Part shown: one piece after another, positions 1 to 64,000 of the stretch | How positions within the stretch are numbered: the stretch's first letter is position 1 | How the letters are laid out: every line of letters begins with the position of its first letter | Translations under genes and position numbers: made by a program | DNA from: Clostridia bacterium | Lineage (GTDB): Bacteria; Bacillota; Clostridia; Oscillospirales; Acutalibacteraceae | Direction: 5' to 3' | NCBI GenBank assembly: GCA_017433225.1 | Contig: JAFRHS010000044.1 | Location: 28,317 to 92,316 of the forward strand | DNA length: 64,000 nt | Notes under the pieces: generated by a model | Told to the model about the DNA's origin: nothing | The model's database searches: none | What the model saw: only the letters and a program-made list of their open reading frames with translations

Positions 1-260
1 GGTTTAGGACTTTTCTTTTCCCTACCAGTTAATAAGAAGTCTGCAGAAACATTAAAGACCTCAGCCAATAATGACAGCGTATCAATCCCAGGGAGCATAT
101 CGTCATTACGATACTTTGAAAGAGTGCCCGCTCCAATGCCAATACGCCGCGCTATTTCCGCCTGGGAAATGCCTTTTTCTTTTTGCTTATTCAATTCATT
201 TTTCAACCGCTGGTTAAACTGCCCGCGGTCGAAATTGTAGGTTTCGCCTTTATGGCTCAT
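1..260 (-). CDS. XRE-family (cI-like) HTH repressor, first 86 codons; C-terminus lies left of the window
   Basis: Own reverse-strand translation from ATG 260-258: MSHKGETYNFDRGQFNQRLKNELNKQKEKGISQAEIARRIGIGAGTLSKYRNDDMLPGIDTLSLLAEVFNVSADFLLTGREKKSPK. HTH_3 pattern is present. Absent from the ORF track because there is no stop in the window. Divergent from a small HTH gene. Confidence 0.75.
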   Translation of the reverse strand, partial: MSHKGETYNFDRGQFNQRLKNELNKQKEKGISQAEIARRIGIGAGTLSKYRNDDMLPGIDTLSLLAEVFNVSADFLLTGREKKSPK

Positions 261-452
261 AGTCGTATCACCGTCCTTAAGGTGTTTCTCAAGGTAATAC
301 TACAGCAACAGCAACTATAAGTCAATCAAAGCATATATGCGTGTTTTGGAAATGTTTATTTTCTAAAATTTCTATTCCGTCAATATCGAATGGGCGATAC
401 AATGCGAGTGTAAGCAATAACAACAAAAAGCGAATAGAAAGAAGGTGAAACG

Positions 453-623
453 ATGCCAGGAGCAGAAGTAAAGCGGATGATCCTTGACGCAGGCCTGTAC
501 CTTTACCAGGTGGCAGATGAATTGGGGGTTACTGACAGCTGGTTCTCCAAAATGCTGCGCCACGACTTCACAGCCGAGGACACGGAGCGGGTCAAGGCTG
601 CCATTGAGAAACTGACCAAGTAA
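453..623 (+). CDS. Small cro-like HTH protein (56 aa)
   Basis: Own translation: MPGAEVKRMILDAGLYLYQVADELGVTDSWFSKMLRHDFTAEDTERVKAAIEKLTK. GAAGGTGA Shine-Dalgarno 5 nt upstream. Below the 60-aa cut-off of the ORF track. Divergent from the XRE repressor. Confidence 0.6.
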   Translation: MPGAEVKRMILDAGLYLYQVADELGVTDSWFSKMLRHDFTAEDTERVKAAIEKLTK

Positions 624-666
624 ACCAAAAAGCCCACAGCGGACCGCTGAGAGCATTTTAGAGGGG

Positions 667-1137
667 GTGCTTTTATTGTACTTGTATCACGCCACAAACT
701 CCGAAAGCGTCCCGGAAATTCTCGAAAAAGGGTTAATACCTAAAGGGCCTTTTAGCGCAGTGTGCTTTTCAACCAGTATTGCCGGGGCGTTAGGCGGAGC
801 AGAGTTTACGCGGATGTATAAACAAGCAGTTCGCCTTAACAAGATTTATTGTGATCCCTGCAGGGCCGCCGGGAGGAGGCCGCCGGAAATCTATCTATAT
901 GTTACGGTTTTTGCTGTTCCTTTTAGTGACATCGCGGAAAGGAAACACAAAAAAGTAGGCACGTATTGGGATGAGTGGCGCAGTTATGAGCCCGTCCCCG
1001 TGGCAGATTGTAAAAGGATGGATTATTACTATATCTCTGATCAAGACGGAGTATTCGAGCGGTGGTATAACCCAAAAGATGAAACAAACTGGGCAACAGA
1101 TATCACGCTTGAGCCCTCAGACTGGACTTCTGAGTAG
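667..1137 (+). CDS. Hypothetical island protein (156 aa); N-terminus weakly reminiscent of ADP-ribosyltransferase-fold proteins
   Basis: ORF track. LYHATNSESVPEILEKGLIP followed by CFSTS. The true start may be TTG at 676, 9 nt after GAGGGGG. No family securely recognised. Confidence 0.5.
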   Translation: MLLLYLYHATNSESVPEILEKGLIPKGPFSAVCFSTSIAGALGGAEFTRMYKQAVRLNKIYCDPCRAAGRRPPEIYLYVTVFAVPFSDIAERKHKKVGTYWDEWRSYEPVPVADCKRMDYYYISDQDGVFERWYNPKDETNWATDITLEPSDWTSE

Positions 1138-1354
1138 TGCGTCCATACGGAGCGGGACAAAGAGCGCCCGCGGGTAGGCATTCAGCTGGAACTTCATTTT
1201 CTGTTATGGTGTTCTGCCATTTCTCCATAGCAGGGTTACATTCATACAGTTGTTGCCTAAAAGGGAGTTTCATTGTCTCGGTCACAGTCAGCCTTTCTAT
1301 TGCCCGTCGTGCAATTAATAATCATTCCCGCGGGCGTTCTTTAGCCCGCTCCGT

Positions 1355-1454
1355 GAAAAAGAAAAGACCCTGGGAAAGCCCAGGGCGTAGTCATTAACAA
1401 TAGGTCGGACCCGCGGGAAGTGGTCCCCTATCGCCGTGCTTATCATAGCACAGA
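1355..1454 (-). ncRNA. Candidate ~100-nt countertranscript antisense to the leader of the xis-primase operon
   Basis: Minus-strand promoter TTGAAA (1489-1484), 16-17 nt spacer, CATAAT/ATAATA (1467-1461). Three hairpins follow at 1436-1451, 1400-1431 and 1368-1385, the last followed by a U-run (complement of 1355-1367). Confidence 0.3.
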
Positions 1455-1464
1455 AAGAGGTATT

Positions 1465-1671
1465 ATGCAAAAAGACAGAACCGTTTCAAACTGGGATAAA
1501 TTGCCAGTGGTTTTAGATGTCCACACCGTAGCACTTATCTTTGACGTTTCAGATCAGACCGTTAAGACCTGGTTACAAACCGGGAAACTGAAAGCCACAA
1601 AGGTTGCCCGCAAATGGGTCATTGACCGCGACTATATCCGTGGAATCGTTCAAGGGGGTGCGACTTTATGA
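1465..1671 (+). CDS. Excisionase-type (HTH_17/MerR-like) DNA-binding protein
   Basis: ATG 1465 lies 4 nt after AGAAAGAGG. LPVVLDVHTVALIFDVSDQTVKTWLQTGKLKATKVARKWVIDRDYI matches the excisionase-family HTH pattern. Its stop overlaps the next ATG (ATGA). Confidence 0.7.
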   Translation: MQKDRTVSNWDKLPVVLDVHTVALIFDVSDQTVKTWLQTGKLKATKVARKWVIDRDYIRGIVQGGATL

Positions 1672-2171
1672 GCGGCACAGGTATTGTAAGAGCCTACTTG
1701 GCGATGAACCCGGAAACCAGGAAAAGCGACTACGAATTGGCGCGGCGCGTCTATCACACTGTGGGTTACCGTTACGGTGTCACTAAGGCAGAAGTAGATG
1801 CTGCCATCGACACCCTGGAAAAGCTACACCCCACATTTAGGTCCATCATCCGGCTGCGGTCTGTTATCACCAGGAGCCACCCGGAATGGACAGACCCGGA
1901 AACGGAGAGAAAACGGAAAAAGAACGAACCAAAATACAGGGCCCGATACAGTAATGGCAAAGAGCCCGCGCCCCCTTATGAGATCCCGGCGGAGATCATA
2001 GCGCAAAACCGTGAGATCGAACTAACCAGGGTAATTATGATCCTTCTCACCCTGCAGATGCCCGGCTCCGCAATTAAGGCCGCAGTGGATGCTGTCAACA
2101 ATGAGCGATGCAGGCCCCCGTTGGATACAGACACTTTGACCCTTTTGTTTGATGGGAGCGGGATAGAATGA
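1668..2171 (+). CDS. Stand-alone PriCT-1-like domain protein (167 aa)
   Basis: C-terminal YEIPAEIIAQNREIELTRVIMILLTLQMPGSAIKAAVDAVNNERCRPPLDTDTLTLLF aligns with YEFPAEIVEGQRNSELYKAACSLLGRGLSETAARAALNAENLEKCSPPLDDAEIEQLF inside the 757-aa primase. Translationally coupled on both sides. Confidence 0.6.
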   Translation: MSGTGIVRAYLAMNPETRKSDYELARRVYHTVGYRYGVTKAEVDAAIDTLEKLHPTFRSIIRLRSVITRSHPEWTDPETERKRKKNEPKYRARYSNGKEPAPPYEIPAEIIAQNREIELTRVIMILLTLQMPGSAIKAAVDAVNNERCRPPLDTDTLTLLFDGSGIE

Positions 2172-2368
2172 GCACTAGCAGATGGGGCGAACACTGGGAA
2201 GATGAAGAAAACGAGGAAGGACTATCCCGGGGCCTTTTGGAAAGACGTTTCTTTGACGATGAAATACTGCCCGCATTCGCTGAGGAATACGACATAAACC
2301 TATATGACATAGAGGACCCGTCCGACTACTACGAGGATGCTATGGACTGGTACGACGATAATTATTAA
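2168..2368 (+). CDS. Hyper-acidic 66-aa protein (possible DNA mimic)
   Basis: By my count 23 of 66 residues are D/E, with only 4 R and no K. Aromatic-rich. ATGA overlap with the upstream gene. Confidence 0.55.
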   Translation: MSTSRWGEHWEDEENEEGLSRGLLERRFFDDEILPAFAEEYDINLYDIEDPSDYYEDAMDWYDDNY

Positions 2369-2421
2369 AGCAAAGGCGGCGGCTCAGGGCCGCTGCCTAT
2401 TTTTGAAAGAGGGTTGATGCA

Positions 2422-4695
2422 TTGAGCGATAACAAGATGAGGGACGCGGCCCTGGAATACGCCCAGGCAGGCTATGCGGTATTTCCCATTAAGGCAAAGG
2501 GTAAAACTCCGCTCATTAAGGAATGGCAAAAGAGAGCCACCACAGACAAAAACAAAATATCCAGCTGGTGGGACAAATGGCCCCAGGCCAACATCGCTAT
2601 AGCCTGTGGGCAGATGTCCCGCGGGCTGATCGTCATTGACGTAGATAAGAAATCCGGCGGCTTAGAAACAGTGGCGGACTGGGAGCGGGAAAACGGGACA
2701 CTAACCAGCTGCCAGCGGAGCATAACAGGCAGTGGCGGATTTCATTATTTTTACACTAGCAGGATATCAGATCAATACACCAATAAGGCGGGAGTATATC
2801 AAGGCGTAGACCTTAGAACAGATGGGGGTTATATCATTGCTCCCCCGTCATTACACCCCGGCGGCGGAGTGTATCAATGGGAAATGGATGCTATTACCGA
2901 TAACAGCCCCATAGAACTGAGCGGAACAGCGGAACAGTTCATAGAACCAGCATTAAAGGACTTTGACGATGGTATGCCCGCTCCGCATTATGAATTTCCG
3001 GCGGAGATCGTAGAGGGACAGCGAAACAGTGAACTGTATAAAGCCGCCTGCTCACTATTGGGGCGCGGTCTGAGTGAGACGGCGGCCCGGGCGGCACTTA
3101 ACGCGGAAAACTTGGAAAAGTGTTCCCCACCTTTAGACGATGCAGAAATAGAACAGCTTTTCAACAGTGCTGTTGCATTCATTAACTCTGATCGGTCCCG
3201 CTCCGCCGGGGCGGATCTTTCACGCGCAGCACTGGCAAGTGGCCTTGAACCCAGCGCCGACAAGTCCCCGCTAGATTATTCAGATATCGAACTGGTGTAC
3301 GTTCTTAATGAAATGAAAGTCAGCACGGACCGAAGGTATAACAGCCTGTCGGACATTGCCGCCGGGGCCCTGTTCAATTCCATATACGGTAAGTATCTGC
3401 GTTATAACACTACGGCCCGCGGGTGGTATTGGTACAACGGGATCAACTGGCAGCGGGACCGCACGGAGCGGGCGGAGAAGGCCGCGGAGACGCTTTCTAA
3501 TGCCTTGTACCATTATGCCGTGGGCCAGGGAGACGCTTATCAGAAACTAGCAGGCAGGCTGCAGGATATCAACAAAAGAGACAAAATGCTGAGGGATGCA
3601 CAAAAGCACAACCCCATTACCAGCGAAATGCTAGACCAAAAGCCGGACCTGTTCAACTGTAAGTGTGGAACATACAACCTCAAAACTCGCAAATGGAAAG
3701 ACCACGACCCGGCGGACCTTCTCAGCAAGTGCGCTAATGTCACGGAGCGGGACTGCCAGTATACAGACTTTGAAAAGGTCGTTACGCAAATACTCCCGGA
3801 CAAGGAAATAAGAGACTATTTCCAAATGGTCATTGGCCTGTGCCTATCTGAGGACACCACCCCGGCAGAGTTTTATATCATCTTGGGTGAAACCACCAGG
3901 AACGGAAAGTCAACTCTGTTAAATGCTATAGGGGCAATGATGGGAGACTACCATTTAACCATAGCGCCGGAAACGCTGGAAAAGGCAAACCGAGTAAATA
4001 GCAGCGGACCCAGCCCGGACAGATCGCGCTTTCAAGGTGCGCGGATGATCCACGCGGAAGAACCCCGGCGCGGTATGCCGTTAGACAGTGCATTTATCAA
4101 GGCTATAACAGGTGGCGATACAATGACCGCAAGGCAGCTACACCAAGAGCCCGTCTCTTTCCGGGTGGTTGGCAAGCTGGTCATTGTTACAAACCACCTG
4201 CCAGCCGTTTCCGATACAACCGTCTTTAGTTCGGAGCGGGTGGCAGTGATCCCGTTTGAGCAGCGTTTCATTGGCACGAAAAGAGACTACCACCTGCAGG
4301 AGCGAATGCGGAAACAGGAAATGCTTAACCAGTGTTTTTCCTGGGCGTGTGAAGGAAATCAAAAATACAGAAACGCAAAAGACTTCAAAACAAACAGACC
4401 AGCTGCCATAACTAAGCGAGTGGATCAATACCAGGCGGACAGCGACTATATAGGCCAGTTTATCAAGGACTGCATAAAGAAAGACCCGGAAGGCTGTATA
4501 AGATCCCAGGAATGTTACCACGCGTACAAGTATTGGTGTGAAGAAAACAACTGTAAACCGTTCGGCCCTAGAGCGTTCAATTCAGAATTGCGAGGGCCAC
4601 AAAGAGGACATTTGTTAAAGGACAGCGCAACAGTAGACGGTAAAACAGTAAGAAATGTTATCCCAGGTTATAGTCTGAAAGACAGTACGGGTTAA
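2422..4695 (+). CDS. Bifunctional primase-polymerase / PriCT / P4-D5-type helicase (phage-plasmid primase, P4 family)
   Basis: 757 aa. Prim-Pol motifs (GYAVFPI, LIVIDVDKK, GGFHYFY), a PriCT-1 segment and Walker A GETTRNGKST. TTG start 8 nt after AGAGGG; alternative ATG at 2437. Confidence 0.85.
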   Translation: MSDNKMRDAALEYAQAGYAVFPIKAKGKTPLIKEWQKRATTDKNKISSWWDKWPQANIAIACGQMSRGLIVIDVDKKSGGLETVADWERENGTLTSCQRSITGSGGFHYFYTSRISDQYTNKAGVYQGVDLRTDGGYIIAPPSLHPGGGVYQWEMDAITDNSPIELSGTAEQFIEPALKDFDDGMPAPHYEFPAEIVEGQRNSELYKAACSLLGRGLSETAARAALNAENLEKCSPPLDDAEIEQLFNSAVAFINSDRSRSAGADLSRAALASGLEPSADKSPLDYSDIELVYVLNEMKVSTDRRYNSLSDIAAGALFNSIYGKYLRYNTTARGWYWYNGINWQRDRTERAEKAAETLSNALYHYAVGQGDAYQKLAGRLQDINKRDKMLRDAQKHNPITSEMLDQKPDLFNCKCGTYNLKTRKWKDHDPADLLSKCANVTERDCQYTDFEKVVTQILPDKEIRDYFQMVIGLCLSEDTTPAEFYIILGETTRNGKSTLLNAIGAMMGDYHLTIAPETLEKANRVNSSGPSPDRSRFQGARMIHAEEPRRGMPLDSAFIKAITGGDTMTARQLHQEPVSFRVVGKLVIVTNHLPAVSDTTVFSSERVAVIPFEQRFIGTKRDYHLQERMRKQEMLNQCFSWACEGNQKYRNAKDFKTNRPAAITKRVDQYQADSDYIGQFIKDCIKKDPEGCIRSQECYHAYKYWCEENNCKPFGPRAFNSELRGPQRGHLLKDSATVDGKTVRNVIPGYSLKDSTG

Positions 4696-5598
4696 GAGAC
4701 ACTGAAAAAGCCGATTTTTCGCCTTTTCCAAAAACCACGTAGTTACGCCATTTGTGCAGTTTGTGCAGTTTAGTATCGTTTTTTCCCGGGAAAACAAAAT
4801 TAAAAAAAATATAGAATAAAACTGCACAAACTGCACATTTCAGCCTAATGAATATTATTCATTCGCTTATTTGCCGTAAAACAACGGTAAATTGTGTATG
4901 AATATGCAAAACAGCGCTTGTTTATGCATATATCCACCCTCTTTTATGCATAACTGCAGCTGGAGCGGGTGGAGAATTATACAAAATACGTCTTTTATCC
5001 TAAATGGTTTTAGGCGGCTCAGCTGCTAGCCGCCTGGGGCTGCTTATAGTACAGTGGATCAATCGCCCTGGGGTTCACAATATGATATTATTGCCATAGA
5101 CCCGTTAGGGTCGTATCAGCCTTTCTGTTTCCCGGTCCTGTATCGCCACAGGGCCGGGATCTCTTTTTAAGTTCGAACATATCGAACCTTTCTTTTTTTA
5201 GGGGCGCACCTTCCGCGAGATACTCCCCTTTTTTTGGGGCTGTATTATCTGACGATGCACCCCTTTTTTAGGGGCTCAGAAATGACGGAAAGCTCTTTTT
5301 AAGGTGGCAGGTATAGAAGGATGGCATTTCACGTAATGCCTGCCTACGGCCTTATTTGAGGCAATAATACACTTGCCCACTGCCCAGGCGGAATATAGGC
5401 AATACTTCAAAATGGGATCAAGTGGTATAACTTTGGTATAACTTTGTATACCAGTTTTTCCAGCACCGACGTAGTTACGCCGTTACCTGGGCTTGATTTT
5501 GGTATACATTTTGGTATACACCATAGCGAAAAATAGGGGCAAAGTACGATAAGTTGTACATTTTATTTTCTGATTTGGAAAAATAATATTTATGAAAA
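4696..5598. repeat. Non-coding iteron/inverted-repeat field, probable replication origin of the island
   Basis: Tandem TTTGTGCAG x2 (4751-4771) with an inverted copy at 4819-4837 around an AT-rich core. TTTATGCATA x2 (4921-4951). Five YCYTTTTT(T)AGGGGC-like units about 30-38 bp apart (5161-5300). Four GGTATA(A/C) units (5424-5522). Three ACGTAGTTACGC copies. Confidence 0.5.
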
Positions 5599-5638
5599 AA
5601 CGCTCAAAAACCACGTAGTTACGCGATTTTTGAGCGTT
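5593..5638 (-). terminator. Intrinsic terminator of tRNA-Pro
   Basis: 12-bp stem AACGCTCAAAAA/TTTTTGAGCGTT (5599-5610 / 5627-5638) with a 16-nt loop, followed on the minus strand by a U-run. Confidence 0.65.
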
Positions 5639-5644
5639 TCCTCT

Positions 5645-5720
5645 TGGTCCGAGTGGCGAGACTTGAACTCACGGCCTCTTGACCCCCAGTCAAGCGCGCT
5701 ACCAACTGCGCCACACCCGG
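5645..5720 (-). tRNA. tRNA-Pro (anticodon GGG), CCA encoded
   Basis: Hand-folded reverse complement: CCGGGTG TG GCGC AGTTGGTA GCGC G CTTGA CTGGGGG TCAAG AGGCC GTGAG TTCAAGT CTCGC CACTCGG A CCA. 76 nt. Confidence 0.9.
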
Positions 5721-5741
5721 ATATGCAATTCGTGCTCAACT

Positions 5742-5770
5742 ATAATAACAGAAAGGGGACCCAGAATCAA
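5742..5770 (-). promoter_or_regulatory. Sigma-A-type promoter of tRNA-Pro
   Basis: Minus strand TTGATT, 17 nt spacer, TATTAT, about 20 nt upstream of the tRNA 5' end. Confidence 0.55.
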
Positions 5771-5800
5771 CACCAATTTTTTGAGTTTACGGGTGGTTCA

Positions 5801-5829
5801 TTGACTTTTGTTGTATATTTCTTTATAGT
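5801..5829 (+). promoter_or_regulatory. Sigma-A-type promoter of potABCD
   Basis: TTGACT (5801-5806), 17 nt spacer, TATAGT (5824-5829). Confidence 0.55.
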
Positions 5830-5916
5830 TTAAAACAGCGGGTCACCCACGGGGTGGCCATCTTTGACTCGGTCTGTAAATCACAGCAATTTACGGTTAA
5901 AAAAGGAAGTGCATAA

Positions 5917-7074
5917 GTGAAAGAGAATGTCATCATCACCCTCAAAGACATTTGCGTGGCCTTTGACGGAGAAACGATCCTGAACAACTTGAACCTCGAT
6001 ATCAAAGACGGGGAATTCGTCACCATCCTCGGCCCCTCGGGCTGCGGAAAAACGACGACGCTGCGCATCATTGCAGGCTTTCAGGAACCGGACTCCGGAG
6101 AGGTCATTTTTGATAATCAGGTCATGAATGGTGTCCCGGCCCACAAACGCCGCGTGAACACCATTTTTCAGCGTTATGCACTCTTCCCGCACCTGAACGT
6201 ATATGAGAACATCGCCTTCGGTCTGCGCCTTCGGAAAATGAAGGAGGACGCCATCCAGGCGAAAGTCAAAGAGATGCTGGCACTCGTCGACCTCAGAGGG
6301 TTCGAGCGCCGGTCCATCGACTCTCTGTCCGGCGGCCAGCAGCAAAGGGTCGCTATCGCCCGAGCACTGGCGGTGGACCCGGAAGTGCTCCTGCTCGACG
6401 AACCGCTCGGTGCTCTCGACCTCAAACTCCGCAAGGACATGCAGGTCGAACTCAAGAACATCCAGCAGCGCCTCGGCATCACGTTCATCTACGTCACCCA
6501 TGACCAGGAGGAAGCGCTCTCCATGTCCGACAAGGTCATCGTCATGGACGGCGGTGAGATCCAGCACATCGGCACGCCGGAAGACATCTACAATGAACCG
6601 GCCAACGCCTTCGTCGCCGACTTCATCGGCGAGTCCAACATCCTCGACGGCATCATGCTTTCAGACTGTCGTGTCCGCTTCTCCGGCCATGACTTCGACT
6701 GCGTGGACAAGGGCTTTGCCCTGAACGAGCCTGTCGACGTCGTCATCCGTCCGGAAGACGTGGACATTTGCGCGCCGGAAGACGGCATGCTGACCGGTGT
6801 CATCACGTCGGTCACGTTCAAAGGCCTACACTACGAGATCATCGTCGACATCAACGACTTCAAGTGGATGATCCAGACGACGGACTTCTCTCCGGAAGGC
6901 GCCACCATCGGCATCCTCATCAAACCTGATGAGATCCACATCATGAAGAAATCCAAGTACTCCGGCGAATTCGGCGACTACTCGAGTTTCTCCGACGAGA
7001 TGGACTACATCTCCAACGCGGAGCTCGATATCACCGACCTCGATGACATCACGGAGGTCGAGGAAGATGAATAA
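5917..7074 (+). CDS. potA: Spermidine/putrescine ABC transporter ATP-binding protein
   Basis: Walker [10 protein letters not shown], signature LSGGQQQRV, Walker B LLLDEP, PotA-type C-terminal domain. GTG start after AAAAAGGAAG. Confidence 0.9.
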
Positions 7075-7882
7075 CCGCACTTACAACTCCATCACAGCGC
7101 CCTACGGCCTGTGGATGGCGGTGTTCATCATCGCGCCGCTCGCCATCGTTGCATACTACGCGCTGACCGACGCCGCCGGGCATTTCAGCTTTGAAAACAT
7201 CACCCAGCTCACGCTGTATACGGACACCATCTTCCGTTCCATCTGGTTCGGACTGGTGGCGACGGTCCTCTGTCTCGTGACGGCCTATCCGCTGGCGTAC
7301 ATCTTCTCGAAGACCAAAGCCAGTACACAGACGGTCCTCGTCATGCTGATCATGATCCCCATGTGGATGAACTTCATCCTGCGTACCTACGCCATCATGG
7401 TCCTGTTTGAAGACACCGGCATCATCAACCACGCGCTGCAGAGCATCGGCCTGTCTCCGCTCCATCTCATCAACACGAGCGGCGCCGTCATCTTCGGCAT
7501 GGTCTACAACTATGTGCCCTTCATGGTCCTGCCGCTGTACACGACCATGACCAAGCTCGACTACAAGTTCATCGAGGCGGGGAGAGACCTCGGCGCCAAC
7601 GGCTTCCAGATCTTCAAGGATGTCATGATCCCCCTGACCAAACCCGGCATCATCTCCGGGGTCACGATGGTCTTCGTCCCTTCCGTCAGTACCTTCTACA
7701 TTTCCCAGAAGCTCGGCGGCGGGCGATACACCCTCATCGGTGACGTCATCGAAATGCAGTTCCAGACCGCCTACAACTACCATCTCGGCGCGTCGATCTC
7801 GCTGCTCCTGATGATCTTCATCCTGGTGTGCCTCGCGGTCATGAACCGCTTTGGCGATTCGGAGGAGGGGATGGTCGTATGA
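7067..7882 (+). CDS. potB: Spermidine/putrescine ABC transporter permease
   Basis: Multi-TM permease. ATG 7067 overlaps the end of potA. GGAGG upstream. Confidence 0.85.
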
Positions 7883-8712
7883 AGAAGAAAACCACGGTCC
7901 TCGAACGCGTCTATCTCGCTCTGTTCATGATCCTGCTCTACACGCCCATGGTGGTGCTGATGGTCTTCTCCTTCAACTCCTCCAACAGTACGAGCGTCAT
8001 GGCCGGATTCTCTCTCAAGTGGTACGCGGAACTTTTCAAGGACGGCGCCACCATCGCGGCGTTCCGCAACACGGTGGTCCTTGCCTTCATCTCGGCGATC
8101 ATCTCGACCCTGTTCGGACTGGTCTCCGCGGTCGGCATCAACTACACGCGTTCGCGCTACTATAAAAAGACACTCCTGACGACGAACAACATCCCGATGA
8201 TGAACCCGGACATCGTCACGGGTATCTCCATGATGCTCCTGTTCGTCTTTGCCGGCACACTCATGCACCGGCAGGGCGTGCTGGGCTTTGGCACCATGCT
8301 CATCGCCCACATCACGTTCCAGCTGCCGTACGTCATCCTGAACATCCTCCCGCGTTTCCGGGCGATGGACGGGTACCTGACCGAAGCCGCCCAGGACCTC
8401 GGCTGTACGCCGGTCCAGGCCTTCTTCAAGGTGACACTGCCGCAGATCCGCCCCGGCGTCATCGCCGGTGCCATCATGGCCTTCACGCTGTCGCTCGACG
8501 ACTTCGTCATCTCGTACTTCGTCAGCGGTCCGGAATTCCAGACCCTGCCGATCCGCATCTATTCGATGACGAAAAAGCGCGTGACGCCTGACATGTATGC
8601 GCTGTCCACCATCATCTTCCTCGTCATGCTCATTCTCCTCATCGCGCTGAACGTCATCCAGAGCCGCGCGGAGAACGGCAGTCTGCAGAAAAGAGAGAAG
8701 GTGGCGAAATGA
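7879..8712 (+). CDS. potC: Spermidine/putrescine ABC transporter permease
   Basis: [23 protein letters not shown] start. ATGA overlap with the potB stop. Multi-TM. Confidence 0.85.
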   Translation: MKKKTTVLERVYLALFMILLYTPMVVLMVFSFNSSNSTSVMAGFSLKWYAELFKDGATIAAFRNTVVLAFISAIISTLFGLVSAVGINYTRSRYYKKTLLTTNNIPMMNPDIVTGISMMLLFVFAGTLMHRQGVLGFGTMLIAHITFQLPYVILNILPRFRAMDGYLTEAAQDLGCTPVQAFFKVTLPQIRPGVIAGAIMAFTLSLDDFVISYFVSGPEFQTLPIRIYSMTKKRVTPDMYALSTIIFLVMLILLIALNVIQSRAENGSLQKREKVAK

Positions 8713-9944
8713 GAAAGTACATCGCCACAGGGCTCATGGCACTCGTCATGGTGCTGAGCTCGTGTCTGTTCGCGTTTGCGGTCCCGAGCAGCGCGCCGAA
8801 CACGGCCAATATCGACAATGAGGACTATTACCGGAACAACCCGTACCGTGGAACGACCCTGAACGTCTACAACTGGGGCGAATACATTTCGGACGGGGGA
8901 GAAGGCTCTCTCGACGTCAACAAGAAGTTCGAGGACCTCACCGGCATCAAGGTCAATTACACGAACTTCGACTCGAATGAGGACATGTACGCGAAGCTCA
9001 AGAGCGGCGGCGCGAACTACGACCTCGTCTTTCCGTCGGACTACATGATCGAGCGCCTCATCGACGAGGGGCTCCTCGAGAAACTCGACTATTCGAAGAT
9101 CCCGAACTTCAAGTACATCGACCCGAAATACAAGGGGCTCTACTACGACCCGAAGGATGAGTACACGGTCGCTTACAACGTCGGCTATGTGGCGCTCATC
9201 TACAACAAAAAACTGGTCGAGGGGACACCGGACAGCTGGTCTGTCCTCTGGGATAAGAAGTATGAGGGACAGGTCCTCATGTTCAACAACCCGAGGGACT
9301 CGTTCGCGATCGCGCAGTCGCTGCTCGGTCAGGATTACAACGACACGGACCCGTCCAAGTGGGCCGCCGCGTACGACAAGCTCCTCGAGCAGAAACCGGT
9401 CGTCCGGGCCTACGTCATGGACGAAGTCTACAACATCATGGAGAGCGGCGCGGCCGCCATGGCTCCCTACTATGTGGGCGATTATTTCACCATGGCCGAG
9501 AACAACGACGACCTGGCGGTAGCGTTCCCGAAGGAGGGCGCGAACATCTTCGTCGACGCCATGTGCATCCCGACCACGGCGAAGAACAAGGGTGCCGCGG
9601 AGCTGTATATCAACTTCATGGAAGAACCGGAAGTGGCTCTGGCGAATGCGGAATACATCGCGTACGCGACCCCCAATACGGAAGTCCTCAAAATGGACGA
9701 TTACACCTACAAAGGGAACGAGATCCTGTACCCGGATGAGTCGCTCTTCGAGAACTACCAGTACTTCCACAACCTGCCGCCCGAGACCCAGACGCTCATG
9801 AGCAATTTCTGGTCCGACCTCAAAGTCGACGGCAGTTCGAACCGGTCGGTCTATGTCGGGCTGATCGCCTTCGTGGCGGTCGTGGCAGGGTATGCGATCT
9901 TCCACTTTGCCCGCCGGAAACACCGGGAAAAATACTACGATTAA
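8709..9944 (+). CDS. potD: Spermidine/putrescine-binding protein with lipoprotein signal and extra C-terminal TM helix
   Basis: Lipobox LSSC. PotD-like body (NVYNWGEYI, FPSDYM). C-terminal VYVGLIAFVAVVAGYAIFHFARRKHREKYYD. Confidence 0.85.
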   Translation: MRKYIATGLMALVMVLSSCLFAFAVPSSAPNTANIDNEDYYRNNPYRGTTLNVYNWGEYISDGGEGSLDVNKKFEDLTGIKVNYTNFDSNEDMYAKLKSGGANYDLVFPSDYMIERLIDEGLLEKLDYSKIPNFKYIDPKYKGLYYDPKDEYTVAYNVGYVALIYNKKLVEGTPDSWSVLWDKKYEGQVLMFNNPRDSFAIAQSLLGQDYNDTDPSKWAAAYDKLLEQKPVVRAYVMDEVYNIMESGAAAMAPYYVGDYFTMAENNDDLAVAFPKEGANIFVDAMCIPTTAKNKGAAELYINFMEEPEVALANAEYIAYATPNTEVLKMDDYTYKGNEILYPDESLFENYQYFHNLPPETQTLMSNFWSDLKVDGSSNRSVYVGLIAFVAVVAGYAIFHFARRKHREKYYD

Positions 9945-9970
9945 AAAGTGAAAAAATCCCCGATTATTGG

Positions 9971-9999
9971 TTGACAAAGACCGGGGTTATCACTATAAT
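9971..9999 (+). promoter_or_regulatory. Sigma-A-type promoter of tRNA-Leu(GAG)
   Basis: TTGACA (9971-9976), 17 nt spacer, TATAAT (9994-9999). Confidence 0.6.
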
Positions 10000-10038
10000 A
10001 GTCAATGTTGCGTGAGCCGAATACGGCTTGCGAAACAC

Positions 10039-10123
10039 GCGAGAGTGGCGGAATTGGCAGACGCGCACGTTTGAGGGGCGTGTGGAGTGATTCGTACGGG
10101 TTCAAGTCCCGTCTCTCGCACCA
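10039..10123 (+). tRNA. tRNA-Leu (anticodon GAG), CCA encoded
   Basis: GCGAGAG TG GCGGAATTGGCAGACGC G CACGT TTGAGGG GCGTG, long variable arm, GGGTTCAAGTCCCGT CTCTCGC A CCA. Confidence 0.9.
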
Positions 10124-10129
10124 AAAAAT

Positions 10130-10159
10130 AGCCGACCCGTATGGGTCGGCTGTTTTTTT
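10130..10159 (+). terminator. Intrinsic terminator after tRNA-Leu(GAG)
   Basis: AGCCGACCC GTAT GGGTCGGCT followed by TTTTTTT. Confidence 0.8.
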
Positions 10160-10164
10160 GTCCT

Positions 10165-10289
10165 GACGGGACTTGAACCTTTAGGCCGGAGCGTTAAGAA
10201 AACAGCACGGTGGGCTGTTTTTAGCGACGGGAGGTGCGGCAGCACCTCGGTGCGGCTTGCGAAGCAAGACGCATCAAGTCCCGTCTCTC
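10165..10289 (+). repeat. tRNA-Leu-linked cassette A: conserved ~89-nt module flanked by an inverted and a direct copy of the tRNA T-arm/acceptor 3' segment
   Basis: GACGGGACTTGAACC (10165-10179) is the exact reverse complement of tRNA GGTTCAAGTCCCGTC. CAAGTCCCGTCTCTC (10275-10289) repeats the tRNA 3' part. The module is about nine-tenths identical to 21475-21563 by hand alignment. Confidence 0.6.
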
Positions 10290-10339
10290 TTATTATTTTT
10301 ATGCTATAATAGTCCCATCATCACGAAAGGAGGCCACCC

Positions 10340-11533
10340 ATGCTCAGTTTCCTGCTGCCGATCATCTACCTGGCATTCATCAGTCTGGGCCTTCCGGACT
10401 CGGTCCTCGGTTCTGCCTGGCCGACGATCTACCCGGAATTCGGCGTCCCGGTCTCCTACGCCGGCATCGTCTCGGCGATCATCGCCGTCGGCACCGTCAT
10501 CTCGAGCCTCCTCAGCGCCCGCCTCATCTCGGTCCTGAAGACCGGAGGCGTCACCGCCATCAGTGTCGCGATGACCGCCGCTGCGCTGTTCGGCTTCTCT
10601 CTCTGTCATTCTTTCTGGGCGCTCTGCCTGTGGGCGATCCCGTACGGCCTCGGCGCCGGCAGTGTCGACGCCGCCCTCAACAACTATGTCGCCATCCACT
10701 ACAAGAGCCACCACATGAGCTGGCTCCATTGCATGTGGGGCGTCGGCGCGACCGCCGGGCCCTATCTCATGGGACGCGTCCTGACCATGGGCCTGCCCTG
10801 GACCATGGGCTACCGCATGCTCAGTTTCTTCCAGATGGCGCTCGCTATCGTGCTCATCGTCGTCATCCCGCTGTGGAAAGCCGCCGATGATGAACGGGAA
10901 GAGGGAAAAGAGGAGGACTCGGACGAATCGCCCGAAGCTCCCTGGAAACCGCGTCCGCTCAAAGAGATCGTCCGTTTGCCGGGCGTCAAAGAGATCATGG
11001 TCGCGTTCTTCTGCTACTGCGGTCTCGAGTCCACCACCGGTCTCTGGACCGGCAGTTACCTGACCCTGCACACCGGTCTCACGAACGAAGCGGCGGCCAC
11101 GTTCACGAGCCTCGCGTTCCTCGGTATCACGATCGGCCGTGCCCTGAACGGCTTCCTGGCCTTCCGCTATAACGACGACCAGCTCATCCACCTCGGCGAG
11201 GGCATCATCGCATTCGGCGTCGCCATGCTGCTCGTCCCGACCGGGACCGAATGGTTCCAGCTGACCGCCATCATGCTCATCGGCCTCGGCTGCGCGCCGA
11301 TCTACCCCTGCATCATCCATTCGACGCCGGGCCATTTCGGCAAACGGGCATCCCAGGAGATCATCGGCGTCCAGATGGCCAGTGCCTATGTAGGCACCAC
11401 GGTCCTTCCGCCGCTGTTCGGCCTCATCGCCCAGCACATCAGTATCCGCCTGTGGCCGGTCTACCTGGCCCTGCTGCTGATCCTCATGTTCTTCATGTAT
11501 GAACGGGTCCGTTCCAGGACCGCCGAACAGTAA
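10340..11533 (+). CDS. MFS transporter
   Basis: 397 aa and highly hydrophobic, with roughly 12 predicted TM segments and a central charged loop (ADDEREEGKEEDSDESPE). GGAGG Shine-Dalgarno. Confidence 0.75.
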   Translation: MLSFLLPIIYLAFISLGLPDSVLGSAWPTIYPEFGVPVSYAGIVSAIIAVGTVISSLLSARLISVLKTGGVTAISVAMTAAALFGFSLCHSFWALCLWAIPYGLGAGSVDAALNNYVAIHYKSHHMSWLHCMWGVGATAGPYLMGRVLTMGLPWTMGYRMLSFFQMALAIVLIVVIPLWKAADDEREEGKEEDSDESPEAPWKPRPLKEIVRLPGVKEIMVAFFCYCGLESTTGLWTGSYLTLHTGLTNEAAATFTSLAFLGITIGRALNGFLAFRYNDDQLIHLGEGIIAFGVAMLLVPTGTEWFQLTAIMLIGLGCAPIYPCIIHSTPGHFGKRASQEIIGVQMASAYVGTTVLPPLFGLIAQHISIRLWPVYLALLLILMFFMYERVRSRTAEQ

Positions 11534-11557
11534 CTCTTACGAAAGGAGTCCATCGCC

Positions 11558-12232
11558 ATGGTACGCATCCTCGTCGTCGATGACGACCGCAATACCCGGA
11601 AACTCTTCTCCGAGATCTTCGCCGCGGAAGGCTATGCAGTCGTGTCCGCCGCGAACGGGGTCGAGGCGCTCGAGTGCATGGATCGCGAACAGGTCCACCT
11701 CGCGGTCGTCGATGTCATGATGCCGGAGATGGACGGCCTCGAATTCACGAAAATGCTCCGTCAGGGGAATGAAAACCTGCCGATCCTGATGGTTTCCGCC
11801 AAGACCCTGTCTTCAGACGTCAAGGCCGGCCTCCGCGCCGGATCGGACGACTACATGACCAAGCCGATCGACCCCGAAGAGATGGTCCTGCGCGTCAAAG
11901 CGCTGCTCCGCCGGTTCCAGATCTCGGTCGAAAAAAAGATCCAGATCGGGGACGTGGTCCTCGATGAAGAAGCGCTCACCGTCAGCCGCGGCGATGAAGT
12001 CGTCGAGCTGCCGCAAAAGGAGTTCCAACTCCTGTATCTGCTGCTGTCCTCTCCCGGACGCATCTTCACCCGCATCCAGATCATGGATGCCGTCTGGGGC
12101 GAAGACAGCGAGACCGGCTGGGAGACCGTCACGGTCCACATCTCCCGTCTGCGCAAACACTTCGCCGACTGGGACGAATTCAATATCCAGTCCATCCGCG
12201 GGCTGGGCTATAAAGCTACGACCAATGTGTGA
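11558..12232 (+). CDS. OmpR-family response regulator
   Basis: REC domain (ILVVDDD, LAVVDVMMPEMDG) plus a winged-helix domain (LPQKEFQLLYLL, VTVHISRLRKH). Confidence 0.9.
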   Translation: MVRILVVDDDRNTRKLFSEIFAAEGYAVVSAANGVEALECMDREQVHLAVVDVMMPEMDGLEFTKMLRQGNENLPILMVSAKTLSSDVKAGLRAGSDDYMTKPIDPEEMVLRVKALLRRFQISVEKKIQIGDVVLDEEALTVSRGDEVVELPQKEFQLLYLLLSSPGRIFTRIQIMDAVWGEDSETGWETVTVHISRLRKHFADWDEFNIQSIRGLGYKATTNV

Positions 12233-12249
12233 AAAAGGAGGGAAGACCC

Positions 12250-13368
12250 ATGAGCGACCGCCGGCACGAGATCCTCGAAAAACTGCCGCGCCCGGATGCC
12301 GAGACCATCGAAAACCGGAAACGGTACTTCAAACTGACCGCGATGTTTTCTGTCATCGTTGCAGTCGTTCTGCTGGTCACCTCTATCATCATTATCGGAG
12401 GGGCCATCCTCCTGCACAAACTGAAGATCCTCAAAAAGCTTCCGGACCTTTCCCTGCGTTCCACCCGATGGGCGGGAGCCCTGGTGGCGCTGTTCTCGAT
12501 CCTCATCGGGACCGGTCTGTCCGCAGGCGCGATGAGTTTTCCGCTGCGTCTGCTGGAAGAGTACATCGATATGATCGACCGTCTGACCCACGGCAACTTC
12601 GACACACGGATCCGGATCCCCGCCGTCCTCCGCCGGTTCCGCCCGTTTCTCGAACTCGAGGAGAGTTTCAACAAACTTGCGGAAGAACTGGGTCGGAATG
12701 AAATGCTCCGCACGGACTTCATCCACGACTTCTCCCACGAGTTCAAAACACCGATCGTCTCCATCTCCGGCTTTGCCAAACTGCTCCAGAAGGGCAACCT
12801 CTCCGAAGAGCAGGAGAAAGAGTACCTCGAGATCATCCGGACCGAGTCTGAGAAGCTCTCCAATATGGCGATGAACGTCCTCGACATGAACAAACTCGAC
12901 AACGTCAGCGTCCTCACGGACATCACCCGGTTCAACCTGTCCGAGCAGCTGCGCCACTGTGTGCTCATGCTGGAAAAGAAGTGGACGGAAAAGCGTCAGG
13001 AGATCGACATCGATCTCGAAGAGTTCTACCTCTCCGGCAATGAGGACATGCTGTCCGAAGTCTGGATCAATCTCCTCGACAACGCCATCAAGTTCAGTCC
13101 CGTCGGCGGAAAGATCATCGTCAAAGTCCGTCCGAAAGACAACTGGCTCGCGGTCGAGGTCCGGAACACCGGAGAAACGATCCCCGACAAAGACAAGTAC
13201 CGTATCTTCGACAAGTTCTACCAGACGGACCCGTCTCACGCCACAGTTGGCAACGGCCTCGGCCTCTCCATCTGTAAACGCATCGTCGAGTTGCATCACG
13301 GCACCATCTCGGTCACATCCACCTTCGGACTGACTGTTTTTACGGTAAATCTGCCCCAAATCTTATAA
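12250..13368 (+). CDS. Sensor histidine kinase
   Basis: Two TM helices, H-box FIHDFSHEFKTPI, N-box NLLDNAIKF and G-boxes. Immediately downstream of the response regulator. Confidence 0.9.
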   Translation: MSDRRHEILEKLPRPDAETIENRKRYFKLTAMFSVIVAVVLLVTSIIIIGGAILLHKLKILKKLPDLSLRSTRWAGALVALFSILIGTGLSAGAMSFPLRLLEEYIDMIDRLTHGNFDTRIRIPAVLRRFRPFLELEESFNKLAEELGRNEMLRTDFIHDFSHEFKTPIVSISGFAKLLQKGNLSEEQEKEYLEIIRTESEKLSNMAMNVLDMNKLDNVSVLTDITRFNLSEQLRHCVLMLEKKWTEKRQEIDIDLEEFYLSGNEDMLSEVWINLLDNAIKFSPVGGKIIVKVRPKDNWLAVEVRNTGETIPDKDKYRIFDKFYQTDPSHATVGNGLGLSICKRIVELHHGTISVTSTFGLTVFTVNLPQIL

Positions 13369-13456
13369 AAGTTTCGATTCAGTTTAGAATAGTCTGTTAG
13401 ACTCCCACCTGTAATAGCTAATAATATATTTTTAAAAGGACTACTGGGTGAATCTA

Positions 13457-16024
13457 ATGGCAAACAAAACTACGATCGAACCGAATTTCAGAGAATTCTG
13501 CGCCGGCAAAGTCGCGTGGGGTTCTCTTTCTGTTCCCGGACAGAAATTCGAAAAGAAACCGGACGCCACCTTCAAGGCGGTGGCATACGACGACGTCACA
13601 CTCGCGGCCAAACTCTGGAAGGCTTCGAACGAGAAGCGGATCCTTCTCTGCGTCCACGGCTACGGCTCCGACGGCGTGACCGACTTCAAAGCCCTCATCC
13701 CGGGCCTCCTGGAGAACGGCACTTCCGTCTGCACCATGGACCTTCGGAACCATGGCGACAGCGACTGCGGCGAAAAGGCCTTCACCATGTGGGGCGTCAA
13801 AGAAAAATTCGATGTCATTGCGGTCCTGTGGGAACTGAACCGCGCCTACAACGGCGCCGGCAGACCCATCTATGTTTACGGTAAGGACCTCGGCGCGACC
13901 GCCGCTCTCTATTCCAACATGCGTGCCCTTCCCGGCACGGTCAAGGGTTTCATTTTGGAAGACCCGATCGAAGAGGCGATGGTCTCCATGCCGTACATCT
14001 TCAAAAAGACGACGGGCAGGGGCGACCACGATTACAATGCGCTGGAAGACTACCTGAACGACACCTATCGTCAGGACGCCGTCTCCAACAACAGCGATGC
14101 CCTGTGGCGGCTCGTCCAGAGACCGGCGCTGTTCCTCCAGTCCATGAAGAACGATCAGTTCCCGAAGAACTGGGTCAGCGACCTCGCGTCTGCCTATCCG
14201 AAGAAGAGCACGCTGATGTCCTTCCCGGAGGCGAAACTCGACGGCTGCTATGAAGCCGACCCCGAAAGCTTCCGCGCGGCAGTCGACACGTTCTTTGCCG
14301 AAAACGATGGAGCCGTCTATGACGACGAGGTGCACATCGCGTACCCGGACAAGACCATGTACGAGATGTTCAAGATGGCACGCGACCGTCTGCCGGGCAA
14401 CCCCGCTTACATGTTCCAGGGCGCGTCCACGACGTTCGACACGATGCATGACCACATCCTGTCCATCGCGGCAGCCTTCGAGGCCCACGGCGTGAAGAAG
14501 GGCGACACGGTCACTCTCTGCATGCCGAACATCCCGCAGGCCATCGAGACGCTGTATGCGCTCAACCGCATCGGTGTCACGGTCTCCCTGATCCATCCGC
14601 TGTCTGCGGAAAAAGAGATCGTCCACTACCTGACTCTCTCCGAGAGCAAAGCGATCCTCGTCCCGGACCTCTTCTACGAGAAGGTCCTCCAGGCGACCGA
14701 GGAGATCGACCGCGACATCGACATCATCGTCGCCCGCATGCAGGACTACCTGAACTTCCCGCTGAACGTCGGCTACTGGGCAAAGGACGGCCGCAAGTTC
14801 ACGAAGTTCCCGCTGAAAGGGAAGGGCACTGCCTGGAAAGACTACATGAAAGCCGGCCGCGGCAAGACTGCCTCCCTGGTGCCCTACGATGAGGGCCGTA
14901 CGGCGGTCATTCTCTACTCCGGCGGTTCGACCGGTGCTCCCAAGGGCATCCTGCTCTCCGACAAGAACTTCAACGCTCTGGCACTGCAGTGTGCCGTGGC
15001 GATCGACTTCGACTTCTTCCGCGACCTGCGGTTCCTGGCCGCCATGCCCGTGTTCCACGGCTTCGGCCTCGGCGTCGGCATCCACACGATCCTCGTCAAC
15101 GGCGGCTGCGATGTCCTGATCCCGACCGTCAACACGAAGAGCTATTCGGAAGCCATGCAGAAGTTCCACCCGAACCTCATCGCCGGCGTTCCGACTCTGT
15201 TCAAGATGCTCATCGAATCCGAATACATGAAAGATGCCGATGTCTCGTACCTCATGGGCATGTTCTCCGGCGGCGACTCCATTCCGGTCCCGCTGAAGCG
15301 CGCCGTCGACAAGTACCTCAAAGAACACGGCGCAAGCATCCAGGTCCGCGAGGGCTACGGTCTCACCGAGACCGTCACCGCGTCCTGCCTGACGCCCCGC
15401 ACCAAGTATAAAGAGGGCTCCATCGGTGTCGGCTATCCGGACACCACGTACCGGATCGTCAGACCCGGTACCGAAGAATTCCTCTCTGCGGGTGAGGAAG
15501 GCGAGATCGCCATCCAGGGTCCCTCCGTCATGCTGGGCTACAAAGACCAGCCGGAAGAGACCGCCAAGACGCTCGTACGCCATTCGAACGGGGAAGTCTG
15601 GCTCCACACCGGCGACCTCGGCCACATGGACGAGGAGGACTTCGTCTACTTCCATCAGCGCATGAAGCGTATGATCATCACGTCCGGCTACAACGTTTCC
15701 CCGGCTCAGGTCGAAAATGCGATCAACGAACTGGACTATGTCGACTACTCCTGTGTCATCGGTGTCCAGGACGACTATAAGATGCAGCGCATCAAGGCGT
15801 TCGTCGTCCTCAAAGAGGGTGTCGAAGGCACCGAAGAACTGAAGAAACAGATCGTGGACGCCTGCCGCGCTTCCGTCGCCGGTTACGCGCTCCCGAGAGA
15901 GATCGAATTCCGCTCCGAACTTCCGAAGACGCTGGTCGGCAAAGTCGCCTTCCACGCTCTGGAGGAAGAGGAGAATGCCAAGATCGCCGCAGCGAAGAAA
16001 GCTGCCGCGGAAGGAGCTAACTGA
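13457..16024 (+). CDS. Fusion protein: N-terminal alpha/beta-hydrolase-like domain plus AMP-dependent acyl-CoA synthetase/ligase
   Basis: N-terminal ~290 aa hydrolase fold (ILLCVHGYGSDG, elbow YGKDLGA). AMP-binding motifs YSGGSTGAPKG, GYGLTE, TGDLGHMD, LPKTLVGKV. Start uncertain (GTG 13448 or ATG 13457). Confidence 0.8.
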   Translation: MANKTTIEPNFREFCAGKVAWGSLSVPGQKFEKKPDATFKAVAYDDVTLAAKLWKASNEKRILLCVHGYGSDGVTDFKALIPGLLENGTSVCTMDLRNHGDSDCGEKAFTMWGVKEKFDVIAVLWELNRAYNGAGRPIYVYGKDLGATAALYSNMRALPGTVKGFILEDPIEEAMVSMPYIFKKTTGRGDHDYNALEDYLNDTYRQDAVSNNSDALWRLVQRPALFLQSMKNDQFPKNWVSDLASAYPKKSTLMSFPEAKLDGCYEADPESFRAAVDTFFAENDGAVYDDEVHIAYPDKTMYEMFKMARDRLPGNPAYMFQGASTTFDTMHDHILSIAAAFEAHGVKKGDTVTLCMPNIPQAIETLYALNRIGVTVSLIHPLSAEKEIVHYLTLSESKAILVPDLFYEKVLQATEEIDRDIDIIVARMQDYLNFPLNVGYWAKDGRKFTKFPLKGKGTAWKDYMKAGRGKTASLVPYDEGRTAVILYSGGSTGAPKGILLSDKNFNALALQCAVAIDFDFFRDLRFLAAMPVFHGFGLGVGIHTILVNGGCDVLIPTVNTKSYSEAMQKFHPNLIAGVPTLFKMLIESEYMKDADVSYLMGMFSGGDSIPVPLKRAVDKYLKEHGASIQVREGYGLTETVTASCLTPRTKYKEGSIGVGYPDTTYRIVRPGTEEFLSAGEEGEIAIQGPSVMLGYKDQPEETAKTLVRHSNGEVWLHTGDLGHMDEEDFVYFHQRMKRMIITSGYNVSPAQVENAINELDYVDYSCVIGVQDDYKMQRIKAFVVLKEGVEGTEELKKQIVDACRASVAGYALPREIEFRSELPKTLVGKVAFHALEEEENAKIAAAKKAAAEGAN

Positions 16025-16026
16025 TC

Positions 16027-17217
16027 ATGAAACAGATGCCCAACAACTTCCGGCGCGTCAAGTTCATCTGGAAGTATCTGGCACCCGTCCTGTCTCCGAT
16101 CTTCTGCAAACTGTTCGGGTTCCACCGCAACGTTTACAAACCCGTCGAAGAGCCGTTCCTGCTGGTCTCGAACCACACGGACGGGGCAGACCCCGGCTTT
16201 GTCCTGAGCGACGTCCGGGCATACTTCCGGTTCGTCTCCAGTGACCATGTCATGGAGAACCCGGTCATCCGAAACGTGTTCCGGTTCATCGGCCGCCCGC
16301 TCATCAACTATCAGAAGGATTCGAGCGATGTCATTTACAACAATATGCTCGAGACCCTGAAGCGGGGCATCAATGTCCAGCTGATGGCCGAGGCCAGAGT
16401 CACGGACACGGGGGAGACCGGCTACATCTCCCGCCGAAATGCGACCCTCGTCAAGGAGGCGGGCTGCGGACTCATCACACACCGCATCACCGGTGGTTAC
16501 CTGACCATCCCGCGGTGGGCGGACGAGCGCCGCAAGGGCCCTGTCTACGGAGAGGTGGTCCATCATTACACGAAGGCGGAGATCGCTCAGATGAGCGAAG
16601 ACGAGGTCTATGAGGCGATGTGCCGCGACCTCTATGTCAACGCCTATGAAGAGAACCGTGTGAAGAAACAGAAGTATATCGCCGAGAACCCGGCGCAGAG
16701 CGCGGAGTACGTGCTGTACGGCTGTCCGAAGTGCGGGACGGTCGGCAAACTCCACACGAAGCACGACAAACTCTGGTGCGACTGCTGCGACTTCGAGGCC
16801 ACGGTCGACGACTATGGTTTCTGGCATTCCAAAGACATGGACTGGGACACGATCCCCGAATGGGACAAGTACCAGAAAGAACTCATCTACCAGCTCATCG
16901 ACAACGCGACCGACCCCGATGAAGTCCTGGTCGAGCACGACGAACAGCTCGTCTCCGTCATGGATGAGAAAGGCGATGTACACCTCGCCGACGAACACGG
17001 CGTCATCCGTCTTTACAAGGACAGCATCGAGGTACTGTGGGACGGCAGATCGACCCGGGTGAAGGGGACCGACGTGAAGAAGATCTCCTACTCGTCCAAG
17101 GGCACGGTCGGCCTCGTCACGGACGACGTGAACCTGCGCATCAAGACGAAAGAGCCCCGCGCCGCCAATATCTATCTGGTCGGTGTCCGGTACATGAAAG
17201 GCCATAAGACAATCTGA
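16027..17217 (+). CDS. PlsC-like lysophospholipid acyltransferase with C-terminal zinc-ribbon domain
   Basis: HX4D motif (SNHTDGAD). CPKCG...CDCCD ribbon. Starts 3 nt after the ligase stop. Confidence 0.7.
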   Translation: MKQMPNNFRRVKFIWKYLAPVLSPIFCKLFGFHRNVYKPVEEPFLLVSNHTDGADPGFVLSDVRAYFRFVSSDHVMENPVIRNVFRFIGRPLINYQKDSSDVIYNNMLETLKRGINVQLMAEARVTDTGETGYISRRNATLVKEAGCGLITHRITGGYLTIPRWADERRKGPVYGEVVHHYTKAEIAQMSEDEVYEAMCRDLYVNAYEENRVKKQKYIAENPAQSAEYVLYGCPKCGTVGKLHTKHDKLWCDCCDFEATVDDYGFWHSKDMDWDTIPEWDKYQKELIYQLIDNATDPDEVLVEHDEQLVSVMDEKGDVHLADEHGVIRLYKDSIEVLWDGRSTRVKGTDVKKISYSSKGTVGLVTDDVNLRIKTKEPRAANIYLVGVRYMKGHKTI

Positions 17218-17302
17218 TAAGATAATATTTTCGTTTGAGTCCTATATAACGTGCGATTTCTTCCAAAAATGAAATTTCACAAAATGAATTTTTCAAAAAG
17301 AG

Positions 17303-17331
17303 TTGACAAATCCTTTTTGCAGGTGTAGACT
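17303..17331 (+). promoter_or_regulatory. Sigma-A-type promoter of glnA-asnA-purF
   Basis: TTGACA (17303-17308), 17 nt spacer, TAGACT (17326-17331). Confidence 0.55.
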
Positions 17332-17349
17332 CTTAGCCAAGATAAGAGC

Positions 17350-17390
17350 GAAGGCGTTCCGATCCACATCGGAGCGCCTTCTTCTTTTTT
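17350..17390 (+). terminator. Promoter-proximal intrinsic terminator (attenuator) in the glnA leader
   Basis: 14-bp stem GAAGGCGTTCCGAT / ATCGGAGCGCCTTC, loop CCAC, then TTCTTTTTT. Lies about 40 nt upstream of the glnA ATG. Confidence 0.75.
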
Positions 17391-17432
17391 ATCAATTTTT
17401 TGAATCGATGTAATGTCGAGAAGGAGGATCTT

Positions 17433-18776
17433 ATGAGTAAGCTCACAAAAGAACAGATTTTGCAGAGCGCAAAAGAGAATCACGTGGAATTTGTCAGACT
17501 TCAGTTCACCGACCTGTTTGGCATCATGAAGAACGTTGCCATCACGGTGTCGCAGCTCGAAAAGGCGCTGGACAATGAGTGCATGTTCGACGGGTCCTCG
17601 ATCAACGGATTCGTTCGCATCGACGAGAGCGACATGTATCTGCATCCCGATTATGACTCCTGGGCGATCGTTCCCTGGAGAAAGCACGAAGAGATCCAGA
17701 CCGGCCGTCTGATCTGTTCTGTCTATATGTCCGACAACAAGACCCCGTTTGAAGGCGATCCGCGAAACGTGTTCCAGAAAGTCATCGACGAGGCAAAAGA
17801 GATGGGTTACGGTTTCAACGTTGGCCCCGAGTGCGAATTCTTCCTTTTCAAACTGGACGAGGAAGGAAAACCGACTACCGAGGTCGCGGACAAGGCCGGG
17901 TATTTCGACCTGAACCCGATCGACCACGGCGAGAACTGCCGGAGAGATATCTGTCTGGCGCTCGAACAGATGGGTTACGTGATCGAGGCATCCCACCACG
18001 AAGTCGCGGAAGGACAGCATGAGATCGACTTCCAGTTCGGCGAAGGCCTCATGACCGCCGACCGTGTCATGACCTTCAAACATGTCGTCAAGACCTATGC
18101 CACCAAGCACGGCCTGCATGCGACGTTCATGCCGAAACCCATCTACGGCATCAACGGCTCCGGCATGCACACCAATATGAGCCTTTACGAACTCGAGACC
18201 GGCAAGAACGTCTTCGACGATCCGGACGGCGACCTCGGTCTTTCCAAAGAGGCCTATGCGTTCATCGCCGGCATCATGGAACACGTCAAAGGCATCGCGG
18301 CCTTCTCGAACCCGACCGTCAACTCCTACAAGCGTCTGGTGCCCGGCTATGAGGCTCCGAGCTACCTCGTCTGGAGCACTTCCAACCGCTCCTGCCTGGT
18401 CCGGATCCCGGCCAGCCGCGGCAAGGGCACCCGTGTCGAGCTCCGCTGCCCGGACCCGACCTGCAACCCGTACCTGGAGATGGCGCTCTGCCTTGCAGCC
18501 GGTCTGGACGGCATCAAAAGAGGACTTGTTCCGAAACCCGCTTATGACGAGAATGTGTTCGTGCTGAGCGATGAGGAACTGGCTGCCAACGGCATCGACT
18601 GTCTGCCGGGCACTCTGGAAGAGGCCATTGCCGAAGCCGAAAAAGACCCGTTCGTCCGCGAGACCCTCGGCGCTCATGTATTCGACAATTACATCGCCGG
18701 AAAGAAAGCGGAATGGGACGACTACAGAACGAAGATCTCTCAGTGGGAGATCGACCAGTATCTGATCAACTATTAA
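17433..18776 (+). CDS. glnA: Glutamine synthetase type I
   Basis: 447 aa. GPECEFFLF, HHEVAEGQHEIDF, GSGMHTNMS, NSYKRLVPGYEAP, RVELRCPDP all intact. AAGGAGG Shine-Dalgarno. Confidence 0.95.
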   Translation: MSKLTKEQILQSAKENHVEFVRLQFTDLFGIMKNVAITVSQLEKALDNECMFDGSSINGFVRIDESDMYLHPDYDSWAIVPWRKHEEIQTGRLICSVYMSDNKTPFEGDPRNVFQKVIDEAKEMGYGFNVGPECEFFLFKLDEEGKPTTEVADKAGYFDLNPIDHGENCRRDICLALEQMGYVIEASHHEVAEGQHEIDFQFGEGLMTADRVMTFKHVVKTYATKHGLHATFMPKPIYGINGSGMHTNMSLYELETGKNVFDDPDGDLGLSKEAYAFIAGIMEHVKGIAAFSNPTVNSYKRLVPGYEAPSYLVWSTSNRSCLVRIPASRGKGTRVELRCPDPTCNPYLEMALCLAAGLDGIKRGLVPKPAYDENVFVLSDEELAANGIDCLPGTLEEAIAEAEKDPFVRETLGAHVFDNYIAGKKAEWDDYRTKISQWEIDQYLINY

Positions 18777-18788
18777 GGGGAGACACCT

Positions 18789-19796
18789 ATGATCTATCCG
18801 ATCTATCCGGAAGGATATCACAGTAAACTCAGTCAGAGAGAAACGCAATACGCGATCAAAACGGTCAAAGATACGTTCCAGTTCAAACTCAGCAAAGCGC
18901 TGAACCTCGACCGCGTGACCGCGCCGCTCATGGTGACGGAGGCCAGCGGTCTCAACGATGACCTGAACGGTGTGGAGCGAAAAGTCACCTTTACGATGAA
19001 GAACATGGAAGGGGAGGGCCAGGTCGTTCAAAGCCTTGCCAAATGGAAGCGCCACGCGCTCTGGTACTATGGCTATGAGCCCGGGACCGGCATCTATACC
19101 GACATGAACGCCATCCGCCGGGACGACGATATGGACAACCTGCATTCTCTGTATGTCGACCAGTGGGACTGGTGCCGGGTCATCCGCCGGGAAGACCGCA
19201 ACCGGGAATTCCTGCATGACATCGTCAAAAAGATCGTCCGTGCGATCGTTGAGACGAACGACGTCGTCAAAGAGACCTATCCGATGCTGGGCTTTGAGAT
19301 GAGTGACGAAGTCTATTTCGTCACGACCCAGGAACTGGAAGACCGCTGGCCGGAGCTGAGCCCGAGAGAGCGTGAGGACGCCATCGTCAAAGAACACGGG
19401 ACCGTGTTCATCGAACAGATCGGCGGCGCTCTGAAGAGCGGTCAGAAACATGACGGCCGTGCGCCGGACTATGATGACTGGTCGCTCAACGGCGACATCT
19501 TCGCATGGAACGAGCTCCTCGGCTGCGCGTTCGAGATCAGCTCGATGGGCATCCGTGTCGACGCCGAGAGCATGCATCGCCAGCTGGAGATCGAGGGCTG
19601 CCTCGACCGGGAGGAACGTCCGTTCCACAAAGGGATCCTGGACGGCACCCTGCCGCTCACCATCGGAGGCGGCATCGGTCAATCGCGCATGTGTATGCTG
19701 CTCCTGGAAAAAGCGCACATCGGCGAAGTGCAGTGCGCACTCTGGCCCGATGAGATGCGTGCGGAATGTGCCGAGCACGGCATCATCCTACTGTGA
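18789..19796 (+). CDS. asnA: Aspartate-ammonia ligase
   Basis: 335 aa with an AsnA-type class II synthetase-like sequence (TAPLMV, GIGQSRMCMLLL). 12 nt after glnA. Confidence 0.9.
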   Translation: MIYPIYPEGYHSKLSQRETQYAIKTVKDTFQFKLSKALNLDRVTAPLMVTEASGLNDDLNGVERKVTFTMKNMEGEGQVVQSLAKWKRHALWYYGYEPGTGIYTDMNAIRRDDDMDNLHSLYVDQWDWCRVIRREDRNREFLHDIVKKIVRAIVETNDVVKETYPMLGFEMSDEVYFVTTQELEDRWPELSPREREDAIVKEHGTVFIEQIGGALKSGQKHDGRAPDYDDWSLNGDIFAWNELLGCAFEISSMGIRVDAESMHRQLEIEGCLDREERPFHKGILDGTLPLTIGGGIGQSRMCMLLLEKAHIGEVQCALWPDEMRAECAEHGIILL

Positions 19797-19798
19797 AC

Positions 19799-21247
19799 AT
19801 GTTGAATAAACTCCATGAAGAGTGCGGCGTCTTCGGCCTGTTCGAACCGACGACCAAGGATGTCGCACACTCGGTTTACCTTGCCCTCTATGCGCTTCAG
19901 CACAGAGGGCAGGAAGCTTGTGGGATCGTCGTGAACGACGACGGGGTCTTTTCCCACCACAAGGGCGACGGACTGGTCCATGAGGTGTTCCCGGAAGAAC
20001 GTCTTTCCGCACTGGGGACGGGGAACATGGCGGTCGGCCATGTCCGCTATTCCACGACCGGCGGCAAGAGCCTCAGCAATATCCAGCCCCTCGTCATCCG
20101 TCATATCAAGGGCAATATGGCGCTCGCGCATAACGGGAACCTCGTCAATGCGGCGGAACTGCGCCGGCAGTTCGAACTGTCCGGAGGCATCTTCCACGGG
20201 ACTTCCGACACGGAGGCGATCGCTTATACGATCGTGTCTCATCGTCTGCATTCCGCCAGTACGGAGGAGGCCATCGAAAAGACGATGGAATCGATCTCCG
20301 GCGCGTATTCGTGCATCGTCATGACGGCGACCAAGATGATCGCCTTCCGTGACCCGAACGGCTTCCGTCCGCTCTGTCTGGGGCGGACCGAAGAGGGTGC
20401 CTGGGCAGTCAGCAGTGAGTCCTGTGCGCTCGAGTCCATCGGTGCCTCGTTTGTGCGCGATGTACTGCCGGGAGAGATCATCATCCTCTCGAAAGACGGA
20501 GTCGGGTCCAACACGAAGCATTGTCTTCCGGCTGCAAAACGCAGTGCCTGTGTCTTTGAATACATCTACTTTGCCCGCCCGGACTCGGTGCTGGACGGCG
20601 CCTCGGTCCACCGTGCCCGCATGCGGGCCGGCGCCTTCCTCGCGAAGGAGCACCCGGTGGACGCGGATATCGTCATCGGAGTCCCGGACTCCGGGCTGGA
20701 CGCGGCGCTGGGCTACGCCAGAGAGAGCGGGATCCCTTACGGGGTCGGTTTCATCAAGAATAAATATATCGGGCGCAGCTTCATCGAACCGAGCCAGGGA
20801 CAGAGGGAAGACGCGGTCAAGATCAAACTGAACGTGATCCGGGAAACGGTCGCCGGGAAGCGTGTCATCATGATCGACGATTCCATCGTCCGCGGGACGA
20901 CCTGCGCGCGGATCGTCCGCCTTCTGCGCGAGGCCGGTGCCGCAGAGGTCCATATGCGGGTCTCTTCTCCGCCGTTTCGCCATGAGTGCTTCTTTGGCAC
21001 CGATGTCGACAGCAGCGACAACCTGATCGCCTGCCGCTATGACACGGTGGAAGAGATCGGGGAGGAGATCGGCGTCGACTCGCTCGGGTACCTGTCGGTC
21101 GAGGCGACACACCGTCTGGCGGACACCGCGGCGGTCGGGTTCTGTGACGGCTGTTTTACCGGCTGTTATCCGATCCCGGTGCCGGATGAGATCGAAAAGA
21201 ACAAGTTCGATCAGAAACTGGGAGCATTCCCTCTGGCAGTGGAATGA
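19799..21247 (+). CDS. purF: Amidophosphoribosyltransferase
   Basis: N-terminal MLNKLHEECGVFG (Cys nucleophile), PRTase motif VIMIDDSIVRGTT and a C-terminal Cys cluster. 2 nt after asnA. Confidence 0.95.
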   Translation: MLNKLHEECGVFGLFEPTTKDVAHSVYLALYALQHRGQEACGIVVNDDGVFSHHKGDGLVHEVFPEERLSALGTGNMAVGHVRYSTTGGKSLSNIQPLVIRHIKGNMALAHNGNLVNAAELRRQFELSGGIFHGTSDTEAIAYTIVSHRLHSASTEEAIEKTMESISGAYSCIVMTATKMIAFRDPNGFRPLCLGRTEEGAWAVSSESCALESIGASFVRDVLPGEIIILSKDGVGSNTKHCLPAAKRSACVFEYIYFARPDSVLDGASVHRARMRAGAFLAKEHPVDADIVIGVPDSGLDAALGYARESGIPYGVGFIKNKYIGRSFIEPSQGQREDAVKIKLNVIRETVAGKRVIMIDDSIVRGTTCARIVRLLREAGAAEVHMRVSSPPFRHECFFGTDVDSSDNLIACRYDTVEEIGEEIGVDSLGYLSVEATHRLADTAAVGFCDGCFTGCYPIPVPDEIEKNKFDQKLGAFPLAVE

Positions 21248-21272
21248 GTCCGATAAAAAAGAAAATTTCCCG

Positions 21273-21301
21273 TTGCATTTGAGCGGTTGCTGTGCTATTA
21301 T
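21273..21301 (+). promoter_or_regulatory. Sigma-A-type promoter of tRNA-Leu(CAG)
   Basis: TTGCAT, 17 nt spacer, TATTAT. Confidence 0.5.
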
Positions 21302-21342
21302 ATTCAAGCAGTCAACGCGGGTCTCCCGCTTGACATACATAT

Positions 21343-21429
21343 GCGGACGTGGCGGAATTGGCAGACGCGCTAGATTCAGGTTCTAGTGAATGCAAGTTCA
21401 TGTGGGTTCAAGTCCCGTCGTCCGCACCA
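21343..21429 (+). tRNA. tRNA-Leu (anticodon CAG), CCA encoded
   Basis: GCGGACG TG GCGGAATTGGCAGACGC G CTAGA TTCAGGT TCTAG, long variable arm, GGGTTCAAGTCCCGT CGTCCGC A CCA. Confidence 0.9.
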
Positions 21430-21430
21430 G

Positions 21431-21471
21431 GAAACAGCGAACACGCTTATGCGTATTCGCTGTTTCTTTTT
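21431..21471 (+). terminator. Intrinsic terminator after tRNA-Leu(CAG)
   Basis: GAAACAGCGAACACGC TTAT GCGTATTCGCTGTTTC followed by TTTTT. Confidence 0.8.
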
Positions 21472-21474
21472 GCG

Positions 21475-21735
21475 GACAGGGACTTGAACCGAAGGCCGGA
21501 GCGTCAGGAAAACAGTCCGGTGGACTGTTTTTAGCGACGGGAGGTGCGGCAGCACTTCGGTGCAATTTCGCAAAGCGAAATTGCAGTACGGTCAGAAACA
21601 TAGTCGTCTCGCTCGCTTGGAGCGCGTCGCGATACTCCTTGTTTCTTCCTGTTCGACGACACTGCTTCATCTGCCGCAGGCAGCGCAGTGCCGCGAACCA
21701 AGTCCCGTCGTCCGCACGGCGGCAGTCCCGTCGTC
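21475..21735 (+). repeat. tRNA-Leu-linked cassette B: same conserved module, longer, with two further direct copies of the tRNA 3' segment
   Basis: GACAGGGACTTGAACC (21475-21490) is an inverted T-arm copy. The module runs to 21563. CAAGTCCCGTCGTCCGCAC (21699-21717) and AGTCCCGTCGTC (21724-21735) repeat this tRNA's own 3' end. Confidence 0.6.
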
Positions 21736-21853
21736 GTTTATTTACATCTTGTACACCATACATCCTTGCGTTTTAATCGGGTAATTGGTAGAATTTTACA
21801 CGGTAAGTTTCTTGCTGATTATGTATGTAAATTTCATGAATGGGAGAGATTTT

Positions 21854-23314
21854 ATGGCTGAAGAAAAAACCAAAGCTCCTGCTTATGAAGCAGGTCAGGC
21901 GATCTACGACGCCACCAAACTGGGCACCCCCAGAATGGTCGTCCTGGGTCTCCAGCACATGTTTGCCATGTTTGGCGCCACGGTCCTCGTTCCGCTGATC
22001 ACCGGACTCGATGTCTCGACGACTCTGCTCTTTGCCGGTCTCGGCACATTGCTGTTCCACTTCATCACGAAGATGAAAGTGCCCGCGTTCCTGGGTTCTT
22101 CCTTCGCGTTCCTCGGCGGTTACGCCGCCATCACCGGTCTTACCGATCAATCCATGACGCAGGCCCAGCTCCTGCCGTACGCCTGCTTCGGCGTCGCCTG
22201 TGCCGGTCTCGTCTATCTGATCCTTGCGGCGGTCATCCGTGCCTTTGGTACGTCCAAAGTCATGAGATACTTCCCGCCGGTCGTCACCGGTCCCATCATC
22301 GTGGCCATCGGTCTCGGCCTGTCCGGTTCCGCAGTCACGAACTGCCAGGAGAACTGGCTCGTCGCGTTCTCCGCACTCATCGTCGTCATCATGTTCAACA
22401 TCTGGGGCGTCGGTATGATGCGGATCATCCCGATCATCATGGGCGTCATCGTCTCCTACATCGTCGCCATCCTGTGCCACGATGTCGATTTCACACCCAT
22501 CAAAGAAGCTGCCTGGATCGGCTCTCCGATCCACTGGTCCAGCACCGTCTTCGGCGGCGTGGACTTCGCAAACAGCTCCCTGGTCCTCACGGCCATCATC
22601 GCCATCGTCCCGATCGCGCTCGCGACCATGATGGAGCACATCGGCGACATCTCCGCCATCGGCGCTACCGTCGGCAAGAACTACATCGCCGACCCGGGTC
22701 TCCACAGAACACTGACCGGTGACGGTCTTGCGACCACCATCGCGTCCCTCTTCGGCGCTCCCGCCAACACCACTTACGGTGAGAACACCGGCGTCCTCGC
22801 GCTGACCAAGGTCTACGACCCGAAGGTCATCCGCATTGCAGCGTGCTTCGCGGCGGTCCTGTCCTTCAGCCCGAAGTTCGCGGCCATCATCCACACCATC
22901 CCGACCGCGACCATCGGCGGCATCTCCTTCGTCCTTTACGGTATGATCTCCGCTGCCGGTCTCCGCAACATGGTCGAGTCCCATGTCGACTTCTCCAAGA
23001 GCCGGAACCTCATCATCGCGGCGGTCATCCTGGTCTGCGCACTCGGCATGACGGACGGTCTGACCTTCCATCTCGGCTCCGTCGCCATCACGCTGTCCGC
23101 ACTGGCCGTCGGCTCCATCGCCGGCATCCTGCTCAACGCCATCCTTCCGGGCAAAGACTTCACGTTCGATGAGTCCGACCCGAAAGACACCGGCGCCGAC
23201 CTCTCTCTTGAGAATGTCGCTCTCGAAAAACAGAAGGCTTACGGCGAGAAGAAAGCCAGAGAAAAGGCTGCTGTGAAAAAACTGAAAGCAACGGCGGTAA
23301 ATTCCGAAGAATGA
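21854..23314 (+). CDS. NCS2-family nucleobase (uracil/xanthine-type) permease with charged C-terminal tail
   Basis: GLQHMFAMFGATVLVPLITG and an ENTGVLALT-type motif. Multi-TM. ATG 21854 follows GGGAGAG. Confidence 0.85.
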   Translation: MAEEKTKAPAYEAGQAIYDATKLGTPRMVVLGLQHMFAMFGATVLVPLITGLDVSTTLLFAGLGTLLFHFITKMKVPAFLGSSFAFLGGYAAITGLTDQSMTQAQLLPYACFGVACAGLVYLILAAVIRAFGTSKVMRYFPPVVTGPIIVAIGLGLSGSAVTNCQENWLVAFSALIVVIMFNIWGVGMMRIIPIIMGVIVSYIVAILCHDVDFTPIKEAAWIGSPIHWSSTVFGGVDFANSSLVLTAIIAIVPIALATMMEHIGDISAIGATVGKNYIADPGLHRTLTGDGLATTIASLFGAPANTTYGENTGVLALTKVYDPKVIRIAACFAAVLSFSPKFAAIIHTIPTATIGGISFVLYGMISAAGLRNMVESHVDFSKSRNLIIAAVILVCALGMTDGLTFHLGSVAITLSALAVGSIAGILLNAILPGKDFTFDESDPKDTGADLSLENVALEKQKAYGEKKAREKAAVKKLKATAVNSEE

Positions 23315-23325
23315 AATATTTAGTG

Positions 23326-23354
23326 TTGCAATTTTCATAATATCGTATTATAAT
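23326..23354 (+). promoter_or_regulatory. Sigma-A-type promoter of gltBD
   Basis: TTGCAA (23326-23331), 17 nt spacer, TATAAT (23349-23354). Confidence 0.55.
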
Positions 23355-23377
23355 AATTGCAACCTGAGTGGCGAAGA

Positions 23378-23421
23378 AGTCACAGAACGCAGAGGATTCT
23401 GCGCTCTGTGACTCTTTTTTT
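23378..23421 (+). terminator. Promoter-proximal intrinsic terminator (attenuator) in the gltB leader
   Basis: AGTCACAGA A CGCAGA GGAT TCTGCG C TCTGTGACT followed by CTTTTTTT. Lies about 40 nt upstream of the gltB ATG. Confidence 0.75.
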
Positions 23422-23459
23422 ATGCTTCTCACAAACTCCTCTGGGAGGGACTGTCAAGA

Positions 23460-26400
23460 ATGAAAAATGAAACTTTGCAAAACAATCTGCTCTACAGTGA
23501 GCAGTTCGAACACGATGCCTGCGGGATCGGGACCGTGGTCTCCATCAAAGGGGAGGCGTCCCGGCGGATCGTCGACAGCGCATTGAAGATCGTCGAGAAA
23601 CTGGAACACCGGGCCGGAAAAGATGCGGCCGGGGAGACCGGAGACGGTGTCGGCATCATCGTCGCCACCCCGCACGAGTTCTTCAAAGCCAAAGCGGCGG
23701 AGTGCGGCATCGAACTGGGCGATGCACGGGAATACGGCATCGGCATGCTGTTCCTGCCGCAGGACAAACTGCGCCGGGCACAGGCCAAGAAGATGCTCGA
23801 GATCATCACCGCCAAAGAAGGTCTCCGATTCCTCGGCTGGCGGGTCGTCCCGACCTGTCCCGAGACGCTCGGGCAGAAAGCGATCGACAAGATGCCGTAC
23901 ATCGAGCAGTGTTTCATCGAAAAGCCGGCCGACTGCGCGAAGGGCATCGACTTTGACCGCAAACTCTACGTCATCCGCCGGGTCTTCGAACAGTCCAACG
24001 ACAACACGTATGTCTGCTCGCTGTCCTCCCGGACCATCGTTTACAAAGGCATGTTTCTCGTCCAGCAGCTGAGAAGCTTCTATCGGGACCTCCAGGAAGA
24101 GGACTTCGTCTCGTCCATCGCGATGGTCCACTCCCGATTCTCCACCAACACGAACCCCAGCTGGGAACGGGCGCACCCGAACCGGTTCATCGTCCACAAC
24201 GGCGAGATCAACACCATCCGCGGCAACGCGGACCGGATGCTCGCCAGAGGCGAGACCATGGAATCGCCGTTCCTGAATGAGAACTACGAAAAGATCCTGC
24301 CGGTCGTCGATACCGCCGGGTCCGATTCCGCCATGCTCGACAACACGCTCGAGTTCCTCGTCATGAACGGCATGGACCTGCCGCTCGCGATGATGATCTG
24401 TGTCCCGGAACCCTGGAAGTCCGATGACACCATGAGCCGCGAGAAAAAGGACATGTACCACTACTATTCCACGATGATGGAACCCTGGGACGGCCCTGCG
24501 GCCCTGCTGTTCACCGACGGCGACCAGGTCGGCGCCTGTCTCGACCGGAACGGTCTGCGGCCCTCCCGCTACTATGTGACCGATGACGACCTGCTCATCC
24601 TGTCCTCGGAAGTCGGTGTCCTGCCGCTGGACGACCGGCACATCGTCAAAAAGTCCCGTTTGCAGCCCGGAAAGATGCTGCTCATCGATACGAGAGAGGT
24701 ACGCATCATCTCCGATGACGAGTGCAAAGAGCGGTACGCACATCGCCACCCTTACGGAGAATGGCTCGACCTGTACCTCAAAACGCTGCACGAACTGCCG
24801 ATCCCCAATAAGAAAGTGGAGGAGTCCACGCAGGAAGTCCGGGACCGTCTCTACAAGGTCTTCGGCTACACCTATGAGGACATCAATACGTCCATTCTGC
24901 CGATGGCGAAAAACGGCTCGGAGCCGATCGCTGCCATGGGCATCGACATCCCGCTGGCCGTCCTCTCCGAAAAGCACCAGCTGCTGTTCAGCTATTTCAA
25001 ACAGCTGTTCGCGCAGGTGACGAACCCGCCGATCGACGCCATCCGGGAAAAGGTCATCACCGATACCCAGGTCTACGTCGGTTCGGACGGCAACCTTCTG
25101 GAGGACAAAGGAGACAACTGCCAGGTCCTCGAGATCAGCCATCCGATCCTGACCAGTGTCGACCTTTTGAAGATCAAAAACATGGATCTGCCCGGCCTGA
25201 AAGTGGCGACGGTCAGCATCCTGTATTACAAGAACACGTCCCTCGAAAAGGCGGTCGACCATCTCTATGTGGAGTGCGACAAAGCCTACAAGAAGGGCGC
25301 GAACATCATCATCCTGTCGGACCGCGGCGTCGACGAGAACCACGTGGCGATCCCGTCGCTGCTGGCCGTCTCGGCGATGGAGCAGTACCTCATCCGGACC
25401 AAGAAGAGGACGGCGATCTCCATCATCCTGGAGAGTGCCGAACCCCGCTGCGTCCACGACTTTGCGACGCTTCTCGGCTACGGCGCCCGGGCGGTCAACC
25501 CGTACCTCGCGCACGAGTGCATCGAAGAGTGCATCGAGAAGGGCCTTCTCGACAAGGACCCCCATACGGCGATCGACGACTACAACGAGGCGGTGCTGAA
25601 CGGCATCGTCAAGATCGCCTCCAAAATGGGGATCTCGACCATCCAGTCTTACCAGTCCGCACAGATCTTCGAGATCGTCGGGATCCGGGAAGACGTCGTC
25701 GAGAAATACTTCACCAATACCGTGAGCCGTGTCGGCGGCATCGGCCTTCCGGAGATCGCGGAAGGGGTCGAATACCGGCATGACCACGCCTTTGACCCGC
25801 TGGGCCTCGGCACCGACACCACCGTCGACAGTATGGGTTACCACAAGCTGCGCAACGGCGCCGGGAAAGAGGATCATCTCTATGACCCGCGGACCATCAT
25901 CCACCTGCGCAGAGCGGTCCAGGACGGCGATTATGAGCGGTTCAAAGAGTATTCCGCCATGGTCGACGATGAGAACGTCCCGCATACCTTGCGCGGACTC
26001 CTGGCATTCGAATACCCGGAACAGGGCATCCCGCTCGAAGAAGTGGAACCCGCTTCCGAGATCGTCAAACGCTTCAAGACCGGTGCCATGTCCTACGGAT
26101 CTCTCTCCCGAGAGGCCCACGAATGCATGGCAGTGGCGATGAACCGTCTCGGCGCAAAGTCCAATACCGGTGAGGGCGGCGAACTGCGCGACCGGTTCGG
26201 GACCGAGCGCAACAGCGCGATCAAACAGGTCGCGTCCGGCCGCTTCGGCGTCACGAGCGAATACCTCGTCTCGGCCAAAGAGATCCAGATCAAACTGGCG
26301 CAGGGCGCGAAACCCGGCGAGGGCGGTCACCTCCCGGGCAAAAAAGTGTATCCCTGGGTCGCGGCGACCCGGTTCTCCACACCCGGCGTTTCGCTGATCT

Positions 26401-27995
26401 CTCCGCCGCCGCACCACGACATCTATTCCATCGAGGACCTGGCGCAGCTCATCTATGACCTGAAAAACGCCAACCGCGATGCGCGCATCAACGTCAAACT
26501 CGTCTCCGAGGCGGGGGTCGGCACCATCGCCTCCGGCGTCGCCAAGGGCGGGGCAGAGGTCATCCTCATCTCCGGCTATGACGGCGGTTCGGGCGCGGCT
26601 CCTCTGAGCTCGCTCCACAACGCCGGTCTGCCGCTGGAACTCGGCCTCGCCGAGACGCACCAGACGCTCATCGAGAACGGCCTGCGTACGCGGGTCCGGG
26701 TCGAGGCCGACGGCAAACTGATGACCGGCCGCGACGTGGCGATCGCCTGCATGCTGGGCGCCGAAGAGTTCGGCTTTGCCACGACGCCGCTGATCGCCAT
26801 GGGATGCGTCATGATGCGTGTCTGCAATCAGAACACCTGTCCGGTCGGCATCGCGACCCAGGACCCGCGCCTGCGGGCTCGCTTTGCCGGAAAACCGGAA
26901 TACGTCATCAACTTCATGATGTACATCGCCGAAGAACTGCGTGAGATCATGGCAAAACTCGGTGTCCGCACCGTCGAGGAACTCGTCGGGCGCACAGACT
27001 TCCTGAAAGTGAAAGAGAAGGCGATCACACACCGCGCCGCCATGGTAGACCTTTCGAAGATCCTCGGGAACCACAATGCGGACGGCTGCAACGCAGTCCA
27101 CCATATCGACGGCGACGAGTTCGATTTCTGTCTGGAAGAGACTCTGGACATGAAAGAACTGGTCCCCGCGTTCCGCAAAGCGCAGAAGGCGGGGAAACCG
27201 ATGGATCTCGCGCTCGAGGTCACGAGCACGGACCGTTCGTTCGGCACGATCCTCGGTTCGGAAGTGACCAGAGCGTACGGCATCGATGCACCGGAAGACC
27301 TGTGCCGTGTCCGCTGCAAAGGCGGCGGCGGTCAGTCGTTCGGAGCGTTCCTGCCAAAGGGCGTCTCCATCCGGCTCGAAGGGGACTGTAACGACTATTT
27401 CGGCAAAGGACTCAGCGGAGGGAATCTGGCCGTATATCCGCCGGAAGATGCCGCATTCCGGGCGGAAGAGAACATCATTATCGGCAACGTCGCTCTGTAC
27501 GGCGCCACCGCCGGCAAGGCATTTGTCCGCGGCATTGCGGGCGAGCGGTTCTGTGTCCGGAATTCCGGCGCGGAAGCCGTCGTCGAAGGCGTCGGAGACC
27601 ACGGCTGTGAATACATGACCGGAGGTACGGTCGTCGTTCTGGGACGCACCGGAAAGAACTTTGCGGCCGGGATGAGCGGCGGGACCGCCTACGTCCTCGA
27701 CGAAGAGCATGATCTGTACCGCAGACTCAACAAGGAAATGGTCGAAGTGAGTACGGTCAGCAGCAAGGCGGACATTTCCAAACTGAAGGAGATGCTGGAG
27801 GAGCATGTCGCCGCCACCGGCTCTGAACTGGGGCAGAGGATCCTCGACTCGTTCGATGACTATGTCCCGTCCTTCAAGAAGATCATCCCGCACGAGTATG
27901 CGGTCATGAAAGACAAGATCTACGAAGAACTCAGCAAAGGCCTGTCGCAGGAGGATGCCGAACTCGAGGCATTCAACGCGCTGATGGGCGCATAA
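23460..27995 (+). CDS. gltB: Glutamate synthase large subunit
   Basis: 1511 aa. N-terminal EHDACGIG amidotransferase, FMN and Fe-S domains, GXGG repeats in the C-terminal domain. Confidence 0.95.
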   Translation: MKNETLQNNLLYSEQFEHDACGIGTVVSIKGEASRRIVDSALKIVEKLEHRAGKDAAGETGDGVGIIVATPHEFFKAKAAECGIELGDAREYGIGMLFLPQDKLRRAQAKKMLEIITAKEGLRFLGWRVVPTCPETLGQKAIDKMPYIEQCFIEKPADCAKGIDFDRKLYVIRRVFEQSNDNTYVCSLSSRTIVYKGMFLVQQLRSFYRDLQEEDFVSSIAMVHSRFSTNTNPSWERAHPNRFIVHNGEINTIRGNADRMLARGETMESPFLNENYEKILPVVDTAGSDSAMLDNTLEFLVMNGMDLPLAMMICVPEPWKSDDTMSREKKDMYHYYSTMMEPWDGPAALLFTDGDQVGACLDRNGLRPSRYYVTDDDLLILSSEVGVLPLDDRHIVKKSRLQPGKMLLIDTREVRIISDDECKERYAHRHPYGEWLDLYLKTLHELPIPNKKVEESTQEVRDRLYKVFGYTYEDINTSILPMAKNGSEPIAAMGIDIPLAVLSEKHQLLFSYFKQLFAQVTNPPIDAIREKVITDTQVYVGSDGNLLEDKGDNCQVLEISHPILTSVDLLKIKNMDLPGLKVATVSILYYKNTSLEKAVDHLYVECDKAYKKGANIIILSDRGVDENHVAIPSLLAVSAMEQYLIRTKKRTAISIILESAEPRCVHDFATLLGYGARAVNPYLAHECIEECIEKGLLDKDPHTAIDDYNEAVLNGIVKIASKMGISTIQSYQSAQIFEIVGIREDVVEKYFTNTVSRVGGIGLPEIAEGVEYRHDHAFDPLGLGTDTTVDSMGYHKLRNGAGKEDHLYDPRTIIHLRRAVQDGDYERFKEYSAMVDDENVPHTLRGLLAFEYPEQGIPLEEVEPASEIVKRFKTGAMSYGSLSREAHECMAVAMNRLGAKSNTGEGGELRDRFGTERNSAIKQVASGRFGVTSEYLVSAKEIQIKLAQGAKPGEGGHLPGKKVYPWVAATRFSTPGVSLISPPPHHDIYSIEDLAQLIYDLKNANRDARINVKLVSEAGVGTIASGVAKGGAEVILISGYDGGSGAAPLSSLHNAGLPLELGLAETHQTLIENGLRTRVRVEADGKLMTGRDVAIACMLGAEEFGFATTPLIAMGCVMMRVCNQNTCPVGIATQDPRLRARFAGKPEYVINFMMYIAEELREIMAKLGVRTVEELVGRTDFLKVKEKAITHRAAMVDLSKILGNHNADGCNAVHHIDGDEFDFCLEETLDMKELVPAFRKAQKAGKPMDLALEVTSTDRSFGTILGSEVTRAYGIDAPEDLCRVRCKGGGGQSFGAFLPKGVSIRLEGDCNDYFGKGLSGGNLAVYPPEDAAFRAEENIIIGNVALYGATAGKAFVRGIAGERFCVRNSGAEAVVEGVGDHGCEYMTGGTVVVLGRTGKNFAAGMSGGTAYVLDEEHDLYRRLNKEMVEVSTVSSKADISKLKEMLEEHVAATGSELGQRILDSFDDYVPSFKKIIPHEYAVMKDKIYEELSKGLSQEDAELEAFNALMGA

Positions 27996-28010
27996 AGGAG
28001 GGGAGACAAT

Positions 28011-29498
28011 ATGGGTAAAACAACAGGATTCCTGGACTATGACCGGAAGACCAACCCGGCCGTCGCTCCTCTTCAGAGGCTGCAGGACTTTCACGAATTC
28101 CACCCGCCGCTGCAGGTGGAGGAACGGCAGGAGCAGGCAGCGCGCTGTATGAACTGCGGCATCCCGTTCTGCCAGTCTGCCGTGGCATTCGGAAAAGGGC
28201 CGGCCGTCTCCGGCTGTCCGCTCCACAACCTTATTCCGGAGTGGAACGACGAATTGTATAACGGTCATTACGAGAGCGCAAAAGCCCGTCTTTTGAAGAC
28301 GGCCAGTTTCCCGGAGTTCACCGGACGTGTCTGCCCGGCCCTCTGTGAGGTGGCCTGCACCTGCGGGCTGAACGGAGACCCTGTCACAGTACGGGAGAAT
28401 GAACTCTTTCTCATCGAACAGGCCTATGCCACCGGGAACATGAAGCCGCATGCGCCCGCCGTCCGTACCGACAAAACGGTCGCGGTCATCGGTTCCGGAC
28501 CCTCCGGCCTCGCCACCGCGGATGCCCTCAATAAACGCGGGCACAATGTCACTGTCTTTGAGCGGGAAGACCGCATCGGCGGACTGCTGATGTACGGGAT
28601 CCCGAATATGAAACTGGAGAAACAGATCATCGAGCGCCGCAGGGCGCTGATGGAGGCCGAAGGTGTCGTGTTCCGAACGGGTTGCAACGTGGGGGCAGAC
28701 GTCTCTGCAGAAGAGCTTCTGGCGGAATACGATGCCGTGGTCCTCTGCTGCGGCGCCAAACAGGCCCGCACGCTGAATGTCGGAGAAGAACAGGTCGGGA
28801 ACGTCTTTCCTGCTGTCGACTTTCTGACCCGCCAGACCCGGAACCTGCTCTCCGGAAACGCAATGACGGAGGCAAAAGGGAAAAAGGTCATCATCGTCGG
28901 CGGCGGAGACACCGGGAACGACTGTGTCGGCACCTGTCTCCGTGAAGGCTGCGCCTCGGTCACACAGATCGAAATGATGCCGAAACCGCCGGCAGAACGT
29001 CCGGCGAGCAATCCCTGGCCCGAATGGCCGGTCCAGCTCAAAACGGACTACGGCCAGGAAGAGGCGATCGCGGTGTTCGGCAAAGATCCGCGCATCTATC
29101 AGACCACCATCAAGGAAGTCATCCCGAACAAAAAAGGTCTCATCAAAGCGGTGAAGACCGTGAAACTGGAGTTTGAACGGGACCCGGAGACCGGCCGGAT
29201 GATGCCTCGGGAAGTCGAAGGTTCCGAAGAGACGCTGGCCTGCGACCTTCTGCTGATCGCAGCCGGATTCACCGGATGTGAAGCCTACACGCCGGGCGCG
29301 TTCCATGTGGAATGCGGTCCCCGGAACACCGTTCAGACCTCTGCCGGAAGCTATGCGACCGGTGTGGAGAAAGTCTTTACGGCGGGCGACATGCACCGGG
29401 GCCAGTCTCTGGTCGTCTGGGCCATTGCCGAAGGCAGGGCCTGCGCAGTGGAAGTAGACCGATATCTGATGGGTTATACCAACCTTCCGTTGGTGTGA
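28011..29498 (+). CDS. gltD: Glutamate synthase small subunit (NADPH)
   Basis: 495 aa. Cys clusters CMNCGIPFC and CPALCEVAC. Dinucleotide folds [12 protein letters not shown] and [13 protein letters not shown]. Confidence 0.95.
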
Positions 29499-29526
29499 TC
29501 TGTTGATATATACTCCATTCTTGACA

Positions 29527-29558
29527 GGAAAAAGCCACCCGAAAGGGTGGCTTTTTCC
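29527..29558. terminator. Bidirectional terminator between gltD and the convergent SDR gene
   Basis: GGAAAAAGCCACCC GAAA GGGTGGCTTTTTCC. Confidence 0.85.
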
Positions 29559-29574
29559 GTTATGCCGTGATGGC

Positions 29575-31110
29575 TTATTTCTTCAGGTATTCGTCGTAAT
29601 CTCTGTAGATCTCTTCGCCGTAGACGTTGTTCTCGTTCGGGCTGTGGTCGATGTACCAGACCTGAGCGAAGAACGGATTCTGCTTGGCGATCTCGTCGTA
29701 TCTCCAGGGGAACGGATCCTGTGCGGGGGACCAGTGGCCGCCGCGAAGGACGGTGTTCGGGGTCATGTCGAACTGATTGCCTTCGGCATCTTCCCAGGTG
29801 ACCGGAGTGTACATGTCGACGATCTCGGTGGAGATGAGCTTACCGCCGCGGAATGCAGCCGCTTTCTGAAGATCTTCGATGGTCAGTTCGTCAAAGGGCT
29901 TGGTCTCATCGTAACCGTGGTCAAGGAGGACCGGAGTCTTGGACGGGATATGGATGTCAGCCTTGTCCCAGGTGGTGGGAAGGGTCTTGTAATGATCCAT
30001 ACCGGAGGTCTTGGTATCGCCGTAGAACGCGGTCAGACGCTCGGTGTTGTTGTTCTTGACCCAGGTGCGGGTACCGAAACGCTTGTTGAGAGCGATCATG
30101 CCGAGGCCTTCACGGGCCAGGGTGGAGATGACCGGAAGTCTGGTCACGATGGACAGCTGATAGAACCACTCGACCTGCTTCGCCATGTTCTTGAAGTAGA
30201 GGTCGATCGGGGTGTTGTGACGGAAATGGAGTGCCTCTTCGAGGACATCGCCGTCCGCATACCACTGACCGTGGAAGTTTCTGTCGACGAACCAGTTCGG
30301 CTTGAAGACGCGCTTGGTGGCGTCGTGGCCCATGCCGATGGCGTTGAGGAGAAGGTCCTCGAACTGGTAATTGGTGATCCGGTATTCGTCACCGGAACCG
30401 ATGTTGTAGAATCTTCTGAAGAAGTCATCGGGGATGTTGTCGTTGCAAAGACGCTCCATAAGAGTGGCGGAGTCTTCGACAGTAGCCCATTCCAGAACGC
30501 CGTTCAGCGGAACGTGGAACATGATCGGGTCCATGTTCTTCAGGATCTGCGGATAGAGGATACCGGACTGACGGAGGGAGACCCACTTTTTCAGACCGGA
30601 CTCGGCGAAGACGCGCTCCGCCTTGACCTTGGAAATGGCATAGTGGTCATAAATGGAGATTTTGATCGGGTCTCCGCAACGGCCCCAGTGGAGAGGCTCA
30701 CAGCGGTTGCCGGTCTCGGCGACGGTACCGATGTAGCAGACAACGATGTCGTCGGGGTTCTTCTGAGCCTTGACGGCTTTGACGATGTTCTCAGCGGCCA
30801 TGACATTGGTCTTGAGAGTTCTCTTCGGCCAGTAGTCCGCAGCGGGGGAAACCATGCCGCCGATGTGCAGGACGTAGCTGGCGCCGGTGATGCCTTCGAG
30901 GATGGCATCGTAGTCGCCGAAGTCGCCCCAGACGATCTTGACACGTTTGTCATTCATGTAGCCTGCGAACAGGTTGCGGTTCTTTTCAGAATCTCTGATC
31001 AGGACGACGATGTCGAGGTCGGGTCTGTTCTGATAGATCTCCTGGAACGTCTGCCAGCCCATGTGGCCGGAAGCGCCGGTAATGAATACCTTTTTGTTGG
31101 TGGTTGCCAT
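29575..31110 (-). CDS. NAD-dependent epimerase/dehydratase-family (extended SDR) protein with ~180-aa C-terminal domain of unknown function
   Basis: KVFITGASGHMG Rossmann motif and YAISK catalytic pair. ATG 31110 follows AAGGAGG. Confidence 0.7.
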   Translation of the reverse strand: MATTNKKVFITGASGHMGWQTFQEIYQNRPDLDIVVLIRDSEKNRNLFAGYMNDKRVKIVWGDFGDYDAILEGITGASYVLHIGGMVSPAADYWPKRTLKTNVMAAENIVKAVKAQKNPDDIVVCYIGTVAETGNRCEPLHWGRCGDPIKISIYDHYAISKVKAERVFAESGLKKWVSLRQSGILYPQILKNMDPIMFHVPLNGVLEWATVEDSATLMERLCNDNIPDDFFRRFYNIGSGDEYRITNYQFEDLLLNAIGMGHDATKRVFKPNWFVDRNFHGQWYADGDVLEEALHFRHNTPIDLYFKNMAKQVEWFYQLSIVTRLPVISTLAREGLGMIALNKRFGTRTWVKNNNTERLTAFYGDTKTSGMDHYKTLPTTWDKADIHIPSKTPVLLDHGYDETKPFDELTIEDLQKAAAFRGGKLISTEIVDMYTPVTWEDAEGNQFDMTPNTVLRGGHWSPAQDPFPWRYDEIAKQNPFFAQVWYIDHSPNENNVYGEEIYRDYDEYLKK

Positions 31111-31271
31111 TGGGATCAATCCTCCTTGAATTAACATTTATTCGAACATTCTTATTATACAGAGAAACAGAAAGGCACGCAAATTGTATTTGTACAATAA
31201 AACAACAGAACCCCGACAAAATGTCAGAGTTCTGAAGAAATCTTGAAAAATGTACGATTGTGTTTTGATGC

Positions 31272-32417
31272 TCAAATCGTGAAATCTTCGACGTTGTAAT
31301 CGCGCCCGAATTTCGGCTGATCTTTCCTCCGGGGTTTCCGGGAGGGGAACAGGATGAGCAGGGCGATGAGCACCAGAGCCAGAGACGCGAGCACCGCGAA
31401 ATAGTTGATGCGGTGGGTGAGCGCGTACTTCGTCAGTTTGCCAAGGCCGGCGATGCGGTAGACCGCTTTGCCGAGGTACTGGTCGGCGGTGACGTCGTAG
31501 GTGGCGCCGGTGTTGTCCGCAGCCACGATGTAGTTCGCGCCGTCTCTCGTTTCGATGGCCTCAACAGAGCCGAAGGAACGGTCTCCGTAAGTGGAGAGGA
31601 TGACGTTCGAGGGCTGGAGTTTCTCCATGGCGACTTTTTTGACGACGATGACGTCAGTCTGTTTGACATTCGGCGCCATGGCGTCGTTCTGGACGGTGTA
31701 ACAGCGAAGGCCGCCGATGGTGGCGTCCGGGAAGTTGTGGGCAAACAGTCCGACGATGCCGCTGATGAGCGCCAGCAGAAGGACGAGGGTCAGGAGAGTG
31801 GCGAGGATGCCGCGCAGTATTCTGCGTCCCGGAGAGCCCTTGCGGTGAGAGGTGCGAGGCTGCTGGGGAGCCGGCGCGCGTTTGGCGCGGCCCTGATTGG
31901 AGTTGCGCATGGCGGGACCGACTTCGGGCTCCTCATCCGGCTCGTCGAGTTTCAGCGCCTTGAAACTGACGGTGTTGCCGGTGCGGGTGGCGTTGGCGAG
32001 TTCGGTGTTCTGGATGGTCTCGAGGGACGGGGCGGCGATCTCGTCGGCGAAGAGTTCTTCCTCTTCCGGTCCTGCCGCGGGCTCCAGGACGATCGGGAGC
32101 TCGTCCTCGATGTCTTCCAGGGTCTCCTTCAGCTCGTTGGCCTGGGAGACTTCTCTCATATTCTGATTTTCGATGGTCAGCGCGACGATCTGTTCTTTGA
32201 GAGCGGCGATCTCTTCCGCGTACTGTGTGTTGAGCTCCTTCAGTCCGTCGACGTCCTCGTCGAGGATGCCGGAGACCTGGATCTTCTTCAGCTTTTTCGC
32301 GAACGTGACACAATCTTTGTAAAGTTTCTGGTTTGTGTATTTGAGGTCGGCGATCTCCTCTTCCAGGGAATTGATGCGGCCGTAAAGTCCATCCTGCTCG
32401 AGTCTGTTGTCAGGCAT
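31272..32417 (-). CDS. Membrane protein: cytoplasmic coiled-coil, TM helix, SipW/S26-like domain lacking catalytic residues, C-terminal TM helix
   Basis: The SipW-like pattern V.S.SM.P....GD is present as VQNDAMAPNVKQTDVIVV, with Ala in place of the nucleophile Ser. Two TM helices. ATG 32417 follows AGGAGG. Confidence 0.6.
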   Translation of the reverse strand: MPDNRLEQDGLYGRINSLEEEIADLKYTNQKLYKDCVTFAKKLKKIQVSGILDEDVDGLKELNTQYAEEIAALKEQIVALTIENQNMREVSQANELKETLEDIEDELPIVLEPAAGPEEEELFADEIAAPSLETIQNTELANATRTGNTVSFKALKLDEPDEEPEVGPAMRNSNQGRAKRAPAPQQPRTSHRKGSPGRRILRGILATLLTLVLLLALISGIVGLFAHNFPDATIGGLRCYTVQNDAMAPNVKQTDVIVVKKVAMEKLQPSNVILSTYGDRSFGSVEAIETRDGANYIVAADNTGATYDVTADQYLGKAVYRIAGLGKLTKYALTHRINYFAVLASLALVLIALLILFPSRKPRRKDQPKFGRDYNVEDFTI

Positions 32418-32577
32418 GAGTGACCTCCTGTTGTGGTGATAATGGAAAAACGTTCTGTAATAGTTTATAAAATTCTCGGGCGATTTACAATATCTATTCT
32501 TTAATTTATCCATTGTATTGAAACAATTTGCCTTCTGATGTAGAATGACGGGAGAACGTTTTTATGGAGGACCTGCC

Positions 32578-33456
32578 ATGAATTATTCTGTATTTCAGCG
32601 GATCGAAGACGCATATTACGGTCTGTCGAAAAGCCATAAAAAGATCGCCGACTACATTCTCGAGAACTATGAGAAAGCGGCGTTCCTGACTGCGGCCAAA
32701 CTGGGCGAGACCACCGGTATCAGTGTGTCTACTGTCGTCCGGTTCGCCACGCAGCTCGGCTATGAAGGCTATCCCGAATTCCAGGATGCTCTCCGGGAGA
32801 CCATCAAGGGGAAACTGACGTCGACCCAGCGCATCGAAGTGGCCGGCAATCAGATTGCCGACAACGACCTTTTGACCTCCGTTCTCCAGAAAGACCGGGA
32901 GATGATCCGCAACACCATGACGGCCGTCTCCAAAGAAGACTTCGAACAGGCGTCCCGCGCCATCAACGGCGCCCGCCGTATCTATATCGTCGGTGTCCGA
33001 AGCGCCGCGCCGCTCGCGAACTTCATGTATTTCTATTTCAAGATGATCTACGACGACGTTCGCCTCATCAGCTCGAACAGCTCGAGCGAGATGTTCGAAG
33101 AGATCTACCGCATCGAACCGGACGACGTGTGTGTCGCCTTCAGTTTCCCGCGGTATTCCATGCAGGTCCAGAGCGTGGTCCGTTATGCCCACGACAAGGG
33201 CGCGAAGACCATCGCCATCACCGATAACGACGATTCGCCCATCGCCGAACTCGCGGACTTCATCCTCGTTGCAAAGAGCAATATGGTGTCCTTCATCGAC
33301 TCGCTCACGGCTCCGCTGAGCCTCGTCAACGCGCTCATCGTCTCCTCGGCACGGGGCAGACGGAACGCGACCAAGCAGAACCTCGCGGAACTCGAGAAGA
33401 TCTGGGCGGAATACAATATCTACGAGAAATCGGAGGAAGCCCACAGTGACGAATGA
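32578..33456 (+). CDS. MurR/RpiR-family transcriptional regulator (HTH_6 + SIS)
   Basis: LSKSHKKIADYILENY...ETTGISVSTVVRFA HTH, plus a SIS domain (RIYIVGVRSAAPLA). Confidence 0.85.
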   Translation: MNYSVFQRIEDAYYGLSKSHKKIADYILENYEKAAFLTAAKLGETTGISVSTVVRFATQLGYEGYPEFQDALRETIKGKLTSTQRIEVAGNQIADNDLLTSVLQKDREMIRNTMTAVSKEDFEQASRAINGARRIYIVGVRSAAPLANFMYFYFKMIYDDVRLISSNSSSEMFEEIYRIEPDDVCVAFSFPRYSMQVQSVVRYAHDKGAKTIAITDNDDSPIAELADFILVAKSNMVSFIDSLTAPLSLVNALIVSSARGRRNATKQNLAELEKIWAEYNIYEKSEEAHSDE

Positions 33457-34678
33457 TGTCGTGGTCATCGGCGGCGGCGCAGCCGGCGTCATGGCCGCCT
33501 GTACGGCAGCGGAACAGGGGCACCGGGTCCTCCTCATCGAAAAGAACGAACGCATTGGAAGAAAAGTGATGATCACCGGAAAAGGGCGATGCAATGTCAC
33601 CAATGCCACGTACACCGTGGAGGAGCTGCTCGAGAACATACCGGTCAATCCGCGCTTTCTCTACAGTGCGTTCCACTGTTTTATGCCCGTCGATACCATG
33701 GAACTGTTCGAGGGCCTCGGCGTGCCTCTGAAGATCGAACGGGGCAACCGGGTGTTCCCGGTCTCGGACAAGGCGGTCGACATCGTCGACGCCATGGACC
33801 GGTGGCTGAAACAGACCGGGGTACATCGCCTCCACGACACCGTGAAGCACATTCTGGCGGATGACGGCGTGGTGACCGGCGTAGAAACGGAACAGCACGG
33901 GACCATCGATGCTTTTGCAGTCATCCTCGCCACAGGCGGGTGCTCATACCCCCGGACCGGCTCGACCGGCGACGGCTACCGGATGGCGGAGGAAGTGGGG
34001 CACACGGTCACCGGGATCGTCCCGTCCCTCGTTCCGATGACGTCCGACGACCGCTCCTGTGCCGACATGCAGGGGCTGTCCCTGCGCAACGTCTCCGTGT
34101 CGGTCGTCGAAGTCAAAACGGGGAAGACCGTCTATTGCGACTTTGGGGAGATGCTCTTCACTCACTTCGGCGTGTCCGGGCCGGTCATCCTCAGCGCGAG
34201 TTCCCATCTGCACGGCATGCAAAACGGGGAGTATGAACTGCGGATCGACCTCAAACCGGCGCTGTCCGACGAACAGCTGGAAGCCCGTCTTCTCCGGGAC
34301 TTTGAGGCGAACTCCAACAAAGATTTCCGCAATGCTCTCGGCGATCTGCTGCCCAAGAGCATGATCCCCGTCTTTCTGCGGAAAACCGGGGTGGACCCTT
34401 ACAAAAAAGTCAATCAGATCACCCGCGAAGAACGGCGGGAGATCTTGCATACCTTACGGGAATTCACCATCCCGCTCTCCGGGTTCCGGCCCGTGGAGGA
34501 AGCCATCGTCACGTCGGGCGGTGTGCAGGTGAAGGAAGTGGACCCGAAGACCATGGAGTCGAAACTCGTCGAGGGCCTGTATTTCGCAGGCGAAGTGCTC
34601 GATGTCGACGCCTATACGGGCGGGTTCAATCTTCAAATCGCGTTTTCGACCGGTCGTCTGGCCGGCCTCAGCGTCTAG
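33446..34678 (+). CDS. HI0933/BaiN-like NAD(P)/FAD-dependent oxidoreductase
   Basis: VVVIGGGAAGVMAA...GKGRCNVTN. C-terminal GGF motif region. GTG start overlaps the RpiR stop. Confidence 0.8.
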   Translation: MTNDVVVIGGGAAGVMAACTAAEQGHRVLLIEKNERIGRKVMITGKGRCNVTNATYTVEELLENIPVNPRFLYSAFHCFMPVDTMELFEGLGVPLKIERGNRVFPVSDKAVDIVDAMDRWLKQTGVHRLHDTVKHILADDGVVTGVETEQHGTIDAFAVILATGGCSYPRTGSTGDGYRMAEEVGHTVTGIVPSLVPMTSDDRSCADMQGLSLRNVSVSVVEVKTGKTVYCDFGEMLFTHFGVSGPVILSASSHLHGMQNGEYELRIDLKPALSDEQLEARLLRDFEANSNKDFRNALGDLLPKSMIPVFLRKTGVDPYKKVNQITREERREILHTLREFTIPLSGFRPVEEAIVTSGGVQVKEVDPKTMESKLVEGLYFAGEVLDVDAYTGGFNLQIAFSTGRLAGLSV

Positions 34679-34688
34679 GAGGTACTGT

Positions 34689-35351
34689 ATGTTCAATATT
34701 GCGATCGACGGCCCCGCCGGGGCAGGAAAAAGCAGCATCGCCCGCGCGGCGGCAGCCAACCTGGGGTTCCTCTATGTGGACACCGGCGCGCTGTACCGCA
34801 CAGTGGCGCTCGCCGCCATCCGGAAGGGCCTGAAACCTGACGAACAGGAGGCGATCGTCGCGCTCCTGCCGGACATCAAAGTCACGATGGGCTTCGTCGA
34901 CGGCGAGCAGAGAGTGTTCCTGAACGGAGATGACGTCTCGGAAGACATCCGGCTCCCGGAGGTCTCCGCCGCCGCTTCCACCGTCTCCGCCATCCCTGAG
35001 GTTCGAGGGTTCCTGTTCGACCTCCAGAGAGATATGGCGAAGACCAATGACGTCCTGATGGACGGACGGGACATCGGCACGGTCGTGCTGCCCGATGCCC
35101 AGCTCAAGATCTTCCTGACGGCAACGCCGGAAGAGCGCGCGAGACGGCGCTATGAGCAGATCAAAGACAAAAGCGACGTCACCTATGAGGAAGTCCTGAA
35201 GGACCTCAACCAGAGAGATTACCAGGACACCCACCGGGAGATCGCCCCGCTGAAACAGGCGGAGGACGCCGTTCTGCTCGACACGACCAATATGAGTTTT
35301 GAGGAGGTCGTTCAGGCGATCGAAGACCTCGCGAAGGAGAGACAAGCATGA
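34689..35351 (+). CDS. cmk: Cytidylate kinase
   Basis: MFNIAIDGPAGAGKSSIAR P-loop. AGGAGG Shine-Dalgarno. Confidence 0.9.
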   Translation: MFNIAIDGPAGAGKSSIARAAAANLGFLYVDTGALYRTVALAAIRKGLKPDEQEAIVALLPDIKVTMGFVDGEQRVFLNGDDVSEDIRLPEVSAAASTVSAIPEVRGFLFDLQRDMAKTNDVLMDGRDIGTVVLPDAQLKIFLTATPEERARRRYEQIKDKSDVTYEEVLKDLNQRDYQDTHREIAPLKQAEDAVLLDTTNMSFEEVVQAIEDLAKERQA

Positions 35352-36061
35352 GTTCCACCAAAGTCAAAAAGATTCCCCTGATCTCGGAAAAACCGTACGA
35401 TTTCAACTGGGACAAAAAGCTGGTCGACCGTCCGACCTTTTATAAATCCTGGCTGCCGCTGGCACACATCCTGCTGAACCGTGAGTTCGAACAGCTCGAT
35501 TTCTACGGCACGGAAAACGTCCCGCAGAACGGACCGTTCATCCTGGTCGCGAACCACGTCAACGGGTTCGACCCCATCACCATGGTGTACGGCATCCGTG
35601 CCCGCCGCCGCTTCTTCTTCATGGCAAAGGAAGCGTTTTTCCGCACGTTCTATATCCGCTGGCTCCTCGAACCGCTCGGCGGGTTCCCGGTCAAACGCGG
35701 CACGGCGGACCGCGACGCCATGAAGTTCGCGCAGCGCGTCTGTGAAGACGGCCGCTTCGGCCTCGTCATCTTCCCGCAGGGCACCAGAGACCGTCAGCGG
35801 AAGCGTCCGGAACTGGACACCGCATCCAACGGATTCGTCATGATCGCCCGTGAGAGCAAAGTGCCGGTCGTCCCGGCCTCCATCCATCTGGAGTCCGATC
35901 TCGAGAAGAGCCACCCGAAGTGTATCGTCCGGTTCGGCGAGCCGATCTCCTATGAAGAACTCGGTTTCACTCCGGGTTCCCGGAAAAAGAAAGAACTGAA
36001 CGCCGCAGCGGCGATCATCTGGGGGAAGGTCCAGGAGTTATGGGACAAAGACGAGATGTGA
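35348..36061 (+). CDS. plsC: 1-acyl-sn-glycerol-3-phosphate acyltransferase
   Basis: HX4D motif (ANHVNGFD) and the FPQGTR motif. ATGA overlap with cmk. Confidence 0.85.
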   Translation: MSSTKVKKIPLISEKPYDFNWDKKLVDRPTFYKSWLPLAHILLNREFEQLDFYGTENVPQNGPFILVANHVNGFDPITMVYGIRARRRFFFMAKEAFFRTFYIRWLLEPLGGFPVKRGTADRDAMKFAQRVCEDGRFGLVIFPQGTRDRQRKRPELDTASNGFVMIARESKVPVVPASIHLESDLEKSHPKCIVRFGEPISYEELGFTPGSRKKKELNAAAAIIWGKVQELWDKDEM

Positions 36062-38244
36062 AGATCATTGTCGCCGAACATGCCGGCTTCTGTTTCGGCG
36101 TGGAACGGGCGATCGACCAGATCGAAGAGTACCTGAAAACACAGCCCAACGTCTACGCGATGGGCCAGGTGGTACACAATAACGCCGTCAATGAGCGCCT
36201 CGAGGGAATGGGACTCCACTTCGAAGAAGATGAGACGAAGATCCCCGACGACGCTCAGGTCGTCCTGCGCACACACGGTGTCCCGAAACGCATCTACGAA
36301 TACTATGACGAGCGCCACATCCCGTACCTTGATGTCGCCTGTCCGTTCGTAAAACGCATCCACAAGATCGTCGAGGAGCTGGATCCGGACAACGATGTCC
36401 TCATCCTCGCCGGGACCGTCGGCCACGCCGAAGTGACCGGCACGCTCGGGTTTGCATCCTGCCCGGCATTCGTGGTCCACGACGCCGATGAGTTGAAAGA
36501 GACATACATCGCCCACGAGACCGAATGGGAAGGGAAGAAGATCAATCTCATCGCCCAGACGACATACAGCCTCGAAGAATGGGAAAAGTGCGTAACAACA
36601 ATAAAATTTTTATGTACAAACTATTCTGTTTTTGGTACAATATGTAAAGCTACCGAAGAACGCCAACATGAAGCTGAAGTACTTTCGAAACAGGTAAACA
36701 GAATGATAGTTGTCGGTGGCAGGCACAGTTCGAACACTGTCAAACTGTACAACGTTTGTCAGAAAAACTGTGAGACTTTGCTCGTTCAGGACGCGTCCGA
36801 GTTCGACCCGGCGTTCCTTGAGGGAGCCGACACCATTGGTGTCACTGCAGGAGCGTCTACGCCTTCTGCGACAATAAAGGAGGTACTTGAGTCCATGTCC
36901 GAAGAAGTAAAAACCATGACCGAAGAAAACGAAGATTTTGAAGCGATGCTCGAAGAGAGCCTCAGCAACATGTCCACCGACGGCCGCGTCGAAGGCACTG
37001 TTGTCGGCATCACCTCGACGGAGATCCAGGTCGACATCGGCAGAAAACAGACCGGTTATATCAAGTATGACGAATACAGCTATGACCCGACTGTTGACCC
37101 CGCGACCGACGTCAAAGTGGGCGACACCATCAACTGTGTCATCATGAAGACCAACGACGCCGAAGGCACCATCATGCTGTCCAAGAAACGTTTCGACAGC
37201 GCCAATGCCTGGAGCGAGCTGGAAACGGCTGCTGAGGAAGGTACCATCATCGAAGGTACCGTCACCGACATCAACAAGGGCGGCGTCATCGCCACCACCG
37301 ATAAGGGTTCCCGCGTCTTCATCCCCGGTTCTCTTGCCACTGCCAGCAGAGGCGAGCCCCTCGAAGACCTGCGCAACTCCCGCGTCCGTTTCAAGATCAT
37401 CGAGCTTGCCAAGCCGAGAAAACGTGCTGTTGGTTCCATCAGAGACGTTCTCAAGGAAGAGCGCAAAGCGGCCCGTGAAAAGTTCTGGGAGACTGCTGAA
37501 GAAGGTCAGACCTTCACCGGCGTCGTCAAATCCCTCACTTCCTATGGCGCTTTCGTCGACATCGGCGGCATCGACGGCATGATCCACATCTCCGAACTCT
37601 CCTGGAAGCGCATCAAGCATCCTTCTGAAGTTCTGAACGTCGGCGACACGGTCGAAGTTTACATCAAATCCCTCGAGAACGAGCGCATCTCTCTTGGTTA
37701 CAAGAAAGACGAAGACAACCCCTGGGTCGTTCTCTCCAAGACCTATGAAGTCGGCGACGTTGTCGACGCCACCATCGTCGGCATGACCGCGTTCGGTGCA
37801 TTCGCCAACATCATCCCCGGCATCGACGGCCTCATCCACATTTCTCAGATCGCCAACAAGCGCATCGAGAAACCGGACGATGTCCTGAAGAAGGGCCAGG
37901 TCGTCAGCTGCCAGATCACCGACATCGACTACGACAAGAAACGCGTCAGCCTTTCCATCCGTGCTCTTCTCGATGACGAAGAAGACCTGACGGACATCCT
38001 CGAGACCGAGGAAGAGGCTCCGGCTGAGGAAGTCGTCGAAGAGGCTCCGGCTGAGGAAGTCGTCGAAGAAGCTCCCGCTGAGGAAGTCGTCGAAGAAGCT
38101 CCCGCTGAGGAAGTCGTCGAAGAAGCTCCCGCTGAGGAAGCTGTCGAAGAGGCTCCGGCTGAAGAAGCTGTCGAAGAGGCTCCGGCTGAGGAAGCTGCTG
38201 AAGAAGCTCCCGCTGAGGAAGCTGCTGAGGAAGCCGCTGAATAA
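36058..38244 (+). CDS. ispH: 4-hydroxy-3-methylbut-2-enyl diphosphate reductase fused to four S1 RNA-binding domains with an acidic repeat tail
   Basis: [19 protein letters not shown] IspH N-terminus, four S1 repeats, then a C-terminal (EEAPAEEVV)n. GTG 36058 overlaps the plsC stop; the track start ATG 36040 is an alternative. Confidence 0.85.
38011..38226 (+). repeat. Eight tandem 27-bp coding repeats (EEAPAEE[VA][VA])
   Basis: Read directly: two codon sub-variants (GAGGCTCCGGCT and GAAGCTCCCGCT) are interleaved. Confidence 0.9.
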
Positions 38245-38267
38245 GCGTCCCATTCTGCGAAAATACC

Positions 38268-38298
38268 AGACCACCGACTGTTGTCGGTGGTCTTTTTC
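38268..38298 (+). terminator. Intrinsic terminator after ispH-S1
   Basis: AGACCACCGAC TGTT GTCGGTGGTCT followed by TTTT. Confidence 0.8.
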
Positions 38299-38329
38299 TG
38301 TGGTATAATACGACACGACTATTATATGT

Positions 38330-38794
38330 ATGGAGGTACTGCTTTTGCGCAAACAGGAGCAGATCCTTTCTGTAATAGCGCTTGTCTTACTGGCCGGAAT
38401 CATACTCTATCATGTTCTCTCTTCACCGCTGCGGTATGAAGTGACGGTGGAAGAGGAGGTCACTACGGAAACTGTTGTCGCGACGACATCGGTTTCTTTG
38501 TCTGTCTCAAGTGAATCGCCCACGGCGGCGGAAACACCGGCGGAAACGCCCTCAGAGCCCGTTTCAGAGGCTCCAGCGGCAGCCCCCGGGATCGACGACA
38601 CCGGGAAAGTGAACCTCAACACAGCGACGCTGGAGGATCTCAAGACCCTGAACGGGGTAGGGGATTCCAAAGCGCAGGCCATCATCGATGACCGGACCGA
38701 AAACGGACCGTTCACGAGCGTGGAGGACCTGACCCGCGTCAGCGGGATCGGCCAGAAGACCTTTGAATCTTTGAGAGACCAGATCACGGTTTAG
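38330..38794 (+). CDS. comEA: ComEA-family helix-hairpin-helix DNA-binding protein
   Basis: N-terminal TM helix. VNLNTATLEDLKTLNGVGDSKAQAII...VSGIGQKTFESL. Confidence 0.85.
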   Translation: MEVLLLRKQEQILSVIALVLLAGIILYHVLSSPLRYEVTVEEEVTTETVVATTSVSLSVSSESPTAAETPAETPSEPVSEAPAAAPGIDDTGKVNLNTATLEDLKTLNGVGDSKAQAIIDDRTENGPFTSVEDLTRVSGIGQKTFESLRDQITV

Positions 38795-38811
38795 AAGGAT
38801 GTGTCAACAGC

Positions 38812-40227
38812 GTGGTCTTTTCCAGTTTATCGTTCTTATATATCTTCCTGCCCATCTGCATCCTCGGCGCCTTCTCGCTGCCGAAACTGCAGTGGAAGAA
38901 CTACTTTCTCCTGGCAATGTCCCTGTTTTTCTACGCATGGGGCGAGCCCAAGTGGATCATTCTCATGATCATCTCGACCGCAGTCGAGTACGCGGGCGCT
39001 CTGGTAGTGGACAAAAACCGGGGGACATGGAAAGCGAAAGCGGCGGTCGGCGTCAGCATCGGTGTCGCTCTGAGCTTTCTCTTCATTTTTAAATATTTAG
39101 ACTTTTTCACCTTCAACTTCAATACTCTGTTCCACACGCACGCGAAGCTTCTGGAACTGACGCTGCCCATCGGCATCTCGTTCTACACGTTCCAGACCAT
39201 CACGTACATCGTCGATGTCTACCGGGACAAGGCCCCGGTGCAGAAGAACTTCGGCTACCTGCTGCTCTACGTCAGCATGTTCCCGCAGCTCATCGCCGGA
39301 CCGATCGTCAAATACGTGGACATCGAGGCGCAGATCCGCAAGCGGACCCTGCATGGAAAAGAGGTTGGGGAAGGTGTTTTGCGCTTTCTTGTGGGTCTGT
39401 TCAAGAAGGCTGTCCTCGCGAACGTCGCCGGTGAAGTCGCCGCCACGTTCCTCGACGGAGACCTCTCGAACCTGTCCGTCCTCGGCGCCTGGCTCGGCAT
39501 CCTGAGCTACACGCTCCAGATCTACTTCGATTTCTCCGCCTACTCCGACATGGCCATCGGCCTCGGCCGCATGTTCGGATTCAAGTACAAGGAGAACTTC
39601 AACTACCCATACATCGCCAACAGCATTACAGACTTCTGGCGGCGCTGGCACATCTCGCTGACCACGTTCTTCCGGGAGTACCTCTACATCCCGCTCGGCG
39701 GCAACCGGAAACATCAGGTCCTGAACCTGTTCATCGTCTGGGCGCTGACCGGCTTCTGGCACGGCGCTGCCTGGAATTTCGTCGCCTGGGGACTGTACTA
39801 TTTCGTTCTCATCATGGCGGAAAAGCTGTTCCTCGGCGAAGCGCTCGAGAAGATCCCGCGGGTCTTCGGGCACATCTACGCGCTCCTGTTCGTCATCCTC
39901 GGCTGGGGACTCTTCTACTTCGACGACATGACCCGGCTGCGTCAGTTCTTCTCGGTGCTCTTCGGGTTCGGCGCCTCTGCAGGTGCCACCGCAGGCGATG
40001 TGTCCATCCTGCTCAACCACCTTCTGTTCTTCCTGTTCGCCATCGTCGCGTGCCTGCCGGTCTCCCGTTACATCAAGGAGCGGTACATCGCCTTTGGCCG
40101 CTCCAGCATCCCGAATTCCAAGCTGGCCGACGCAGGACTCGTGGTCTTCGCCGCTGTGCTGCTGTTCCTTAACACGGCCGCCATCGTGGGGTCCACCTAC
40201 AACCCCTTCCTTTACTTCAGATTCTAA
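38812..40227 (+). CDS. MBOAT-family O-acyltransferase (AlgI/DltB-like)
   Basis: MVFSSLSFLYIFLPI N-terminus, FWRRWHISL motif with the conserved His. Multi-TM. Confidence 0.85.
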   Translation: MVFSSLSFLYIFLPICILGAFSLPKLQWKNYFLLAMSLFFYAWGEPKWIILMIISTAVEYAGALVVDKNRGTWKAKAAVGVSIGVALSFLFIFKYLDFFTFNFNTLFHTHAKLLELTLPIGISFYTFQTITYIVDVYRDKAPVQKNFGYLLLYVSMFPQLIAGPIVKYVDIEAQIRKRTLHGKEVGEGVLRFLVGLFKKAVLANVAGEVAATFLDGDLSNLSVLGAWLGILSYTLQIYFDFSAYSDMAIGLGRMFGFKYKENFNYPYIANSITDFWRRWHISLTTFFREYLYIPLGGNRKHQVLNLFIVWALTGFWHGAAWNFVAWGLYYFVLIMAEKLFLGEALEKIPRVFGHIYALLFVILGWGLFYFDDMTRLRQFFSVLFGFGASAGATAGDVSILLNHLLFFLFAIVACLPVSRYIKERYIAFGRSSIPNSKLADAGLVVFAAVLLFLNTAAIVGSTYNPFLYFRF

Positions 40228-40239
40228 GGAGTTTTTCCC

Positions 40240-40656
40240 TTGAAACACAGACAAACTGACCCGAACGCGCTGCCGCTGCTGCGCTACTCGCGGGTAGGTG
40301 TGACCCTCCTGGCCATGCTGCTCGCCGTGACCATGTTCTTCTTCCTGTTCTCCCTGTTCGACACCGACGCCACCGTCTCGGAACAGGAAAACCGGAAACT
40401 GGCCGCGAAACCCGCCTTCTCGGTCTCGAGCCTCCTGGCGGGGGAGTACATCCCGAAAGTGGAGTCGTACTACTCCGACACGTTCCCGATGCGGAACTTC
40501 TTCCTGACCGTGAACCAAGGCATTTCGAAAGTGACGAGCCGCATGTCGTTCCGCGCGGATGACGTGGTCGTCGTACAAAACAATCAACCGGACGATTTTG
40601 GCGGACAGTCCCTGCAGGATGTGACCTCCACTTCCGACAAAGAAAACGAGGGCTGA
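40240..40656 (+). CDS. DHHW/AlgJ-like protein, N-terminal fragment only (probably truncated)
   Basis: TM anchor plus ENRKLAAKPAFSVSSLLAGEYIPKVESYYSDTFPMRNFF, typical of the N-terminus of MBOAT partner proteins. It stops at 138 aa, 4 nt before the next gene. TTG start after AAGGAG. Confidence 0.45.
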   Translation: MKHRQTDPNALPLLRYSRVGVTLLAMLLAVTMFFFLFSLFDTDATVSEQENRKLAAKPAFSVSSLLAGEYIPKVESYYSDTFPMRNFFLTVNQGISKVTSRMSFRADDVVVVQNNQPDDFGGQSLQDVTSTSDKENEG

Positions 40657-40660
40657 CCGC

Positions 40661-41524
40661 ATGCAATACATCATCCTGGACCTGGAATGGAACACCGCGT
40701 TCGACAAACGCCGCAAGGAGTTCGTCAACGAGATCATCGAGTTCGGCGCGGTGAAACTGGACGACCGGCTGGAAGAGGTCGACACCTTTTCAAGCTTCGT
40801 CAAACCGGTCATCGAAAAGAAACTGACGTCCCGGGTGCGCAAACTGACGCACATCTCCAATGAGGACGTCCAGAACGCCGAAAGGTACCTGCCCGTCACG
40901 AACCACTTCACGGACTGGATCGGGGAAGACCCCGACACCGTCTTCATGAGCTGGGGAGACATGGACATCCGGGCGCTCATCAGCAACAACGGGTCAGCGT
41001 TCGACAACGTCCGCATCCCGTACATCCACCACTATGTGGACCTGCAGGACTGCTTCATGAAGCAGAAAGGCCTGCCGAAGGCGCATCAGGTGGGGCTCTC
41101 TACGGCGGCCGAGATGATCGACGTCGACCCCGAGACCTTCGCTCTCCACCGGGCGCTGGATGACAGCATCCTCGCTTCGGTGTGTTTCCGGGCGATCTAC
41201 GACGAGATCGATCTGGACGACTATGTAGTGGAGGTCGATGAGGAGTTCTACCAGCAGATGCTCTTCAAGCCGTACATCATCAAGGAGATCGACGACACCG
41301 GCGTCGACAAATCGATGCTCGACTGCTCCTGCATCCTCTGCGGCGAGAAAGCGAAGAAGCTCTCCGAATGGCGGTTCTCCGGCAGTTCCTTCCACGCCAT
41401 CTACAAGTGTGAACCGTGCAACCAGAAGTACCGCGTGAACGTCCAGTTCAAACGGCAGTTCAATCAGGTCGTGTCGAAGAAGACCGTCCTCAAAATCAAA
41501 GACAAGAAAAAGAAAAAGGCTTAA
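40661..41524 (+). CDS. DEDD-family 3'-5' exonuclease with C-terminal zinc ribbon
   Basis: YIILDLEWN, EIIEFGAVKL, HRALDDS motifs. CSCILCG...CEPCN. Confidence 0.75.
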   Translation: MQYIILDLEWNTAFDKRRKEFVNEIIEFGAVKLDDRLEEVDTFSSFVKPVIEKKLTSRVRKLTHISNEDVQNAERYLPVTNHFTDWIGEDPDTVFMSWGDMDIRALISNNGSAFDNVRIPYIHHYVDLQDCFMKQKGLPKAHQVGLSTAAEMIDVDPETFALHRALDDSILASVCFRAIYDEIDLDDYVVEVDEEFYQQMLFKPYIIKEIDDTGVDKSMLDCSCILCGEKAKKLSEWRFSGSSFHAIYKCEPCNQKYRVNVQFKRQFNQVVSKKTVLKIKDKKKKKA

Positions 41525-41550
41525 CTCTCAGAAGTTAAGCCTTTTGTTTT
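41518..41550 (+). terminator. Intrinsic terminator after the exonuclease gene
   Basis: GGCTTAACT CTCAGA AGTTAAGCC followed by TTTTGTTTTT. Confidence 0.75.
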
Positions 41551-41700
41551 TATAATGGGAATTTTTCGTAGGAAAAGTTTGTCGAAGCAAGAATTGAGCT
41601 TTGCGGGGTGCGCCGAAGGCGCTATTGATTCTCAGAAACAGCCTCCGCAACGCGACCTTCGCAGCGAGACAAAGCTTTTCCAGAATAATTCTCAACCATA

Positions 41701-42459
41701 TCAACCAATAAGATCCTTCATCGAGTACTTTCCGGGTGCTTTGCCGGCGAGGAACGCGGCGGCGTTCAGCGCGCCGTTGGCGAAGATCTTCCGGCTGGCG
41801 GCGTGGTGGGAGATCTTGATGACCTCGTCCGGGCCGCCGAAGATGACTTCGTGCTCACCGACGATGGTGCCGGCACGGACTGCGTGGATGCCGATCTCGT
41901 TGACCGGGCGTTTTTCGCGCTTCGCGGCACGGTTGGTCTCATAGTCGACCTCTTCCGGCAGGACGGAGGCGATCTCGTCGGCGATCATCAGAGCCGTGCC
42001 GCTGGGCGCGTCGAGCTTCTGGTTGTGATGCGCTTCGACGATCTCGATGTTGAAGCCGGGGTAGAGGATCTCAGCCGCTTTTTTCGCCAGTTCCGAGATC
42101 AGATTGACGCCGATCGACATGTTGGCGGAGAAGAAGACCGGGATGGTCTTTGCCGCTTCGTCGATCTTCGCCAGCTGTTCTTCGCTGAAGCCGGTCGTGC
42201 AGATGACGACGGGGACCTCATTGGCGAGTGCATAGGACAGGATGCCGTCCAGCGCGACAGGGTTCGAGAAGTCGATGATGACATCGGGTTTGACCTCGAT
42301 GTTCTCGTAATCGGTGTAAGTGGAGAAGGAGAAGACTTCGTTCTCGGGTGCCTTGTAGTCGACACCGGCGATGACTTCGAGGTCGTCCCGCTCCTTGGAG
42401 AGCTCCAGGATGACCCGGCCCATGCGGCCGAGGTATCCGTTCATCAGAATGTTGACCAT
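41701..42459 (-). CDS. dapB: 4-hydroxy-tetrahydrodipicolinate reductase
   Basis: 252 aa. GYLGRMGR NAD motif and EAHHNQKLDAPSGTA. Confidence 0.9.
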   Translation of the reverse strand: MVNILMNGYLGRMGRVILELSKERDDLEVIAGVDYKAPENEVFSFSTYTDYENIEVKPDVIIDFSNPVALDGILSYALANEVPVVICTTGFSEEQLAKIDEAAKTIPVFFSANMSIGVNLISELAKKAAEILYPGFNIEIVEAHHNQKLDAPSGTALMIADEIASVLPEEVDYETNRAAKREKRPVNEIGIHAVRAGTIVGEHEVIFGGPDEVIKISHHAASRKIFANGALNAAAFLAGKAPGKYSMKDLIG

Positions 42460-42469
42460 ATCCGTCTCC

Positions 42470-43369
42470 TTATGCCTTGACGAGGCCGTAGCGGATGAGT
42501 ATCTGCTTCAGCGCCTCATGGCCGGCATCGGACATGACATCGAGCGGCATGCGGCAGTCGCCGACTTCTTTGCCCATGATGTTCATGGCTTCCTTGACGG
42601 GGATGGGGTTGACGTCGCTGAAGAGCGCGTTGATGAGGTCGATGTACTCGATCTGCAGTCTCGCGGACTCCGCCACGTTGCCGTTGATGGCTTCCATGGC
42701 GATGTCATGGGCCACTTTCGGCGCCACGTTGGAAAGGACGGAGATGACGCCCTTTGCGCCGAGGGCGCAGAGCGCGGTGATCTGGTCGTCGTTGCCGCTG
42801 TAGAAGTCGAGCTTGTCTCCGCAAAGATCCATGGTCTTGGCGAACGCGGCGATGTTGCCGTTGGCCTCTTTGGCAGCGACCACACGGGGCATCTCGGCGA
42901 GTTCCGCATAGGTCTCCGGCTTGATGTCGACGCCGGTACGGGACGGAACGTTGTAGAGAACGATCGGTTTGGAAACGCGGTCGTGGATGTATCTGTAATG
43001 GCGTACAAGGCCTCTCTGAGAGGTTTTGTTGTAATAAGGCGTTACCATCAGGAGAGCGTCCGCACCGGCCTTCTCGGCCTCGTTGGAAAGTTTGACCGCG
43101 AACGCGGTGTCGTTGGAACCGGTGCCGGCAATGACCGGGACGCGGCCTGCGACCTGCTTGCAGGTGAACTCGATGCCTTTGACGTGCTCGACGATGTCGA
43201 GGGCAGAACCTTCACCGGTGGTGCCGATGCTGATGATGGCATCGGTGCCCGCGGCGATCTGCTCTTCGATGAGCTCCGCCATTTTCGGATAGTTGATGTT
43301 GCCGTAGTTGTCGAAGGGGGTGACCAGCGCTACGCCGGCACCTTCAAAGATGGGCTTGGGTCCTTTCAT
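42470..43369 (-). CDS. dapA: 4-hydroxy-tetrahydrodipicolinate synthase
   Basis: 299 aa. GTTGEGS and PYYNK motifs. Confidence 0.9.
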   Translation of the reverse strand: MKGPKPIFEGAGVALVTPFDNYGNINYPKMAELIEEQIAAGTDAIISIGTTGEGSALDIVEHVKGIEFTCKQVAGRVPVIAGTGSNDTAFAVKLSNEAEKAGADALLMVTPYYNKTSQRGLVRHYRYIHDRVSKPIVLYNVPSRTGVDIKPETYAELAEMPRVVAAKEANGNIAAFAKTMDLCGDKLDFYSGNDDQITALCALGAKGVISVLSNVAPKVAHDIAMEAINGNVAESARLQIEYIDLINALFSDVNPIPVKEAMNIMGKEVGDCRMPLDVMSDAGHEALKQILIRYGLVKA

Positions 43370-43391
43370 TGTCGTTCCTCCTGTTCAGGGA

Positions 43392-44474
43392 TCAGTCAAA
43401 ATAGCCTTTGGCAGCCAGCAGCTCGGCCAGCTCCACAGCGCCGCCGGCAGCACCGCGCAGGGTGTTGTGGGAGACGCAGACGAATTTGTAGTCGTACTGG
43501 GTGTCTTCACGAAGCCGGCCCATGGAGACAGCCATGCCCTTTTCGAGCATTCTCTTCTCTTTGGTCTGGGGCTGATCGTCTTCTTCGAAGTAGTTGAGGA
43601 AGTGCTCCGGAGCCATCGGCAGTTTCAGGGCCTGCGGCTCTGCGGTGAAGTTCTTCCAGCAGTCCAGGATCTCTTCCTTGGACGGTTTGTTCTTGAAGCG
43701 TACAAAGACCGCGGCGAGGTGGCCGTCGGAGACGGGGACACGCAGGCACTGCGCGGTGAAGTGAGGCTCGGTGGCCGGGACGATCTCATCGCCTTCGACC
43801 TTGCCCCAGATCTTCAGAGGCTCTTTCTCGGACTTCTCCTCTTCGCCGCCGATGTAGGGGATGACGTTGTCGAGGATCTCCGGCCAGTCTTCAAAGGTCT
43901 TGCCGGCGCCGGAAATGGCCTGGTAAGTGCAGACGAGGACGTCTTCCACACCGTACTTCTCATGGAGAGGGAAGAGCGGCGGGACATAGCTCTGAAGGGA
44001 GCAGTTGGACTTGACGGCGATGAAGCCGCGGGTGGTGCCGAGACGCTTCTTCTGAGCGGGGATGATGTCGAGGTGCTCCGGGTTCAGTTCCGGGACGACC
44101 ATCGGGACGTCTTTGGTGTGGCGATGTGCGCTGTTGTTGGAGACGACGGGGATGTCGGCTTTCGCGTATCTCTCCTCAAGAGCGGCTGTCGCTTCCTTGG
44201 ACATGTTGACAGCACAGAAGACGAAGTCGACCATCTCGCCGATCTTCTCGATGTCGTTCTCAGCGTCCATGATGATGACGTCTTCGAGTTCCTTCGGCAT
44301 CGGGGTCTGGAGCTTCCATTTGGCGCCGACGGCGTCTTTATACGTCTTGCCGGCGGAACGGGAGCTGGCCGCGAGAGCAACGATGTTGAACCACGGATGA
44401 CCCGAGAGGAGGGTGGCGAAGCGCTGACCGACCATGCCGGTGGCGCCGATGATACCTACGTTGTACTGTTTCAT
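43392..44474 (-). CDS. asd: Aspartate-semialdehyde dehydrogenase
   Basis: 360 aa. IIGATGMVGQ and SNCSLQ active-site region. Confidence 0.9.
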   Translation of the reverse strand: MKQYNVGIIGATGMVGQRFATLLSGHPWFNIVALAASSRSAGKTYKDAVGAKWKLQTPMPKELEDVIIMDAENDIEKIGEMVDFVFCAVNMSKEATAALEERYAKADIPVVSNNSAHRHTKDVPMVVPELNPEHLDIIPAQKKRLGTTRGFIAVKSNCSLQSYVPPLFPLHEKYGVEDVLVCTYQAISGAGKTFEDWPEILDNVIPYIGGEEEKSEKEPLKIWGKVEGDEIVPATEPHFTAQCLRVPVSDGHLAAVFVRFKNKPSKEEILDCWKNFTAEPQALKLPMAPEHFLNYFEEDDQPQTKEKRMLEKGMAVSMGRLREDTQYDYKFVCVSHNTLRGAAGGAVELAELLAAKGYFD

Positions 44475-44648
44475 GTTGTTTCCACTTCTTTCGAATTGTT
44501 GTTTAGATTAAAAACCGGTTGTAAACCGGCTCATCTTTTACTATAATAAAGCAAGTTTTTAATACTATATTACAGAGAAATACCAAAGTCAATGCAAATT
44601 GCGCCGAACTTTGTTAAAAACTCTCATATGTAAGGAGAAACATACCTC

Positions 44649-46815
<2,167 letters not shown>

Positions 46816-46874
46816 ACTATGTTATAATTTATGGCAACATGTGCCAAGCACAATACATTTGGAGGTAACTCACT

Positions 46875-47288
46875 ATGGATTTCGCAATTTTACTGAACAC
46901 CGCTTCCGGCGCTTCTGCCGCAGATCAGGGCGCAGCGCTCGGCTCCAGCGGATTTATGATCGTCATTCTTCTCTTCTTCGTCGTCTACATGTGGATGATG
47001 AGCCGCAGAGAGAAGAAGAACCGCAATGAAGAGCAGGCCATGAGAGACAGCCTGAAGGTCGGCGACGAAGTCGTCACCATCGGCGGCATCCTCGGCAAGG
47101 TCGTCTCCGTCAAGGACGAGACCGTCGTTCTGGAGACAGGCGCGGACCGCAACAAGATCCGTTTCACCAAGGCCGCCATCGCCACCAACGCTTCTGCCAA
47201 TGCCCGCGCGCAGGCAGACAAGGAAGCCAAAGAGGCTGCCAAAGCCAAGGAAAAGGCTGCGAAAAAGGAAGCCAAGAAAAAAGACTGA
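46875..47288 (+). CDS. yajC: Preprotein translocase subunit YajC with K/A-rich C-terminal extension
   Basis: TM helix plus LKVGDEVVTIGGILGKVVSV. Confidence 0.8.
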   Translation: MDFAILLNTASGASAADQGAALGSSGFMIVILLFFVVYMWMMSRREKKNRNEEQAMRDSLKVGDEVVTIGGILGKVVSVKDETVVLETGADRNKIRFTKAAIATNASANARAQADKEAKEAAKAKEKAAKKEAKKKD

Positions 47289-47361
47289 TCTTAGCAAGAA
47301 ACCTGAGGCCTGACGTATTCGTTGGGCCTTTTTTTGGAAGAAAATGGAAGGGTGTGTTGCC

Positions 47362-48777
47362 ATGAGTATCCAACTGTCAAAAGAAAACATGCGAAAAGGC
47401 ATGGAGGACATGAACGCGTTTGGTTCCCGACTGACCGGTTCCAAAGGACATCATGAGTTCGTCGAATACCTCAAAAACGAAGTCCGTGCGATCGGCTTCG
47501 AGCCGGTGTCCGACACCAAGACCTTCGAACGCTGGGAAGCGAAGGAGACGAAACTGGTCCTTCACACGAAGAAGGGCGATGTGGAAGTCCCCGTTGCGTC
47601 AGCCTTCCCGTATTCGGGAGAGACCGGTCCGGAAGGCTTTACCGGCAAACTGTCGAAGCTCCGTCCCTTCAAAGACATCGTCGTCATGCGGATGCCCGAC
47701 TTCAGCCGTGTCCCGGCTGCGGTCGCGTTCTCGGAGCGCCGTGCCATGCCGGCGGACCTGCATGTGACCAAATTCTATAAGGGTCCCGTCGCGGTCGCCT
47801 TCGTCAAGGCGACGGTCGGCATCTTCCTCGCGAAGTTCACCGGCGCGAAAGCCGCTGTCTTCATCTGGCAGAAGATGTCGAAAGAGATGGTCCAGGGCCA
47901 GTACCTGAACTTCATCCTCGGTCACCTCGGCATCCCGACGCTCTGGGTCAACGAAGAAGCCGGCAAAACGCTTCTGAAGGCCAGAAAGAAAAAGACGAAA
48001 GCTACCCTGACCCTCGATGCCGAGATCGAGAAAGACGCCTTCGCGGAGTCCTTCTATGTCATCGTTCCCGGTAAGAACCACAAAGAGAACATCATCATCA
48101 ACACTCATACCGACGGCGTCAACGCAGTCGAAGAGAACGGTCCCATCGCCATGCTGGAGATGCTCCGTTACTACAAGACCCATCAGCCGGAACGCGACCT
48201 CATCTTCGCGTTCGTCGCGGGACATTTCCGTCTGCCGGCCTTCGAGCACAGAAACTCGATTGCCCCGGTCCAGCAGGCGACGTCCGGCTGGCTGAACGAC
48301 CACAGAGACCTCTGGGACGGCAAGCGCCGCCACAAATACACGGTCGCAGCCCTGGCCCTCGAGCATTTCGGCTGTGAAGAGTGGAAAGACGTCAAAGGGG
48401 TCTATCAGAAGACCAACGACGTCGACATCGAACTGACGTATACCGGCAACCAGGTCATGGACGACATCCTGTACCAGGCGCTGGAGGAAGAGCGGAGCAA
48501 AGTCCGCACCGTTTCGCTGCATCCCCACAACTTCATGCACTTCGGAGAAGGCCAGTCCACGTTCAATGTAGGCATCCCGGACATCTCCCTCTGCGTGGCT
48601 CCGGACTACCTGACGGTCGTCTCTGACGGACAGGAAATGGAGAAGTTCGACCTCGACCTCATGGAAGAGCAGGTCCGTGCCTTCATCCGCATGGAACAGC
48701 TCATCAACGAGAAGAGCGCAAAAGAACTGGGCCGTGCGGACTTCTACAGCTTCGGTTACGGCAAGACCCACAAGTAA
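47362..48777 (+). CDS. M28-peptidase-like protein (assignment tentative)
   Basis: FGSRLTGSKGHHEFVEYL and NTHTDGVNAVEENG resemble M28 metal-site segments. Not verified. Confidence 0.4.
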   Translation: MSIQLSKENMRKGMEDMNAFGSRLTGSKGHHEFVEYLKNEVRAIGFEPVSDTKTFERWEAKETKLVLHTKKGDVEVPVASAFPYSGETGPEGFTGKLSKLRPFKDIVVMRMPDFSRVPAAVAFSERRAMPADLHVTKFYKGPVAVAFVKATVGIFLAKFTGAKAAVFIWQKMSKEMVQGQYLNFILGHLGIPTLWVNEEAGKTLLKARKKKTKATLTLDAEIEKDAFAESFYVIVPGKNHKENIIINTHTDGVNAVEENGPIAMLEMLRYYKTHQPERDLIFAFVAGHFRLPAFEHRNSIAPVQQATSGWLNDHRDLWDGKRRHKYTVAALALEHFGCEEWKDVKGVYQKTNDVDIELTYTGNQVMDDILYQALEEERSKVRTVSLHPHNFMHFGEGQSTFNVGIPDISLCVAPDYLTVVSDGQEMEKFDLDLMEEQVRAFIRMEQLINEKSAKELGRADFYSFGYGKTHK

Positions 48778-48788
48778 AACCAAACAAT

Positions 48789-48823
48789 AAGACCCTCCTG
48801 ATGTTCAGGAGGGTCTTTCTTTT
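48789..48823. terminator. Bidirectional terminator
   Basis: AAGACCCTCCTG ATGTT CAGGAGGGTCTT followed by TCTTTT. Confidence 0.8.
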
Positions 48824-48831
48824 GTCTGTCG

Positions 48832-49407
48832 TTAACCGTGGTCAGTGAAGAAGCCGATGGCGGCTTTGACCGACTGGAAGGTGATCTCGGCCATTTCCTG
48901 CGGCGGGTGTTTGAAGTCGGAATCGACCCAGTCCTTGATGATGGACAGGATGCCGTAGGTGGAGAAGAGGGCCGTGATGTTCAGGACTTCCTTGCTGATG
49001 GGCTGCCGTTTCGACAGGTAGAAGACCGTCAGCAGTTTGTAGATGTCGTCACAGATCTTCTTCGTCATGTCCGCTTCTTTCGGGGACATGAGCAGGAGAC
49101 GGGTGGTCGTCTTGTTCTCGTAAAGATAGGTGAGGATCTCATTGTACATGTAGAGATAGCCGTTTTCGCCGGGCATGTCCGCATGTGCTTTCATGATGAT
49201 CGAGTAGATCTGTTTCGTGAACGAGTCGCAGATCTCATCGACGAGCTCGTATGTGCCGTTGTAGTGGAAATAGAAGGTGCTTCGGGAGATATCAGCGCGT
49301 TTGGTGATATCGGTGATGCTGATCTTGTCGATGTCCTTCTTTTCGTCCAGCAGTTCGAGAAATGCCGTTACAATGGCCTGCTTGGTTTTTCTGATGCGTC
49401 TATCCAT
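48832..49407 (-). CDS. TetR-family transcriptional regulator
   Basis: RKTKQAIVTAFLELL...ISITDITKRADISRSTFYFHY. Confidence 0.9.
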   Translation of the reverse strand: MDRRIRKTKQAIVTAFLELLDEKKDIDKISITDITKRADISRSTFYFHYNGTYELVDEICDSFTKQIYSIIMKAHADMPGENGYLYMYNEILTYLYENKTTTRLLLMSPKEADMTKKICDDIYKLLTVFYLSKRQPISKEVLNITALFSTYGILSIIKDWVDSDFKHPPQEMAEITFQSVKAAIGFFTDHG

Positions 49408-49644
49408 AACGTTTACCCCTTGATGGCATGATCGTGTGCAGAATTACACACCTGATTGCTGAAATGTCGATACAATCGATATACACCATATATTATTTAA
49501 TACAAAACACCTGTTATTGTCAAGTTTGTTTGCCGAAATAGAAACTATGTTTATTTTTTCCATAAACCGCCCTTGAGCAGACGGGTCCCTGGTGCTAAAA
49601 TAACGTGGAAATGTAATTGCCCCAGGGGAAAGAAGAGATGAAAC

Positions 49645-50811
49645 ATGGCAAACATCCACGACTATCTGTACTGGCGGGGTGACCTTCCGTTTTCGAATGT
49701 CCCGATCAATGAACTCGACGGACTGGTCCTGACGCGCTTTGCGTACATGCCGATGGAAGAACTGACACTCGACCCGTCGGAGACGGTAGTCAGCATCTGT
49801 GAGAAACTGAAAACGCTGCCGGTCGACAAGTTCCGGCTGGAAGGTGACATGCAGTTCGTCCATCTGCTCAGCAAGTCTGACCGGTTCGACGACCTGATCG
49901 TCACTGATTTTGTAAAGAACAATGACCCGGAGGCGGTCCTGCAGTTTGCAGCCGTCACCATCCATCTTCCAAACGACGAGCTGTACATCGCGTACTGCGG
50001 CACAGACTCGACGCTGACGGGCTGGAAAGAGGATTTCTACATGTCCTTCATGGAGGACGTCCCGGCTCAGAAGAAAGCGCTCGACTATGCGTTGGCCATT
50101 TGTAAAAAGTACCCGGGAAAACCGTTTCACCTCGGAGGTCATTCCAAGGGCGGCAACCTGGCGATCTATACGGCGGTCAACCTGCCGGCAGAACTCAAAG
50201 AACTCCTCGTGCACGTTAGCAACTATGACGGCCCCGGCTTCCCGCGGAGTTTCATCGACTCCCATGACTTTTCCAGCGTGAACGAACGGCTGTATTCCTG
50301 GCTGCCGCAGGAGTCTATGATCGGACGGATCCATGAACACGAAGAAGGGTTCCGGGTCATCGAGAGCACGGAAAACGGGATCATGCAGCACGACATCTAT
50401 TCCTGGACGACTCTGCCGACTTCCATGCGTGTCCTCGGGGCACCGGACGACACGTCGGAGATCACTTACCGCGCCATCCAGAACATCCTTACGAATACGA
50501 CACCGGAGCAGCGAAAGCGTTATATCGACCGCATCTTCGACCTGCTGACCTCGACCGACGGCAACTCCTTTGGCGAGGCGTTCCGGAACCTTCCGTTGAA
50601 GTTCACCGATGTGTTCCGGAGCGTGACCGACATGACGGCGGCGGAACACAAGGAAAACTCCGAGATGACGGCGACCGTCGTCCGCTCGTTCCTCGACGCG
50701 GCACTGTCGTACCACGAAGAGAAGCTGCCGGACTTTGGCGGGATGCTCGACAAGTTCACATTCGACATCCCGAACGTCCCGGTACTCGAAAAACTCAAAG
50801 AAAAACTATAA
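49645..50811 (+). CDS. Mbeg1-like (DUF2974) alpha/beta-hydrolase/lipase
   Basis: MANIHDYLYWRGDL N-terminus and GGHSKGGNLA nucleophile elbow. Confidence 0.75.
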   Translation: MANIHDYLYWRGDLPFSNVPINELDGLVLTRFAYMPMEELTLDPSETVVSICEKLKTLPVDKFRLEGDMQFVHLLSKSDRFDDLIVTDFVKNNDPEAVLQFAAVTIHLPNDELYIAYCGTDSTLTGWKEDFYMSFMEDVPAQKKALDYALAICKKYPGKPFHLGGHSKGGNLAIYTAVNLPAELKELLVHVSNYDGPGFPRSFIDSHDFSSVNERLYSWLPQESMIGRIHEHEEGFRVIESTENGIMQHDIYSWTTLPTSMRVLGAPDDTSEITYRAIQNILTNTTPEQRKRYIDRIFDLLTSTDGNSFGEAFRNLPLKFTDVFRSVTDMTAAEHKENSEMTATVVRSFLDAALSYHEEKLPDFGGMLDKFTFDIPNVPVLEKLKEKL

Positions 50812-50817
50812 ACAGAA

Positions 50818-50853
50818 AACACGGAGGACCGTTTCAGTCCTCCGTGTTGTTTT
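50818..50853. terminator. Bidirectional terminator overlapping the recombinase 3' end
   Basis: AACACGGAGGAC CGTTTCA GTCCTCCGTGTT. Confidence 0.7.
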
Positions 50854-51820
50854 GTGCGATCTTGTTCAGCGGGTTCGCGTCGGTCGCGGATTTCAGCTGT
50901 TCGTTGACCACGTGTGTGTAGATCTGTGTGGTGCCGACGTTCTCGTGTCCGAGGATCTCTTTGAGAAGCAGGACGTCGACGTCTCCGTACTGGTACATGA
51001 GCGTGGCCGCGGTGTGGCGGAGCTTGTGGACCGAGTAGCCCTCGAGTCCCGCTTTTTCCAGCGTCGTGTACACGATGTGCTGGACCGTCTTCGGCGAGAT
51101 GCGCTGTTTGCGGTTGCTGAGGAACAGCGCCTCTTTGTCCTTGACGCCGTCGACCGGCCGGACTTTCATGTACTCGTTGATGGCGGCGATACACGCGTCG
51201 TTGAAGTAGATGGTACGTTCTTTATTACCTTTTCCGGTGATCTTGACCGTGTTGTCGTCCCGGATGTCCGTGTAATTGAGGCTGACGAGCTCTGAGAGCC
51301 GCATCCCGCAATTCAGGAAGAGAGTGATGATCGCGTAGTCGCGCTCCTTATTGGGCCCCTCAGCGGCCTTTGAGAGCAGTTTCATGCTCTCGTCGAGTGT
51401 GAGGTACTTCGGCAGGGACTGCTTCATTTTGGGCGTCTCCAGCTCCTGCATGGGGTTTTCGTCGATGACGTGTTTCTGGACCGTACAGTATTTGAAAAAC
51501 GCGCGCAGGGTAGAGACCTTCCGGGCACGGGTCCGGGCGGAGTTCTCCCGCTCGTCCTTGCACCAGGAGAGGAACGCGTAAGCGTCTGCCAGCGTGATCC
51601 GCCGGATGTCCTTCTTGTCGATGTCCGAGATGTCGATCTCGTCAAAGGGAGTGTCCTCCGGTACATCGCCCCAGTACTTCTTCAGAAAGCGGAAGAAGAG
51701 GCGAAGGTCCGATGCGTACTCCGAAATGGTATTCTTGGACTTGTTGCGGATGGCATCCATATAGTTGAGGAATTCCACCATCAGAACGGGGAAGTCCCTG
51801 TAATCCTGCCGGGTGATCAT
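50834..51820 (-). CDS. Tyrosine recombinase, XerC/XerD-like
   Basis: R...HKLRHTAAT...LGHENVGTTQIYTHV catalytic signature. ATG 51820 is preferred because the upstream in-frame ATG (51871) lies inside a TATAAT box. Confidence 0.8.
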   Translation of the reverse strand: MITRQDYRDFPVLMVEFLNYMDAIRNKSKNTISEYASDLRLFFRFLKKYWGDVPEDTPFDEIDISDIDKKDIRRITLADAYAFLSWCKDERENSARTRARKVSTLRAFFKYCTVQKHVIDENPMQELETPKMKQSLPKYLTLDESMKLLSKAAEGPNKERDYAIITLFLNCGMRLSELVSLNYTDIRDDNTVKITGKGNKERTIYFNDACIAAINEYMKVRPVDGVKDKEALFLSNRKQRISPKTVQHIVYTTLEKAGLEGYSVHKLRHTAATLMYQYGDVDVLLLKEILGHENVGTTQIYTHVVNEQLKSATDANPLNKIAQNNTED

Positions 51821-52081
51821 ACTGTTCCAGTCCTTTCGTGGGCGATGTGCCGCGTCTGGCAAATTATACAAAATATTTTGAAATATCTCAAGTGGTTCCC
51901 CGGCGGGGAAGGGCGCTAATGTGGTTTTTCAGCGGTGACTGTCATCATTTTTTCAAGATGCGTTACATATATGACAAAGAGTCGGAAAACGTCCTTTTAA
52001 TCTGCACAACTTATGATATATTTTAGCGGGATAAATAATTGTTAATGTATTCATATTGGGATTCATGGAGGAGAAAGATCT

Positions 52082-53023
52082 ATGGCAATCATTCGTCTGT
52101 CAGACACGTTCCGTTCCGCATCGCAGGACCCGACCGATGTCCAGTATTATATCTGGTACGATGCGGACGTTGCTCCGAAAGCCTGTCTTCAGCTGACGCA
52201 CGGTGTGGCATGTTACATCGACCGCTATGAGGAACTGGCTCGGTTCTTCGTGAAAAACGGCTACGCGGTCTGCGGCATGGACAATCTCGGTCACGGACGC
52301 ACCGCCGGTCTTGAACGGCTCGGCATCATGCCGGACGACGGCGCGGATGCGGTCATCGAAGACATGCACACGCTGACCGGCATCATGAAAGAAAAATTCC
52401 CGGGACTGCCGTACATCCTGCACGGCCACAGCCTCGGATCCATCTACGCGCGGTGCTACTGCATCAAATGGTCTGACGAACTCGACGGCGCCATCTGGGA
52501 AGGTTCCGGCTGGGTCCCGTCGCTGGTCACGAAACTCGTACCGGTCATGCAGAAGATGTCGGAAACCGGCGGCCCGGAGAACTCCAACAAGCTGATGGCC
52601 GATGCCGGGAACGTCATCCTGGACCTCGGCATTTTCCCGCCGGAGACGCTGCTCGCGTGGCTGTCGAAGGACATGGTCAACCAGAAGCTGTACATCGCGG
52701 ACCCGTACAACGGCGCTCCCGCGTCGAACTCCATGAACCGTGTGCTCATCGAGAACCTTGCCAAGTGCAGCAAAAAGGACTGGTTCAGGAGCATCCGTCA
52801 CGACCTGCCGGTGTTCATCTGTTCCGGCGACAAAGACCCGATCGGCCTCTGGAGTTTCGGCATCCGCCGTCTGTTCCTGACCTGCGTCGACTATCTCGAC
52901 AACATGACGTTCAAGCTGTATGACGGCCGTCACGAGATCCACAACGACTTCTGCAAAGACGAAGTCTACCGCGATCTGCTCGATTTCTGCAACGAAGTCG
53001 CAGACGGTACCTACAAAGCATAA
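52082..53023 (+). CDS. Alpha/beta hydrolase (lysophospholipase / monoacylglycerol-lipase-like)
   Basis: LTHGVACYIDRYEE, GHSLGS elbow, C-terminal DGRHEIHND. Confidence 0.8.
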   Translation: MAIIRLSDTFRSASQDPTDVQYYIWYDADVAPKACLQLTHGVACYIDRYEELARFFVKNGYAVCGMDNLGHGRTAGLERLGIMPDDGADAVIEDMHTLTGIMKEKFPGLPYILHGHSLGSIYARCYCIKWSDELDGAIWEGSGWVPSLVTKLVPVMQKMSETGGPENSNKLMADAGNVILDLGIFPPETLLAWLSKDMVNQKLYIADPYNGAPASNSMNRVLIENLAKCSKKDWFRSIRHDLPVFICSGDKDPIGLWSFGIRRLFLTCVDYLDNMTFKLYDGRHEIHNDFCKDEVYRDLLDFCNEVADGTYKA

Positions 53024-53036
53024 GGTGTGGCATAAG

Positions 53037-53070
53037 AAAAACCTCTGGGATCCTCCAGAGGTTTTTGTTT
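53037..53070. terminator. Bidirectional terminator
   Basis: AAAAACCTCTGG GATCCT CCAGAGGTTTTT. Confidence 0.8.
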
Positions 53071-53076
53071 TTGTAT

Positions 53077-53349
53077 TCAGTCGCGGAAGTTGAATTCGTC
53101 CCTGTGCTCTTCCTGGAACTGGCGGTACAGTTTGTCGAGCAGTTTCCGGTCTTCCACGATGTCAAAGTCCTGTTCGCCGTCGTCGTTCTCAACGACCTGC
53201 AGGATCAGCACTTCCGCGTTCTCCAGATCGCCCTCGAGGGGGAGGAGCGCCACATAGTTGCAGTGGTCGTATTCAATATAGTCGAGGAATTCGAAGGGGA
53301 CTTCGTTTCCGTCTTCGTCGTAAAGCACGATCAGGTTTTCGTTGTTCAT
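53077..53349 (-). CDS. DUF1292-family small acidic protein
   Basis: MNNENLIVLYDEDGNEVPFEFLDYIEYD pattern. AAGGAG Shine-Dalgarno. Confidence 0.75.
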   Translation of the reverse strand: MNNENLIVLYDEDGNEVPFEFLDYIEYDHCNYVALLPLEGDLENAEVLILQVVENDDGEQDFDIVEDRKLLDKLYRQFQEEHRDEFNFRD

Positions 53350-53399
53350 CGAAAAACTCCTTTGCAGTCTTTGGTATGGAGACATTGTAACGGATTTTG

Positions 53400-54150
53400 A
53401 AAGCGTTCGCAACCGGAAGAGGAGTCTCACCCACACTTGTTAAATATTTCACAAATAGGGGACGTTGACCGGTCAATAGGGGCCCTATGGCTGTTTTCCC
53501 GGGTGTTTGGCCGGAACACCACACGGTTTTGACCTGTTTTGAGGCGATTTAAGGCTCAAAAAGTCTAAAAAACCGCGTAGATTAGCCAAAAATTGGCATT
53601 TTAGAAGGCCTAATCTGGCTCTGAAAGCCTTAAAATGGCCCAAATATACAAATTCAACCAGAATTTTTCGCACAGAGGCTGGTTCGTTCCAAAAAAACTG
53701 GTTGAATGAGGAAAATCGCTCAAATGCCATTCAACCAGAATTTTTGAGACAGAGGCTGGTTCGTTCCAAACATTTCTATTGAATGGAGCCAATAGAAGCT
53801 TTTGAAACGAACCAAGGTTCGAATGAAATAACGTAGTTGAATGAAAGAAACAGATCGAATAGAAAGAAATAAAATGAAGGAAGCATTGAAACTAAAACTG
53901 TTATGGAATGAGAAAAAGAAAAACACAACTGCAAAAACGGAAATAAATGCAGAAGTGTAATTACTATATAATATAAATATACCAAAAACGGCGTAGATAC
54001 TGGGGTTTCGGGCAAAGCCTGTCTAGGGGCTGTATTCTGAAATTCCTCCCCTCAATTATACAAAACATTTATTTTGTATAATTATATGGAAAATTTTCAG
54101 GGGCAGAAATACAGGATTTCCGGCCATTCCCCCTCGGTAAATCGCCAAAA
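53400..54150. repeat. AT-rich non-coding region with nested direct and inverted repeats
   Basis: Two 42-nt direct repeats (53652-53693, 53729-53770; 39/42 identical) with an internal AACCAG/CTGGTT hairpin. An inverted partial copy near 53800. Many TGAATGA-like units. A 12-bp perfect inverted repeat at 54054-54083. No convincing ORF. Confidence 0.7.
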
Positions 54151-54193
54151 AAATACACTTAGAGGACTCTTATTGATCACTCTAAGTGTATTT
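54144..54193 (-). terminator. Intrinsic terminator of the glnA2-ANTAR-HAD operon
   Basis: AAATACACTTAGAG / CTCTAAGTGTATTT 14-bp stem with a U-run on the minus strand. Confidence 0.7.
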
Positions 54194-54718
54194 CTTTTTA
54201 CCGATATTGATGAGCTTCAGCCACCACGGCGGGTTCTGCAGCATGTTCAGCGCCGGTTCGATCATGGTTTCCCGGAACCCGTCGACTTTGGGGTCGGTCT
54301 TTATCCACCACTCGGACAGCCGGTATTTCTCCCAGAAAAAATTGGCGTCGTCCAGGATGACGAATCCATCGACCCGGTATGGATATTTCCTCAGATATTC
54401 CAGGACTTCTCCCGGCCGGTCCCTCGTTTCCGACACTCCGGTCTTGTCGTATAGCTTGATGCCGTACATCGCGAGACCGGTATCGACGATCTTCCCCCCT
54501 ACATCGCGCAGCTTCGGATCTCTGTTCCAGCCGTAGCGCCAGGAGGACGTGAGGATGATGTTCACCGTGTTGCCATGTTGTTCGGACAATTCGATGAGGC
54601 GTTTCACCCGTTTGATCGCTTCCGGGTCCAGCGGGTTCTCGGTGATGCTTTTGACCGTATCGTAAAAGGACATGGAATTGATGACGCCGTCGACATCCAT
54701 AAAAATGAGGTAATGCAT
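54182..54718 (-). CDS. HAD-superfamily (HAD_SAK-like) phosphatase-fold protein
   Basis: MHYLIFMDVDGVINS (DxDG motif). AAGGAGG Shine-Dalgarno before ATG 54718. Confidence 0.6.
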   Translation of the reverse strand: MHYLIFMDVDGVINSMSFYDTVKSITENPLDPEAIKRVKRLIELSEQHGNTVNIILTSSWRYGWNRDPKLRDVGGKIVDTGLAMYGIKLYDKTGVSETRDRPGEVLEYLRKYPYRVDGFVILDDANFFWEKYRLSEWWIKTDPKVDGFRETMIEPALNMLQNPPWWLKLINIGKKKYT

Positions 54719-54738
54719 GGGCGCCTCCTTCCCTGTCC

Positions 54739-55326
54739 TCAATACTTGCCGTATGTGTTGATGATGTTCTGCGCGATTTCCGCCTTCTTCTTGCAGTTGT
54801 CCATCGCGGCTTTCTCGATGTAACGGTGCGCTTCCTGCTCGGTGAACTTTAGGTTCTCCATGAGGAGCCCTTTGGCGCGATTCACGAGCCGGATCTCTTT
54901 CATCTTCTCTTCGAGAGACGCGGTCTTCTGTTCGAGCGCCTTGAGCCGCTGCTGCGTGGCCACCAGGAGTTTCATCGTCTGGAACGCCTGCTGTGCGGTA
55001 CAGGGCCGCGGCAGCGTCAGGACACCGTACTCTTCCACTTTATAGGAGACCTGCTCGTAGACGTCGTTCTTGACCATCATCATGACGCCGCAGCTCTGGT
55101 TCTGGGCAAGCTCGATGGCGAGCTCCGTGCCCATCTCATCTTTGAGCGGCGCGTTGATGACGACGATGTCGACGCTCCGGTCGACGAGCATCCGCTGTGC
55201 TTCTCCGGCGGAGTGGACGCACGTCAGCGGTGAAAACTGTTCCTTGGGCAGGATCTTCTGAAAGAATTCGACCGCTTTGTCGGTCGTCGAGACGACCATG
55301 ACGCTGGCAGCCTGTTCCTGTCTCAT
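54739..55326 (-). CDS. ANTAR-domain RNA-binding antiterminator with pseudo-receiver domain (NitR/AmiR-like)
   Basis: C-terminal coiled coil plus ANTAR (IRLVNRAKGLLMENLKFTEQEAHRYIEKAAMDN). The receiver lacks the acidic pocket and phospho-Asp (VVSTTD, DIVVINAPL). ATG 55326 has better spacing to AGGAGG than 55332. Confidence 0.8.
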   Translation of the reverse strand: MRQEQAASVMVVSTTDKAVEFFQKILPKEQFSPLTCVHSAGEAQRMLVDRSVDIVVINAPLKDEMGTELAIELAQNQSCGVMMMVKNDVYEQVSYKVEEYGVLTLPRPCTAQQAFQTMKLLVATQQRLKALEQKTASLEEKMKEIRLVNRAKGLLMENLKFTEQEAHRYIEKAAMDNCKKKAEIAQNIINTYGKY

Positions 55327-55361
55327 GTGCATCCACCTCCTTTCCGGGGTTTTGTTTCAAA

Positions 55362-56558
55362 TCAGAAGAGTTTCAGATAGTCGTCGCCGAGGATGTCGCG
55401 CACGAATGCGGAGTTCAGCGCCTTGTCGCGGGCGGCTTCGAGCGTCAGCGGGAGCTTCTTCAGGTCGGTGCGGTCCGCTTTGCCGTCGGCGAGGTCGAGG
55501 TTCGTGGGCTCGCCGGGGTCCATGTTGTTCCGGACGCCGTCGAGGCCGGCATAGATGAGCAGAGCGTACGCGATGTACGGGTTCGAGCCCGAGTCCGGCG
55601 AACGCAGTTTCAGGTGCCGGCGGTCTTTCGAGCACTCCGGGATCATGATGAGCTGGTTCCGGTTCTCGGACGACCACGTGATGTAGATGGGAGCCTTCTT
55701 CTCTCCGAAGCGCCGGTAGGACTCTTCCGTCGGGTTCAGGAAGAAGGTGATCTCCTCGATGTGTTTGATGATGCCTGCCATGAAGGCGCGGAGCTTGTCT
55801 TCCCCGTCCATGGCATGGACCATGATGTTGATGTGCATGCCGTTGCCGCTGTGTTCTTCGAGCGGCTTCGGCGAGAAGTCGGCAAAGAGGCCGTTGCGCA
55901 TGGCGATCGTCTTGATGACGGCGCGCAGCGTCAGGGTGTTTTCCGCTGCGGTCAGCGGGTCGGAATAGCGGAAGTCGACTTCGTTCTGCCCGGGGCCGGC
56001 TTCGTGGTGCGAGGACTCCGGTACGATGCCCATCTCGGACAGCGTGAAGCAGATCTCGCGGCGGACGTTCTCGCCCTTGTCTTCGGGGGCGATATCGAGG
56101 TAACCGGCTTCATCGAAGGGCTCCTTCGTGGGTCTCCCCTCGTCGTCGGTCTTGAACAGATAGAATTCGCTCTCGTTGCCGAAGGTGCAGTCCACGCCAC
56201 TCTTGTTCGCGTATTCGATGGCGGCCTGCAGAATGGACCGTGAATCGCCCTCAAAAGGCGTTCCGTCCGGGTAAGTCACGTTGCAGAACATACGCACAAC
56301 GCGGCCGTTGGAGGGCCTCCAGGGCAAAATGGAGAGCGTCGACGGGTCCGGGTGCAGGTACAGGTCGGACAGGACATAGTCCTTGAAGCCGTCGATGTTG
56401 CTCGAAGCGAACGGGATGCCTTCCTCGAAGGCCCGTTTCAGCTCACCTGGCATGATGGCGATGTTCTTCTGTTTTCCGAAAATATCCACGAATGCGAGGC
56501 GGATGAACTTGACATCCTCTTCCTCGACGAAGGTCAAAACATCTTCACGTGTATACAT
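55362..56558 (-). CDS. Glutamine-synthetase-family protein (398 aa) with substituted catalytic residues
   Basis: The GS fold is clear (GNESEFYLF, HHEAGPGQNEVDF, GNGMHINI), but GEKKAP replaces PGYEAP, LIMIP replaces LVRIP and HLKLRSPD replaces RVELRCPD relative to GlnA at 17433. Confidence 0.8.
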   Translation of the reverse strand: MYTREDVLTFVEEEDVKFIRLAFVDIFGKQKNIAIMPGELKRAFEEGIPFASSNIDGFKDYVLSDLYLHPDPSTLSILPWRPSNGRVVRMFCNVTYPDGTPFEGDSRSILQAAIEYANKSGVDCTFGNESEFYLFKTDDEGRPTKEPFDEAGYLDIAPEDKGENVRREICFTLSEMGIVPESSHHEAGPGQNEVDFRYSDPLTAAENTLTLRAVIKTIAMRNGLFADFSPKPLEEHSGNGMHINIMVHAMDGEDKLRAFMAGIIKHIEEITFFLNPTEESYRRFGEKKAPIYITWSSENRNQLIMIPECSKDRRHLKLRSPDSGSNPYIAYALLIYAGLDGVRNNMDPGEPTNLDLADGKADRTDLKKLPLTLEAARDKALNSAFVRDILGDDYLKLF

Positions 56559-56679
56559 AAGATTGCCTCCCGGTGTTGATATCTAAAAACTTAATAACTA
56601 GTTTACTGGCAGTTGGAGCGAATTTCAACATCAAATTTAACGATATGAAAAAGTATGCGATATAATTTTTCATTTTTTC

Positions 56680-56708
56680 TTGACAAAGTCAAAAACAGGT
56701 GCTAAAAT
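56680..56708 (+). promoter_or_regulatory. Sigma-A-type promoter of amtB::glnK
   Basis: TTGACA (56680-56685), 17 nt spacer, TAAAAT (56703-56708). Confidence 0.55.
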
Positions 56709-56716
56709 TCACACAT

Positions 56717-56767
56717 AAACGACAACGGCGTCATCGAGTTTTTCGCCGGTGTCGTTTTTTATTTTTT
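56717..56767 (+). terminator. First leader terminator upstream of amtB
   Basis: AAACGACAACGGCG / CGCCGGTGTCGTTT 14-bp stem followed by TTTTATTTTTT. Begins within a few nt of the predicted +1. Confidence 0.7.
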
Positions 56768-56769
56768 CA

Positions 56770-56820
56770 AGGCAACGGTGTCTCTTTTTGAAAGAGTGCG
56801 CAGTTGCCTGATTTTTTTTG
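56770..56820 (+). terminator. Second leader terminator upstream of amtB
   Basis: AAGGCAAC ... GTTGCCT stem enclosing CTCTTTTTGAAAGAG, followed by GATTTTTTTT. Confidence 0.6.
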
Positions 56821-56835
56821 GGAGTGATAGAAACG

Positions 56836-58626
56836 ATGGAAAACAATATCATGACGCTGTTGTCCGGTGGACTCAACAATGCATGGGTCCTTCTCGGCGC
56901 GGCGCTGGTGTTCTTTATGCAGGCTGGTTTCGCGATGTGCGAAGCAGGTTTTACCAGAGCAAAGAATGCCGGCAACATCATTATGAAGAACCTGATGGAT
57001 CTGTCGATCGGCACGGTCCTGTACTGGCTGGTCGGGTTCGGGATCATGTTCGGCTCTCAGTCCGCTTTCTTTGGAGCCATTGATCTCTTCACACAGGGGA
57101 GTTACGCAGATGCCCTGCCGGACGGTGTTTCGATATTTTCATTCTTCATTTTCCAGACGGTCTTCTGTGCGACTTCTGCGACGATCGTTTCCGGCTCGAT
57201 GGCGGAGCGCACCAAGTTCAGTTCTTACTGTTTGTACAGTGCGCTGATCAGTCTTGTCATCTACCCCATCGAAGGCCACTGGATCTGGGGTGGCGGCTGG
57301 CTGGCAGCCATGGGATTCCATGATTTCGCCGGTTCGACTGCGGTCCATATGAATGGCGGCGTGATTGCTCTGATCGGTGCGGCACTTCTGGGTCCTCGCA
57401 TCGGCAAATACGGAAAAGACGGGAAACCGCGCGCCATCCCCGGTCACAATATCCCGATCGCCGCACTCGGTGTCTTTATCCTCTGGTTCTGCTGGTTCGG
57501 ATTCAATGGCTGTTCGACCGTCAGCATGATGGGCGATGATGCGAGTCTTGCCGGAAAAGTCTTCTTTAATACGAACCTTGCAGCGGCAACGGCAACGGAT
57601 ACCGCACTGATTTATACATGGATCAAGTATAAAAAACCGGACGTTTCATTGACTCTGAACGGCTCACTGGCCGGTCTGGTCGGTATTACAGCCGGGTGCG
57701 ATATCGTCGATCCCTGGGCGGCAGCGTTGATCGGTATCCTCTGTTCGCTCGCCATGTTGATCGGTGTGGAATTCGTCGATCGCAAACTGAAAGTAGATGA
57801 TCCTGTTGGTGCGATCAGTGTACACGGTATTGCAGGTGCTTTTGGTACGATCCTGACCGGTATCCTTTGCACGAGCGATCACCTTCAGGACGCCGGCATG
57901 AGCCGTGGACAGTTTGCCGGTATCCAGATCCTTGGTGTCCTCTCCGTGATCGTTTGGGCCGGTGCGTGTTCCTATGTCCTGTTTGTTACGTTGAAGCACA
58001 CGCTCGGTCTTCGTGTCTCTCGTGAAGAAGAGCTGTCCGGTCTGGACATTCCGGAGCATGGACTGGTCAGCGCCTATGCAGATTTCATGCCGTCGATCGA
58101 AAGCCATGTCAGCCTTCCTGTGAAGCTCAATACGGAGGAACTGGATGCGGCTGATGCTGCCGTCGCGAAAGAACTGGCCGGACTGACTGAAACACCGGTC
58201 CCGGTCGAGCATGCAGTCCCGGTCAAAGTGGTCAAAGTGCCCCGTGACACCGGACTCAAAGCTCCGGTCTCGATCCATAAGCTCAGCATCGTCATCAAGC
58301 AGGATAAACTCGACGCATTGAAAGAAGCTCTGATCGAAATCGGTATTACCGGCATGACGGTCACGAATGTTCTTGGCTGTGGTATGAGGCACGGTGTCAC
58401 CCATTACCGTGGTGCCGAGCAGGAGATCTATCTGCATCCGAGGATCGAAGTCGAGGTCGTCGTTTCGAAGATCCCGGTCGATACGGTCGTCGAAACGGCC
58501 AAGAAAGTCCTTTACACCGGCCATTACGGCGATGGGAAGATCTTTGTCTATGATGTTGCCAATGTCATCAAAGTAAGGACCGGAGAAGAAGGTTATGCTG
58601 CTCTGCAGGATGTCGAGCAGTTCTGA
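56836..58626 (+). CDS. amtB: Ammonium transporter fused to a C-terminal P-II (GlnK/GlnB-like) domain
   Basis: AmtB core (FFMQAGFAMCEAG, FAGSTAVHMNGG) of about 410 aa, a ~60-aa linker, then P-II (GITGMTVTNVLGCG...YRGAEQ...GDGKIFVYDV). Confidence 0.9.
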   Translation: MENNIMTLLSGGLNNAWVLLGAALVFFMQAGFAMCEAGFTRAKNAGNIIMKNLMDLSIGTVLYWLVGFGIMFGSQSAFFGAIDLFTQGSYADALPDGVSIFSFFIFQTVFCATSATIVSGSMAERTKFSSYCLYSALISLVIYPIEGHWIWGGGWLAAMGFHDFAGSTAVHMNGGVIALIGAALLGPRIGKYGKDGKPRAIPGHNIPIAALGVFILWFCWFGFNGCSTVSMMGDDASLAGKVFFNTNLAAATATDTALIYTWIKYKKPDVSLTLNGSLAGLVGITAGCDIVDPWAAALIGILCSLAMLIGVEFVDRKLKVDDPVGAISVHGIAGAFGTILTGILCTSDHLQDAGMSRGQFAGIQILGVLSVIVWAGACSYVLFVTLKHTLGLRVSREEELSGLDIPEHGLVSAYADFMPSIESHVSLPVKLNTEELDAADAAVAKELAGLTETPVPVEHAVPVKVVKVPRDTGLKAPVSIHKLSIVIKQDKLDALKEALIEIGITGMTVTNVLGCGMRHGVTHYRGAEQEIYLHPRIEVEVVVSKIPVDTVVETAKKVLYTGHYGDGKIFVYDVANVIKVRTGEEGYAALQDVEQF

Positions 58627-58656
58627 TTCAAGAAATCTGTCTCAATATAATAGCTG

Positions 58657-58690
58657 GACCCTGCCATCGTATGGGTGGCAGGGTCTTGGT
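58657..58690 (+). terminator. Probable terminator after amtB::glnK
   Basis: GACCCTGCCA ... TGGCAGGGTC stem with a weak T-run. Confidence 0.5.
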
Positions 58691-58709
58691 CATTTTAAAG
58701 AGGAAACTT

Positions 58710-60092
58710 TTACAACGCAGCCTGGAACGCCTGCGAGATATACTGAACCCCGATGATCTCTGCCTGGGCCATGGTCTCTTTCGAGAGGTGGCGCAGGTTG
58801 TCTTTCGGGACGATGATCTTGTGAAACCCGAGGCGGATGGCCTCTTTGACGCGCTGCTCGCAGAAGCCGACGGAACGGATCTCGCCGGCGAGGCCGATCT
58901 CTCCGAACGCGAGGACGTCGTCGGGGACGACGGCCTCTTTCAGGGACGAGACGAGCGACAGCGCGACGGACAGGTCTGCGGCGGGCTCGAACAGCTTGAT
59001 GCCGCCGATGACGTTGAGGTACACATCCATGTTGGAGAAGTAGTACCCTCCCCTCTTTTCGAGGACTGCCAGGATGACGTTGAGCCGGTTGAAGTCGTAG
59101 CCGTTGGCCATGCGCCGCGGGTTGCCGAAGTTGCTTGCGGTGGCGAGCCCCTGGACTTCCGCGAGGATGGGCCGCATGCCCTCCATGACGCAGGCGACAC
59201 ACGAACCGCTGGAGTTCGCCGGACGGCCTTCCAGCATCATTTTCGAGGGGTTCTCGACCTGCCGGAGGCCCTGGTCCATCATCTCGAAGACGCCGATCTC
59301 GTTGGTGGAGCCGAACCGGTTCTTGGCGGCCCGCAGGATGCGGTAGGAGTAGTTCTTTTCGCCTTCGAAGTACAGGACCGTGTCGACGATGTGCTCGAGC
59401 ACCTTGGGCCCGGCGATGTTGCCGTCCTTGTTGACGTGCCCGACGATGATGACCGGGATGTCGAGGCTCTTCGCGGTGCGCAGGAGCAGGTTCGTGCATT
59501 CCCGGACCTGGGTGATGGAGCCGGCGGACGAGGACAGCTCGGAGAGCGTCATGGTCTGGATGGAGTCGATGATGACGATGTCCGGTTTCTTCGCGTTCAC
59601 CTGTTCGGTGATGACTTCGACGTCGGTCTCGCAGAGCACCAGAAGGTTCTCGGACGTGACGCCCAGGCGGTCGGCGCGAAGTTTGATCTGGTGGGGGCTT
59701 TCCTCACCGGAGGCATAGAGAACGGTCTCTTCCTCCCCCAGCGTCTGACAGATCTGCAGAAGGATGGTGGACTTGCCGATGCCGGGGTCGCCGGACAGCA
59801 GGACCACAGAGCCCTTGACGATGCCGCCTCCGAGGACGCGGTCGAACTCCGAGAGCCCGGTATGGTACCGGTGTTCCCCGACCGTCTGGATCTCGGAGAT
59901 CTTCTGGGCCACCCCTCGGGTGCCTCCTCCGAGTCCGCCGGCGCGGGCGGCAGCCGTATTCCCTTTCTGTTCCACGCGGACTTCTTCCTGCATGGTGTCC
60001 CATTCCCCGCACTGGGGGCATTTGCCGTACCATTTCGGGTTCTCGTACCCGCAGTTCTGGCAGACAAACAAAGACTTCATCTTCGATGCCAT
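58710..60092 (-). CDS. radA: DNA repair protein RadA/Sms
   Basis: N-terminal zinc finger CQNCGYENPKWYGKCPQCGEW, Walker A GDPGIGKST, KNRFG motif, Lon-like C-terminus. Confidence 0.95.
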   Translation of the reverse strand: MASKMKSLFVCQNCGYENPKWYGKCPQCGEWDTMQEEVRVEQKGNTAAARAGGLGGGTRGVAQKISEIQTVGEHRYHTGLSEFDRVLGGGIVKGSVVLLSGDPGIGKSTILLQICQTLGEEETVLYASGEESPHQIKLRADRLGVTSENLLVLCETDVEVITEQVNAKKPDIVIIDSIQTMTLSELSSSAGSITQVRECTNLLLRTAKSLDIPVIIVGHVNKDGNIAGPKVLEHIVDTVLYFEGEKNYSYRILRAAKNRFGSTNEIGVFEMMDQGLRQVENPSKMMLEGRPANSSGSCVACVMEGMRPILAEVQGLATASNFGNPRRMANGYDFNRLNVILAVLEKRGGYYFSNMDVYLNVIGGIKLFEPAADLSVALSLVSSLKEAVVPDDVLAFGEIGLAGEIRSVGFCEQRVKEAIRLGFHKIIVPKDNLRHLSKETMAQAEIIGVQYISQAFQAAL

Positions 60093-60191
60093 GGGGCGAT
60101 CGACTCCTTAAGTTCAATAGAATAACGGACAAAGAAAATCCTTGTCCGTTAGTATACCATAAAACCCCGCGAATTGCTCGCGTTCAGAGGG

Positions 60192-61301
60192 TTATTTAAA
60201 GTACATGTAATATTGACATTTGATCATGCCGTTATACAGCTTGCGGCGCTTGTCCGCCTTTCGTCCGAAGAGCTTCTCGAAGTCCTCCGACGGGCTGATG
60301 ATGGAGTAGCTCCAGCCCCGTTCTCTCGGGAAGACTTCGCCCATGGTGCGGTAGATGGCTTCCGCCTCCCGGATCTCCATGAGACGCTCGCCGTACGGCG
60401 GGTTGCAGATGACGGTGCCCCGGTCGGTCTTCTTTTCGAAGTCTTTGAGGTCCCGCACCTCGAAGGTGATGCGGTCCTCGACCCCGGCGCGTCTCGCGTT
60501 CTCTTTCGCGATCTCGATGACCTCCGGGTCGATGTCCGAACCGTACGCGTGGAACGAACAGTCCGTGTTCACGAGGTCTCTCGCCCGTTCTCTCTCCTCG
60601 TCCCAGATCTCTTTCGGAAATTGGCGGAACGTCTCCGCACGGAAGTGGCGATGGACCCCGGGAGCCATGTTCAGCGCTTTCAGTGCACCCTCGATGAGGA
60701 TGGTCCCGGAGCCGCACATGGGGTCGTACAGCGTGTGGAAGTCCCGGACGCGGGCGATGTCGACCAGGGAGGCGGCCAGCGTCTCCTTGATGGGCGCGTC
60801 GTTCGCTTTGAGCCGGTAGCCGCGCTTATGCAGCCCGGCGCCGGTCGTGTCGATGACGATGGTGACTTCATCTTTCAGGATGGAGAACTGTACCTGGTAC
60901 GTGGCACCCGTCTCTGAGAACCAGGGCACCTGGTAGACGGTCTTGAGGCGCTCGACCATGGCCTTTTTGATGATGGCCTGGCAGTCCCGGACACTGAAGA
61001 GTTTGGAGTTCAGCGAGTAGCCCTTGACCGGGAACGCGTCGTCTTTTCCGATCCAGTCCTCGAGCGGCAGCGCTTTGACGCCCTGGAACAGCTCCTCAAA
61101 GGTGACAGCATGAAAAGAACCCAGAAGGATCTGGATTCTTTCCGCGTGTCGTAAAACTATGTTGGCTCTTGCGAGGATATGCTCATCGCCGGAAAACAGG
61201 ACCCGGGCATTTTCTGCGCGGACGTCTTCCGCTCCGAGCTCTCTGAGCTCGTTCGCGATGAGGCTCTCAACACCCATCAAACATGGGACGACAAAATTCA
61301 T
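60192..61301 (-). CDS. THUMP-domain class I SAM-dependent RNA methyltransferase (RlmL/YpsC-like)
   Basis: THUMP N-terminus, DPMCGSGT SAM motif, NPPYGER catalytic motif. Confidence 0.85.
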   Translation of the reverse strand: MNFVVPCLMGVESLIANELRELGAEDVRAENARVLFSGDEHILARANIVLRHAERIQILLGSFHAVTFEELFQGVKALPLEDWIGKDDAFPVKGYSLNSKLFSVRDCQAIIKKAMVERLKTVYQVPWFSETGATYQVQFSILKDEVTIVIDTTGAGLHKRGYRLKANDAPIKETLAASLVDIARVRDFHTLYDPMCGSGTILIEGALKALNMAPGVHRHFRAETFRQFPKEIWDEERERARDLVNTDCSFHAYGSDIDPEVIEIAKENARRAGVEDRITFEVRDLKDFEKKTDRGTVICNPPYGERLMEIREAEAIYRTMGEVFPRERGWSYSIISPSEDFEKLFGRKADKRRKLYNGMIKCQYYMYFK

Positions 61302-61304
61302 AGA

Positions 61305-61838
61305 TCACTCTTTCTCCGGTTCGAGGAGGCCGTAGCCGCCTTCTTTCCGGGCATAGACGACGTTGATGTCGCCGGTGTCGATGTTCTCGAAGAGATAGAA
61401 GTCGTGCTCGAGCAGGTTCATCTGCAGGATGGCTTCATCGACGGTCTGAGGTTTGATGACGATGTTCTTCTGACGTTCGATCTTGTACTCGACTTCTTCT
61501 TCCACGGCCGGAGCGTCCGGAATGAGAGCGTCGAAGTTGCCGGATTTGATCTTCTTTTCGACTTTGGTCTTATTTTTACGGATCTGACGGATGAGGTTGT
61601 CGACGCATTTATCGAGCGCCGCCGTCATGTCCGGGTCGGTCGCCTGGGAGCGGAAGAACAGGCCGTTGTTCTGAACGGTGAGTTCGACCGTCGTCGTGTT
61701 ATTCTTATTCACGGAAGCAGTGATCTTTGCGTTCCCCTCCCCTCCGAAAAACTTGTCGATCTTCGCAAGTTTCTTATCGGCGTGGTCCTTGAAGGACTCT
61801 TTCGGGGTGCATTTTCTGCCAACGATCGTAGTTTTCAT
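61305..61838 (-). CDS. hpf: Ribosome hibernation-promoting factor (long form)
   Basis: MKTTIVGRK... N-terminal domain plus a C-terminal dimerisation domain (KPQTVDEAILQMNLLEHDFYLF). AAGGAGG Shine-Dalgarno. Confidence 0.9.
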   Translation of the reverse strand: MKTTIVGRKCTPKESFKDHADKKLAKIDKFFGGEGNAKITASVNKNNTTTVELTVQNNGLFFRSQATDPDMTAALDKCVDNLIRQIRKNKTKVEKKIKSGNFDALIPDAPAVEEEVEYKIERQKNIVIKPQTVDEAILQMNLLEHDFYLFENIDTGDINVVYARKEGGYGLLEPEKE

Positions 61839-61934
61839 AGTGTTACCTCCTTTAAGGTCAACTGACACTTGTATTATAGCATAAAAAAACCGGAGCATAC
61901 AGAGATACTCCGGTATGTTGTCATATTTTTTCGT

Positions 61935-62420
61935 TCAGCCGTACCGCTTGTTTCCGCCCCGGCGGGAGAAGCCGCCGTGCTTCGATTCCGTGGCACGCTT
62001 GAGATCGGTGAGCTTGTCATCCGACTGCTGCTTGAACTGAGACATCATCTCTTCAAAGGTGAGGTCCTGTTTGTCGGAAAACTTGGATTTCTGACCCTGC
62101 CAGACATTGGGTGCAGACCGTTTCCGCTCGCGGCGTTCCACGTTGTCGCGAGGATCGTCTTCCGCTTTTTTGATGACTTCAGCGTTTTCCGGGACCTGTT
62201 TCAGCGAGAGGCTGATCTTGCCGTTCTCATCGATGCTGAGGACTTTGACCTTGACGGTCTGTCCTTTTTCCAGGAAGTCGCCGATGTCTTTGACGTACGT
62301 GGTGGACACTTCCGAAATGTGGATCATGCCGACCTTTTCTTCCGGAAGACTGACAAATGCGCCGAACTTGGTCAGTCCGGTCACTCTACCTTCTACGATT
62401 TCTCCTACTCCCAGTGCCAT
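61935..62420 (-). CDS. S1 RNA-binding domain protein (YabR-like)
   Basis: GEIVEGRVTGLTKFGAFVSL...GMIHISEV. Confidence 0.85.
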   Translation of the reverse strand: MALGVGEIVEGRVTGLTKFGAFVSLPEEKVGMIHISEVSTTYVKDIGDFLEKGQTVKVKVLSIDENGKISLSLKQVPENAEVIKKAEDDPRDNVERRERKRSAPNVWQGQKSKFSDKQDLTFEEMMSQFKQQSDDKLTDLKRATESKHGGFSRRGGNKRYG

Positions 62421-62451
62421 ACGTGCGTGAAATGCCTCCTCTTATGCAGCA

Positions 62452-62775
62452 TCAGTTGGCGGTGGAGACATCATAGTAGACGCTTTCTCCGGGCAGGACA
62501 TAACCGAGCACGTCACGGGCAATACGCTCCATGTACGTCTTCTCATCCTCTTCCTGAGCAAGCTCCTTGAGTTCGGCGTTCTCTGCCTGAGCCGAGGCAA
62601 GAGTCTGCCGCGCAGTCTCCACTTCTTTGGTTTTCTCATTGATCTGAAACTGAAGGGATACAAGGGAAATGACGAAGTACCCCAGAATAGCAACGGTAGC
62701 AAGGGTCAGGATAAAGCTTTTGTTAGAGCGTTTAACGACTGATTTGCTGTTTTTCTTTGCCAACGCGAGGACCAT
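62452..62775 (-). CDS. divIC: Septum formation initiator (FtsB/DivIC family)
   Basis: TM helix plus coiled coil, then ERIARDVLGYVLPGE. Confidence 0.8.
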   Translation of the reverse strand: MVLALAKKNSKSVVKRSNKSFILTLATVAILGYFVISLVSLQFQINEKTKEVETARQTLASAQAENAELKELAQEEDEKTYMERIARDVLGYVLPGESVYYDVSTAN

Positions 62776-62873
62776 CCTTTCTTTGCGTCATATTCTCCAA
62801 TCTCATAATCATTGTTAATTATAAGATAAACAGAGATAAAAAGGCAAGAAATACTTACATATTTTTTAACATA

Positions 62874-63113
62874 TCAGAGAAGTTGATACATTTCTCCCGC
62901 GGTCTCTTTGGTAGCGTGTTCGACGACCGTCAGGACTTTGGCCCGGATGACACGGGAGCCCATCGTGATCTCGATCTCGTCCCCCACCTTCACGTCGTAG
63001 GAGGCGCGGGCCACTTTGCCGTTGACCGTGACATGTTTCGCGTCACAGAGTTCATTGGCAACGGTGCGGCGTTTGACGAGCCGGGAGACTTTCAGATATT
63101 TGTCTAATCTCAT
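62874..63113 (-). CDS. S4-domain RNA-binding protein (YabO/Hsp15-like)
   Basis: MRLDKYLKVSRLVKRRTVANE. Confidence 0.85.
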   Translation of the reverse strand: MRLDKYLKVSRLVKRRTVANELCDAKHVTVNGKVARASYDVKVGDEIEITMGSRVIRAKVLTVVEHATKETAGEMYQLL

Positions 63114-63184
63114 ATGGGAATACCTCGAATACGGAAATTGGGAGGAACGTGACCGTTCCTCCCAAGATTTACGCATAAATATGA

Positions 63185-63457
63185 TTATTTAACAGCGTCT
63201 TTAAGAGCCTTGCCTGCTTTGAAAGCCGGAAGTTTGGATGCCGGAACGGTCATCGGCTCGCCGGTTCTCGGGTTGTGGCCCTGTTTTGCAGCGCGGTTGC
63301 GGACTTCGAAGGTGCCGAAGCCGACAAGCTGGACTTTGTCACCGGCCTTGAGAGCCTCGGTGATCTGATCGAGAACAGAAGCGACAGCCTTTTCAGCGTC
63401 TTTCTTGGTGAAACCGGTTTCTGCTGCAACAGCATTGACGAGATCAGTCTTATTCAT
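63185..63457 (-). CDS. hup: HU-family DNA-binding protein
   Basis: MNKTDLVNAVAAETGFTKKDAEKAV...RNPRTGEPM. GGAGG Shine-Dalgarno. Confidence 0.95.
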   Translation of the reverse strand: MNKTDLVNAVAAETGFTKKDAEKAVASVLDQITEALKAGDKVQLVGFGTFEVRNRAAKQGHNPRTGEPMTVPASKLPAFKAGKALKDAVK

Positions 63458-63545
63458 GTTAAAATTCCTCCATTTTTTCAATTACAGCTTAATTGAGTGA
63501 TTTGAGTCCTACCACAAGATGTTGTGGACTCACACCTCCAATATA

Positions 63546-64000
63546 TTAGCCGATAATATGCACTTTTTCAAGTACTTTTGCGATTTTTTTGCCTTTTGGA
63601 AGAGATTCTATATCTTGACGGTTCAAAACATGGATCAGCCCGAGGAAAACGACCCACGCAAGGATGGACACCGTGAGGGCGATGAGCGTCGCCCAGGTGA
63701 AATTGGCGAGACGGGATCCGGGCGCTCCGGCGGGAAGGACATGCATGAAGAACTGGTAGACGCCCCATGCCACTCCCCCGGACAGTGCACCGGCGGCAAA
63801 CGGTTTCCAAAAGACGTTCTTCCAGGCGATTTTGACCTTCGTCTGACGGAGCAGCACGATCAGGTTGTGCGTGACGATATAGATGTAGCAGACGATGGTG
63901 CCGACGGGTGCGCCCTTGATGTTGATGCTGGGGATGCCGCACAGCGTGAAGTCGCAGATGATCTTGAGAGAAGCACCGACGGCCAGCGCCTTCAGCGGGA
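63546..64000 (-). CDS. MOP-superfamily flippase (SpoVB/YabM/MurJ-like), C-terminal part; N-terminus lies right of the window
   Basis: The frame stays open to the window edge (own translation ...PLKALAVGASLKIICDFTLCGIPSINIKGAPVGTIVCYIYIVTHNLIVLLRQT...). Hydrophobic TM profile. Position upstream of hup-yabO-divIC-yabR. Confidence 0.7.
   Translation of the reverse strand, partial: PLKALAVGASLKIICDFTLCGIPSINIKGAPVGTIVCYIYIVTHNLIVLLRQTKVKIAWKNVFWKPFAAGALSGGVAWGVYQFFMHVLPAGAPGSRLANFTWATLIALTVSILAWVVFLGLIHVLNRQDIESLPKGKKIAKVLEKVHIIG

Follow-up and report, generated by a model that had tools for sequence, protein, structure and literature searches.

Results

An AT-rich island between a HAD-family gene and a DUF1292 gene

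The window (the whole stretch of DNA analysed, 64,000 nt) holds a non-coding, AT-rich island between a HAD-family gene (HAD_SAK_2 Pfam match for 54182-54742) and a DUF1292 gene, with a local GC content of 0.29-0.40 at 53600-54100 against 0.55-0.62 in the flanking genes, a drop that had already been pointed out in a sequence-only reading of this DNA. The same reading had seen no plausible ORF in the gap, with which we agree: only low-complexity ORFs of at most 81 aa are present, relatives carry frame-breaking indels, and a tRNA scan of the gap returned no tRNA. The features of the island and its surroundings are as follows, in window coordinates.

50834-51820, minus strand: gene for a Xer-like tyrosine recombinase (xer), 328 aa from the ATG at 51820, with Pfam and NCBIfam matches
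51863-51891, minus strand: xer promoter, TTGAGA-17-TATAAT; spacer and -10 box copy one arm of the putative dif
53077-53349, minus strand: DUF1292 gene (Pfam PF06949, E 4e-12), lying between the putative dif and xer in this clade
53384-53412, minus strand: sigma-70-like DUF1292 promoter, TTGCGA-17-TACAAT
53437-53454, no strand assigned: palindrome TTGTTAA-ATAT-TTCACAA of Rex type, immediately upstream of the DUF1292 promoter
53652-53708, minus strand: repeat unit 1, 57 nt, ATTCAACCAG-N36-CTGGTTGAAT, with the minus-strand conserved core CCTCTGTGCGAAAAAnnCTGGTTGAAT
53729-53785, minus strand: repeat unit 2, with 82% identity to unit 1 and a degenerate outer arm
53786-53980, no strand assigned: purine-rich spacer with GAATGAAATAA-type short repeats and an inverted partial copy at 53802-53815
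54045-54053, minus strand: conserved G-rich flank, reading GAGGGGAGG, with AGGGGA at 54047-54052
54054-54083, minus strand: putative dif core, 12-bp perfect arms AATTATACAAAA / TTTTGTATAATT and a 6-bp centre
54147-54197, minus strand: terminator-like hairpin ACACTTAGAG ... CTCTAAGTGT with a T run behind it, an inverted repeat 94% complementary, at the 3' end of the HAD-family gene

All of the repeats described earlier were recovered. The two 42-nt direct repeats (53652-53693 and 53729-53770) are indeed identical at 39 of 42 positions (BLAST E 1.5e-9) and extend to the 57-nt units listed above, ATTCAACCAG at 53652 has its mirror partner CTGGTTGAAT at 53697-53706 as had been noticed, and the inverted partial copy placed near 53800 is TTTGAAACGAACCA at 53802-53815. 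The purine-rich stretch could likewise be measured on the plus strand at 53700-53999 (AT skew +0.29 to +0.44, GC skew +0.21 to +0.28), where it contains the GAATGAAATAA-type units; the spacer at 53786-53980 is poorly conserved, with indels among close relatives. A search of the genome for further copies of the 42-mer, or of the island as a whole, found none, and the repeats are confined to the genus. A further motif, ATCTACGCGGTTTTT, occurs twice in the island and once in C55 before a LuxR-type gene.

At the upstream edge of the island, the hairpin at 54147-54197, which was absent from the output of a consensus terminator scan, would close the upstream operon before the putative dif. At the other edge, the box at 53437-53454 is one that we take to be of Rex type from its likeness to the Rex operator consensus; in an alignment such a box also precedes xer in two relatives (L008 and L010), and the genome holds a gene for a Rex-type regulator.

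A symmetric palindrome shared by many genomes of the order

An inverted-repeat search confirmed the perfect 12-bp inverted repeat with a 6-bp spacer that the sequence-only reading had marked at 54054-54083. On the plus strand it reads AATTATACAAAA-CATTTA-TTTTGTATAATT; on the minus strand its centre is TAAATG, with an A-rich polarity common to relatives, and in this clade the palindrome widens to 29-nt imperfect arms (54037-54100). It had at that time neither been recognised as a dif site nor tied to the recombinase gene (50834-51871).

The palindrome occurs once in its own genome (97% complete). Arms with at most one mismatch were present in 122 of 401 high-quality genomes of the order, nearly always in single copy (exactly one palindrome in about 114 of the 122), the carriers being Acutalibacteraceae, Ruminococcus, Oscillospiraceae, and Butyricicoccus-type Clostridia. 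Cultured carriers of the site include an Acutalibacter isolate and Anaeromassilibacillus senegalensis. As a control, the reversed palindrome pattern was scanned across the same 401 genomes, and was found in none of them versus 77 with the real pattern in one scan, and in two versus 122 in the scan allowing one mismatch; the palindrome is far more frequent than chance would give. Five families of the order (f5, f7, f9, f14, and f25) possess a xer orthologue and lack the exact arms. A few genomes of the order hold two or three sites.

Across relatives, the arms are invariant and the 6-bp centre is variable, the rare arm substitutions appear symmetrically in both arms together, and the layout of arms plus 6-bp centre is kept in more than 140 relatives. 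Known dif sites are recognised by their size, palindromy, low GC content, non-coding position near the terminus, and, in single-recombinase systems, a module with the recombinase gene (PMC2731167, PMC5357621, PMC9765430). The site at 54054-54083 has the expected size and layout (about 28-30 bp, inverted arms of about 11 bp, a centre of 6-8 bp), the expected one copy per chromosome, and the expected low-GC, intergenic setting. A search of this genome for a canonical dif of B. subtilis or E. coli type, allowing up to seven mismatches, found none.

Position at the replication terminus

The distance between dnaA and the site is 0.50-0.52 genome lengths in each of four closed genomes. For G009 (same genus), G033, and G266, the bin with the site is also the one where GC skew turns from + to -, and in G385 the switch and the site fall within one 97-kb interval, so that relatives place the site where a dif belongs, opposite oriC and at the skew switch. 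In the contig itself, the expected + to - switch at the site was not seen in plain GC skew, which is weak there and changes sign from - to + near 55-70 kb; because plain skew of this contig was uninformative, oligomer polarity and the relatives served as the terminus test.

A KOPS-like word, AGGG[GA]A[AG], is strongly polar and converges on the palindrome. The strand ratio of AGGGGAA in G009 is 53:1 to the left of the site and 1:15 to its right, that of AGGGAAG in G033 is 43:2, and that of GGGGAAGA in G266 is 39:1. In the contig studied here, AGGGGA is distributed 33:8 to the left and 3:13 to the right, its best breakpoint (82.0 kb) falls close to the site (82.37 kb), and hexamer strand polarity reverses in the bin that holds the site. 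We considered whether the polar word might be a Shine-Dalgarno artefact and rejected this, as most copies are intragenic (50 of 70) and the skew of GGAGG is much weaker; a naive long-ORF strand map gave too much noise at this GC content and was dropped. Both FtsK_SpoIIIE and FtsK_gamma domains occur in an FtsK encoded by the genome. From this gamma-domain protein and from words that flip at the site in three relatives and in the contig itself, we infer that FtsK reads the AGGG[GA]A[AG] words.

A single Xer-type recombinase linked to the palindrome

The protein encoded at 50834-51820 matches Phage_integrase (E 8e-40), and all six catalytic residues (R-K-H-R-H-Y) align to XerD (1a0p) and XerA (4a8e), which gives it both the fold and the active site of a Xer-type tyrosine recombinase. 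Only two integrase-family genes were found in the whole genome, this Xer-like one and a weaker match outside the window, and the xer orthologue is single-copy in 353 of the 401 genomes of the order. Its best structure matches are XerA (4a8e, E 1e-30) and XerD (E 4e-29). None of the NCBIfam equivalog cut-offs was reached for XerC (TIGR02224, 228 bits vs 335), XerD (TIGR02225, 208 vs 330), XerS (NF003462, 146 vs 267, with the match in two stretches), or, narrowly, XerA (NF040815, 216.2 vs 220), the present host being a bacterium with FtsK.

The 5' end of xer faces the palindrome in 72 of 74 loci, at a median distance of 55 bp; here the gene is displaced by 2.2 kb, and in some other species of the genus by 0.5 kb. 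One Xer-like gene and a site linked to it across relatives are what a single-recombinase xer-dif module would present. The arm ends in TTGTATAAT; in relatives xer is translated 14-30 nt behind it, and since the arm supplies the TATAAT box before xer in most of them, the recombinase probably regulates its own gene. In the present genome an arm copy, AAATATTTTGTATAATT, persists within the xer promoter at 51878-51862.

A G-rich flank that gives the symmetric site a direction

Next to the core, separated from the arm by 3 bp, stands a single outward-pointing copy of the chromosome's own polar KOPS-like word. A position matrix built from 135 sites gave this G-rich flank the consensus A-GGG-[GA]-A-G. 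The polarity of the centre predicts the side on which the flank lies (122 cases vs nine contrary), and the orientation of the flank relative to the polar words is consistent across the genomes examined. As the arms are identical, direction comes from the A-rich centre together with the G-rich flank, and the flank fixes the polarity of the symmetric site.

In many relatives the flank doubles as the ribosome-binding site of xer, which starts immediately behind it at only 23 of 138 sites. A role as ribosome-binding site alone was rejected, given that about 90 of the 138 sites have no ORF behind the flank; a search for an element downstream of the flank shared between genera found none. The flank might be a docking or stop site for the gamma domain of FtsK that, by keeping FtsK beside one of the arms, chooses which pair of otherwise identical monomers is activated first, the 40-bp unit serving also as xer promoter and ribosome-binding site, a speculative proposal that we consider unlikely. 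If true, docking at the flank would solve the symmetry problem posed by a perfectly palindromic dif with a single Xer, and one 40-bp module would unite the recombination site with motor signal and gene control.

Discussion

A probable dif locus

Taken with its anatomy, copy number, conservation, and chromosomal position, with its linkage to xer, and with the catalytic residues of the encoded protein, the palindrome is very probably the dif site of this chromosome, the AT-rich island being the dif locus at which palindrome and single Xer resolve chromosome dimers. The 30-bp palindrome would be the dimer-resolution site of the genome's one Xer-type recombinase at the end of replication: two recombinase monomers presumably occupy both identical arms of each site, two sites would synapse, and strand exchange would follow across the 6-bp centre. 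FtsK probably takes part, considering that a gamma domain is encoded and that the polar words on both chromosome arms are directed toward the site. In this genus xer has parted from the putative dif and has retained an arm copy in its promoter, and the remaining gap would be a lineage-specific spacer with the terminator, the Rex-type box, the DUF1292 promoter, and the genus-specific 57-nt repeat. Most of the strange-looking features of the island can be explained as ordinary chromosome housekeeping plus this spacer.

The sequence-only reading had offered three explanations of the island, namely a dense protein-binding region, the decayed end of a mobile element, and a structured non-coding RNA locus. 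The first comes closest to the evidence: at the sequence level the palindrome shows all the hallmarks of a recombinase target, and the island further contains a Rex-type operator, a terminator, and two promoter-like sites. Our search of the literature returned no account of this type of site or of a single-Xer system for Clostridia or Oscillospirales; the dif sites of Firmicutes had been predicted solely with a B. subtilis model (Kono 2011).

Alternative explanations

The best-surviving alternative concerns only the parts of the island outside the palindrome, flank, terminator, and DUF1292 promoter region, which may be neutral terminus filler, with the 57-nt repeats a functionless local duplication. 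Between the conserved blocks, many indels have accumulated even among species 74-78% identical overall, and the repeats exist only at this place in the genome, only in this genus, and in one or two units depending on the species, all as filler would predict. The 3' half of the unit (CCTCTGTGCGAAAAAnnCTGGTTGAAT) is, however, nearly invariant in 11 copies from seven species while its surroundings have decayed, which argues for some constraint, and we regard pure filler as somewhat unlikely.

As to a mobile origin of the island, the 42-mer has no other copies in the genome, whereas an arm copy 2.2 kb off, in the xer promoter, would allow for an old insertion beside dif. In its most specific form, the segment 51879-54044 (island, DUF1292, and hydrolase gene) would be a fixed, decayed IMEX-like element inserted at or next to dif, which would explain where the island came from and is compatible with the dif reading. 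IMEX elements are known to arise from Xer systems (PMC5357621, PMC9765430). The xer promoter holds not just an arm but also part of the centre (AAATATTTTGTATAATT), a relative of the same genus (L008) has a collapsed dif-like palindrome, ATGATACAAAATTGTATCAT, before xer at 0.5 kb from dif, dif abuts xer directly in most other genera, and another relative (G011:C62) has two direct dif-like sites around a 2.5-kb module, so dif-like sites can bracket modules in this genus. Against an insertion, the xer-proximal copy has too short a spacer and a poor second arm, leaving no recognisable second recombination site; the segment contains no mobility, replication, or phage genes by Pfam; the repeats are absent elsewhere in the genome; and the G-rich flank has remained beside dif, an outcome not expected from Xer-mediated integration within the centre. 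On balance, we consider this origin unlikely.

Less probable still is a structured non-coding RNA or long leader on the minus strand, running from the TATAAT of the dif arm through the 57-nt hairpins toward DUF1292 (toward xer in relatives). It would account for the promoter-like arm with xer translated shortly behind it in relatives, for a minus-strand fold of unit 1 that beats shuffles (z = -3.2), for three single-base changes in the 5' arm (L007 and L008) that leave G-U wobbles on the minus strand alone, and for a hairpin with a T run, located some 70 nt behind dif, in four relatives (L006, L008, L010, and L011). The RNA proposed earlier nevertheless found no footing in the family and covariation analyses: no Rfam family reached its gathering score, a permissive scan of 52900-54400 gave chance-level matches only (best 24 bits vs gathering 51.5, the top matches being miRNA models), Rfam scans of C55 and of the G002 repeat ends gave no match, and the repeat hairpin shows no real covariation, its helix being paired in 86% of cells vs 85% in shuffles with one double change. 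Furthermore, in L010 and L006 the 5' arm is gone but the 3' part is still conserved, the 93-nt stretch following the flank has no fold advantage over shuffles (z = +0.7), and DUF1292 has its own promoter.

Finally, that the palindrome is a mere operator or promoter of xer, or a site of some other transcription factor with no part in recombination, is highly improbable, for although in most genomes it stands immediately in front of xer and overlaps a -10-like box, and although its perfect dyad symmetry fits a dimeric repressor, it is fully conserved even where xer lies 2-38 kb off or on another contig, it occupies a skew-switch position opposite dnaA with converging polar words that a mere operator does not need, and its 11-6-11 plan of invariant arms around a freely varying 6-bp centre is the pattern of tyrosine recombinases.

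Significance

Oscillospirales (Acutalibacteraceae, Ruminococcaceae, Oscillospiraceae, and Butyricicoccaceae) are among the most abundant bacteria of gut and rumen, and the literature we searched offered no description of chromosome dimer resolution in the order. If the dif reading is right, the site and its single recombinase would mark the terminus exactly, so that assemblies and MAGs of the order could be oriented and checked, and would provide a candidate integration site for mobile elements that exploit Xer and, as a compact site-recombinase pair, a possible genetic tool for anaerobes that are hard to engineer. Combining perfectly symmetric arms, a centre that sets polarity, and an inverted copy of the KOPS-like word alongside, the site would also make a testable case for directionality and FtsK control with a single Xer.

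Comparison with known Xer systems

Among the systems described, XerH/difH of Helicobacter and Campylobacter likewise has one recombinase with the site usually beside its gene, a low-GC, non-coding position at the terminus, and arms that end A4 / T4 around a 6-bp variable centre; Campylobacter difH is GTATTGAAAA-CTATAA-TTTTCAAAT (PMC2731167 Table 2), compared with TTATACAAAA-TAAATG-TTTTGTATAA here. XerH (354-362 aa) and the present proteins (328-345 aa) are both longer than XerC/D, although the recombinase resembles XerH only weakly (PDB 5jjv, E 1e-13). The arms are perfectly symmetric here and imperfect in difH (PMC5357621), for which a conserved G-rich flank such as the one found here is undescribed.

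XerS/difSL of streptococci and lactococci is likewise a single-recombinase module of Firmicutes with the site beside the gene, acts with FtsK (PMC1914069, PMC2965235), and has inner arms that end GAAAA / TTTTC as here, whereas difSL, at 31 bp, has asymmetric arms around a longer centre, and the present protein falls far below the XerS model's cut-off. XerL/dif of Legionellales, a recently recognised single-recombinase system, has long uninterrupted inverted repeats of 10-12 bp near the terminus in non-coding DNA (PMC9765430). Our site shares these traits, but the lineage is unrelated, and in Legionella more than 400 kb separate xerL from dif, whereas here gene and site are ancestrally adjacent. 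Archaeal XerA/dif also combines a single recombinase with a 28-bp dif, and the present protein lies 4 bits below the NCBIfam XerA cut-off with XerA as its top solved structure; XerA, however, works without FtsK at a site often not opposite the origin (PMC5357621), in contrast to the gamma-domain FtsK and converging polar words found here.

The two-recombinase XerC/XerD-dif system with FtsK and KOPS (E. coli; in B. subtilis CodV/RipX, with SRS words) shares the 28-bp, 11-6-11 plan at the junction of the chromosome arms, converging G-rich polar words, a gamma-domain FtsK, and the catalytic R-K-H-R-H-Y, but it works on distinct arms, whereas here one recombinase faces identical arms, and its inner arms end ATAA / TTAT rather than AAAA / TTTT. 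In Cre/loxP, as here, one recombinase acts on both symmetric arms and direction comes solely from the asymmetric spacer, whereas loxP has 13-bp arms and an 8-bp spacer, serves phage plasmid maintenance and not the chromosome terminus, and has no polar-word system. We read the present locus as a dif served by one Xer recombinase, on the pattern of XerH/difH and XerS/difSL.

A conserved palindrome in an AT-rich island

The gap of about 830 bp between the DUF1292 and HAD-family genes had been described in a sequence-only reading as a non-coding, AT-rich island with nested repeats, and this observation as a whole is confirmed: the gap carries no plausible ORF, its GC content is 0.29–0.40 against 0.55–0.62 in the neighbouring genes, and every repeat listed in that reading lies at its stated position. 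We found zero Rfam families at threshold in the island, no tRNA in the gap, and no second copy of the island in its own genome. The features discussed here are:

50834–51871, tyrosine recombinase gene xer (real start ATG at 51820; 328 aa)
51891–51863, xer promoter, near-consensus TTGAGA-17-TATAAT
53077–53349, minus, DUF1292 gene
53412–53384, DUF1292 promoter, after the next palindrome
53437–53454, Rex-type palindrome TTGTTAA-ATAT-TTCACAA, near DUF1292 and upstream of its promoter
54053–54045, minus, G-rich flank GAGGGGAGG
54054–54083, palindrome, candidate dif site, centre CATTTA
54147–54197, terminator-like hairpin and T run adjoining the palindrome, putative end of the upstream operon
54182–54742, minus, HAD-family gene

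The most striking element is the perfect inverted repeat noticed in that reading at 54054–54083, which proved to be a 12-6-12 palindrome and is very probably the chromosome dif site, in a variant undescribed for the order Oscillospirales; this assignment rests wholly on sequence and comparative evidence.

Conservation of the site across the order

The island was searched against 40 relatives. Most of the gap aligns in three close species at 71–78% identity, while the ~40 bp around the palindrome reach 91–100% identity in about 20 genomes, drawn from several of the order's families. Pattern searches of 401 high-quality genomes of the order, with the reversed pattern as control, matched the window's own centre (two mismatches allowed) in 77 genomes, almost always once, and the control in none of the 401. 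With the 6-bp centre left free and at most one arm mismatch, 122 of the 401 matched, about 114 of them exactly once, against two for the control. The arms are invariant and the centre free (CATTTA, TATTCA, TTTTTA, TCTTTA, TTTGCA, and others), and the rare arm changes are paired in both arms (TTATACATAA..TTATGTATAA, TGATAC..GTATCA, CTATAC..GTATAG).

An exact-pattern scan with one genome per species matched at least 119 contigs. Among the matches listed, nearly all labels were Acutalibacter/Acutalibacteraceae, Ruminococcus, Oscillospiraceae, Butyricicoccus, Agathobaculum, Anaeromassilibacillus, or unclassified Clostridia MAGs, and the two outliers, a Spirochaetia MAG (OZ244590.1; L056) and a Flavobacterium (L099), were both tandem arrays. 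Each of their 41–42-nt repeats (L056 1256–1445 and 7780; L099 1548–1615) includes a palindrome built on these arm words, T[TG]ATACAAAA-N6-TTTTGTATAA; coming from unrelated lineages and not being single-copy, they were rejected as the same site and regarded as a different kind of element. Separately, one relative (G007) holds the dif-containing part of the island twice (L003, G007:C129; L153, G007:C81), 76–80% identical to the window, which could reflect mixed strains in the MAG or a true duplication.

Chromosomal position and polar words

In all four single-contig genomes bearing the site (G033, G063, G385, and G266), it lies 0.50–0.52 genome lengths from dnaA, and GC skew was followed around it in four genomes.

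GC skew around the site
G385 (same family as the window): negative-to-positive switch brackets dnaA, positive-to-negative switch brackets the site
G009 (same genus): 10-kb bins, positive in 19/20 up to the site, negative in 5/5 beyond
G033 (other family): 20-kb bins, positive in 10/10 left of the site, negative in 9/10 right
G266 (other family): 20-kb bins, positive in 10/10 left of the site, negative in 10/10 right

Plain GC skew of the window's own contig, by contrast, is weak, with no sign change at the site, which counts against the dif reading. A strand-polarity score for hexamers, with the first 50 kb as training set, does turn over there: it is positive up to the site and negative in the next nine 2-kb bins; dnaA of this genome lies on a different contig.

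An unbiased search for skewed words returned a KOPS-like family, AGGG[GA]A[AG], which was followed in G009:C16 (304–562 kb), G033:C1 (946–1346 kb), G266:C1 (1413–1813 kb), and the own contig (C25; window 1–64000 and beyond). These words are 95–100% on the leading strand and flip at the palindrome. Leading versus lagging counts in G009 were 35:0 for GAAGGGGA and 68:2 for AGGGGAA, with the flip between 503,445 and 506,104 and the site at 504,872; AGGGAAG reached 43:2 in G033 and GGGGAAGA 39:1 in G266. On the own contig, AGGGGA counts are 33:8 left of the site and 3:13 right of it; the best-fitting breakpoint falls at 82.0 kb, the site being at 82.37 kb. Because most copies of the words lie within genes and the skew of GGAGG, the canonical Shine-Dalgarno word, is much smaller, we rejected the explanation that they are a by-product of gene starts. 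For this order, AGGG[GA]A[AG] is a candidate FtsK-guiding word.

The recombinase and its linkage to the site

The product of xer matches Phage_integrase, with the XerC, XerA, and XerD models strongest, falls below every curated equivalog cut-off, and keeps six of six catalytic residues in alignment to XerD and XerA structures. Its own genome (97% complete) encodes only one further integrase-family gene, a weaker 408-aa match, as well as FtsK with a gamma domain. No dif of the B. subtilis or E. coli type was found in it with up to seven mismatches allowed. The orthologue is single-copy in 353 of the 401 genomes and present in 74 of 147 fetched single-site loci, where its 5′ end faces the site in 72 of the 74 at a median of 55 bp. 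The site is nevertheless fully conserved even with xer 2–38 kb off or on another contig, which argues that it is more than a gene operator. As a side observation, chain 14 of PDB 9i5v (401 residues) gives a full-length alignment to the window's recombinase (E 2e-30), and its label, "Ribosome-associated translation inhibitor RaiA", looks wrong for that chain.

Polarity of the site and its G-rich flank

When 135 sites were oriented by the centre alone (taking the strand richer in A than in T), orientation predicted on which side a conserved G-rich flank lies in 122 cases versus 9, giving the consensus 5′-AA TTATACAAAA T[AG]AA[AT]A TTTTGTATAA TT n A GGG [GA] A G. A ribosome-binding role accounts for the flank at only 23 of 138 sites, where xer starts right behind it; about 90 of the 138 have no ORF behind the flank, and in about one third of xer-containing loci the gene lies on the opposite side of the site, which together argue that the flank is part of the site itself. 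Its sequence is that of the polar word, with the G-rich strand pointing away from dif, opposite to same-side words (G009, G385, G033 on both sides, G266, and the own contig). A novel, though unlikely, reading is that the flank would serve in FtsK docking.

Separation of the site from xer

The arm ends in TTGTATAAT, xer starts 14–30 nt behind the site in many relatives, and the site probably also serves as the xer promoter. In the window, the xer promoter region (51862–51891) duplicates one dif arm and some of the centre in its spacer and −10 box, possibly an autoregulatory half-site, and a same-genus locus (L008) carries a collapsed palindrome, ATGATACAAAATTGTATCAT, before xer. These features suggest that inserted DNA has pushed dif and xer apart in this genus, by 0.5 kb in some species and, in the window, by 2.2 kb that include the DUF1292 and hydrolase genes; the island may possibly have arisen by Xer-mediated integration.

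Other dif-like sequences were also seen. A 14-nt dif-arm copy with the centre edge (AATTATACAAAATA) lies at 4975–4988, in the non-coding field of a tRNA-Pro-linked island; with E about 0.17 in the window, it may be chance or could be an Xer site of that element. Two direct dif-like sites in a same-genus locus (L152, G011:C62; 322–347 and 2860–2885) lack the G-rich flank and share the 5′ flank AAATTGTTGT. Between them lies a 2.5-kb module whose 500-aa ORF has no Pfam match, adjoined by a RelB/YafQ toxin-antitoxin pair. The layout recalls dif modules of Acinetobacter plasmids; that genome has its main dif on a different contig.

Remaining elements of the island

The 42-nt direct repeats (53652–53693 and 53729–53770) are 39/42 identical as described and extend to 57-nt units; the mirrored arms ATTCAACCAG and CTGGTTGAAT (the latter at 53697–53706), an inverted partial copy (53802–53815), and the purine-rich middle were likewise found, the last poorly conserved. 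Each species of this genus has one or two 57-nt units, invariably on the side of dif that carries the flank. The 3′ half of the unit, CCTCTGTGCGAAAAAnnCTGGTTGAAT, hardly varies, and the 5′ arm is missing in two species. Covariation for the helix proposed for the unit was not above shuffles, and folding was better than shuffles for unit 1 and not for the others. These remaining repeats are genus-specific, with no function assigned.

The hairpin and T run probably close the upstream operon. We take the palindrome near DUF1292 to be Rex-type by comparison with the Rex operator consensus; such a box also precedes xer in same-genus relatives (L008, L010), and a Rex-type regulator gene is present in the own genome (G000:C14:4868–5011). 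Redox regulation of xer or the DUF1292 gene would be unexpected. In a relative (G002), at least five contigs (L192–L196) terminate in one common element, about 130 nt long or longer. Every copy begins directly after a gene terminator and holds 21 nt identical to the island (53567–53587; GGCTAATCTACGCGGTTTTTT) and then a promoter-like box, TGGTATAAT; the element probably represents upstream sequence common to the copies of an operon, for instance rRNA.

Comparison with known systems

No description of the site was found in the literature searched. In published work on XerS/difSL and XerH/difH, both single-recombinase systems, a module of site and recombinase gene is taken as the hallmark (PMC2731167, PMC5357621, PMC9765430), and a 2022 paper considered XerS and XerH the only known bacterial systems of this kind and added XerL. 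The recombinase described here is nearer XerA, XerC, and XerD than XerS or XerH, and scores under all of their curated thresholds. The site follows the 11-6-11 plan of dif in general, and has A4/T4 inner arm ends, as do difH and difSL (PMC2731167), and long uninterrupted inverted repeats, as does Legionellales dif (PMC9765430), yet differs from all three in its own sequence, its perfectly identical arms, and its abutting polar-word flank.

Follow-up and report, generated by a model that had tools for sequence, protein, structure and literature searches.

Two pairs of a sensor protein and an ANTAR antiterminator are known, AmiC-AmiR of P. aeruginosa and NasS-NasT of Paracoccus, and both act by sequestration. 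The sensors of these pairs have a periplasmic-binding-protein fold (type I or NrtA-like), and their signal is a specific substrate, an amide or nitrate.

In Bacillus and other Gram-positives, feedback-inhibited GS (FBI-GS), a GSI-alpha protein, serves as the nitrogen sensor for GlnR and TnrA, which are MerR-type DNA-binding proteins with a C-terminal GS-binding tail. In Bacillus GS, bound glutamine is sensed at the E flap and the D50 loop, where GlnR and TnrA also dock; the regulator-docking elements of GSI-alpha comprise the E flap, the D50 loop (with Arg62) and the alpha14/15 thong, of which the thong helix (alpha15) links the two GS rings (PMC9249791). The sensor in this circuit is a fully active enzyme whose Gln-bound state is read via Glu304 and Arg62.

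To our knowledge, Clostridia have neither NtrBC nor GlnR/TnrA systems, and nitrogen sensing in these bacteria is poorly understood. The glnA gene of C. saccharobutylicum encodes a working enzyme and was cloned by complementation. This functional glnA adjoins nitR (PMC6316151), and the NitR system is, in the words of a recent review, 'not fully understood'. According to two reports (PMC4676874, PMC9888227), the C. thermocellum genes Clo1313_2036 to 2030 encode GATase_2, Glu_synthase, Fer4, the products of two further genes, GS and ANTAR; deletion of the GS gene in this syntenic cluster is reported to raise the expression of nitrogen genes (urease; PMC5887222). In the literature searched, we found no description of a GS-like partner of an ANTAR protein, nor, for the C. 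saccharobutylicum and C. thermocellum systems, of a pseudoenzyme partnered with ANTAR.

Here, we describe a GS-like gene and the adjacent ANTAR gene in a 64,000-nucleotide stretch of DNA from a Clostridia bacterium (hereinafter the window; Table 1). This pair resembles AmiC-AmiR and NasS-NasT in the ~195-aa ANTAR protein with a non-phosphorylatable receiver-like N-terminal domain and a coiled coil, in the location of the sensor gene (here, the candidate one) within the ANTAR operon, in the leader terminators that are (here, would be) overridden via hexaloop hairpins, and in the nitrogen-metabolism theme. In contrast to those systems, the candidate sensor has a GS fold and probably forms oligomers, central nitrogen status is the presumed signal, and the complex of the two proteins is a proposed one. 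With Bacillus, the locus shares a GSI-alpha protein as the proposed nitrogen sensor for a gene regulator, and the parts of Bacillus GS that engage GlnR and TnrA are the parts remodelled here; however, the candidate sensor in the window's clade is a predicted dedicated, non-catalytic paralogue that exists beside a separate true GS, and its partner is an RNA-binding ANTAR protein. The position of the GS gene directly upstream of the ANTAR gene, near GOGAT genes, is the same as in C. saccharobutylicum (glnA-nitR) and in the C. thermocellum cluster.

Table 1. Features of the window discussed in the text
Feature	Coordinates	Strand	Description
HAD_SAK_2 gene (Pfam)	54182-54742		4-nt overlap with the ANTAR stop
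ANTAR antiterminator	54739..55332	-	N-terminal pseudo-receiver, coiled coil, ANTAR domain
Putative GS-like pseudoenzyme	55362..56558	-	398 aa; GSI-alpha fold; no C-terminal thong helix
amtB attenuator unit 1	56718..56767	+	GAC[AACGGC]GUC (56721-56732) within terminator 5' arm
amtB attenuator unit 2	56770..56819	+	GGC[AACGGU]GUC (56771-56782) within second terminator's 5' arm
Ammonium transporter fused to PII (GlnK-like) domain	56836..58626	+	Pfam: Ammonium_transp 3e-123, P-II 2e-22
glnA leader	17346..17391	+	GAGC[GAAGGC]GUUC hairpin (17346-17359), G at loop position 1
GlnA, canonical GSI-alpha	17433..18776	+	All catalytic residues present; above TIGR00653 cut-off
Putative asnA	18789-19796		After glnA; assigned by reading the sequence
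gltB leader	23368..23421	+	GUGGC[GAAGAA]GUCAC hairpin (23368-23383), G1 loop variant
gltB (1511 aa) and gltD (495 aa), glutamate synthase	23460..29498	+	Identity from size and position

The GS-like/ANTAR gene pair

The GS-like gene is co-directional with the ANTAR gene and lies 29 nt upstream of its start (55333-55361 between them), as the earlier note on this DNA had described (29-35 nt). We examined 80 species-level loci from Oscillospirales, Lachnospiraceae, Christensenellaceae and Treponema and found an ANTAR ORF directly downstream of the GS-like gene in 76 of them, that is, in all 76 testable loci, the other 4 stopping at a contig edge; the median gap is 33 nt. In a reciprocal look-up, ANTAR homologues with 69, 60 and 50% identity were each preceded by a directly adjacent Gln-synt gene of 397-401 aa (3/3), and the pair is also present in two further loci of the degenerate clade. 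At least three unrelated gene contexts flank the pair. A GSIII gene adjoins it in 24 loci, and another arrangement, seen in at least 19 loci, consists of GATase_2, Glu_synthase, Fer4, Pyr_redox, GXGXG, GS-like and ANTAR. The order of Clo1313_2030-2036 agrees with the latter arrangement wherever its genes have names; Clo1313_2031 is likened to the GS-like protein by gene order alone, a placement that we count against the sensor interpretation proposed below. The GS-like and ANTAR genes constitute a strictly conserved two-gene module. Because the GS-like gene is always found directly before the ANTAR gene, its product is most likely the nitrogen sensor controlling the ANTAR regulator.

The HAD-fold gene that was previously noted after the ANTAR gene is indeed present in the window. 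Neither the 80 related loci nor two close relatives have a homologue of it, and it was rejected as a third component of the module.

The ANTAR domain is detected by Pfam (8e-19), with Response_reg falling under its cut-off. Alignments to Rv1626, EutV and AmiR place the Asp of Rv1626 and EutV at N60 of the window's protein, so that Asn60 replaces the phospho-acceptor, and the acidic DD pair is absent; among 77 ANTAR homologues, 62 have Asn and 5 have Asp at this position, in a search that reached close relatives only and not clostridial NitR. No SRF tail is seen at the C-terminal end of the protein. Judged by these residues, the receiver-like domain cannot be phosphorylated, and the pseudo-receiver therefore needs an input other than a kinase. 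No recurrent kinase-like family was found among the 22 largest clusters of neighbour genes (some of which were scanned with Pfam). We accordingly rejected a classical two-component input, given the missing phospho-acceptor and the lack of a recurrent kinase-like neighbour in the clusters scanned.

Residues lost and kept in the GS-like proteins

The GS-like protein is 40% identical to the window's GlnA (447 aa; BLASTP E=3e-104) and contains Gln-synt_N (2.9e-23) and Gln-synt_C (8.5e-79) domains; its AF2 model (pLDDT 85, pTM 0.90) matches GSI-alpha structures with a Foldseek TM of ~0.9. Against the GlnA equivalog model TIGR00653, it scores 316.5 bits, below the cut-off of 429.15, and GlnA scores 548.9 bits, above it. 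A chance ORF or a decaying pseudogene is ruled out because the dN/dS against relatives in the dead-site clade is 0.07-0.13.

The three substitutions that had been claimed for this protein are all present in the alignment to GlnA: PGYEAP becomes G-EKKAP, with one residue deleted and Lys in place of the flap Glu (E327K); LVRIP becomes LIMIP, with Met at the ATP-phosphate Arg (R344M); and RVELRCPD becomes HLKLRSPD, with Lys at a metal ligand (E357K). The numbers of E327, R344 and E357 and the roles of the metal ligands are those we take to apply in S. typhimurium GS. The B. subtilis numbering, with Glu304 in the E flap and Arg316 (PMC9249791), is consistent with the enteric one, and the same paper sets out what the E-flap Glu and the D50-loop Asp do in catalysis. 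The earlier list of losses is correct but short, given that FDGSS of the D50 loop has become FASSN (D50A) and the S273 equivalent is Met. The equivalents of Glu304 and Arg62 are Lys and Asp, respectively. The metal ligands E129, E131, E212, E220 and H269 are present and E357 alone is replaced, leaving the n1/n2 set incomplete. The motifs described as retained (ESE, HHE..QNE, GMH) are found as NESEF, SHHE..GQNE and GNGMH, and the shortening, put at about 50 aa, amounts to 49 aa (a 13-aa internal deletion, ~27 aa including the last helix at the C-terminus, and small indels). The 398-aa protein is most likely a GS-derived pseudoenzyme, with the loss of GS activity predicted from these residues.

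The short GS-like proteins with Lys in the E flap (K-flap proteins; ~400 aa) form a family with at least 593 species-level matches, and a 50%-representative search revealed a wide radiation of degenerate GS-like proteins. Residue counts were taken over the 80 species-level loci. The marks of the whole family are Lys in the E flap (79/80 loci, with the flap Glu missing in 80/80), an altered D50 loop and a C-terminal truncation, such that the alignment with GlnA stops ~27 residues short of the GlnA C-terminus in every member. Without the thong helix, these proteins would be expected to assemble into single rings or something smaller. The charge change is reciprocal: with the flap Glu replaced by Lys, Arg62 is replaced by Asp/Gly, with an adjacent Glu, in 57/80 loci. 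The parts altered in the family coincide in the alignment with the known regulator-docking elements of GSI-alpha. The ligand-binding residues E131, Y179, E220, G265, H269, R321 and R359 are invariant (80/80). Thus, among the catalytic losses claimed earlier, the flap Lys is family-wide, but R344M and E357K are peculiar to the window's clade, in which E357, R344 and D50 have been lost, apparently one after another. Other lineages show independent losses, namely E129K (3 loci), E129A, E212K (2 loci), D50N and R339H; by this comparison, metal ligands have been lost independently at least five times. Catalysis appears to be dispensable in the family, the losses having been repeated under purifying selection.

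These proteins could be compared with gamma-glutamyl-polyamine synthetases (PuuA, GlnA2-4 of Streptomyces) and glutamate-methylamine ligase, which are also GS-fold paralogues under the GlnA equivalog cut-off with altered ammonium-site residues. However, those proteins are active ligases that have their metal and ATP ligands, in contrast to the Lys at a metal ligand and the Met at the ATP-phosphate Arg of the window's protein; a further difference is that linkage to a regulator defines the K-flap family. The possibility then arises that there is no regulatory partnership, and the family consists of ligases that are weakly active or of altered specificity and whose co-transcription with the regulator is a relic of a clostridial glnA-nitR operon; the window's copy would then be a dead remnant, retained for some unconnected structural reason. 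In about 75 of the 80 members, no metal, ATP or glutamate ligand has been lost, and these could be ligases with altered chemistry; the GS-like protein has good scores with GS-family enzymes such as gamma-glutamylputrescine synthetase; and the pairing could be inherited, considering that a functional glnA adjoins nitR in C. saccharobutylicum (PMC6316151). Yet a relic would not persist in 76/76 loci and at least three neighbourhoods and after transfer into Treponema; the five or more metal-ligand losses occurred while dN/dS stayed near 0.1; none of the 80 has the flap Glu on which ammonium chemistry depends; and the ANTAR protein would be left without a visible input. We consider this explanation unlikely compared with control of the ANTAR protein by the GS-like protein.

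Leader attenuators of the nitrogen operons

Three nitrogen operons of the window had been described as attenuated. Leader terminators are indeed present at all three, but canonical A1/G4 hexaloops only at amtB, those of glnA and gltB having G1. The ANTAR recognition rule is a hexaloop with A1 and G4, and EutV and NasR require A1 (PMC3369931); the G1 of the glnA and gltB loops is counted against the sensor interpretation.

The amtB leader, with a TTGACA..TAAAAT promoter at 56680-56708, carries two tandem units. In the first, the terminator stem (56718-56756) is followed by a U-run; in the second, AGGCAAC (56770-76) pairs with GUUGCCU (56803-09), followed by a U-run (56812-19). Both hexaloops are A1/G4, and both hairpins are mutually exclusive with the tandem terminators in sequence and predicted fold. 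The same tandem architecture is found in glnN/amtB leaders of related loci. The probable start of amtB is ATG 56836, whereas the ORF list gives TTG 56818. The glnA hairpin extends into the 5' arm of a 14-bp terminator (17350-17381) that precedes a U-run, and its GAGC..GUUC stem recurs, with an AAAGGC loop, in GOGAT-cluster leaders of related loci. At gltB, too, the hairpin reaches into the 5' arm of a terminator (23378-23414), which again has a U-run after it; the fold of this leader has z = -3.3, and an orthologous G1 variant, GAAGAC, is present in one related locus. In related loci, the hexaloop element is 6-10x denser beside the operon (70 in ~128 kb vs 126 in ~1560 kb). An Rfam scan at the gathering thresholds found three tRNAs in the window and no curated leader family. 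The amtB-PII gene and gltBD are likely regulated targets, and GlnA is, by its residues and leader, likely both the true enzyme and such a target.

Given this true GS, the GS-like protein might act on GlnA or GSIII, via mixed (poisoned) oligomers or glutamine buffering, with the ANTAR link reflecting co-expression only. The GS fold and most of the ring-interface regions are kept in the model, GS works through active sites formed between subunits (PMC9249791), and a true GS is always present (GlnA here, GSIII elsewhere). However, the partner GS varies between genomes, being GSI-alpha here and GSIII in many loci, and one conserved hetero-oligomer is therefore unlikely; this scenario also leaves the invariant ANTAR adjacency and the pseudo-receiver unexplained. 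We regard it as very improbable, and return to the ANTAR protein as the partner.

Possible mode of nitrogen sensing

The earlier proposal of a GS-derived sensor gating the ANTAR protein is consistent with the conserved pair, the pseudo-receiver, the repeated catalytic losses and the leader terminators. On balance, we lean towards the view that nitrogen status is sensed by the GS-derived pseudoenzyme, which would restrain the ANTAR antiterminator in the manner of AmiC-AmiR; that the two proteins form a complex, which ligand is bound and that control is negative are what we infer from the comparisons above. The GS-like protein keeps the GS fold and the seven invariant residues that hold the amino acid, and therefore probably still binds glutamine or glutamate; it has lost residues that catalysis requires, namely the flap Glu, the D50 Asp, an n2 metal ligand and the ATP-phosphate Arg. 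The ligand may determine the conformations of the E flap, remodelled with a Lys, and of the D50 loop, with acidic residues where Bacillus GS has Arg62. Under nitrogen-replete conditions, the GS-like protein would bind the ANTAR dimer via the pseudo-receiver and coiled coil and keep it off the RNA, a sequestration of the AmiC-AmiR and NasS-NasT type. When nitrogen is scarce, the released ANTAR protein would bind hexaloop hairpins of the form C[AANGNN]G in leaders as they are transcribed. Because these hairpins occupy the 5' arms of the terminators, we propose that the bound hairpins tie up these arms and let RNA polymerase continue into amtB-glnK and, probably, glnA and gltBD.

The same partnership could have the opposite sign, with the ligand-bound GS-like protein activating or chaperoning the ANTAR protein as FBI-GS does GlnR. 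It is at the E flap, the D50 loop and the thong, all changed here, that the C-tail of GlnR is folded and activated by GS (PMC9249791), and in many relatives, the GS-like/ANTAR operon has an ANTAR-type attenuator of its own, which would fit a positive loop of both proteins. Nevertheless, both known pairs sequester, and deletion of the syntenic GS gene in C. thermocellum raised rather than lowered the expression of nitrogen genes (urease; PMC5887222); activation thus seems improbable to us beside sequestration. The attenuator of the relatives is absent from the window's own GS-like operon, an observation counted against the sensor interpretation as a whole.

More broadly, and with somewhat less than even confidence, we suggest that the short K-flap proteins may be the central nitrogen sensor long sought in Clostridia and in many Firmicutes of the gut and rumen, and a third structural class of ANTAR-controlling sensor that arose from an enzyme by subfunctionalisation. 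Ammonium and Mg2+ would be mimicked by the flap Lys and by the recurrent Glu-to-Lys changes at metal sites, which would allow the pocket to report glutamine with no catalytic turnover, and the module would control amtB-glnK, GSI/GSIII, GOGAT, asnB and, possibly, pyrG and carAB. The two-gene module, found as widely as the family matches indicate, offers a concrete, testable answer on clostridial nitrogen sensing. If the proposal is true, it is a clear case of an enzyme turned into a dedicated sensor, with the evolutionary intermediates still living, it explains the deregulated nitrogen metabolism and higher ethanol yield after 'glnA' deletion in C. thermocellum, and it could be of use in engineering such organisms and in understanding the nitrogen economy of the gut and rumen. 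The family matches include cultured gut isolates (Claveliimonas, Mordavella, Suipraeoptans and [Eubacterium] hominis) as well as rumen taxa.

A K-flap family of GS-like proteins

The GS-like protein is 40% identical to the GlnA of the window, encoded at 17433-18776 (E=3e-104), and the alignment confirms the three substitutions singled out in the earlier note (residue numbers follow enteric GlnA): the E-flap motif PGYEAP becomes G-EKKAP, with one residue deleted and Lys in place of the flap Glu, LVRIP becomes LIMIP, and VELR becomes LKLR. Two further changes had been overlooked, namely the loss of the D50-loop Asp (FDGSS to FASSN) and Met at the equivalent of Ser273. The difference in length, previously put at about 50 aa, is 49 aa, mostly because 13 aa are deleted internally and ~27 C-terminal residues (the last helix) are absent. 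Against the NCBI GlnA equivalog model (cut-off 429 bits), the protein scores 316 bits compared to 549 for the true GlnA, and its AlphaFold2 model (pLDDT 85, pTM 0.90) matches GSI-alpha structures from archaea and Gram-positive bacteria at a TM of ~0.9. Thus, the domain composition (see the table), the substitutions, the score below cut-off and the confident model identify the protein as GS-like and well folded, its active site being broken.

Searching for homologues gave thousands of matches, and nearly all of the best 120 are 394-402 aa long; the few with names belong to uncultured Clostridia and Acutalibacteraceae. When one genome per species was scanned, 593 relatives were confirmed, and the best 80 were retained for analysis; these, some of them from cultured isolates, represent Oscillospirales, Lachnospiraceae, Christensenellaceae and three Treponema genomes. 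Among these best 80 of 593, the flap residue is Lys in 79 loci and Arg in the remaining one, and this K-flap family also shares a replaced Asn264, the 13-aa deletion and a truncated C-terminus. D50, the six metal ligands, R321, R339, R344 and R359 are kept in about 75 of the 80 loci, and the losses R344M, E357K and D50A are limited to the clade of the window protein. Judging by identity level, these were probably gained stepwise: clade members at 69-70% identity carry E357K only and closer members R344M as well, with A, S, D or E at position 50. Metal ligands were independently lost in other lineages (E129K in three loci, E212K in two, and E129A), where D50N and R339H are also seen. The amino-acid-ligand residues E131, Y179, E220, G265, H269, R321 and R359 are unchanged in all 80 loci. 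Inside the dead-site clade, the dN/dS ratio is 0.07-0.13, similar to that of the adjoining ANTAR gene (0.11). Thus, given the residue losses and this level of selection, the protein is strongly conserved even as catalysis is dispensable. Representatives at 50% identity gave 1841 matches at E≤1e-30 or better, and many of the top-scoring ones have heavily degenerate catalytic signatures, such that catalytic loss appears to be recurrent within the GS-like radiation. In the same library, the predicted proteins P0241 (4424 aa) and P0242 (2757 aa) contain 12 and 6 distinct GS-like stretches, respectively; they may be read-through tandem arrays, artefacts of assembly or gene calling, or genuine multi-GS polyproteins.

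In B. subtilis-type GS, the E-flap Glu304 reads bound glutamine with the help of the D50-loop Arg62, and the GlnR and TnrA tails dock among the E flap, the D50 loop and the alpha14/15 thong, whose helices join the two rings of the enzyme as well (PMC9249791). Across the 80 loci, the Arg62 position is occupied by Asp in 32, Gly in 29 and Glu in 6, and is adjacent to a Glu in 57; the last thong helix is absent from the GS-like protein. Together with the flap Lys, these changes show that the remodelled parts are those that dock regulators and report glutamine in GSI-alpha, the charges of the flap and the D50 loop having changed reciprocally.

Linkage with the ANTAR gene

Features of the window, with coordinates and strand
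Feature	Coordinates	Strand	Description
AsnA-like ORF	18789-19796	+	335 aa, 12 nt after glnA
57-nt repeats	53652-53785	+	two copies with 82% identity, spaced by 77 nt
HAD_SAK_2 gene	54182-54742	-	'Swiss Army Knife RNA repair' HAD; overlaps ANTAR stop codon by 4 nt
ANTAR gene	54739-55332	-	ANTAR domain, 8e-19
GS-like protein	55362-56558	-	398 aa, both GS Pfam domains
amtB hexaloop hairpin 1	56721-32	+	GAC[AACGGC]GUC, within terminator 5' arm
amtB hexaloop hairpin 2	56771-82	+	GGC[AACGGU]GUC, within 5' arm of second terminator
amtB-PII ORF	56818-58626	+	602 aa

The ANTAR gene lies directly 3' of the GS-like gene in 76 of the 80 loci, and the contig ends there in the other 4; the two genes are separated by a median of 33 nt, and by no more than 72 nt in 72 of the 76. 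The pair is also kept in two extra degenerate-clade loci and, reciprocally, three of three ANTAR homologues looked up (69, 60 and 50% identity) have a Gln-synt gene for 397-401 aa directly upstream. The pair alone is constant and the flanking genes vary, the contexts including a divergent GSIII and an amtB-PII fusion beside the pair, a split GOGAT cluster upstream (GATase_2, Glu_synthase, Fer4, Pyr_redox_2, GXGXG) and, in the window's clade, radA or asnB. That the protein is a ligase of altered specificity, its ANTAR linkage being a relic, seems unlikely: this is hard to square with the invariant pairing across changing neighborhoods and phyla and with the independent metal-ligand losses, and it leaves the antiterminator without other input.

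The N-terminus of the ANTAR protein is receiver-like, under the Pfam cut-off, and the phospho-acceptor Asp of Rv1626 and EutV aligns with its Asn60. Of 77 ANTAR homologues, 62 have Asn here, 5 Asp, 4 Tyr and 3 Gln, and Ser-Ala/Ser stands in place of the acidic pair; going by these residues, the protein, like AmiR, cannot play a normal response-regulator role. No recurring kinase-like family was found among the largest neighbor-gene clusters, part of which were checked against Pfam.

Genes for CTP synthase (pyrG) and carbamoyl-phosphate synthase (carA and probably carB) are frequent downstream of the pair, 3' of the ANTAR gene, in related loci L030, L046, L005, L009, L047, L065 and L087. Given that asnB and, by its sequence, GMP synthase also recur nearby, the regulon may extend to glutamine-consuming amidotransferases. 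The pair is also present in L041, L060 and L065 (Treponema or Treponemataceae) at 57-58% identity to the window protein, which suggests that both genes moved together into Treponema from gut or rumen Firmicutes.

The HAD-fold gene that the earlier note listed after the pair is probably co-translated with the ANTAR gene because of their overlap. No counterpart was found beside the pair in the 80 related loci or two close relatives, and we therefore place this gene outside the module. In the ~750-bp gene-poor stretch downstream of it, a 57-nt element, itself an inverted repeat, is present in two copies, with a third near 53560-53620 suggested by overlapping small ORFs; the element may be REP-like or a small mobile one.

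Leader attenuators as candidate targets

The amtB-PII leader contains a sigma-70-type promoter and two tandem intrinsic terminators (z = -3.95), and its two hairpins are the sole exact matches to their hexaloop pattern in the 64-kb window. Experimentally, ANTAR recognition is defined by loop residues A1 and G4, a stem of at least 3 bp and terminator overlap (PMC3369931). In related loci, C[AANGNN]G plus terminator units occur in the leaders of glnN/amtB and the GOGAT cluster and, often, in that of the GS-like operon itself; they are 6-10 times denser near the operon than elsewhere (70 in ~128 kb vs 126 in ~1560 kb). Unlike the classic adjacent dual hairpin, there is a single hairpin per terminator, the units being solitary or in tandem ~50 nt apart.

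In the window, the glnA leader (GAGC[GAAGGC]GUUC and a 14-bp terminator) and gltB leader (GUGGC[GAAGAA]GUCAC and a terminator, z = -3.3) share the architecture of the amtB leader, and the glnA leader stem is identical to that of GOGAT-cluster leaders in other genomes. Loop position 1 is G in both, and related locus L057 carries an orthologous G1 variant. Hence, of the three attenuated nitrogen operons proposed earlier, all have leader terminators but only amtB has A1/G4 loops; the glnA and gltB leaders are probable rather than certain ANTAR targets.

The leader fold of the window's GS-like operon (z = +0.7) lacks an attenuator. In 25 of the 80 related loci (L003, L007 and others), the GS-like/ANTAR operon has its own hexaloop and terminator ~150 nt upstream of the GS-like gene, implying autoregulation. 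The amtB product is an ammonium transporter with a fused C-terminal PII (GlnK-like) domain, a fusion also found in related loci (cluster 15); its start is likely ATG 56836, not the listed TTG 56818. The ORF following glnA looks, from its sequence, like an AsnA-type aspartate-ammonia ligase, in which case the glnA attenuator would govern two ammonium-assimilating ligases.

Proposed mechanism and related systems

The sequence features and their conservation, the selection, the gene linkage and the RNA elements are observed; that the two proteins bind, which ligand is involved and whether control is negative we infer as follows. A nitrogen-status ligand, most simply glutamine, would bind the conserved amino-acid pocket of the GS-like protein, and the Lys flap and acidic D50 loop would shut over it; the surface so formed would grip the ANTAR dimer via its pseudo-receiver and coiled coil, blocking RNA access, a sequestration with precedents in AmiC-AmiR and NasS-NasT. 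When glutamine is low, the ANTAR protein would be set free, catch nascent hexaloop hairpins and prevent terminator formation. The recurrence of E357K, E129K and E212K suggests, speculatively, that the Lys ammonium group at metal positions could substitute for the metal charge and keep the pocket intact without Mg2+.

The GS-like protein shares the fold of GlnA but lacks its defining catalytic features; that it acts as a modulator of the true GS is highly improbable. In its working, it would be closest to AmiC/NasS-type sensors, the fold of which it lacks, and it resembles the Bacillus GS-regulator circuit, but with a GS that is not active and an RNA-binding partner. On the support of comparative genomics and indirect genetics, the module would combine a moonlighting GS with sensor-ANTAR sequestration.

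No description of a GS-like partner of an ANTAR protein was found in searchable papers, and a 2025 review on RNA-binding antiterminators nowhere mentions glutamine synthetase; a glnA-nitR arrangement is present in C. saccharobutylicum and is 'not fully understood' (PMC6316151). For the named genes, the order of the C. thermocellum cluster (Clo1313_2036 to 2030) is that of the GOGAT context of at least 19 loci, and from this gene order its GS gene, Clo1313_2031, would be a short K-flap family member. Deletion of glnA in C. thermocellum reportedly increases both the expression of nitrogen-assimilation genes and intracellular glutamine. Loss of a GS-like protein that restrains the antiterminator would be expected to have this effect; the same pair operating with an activating sign appears doubtful.
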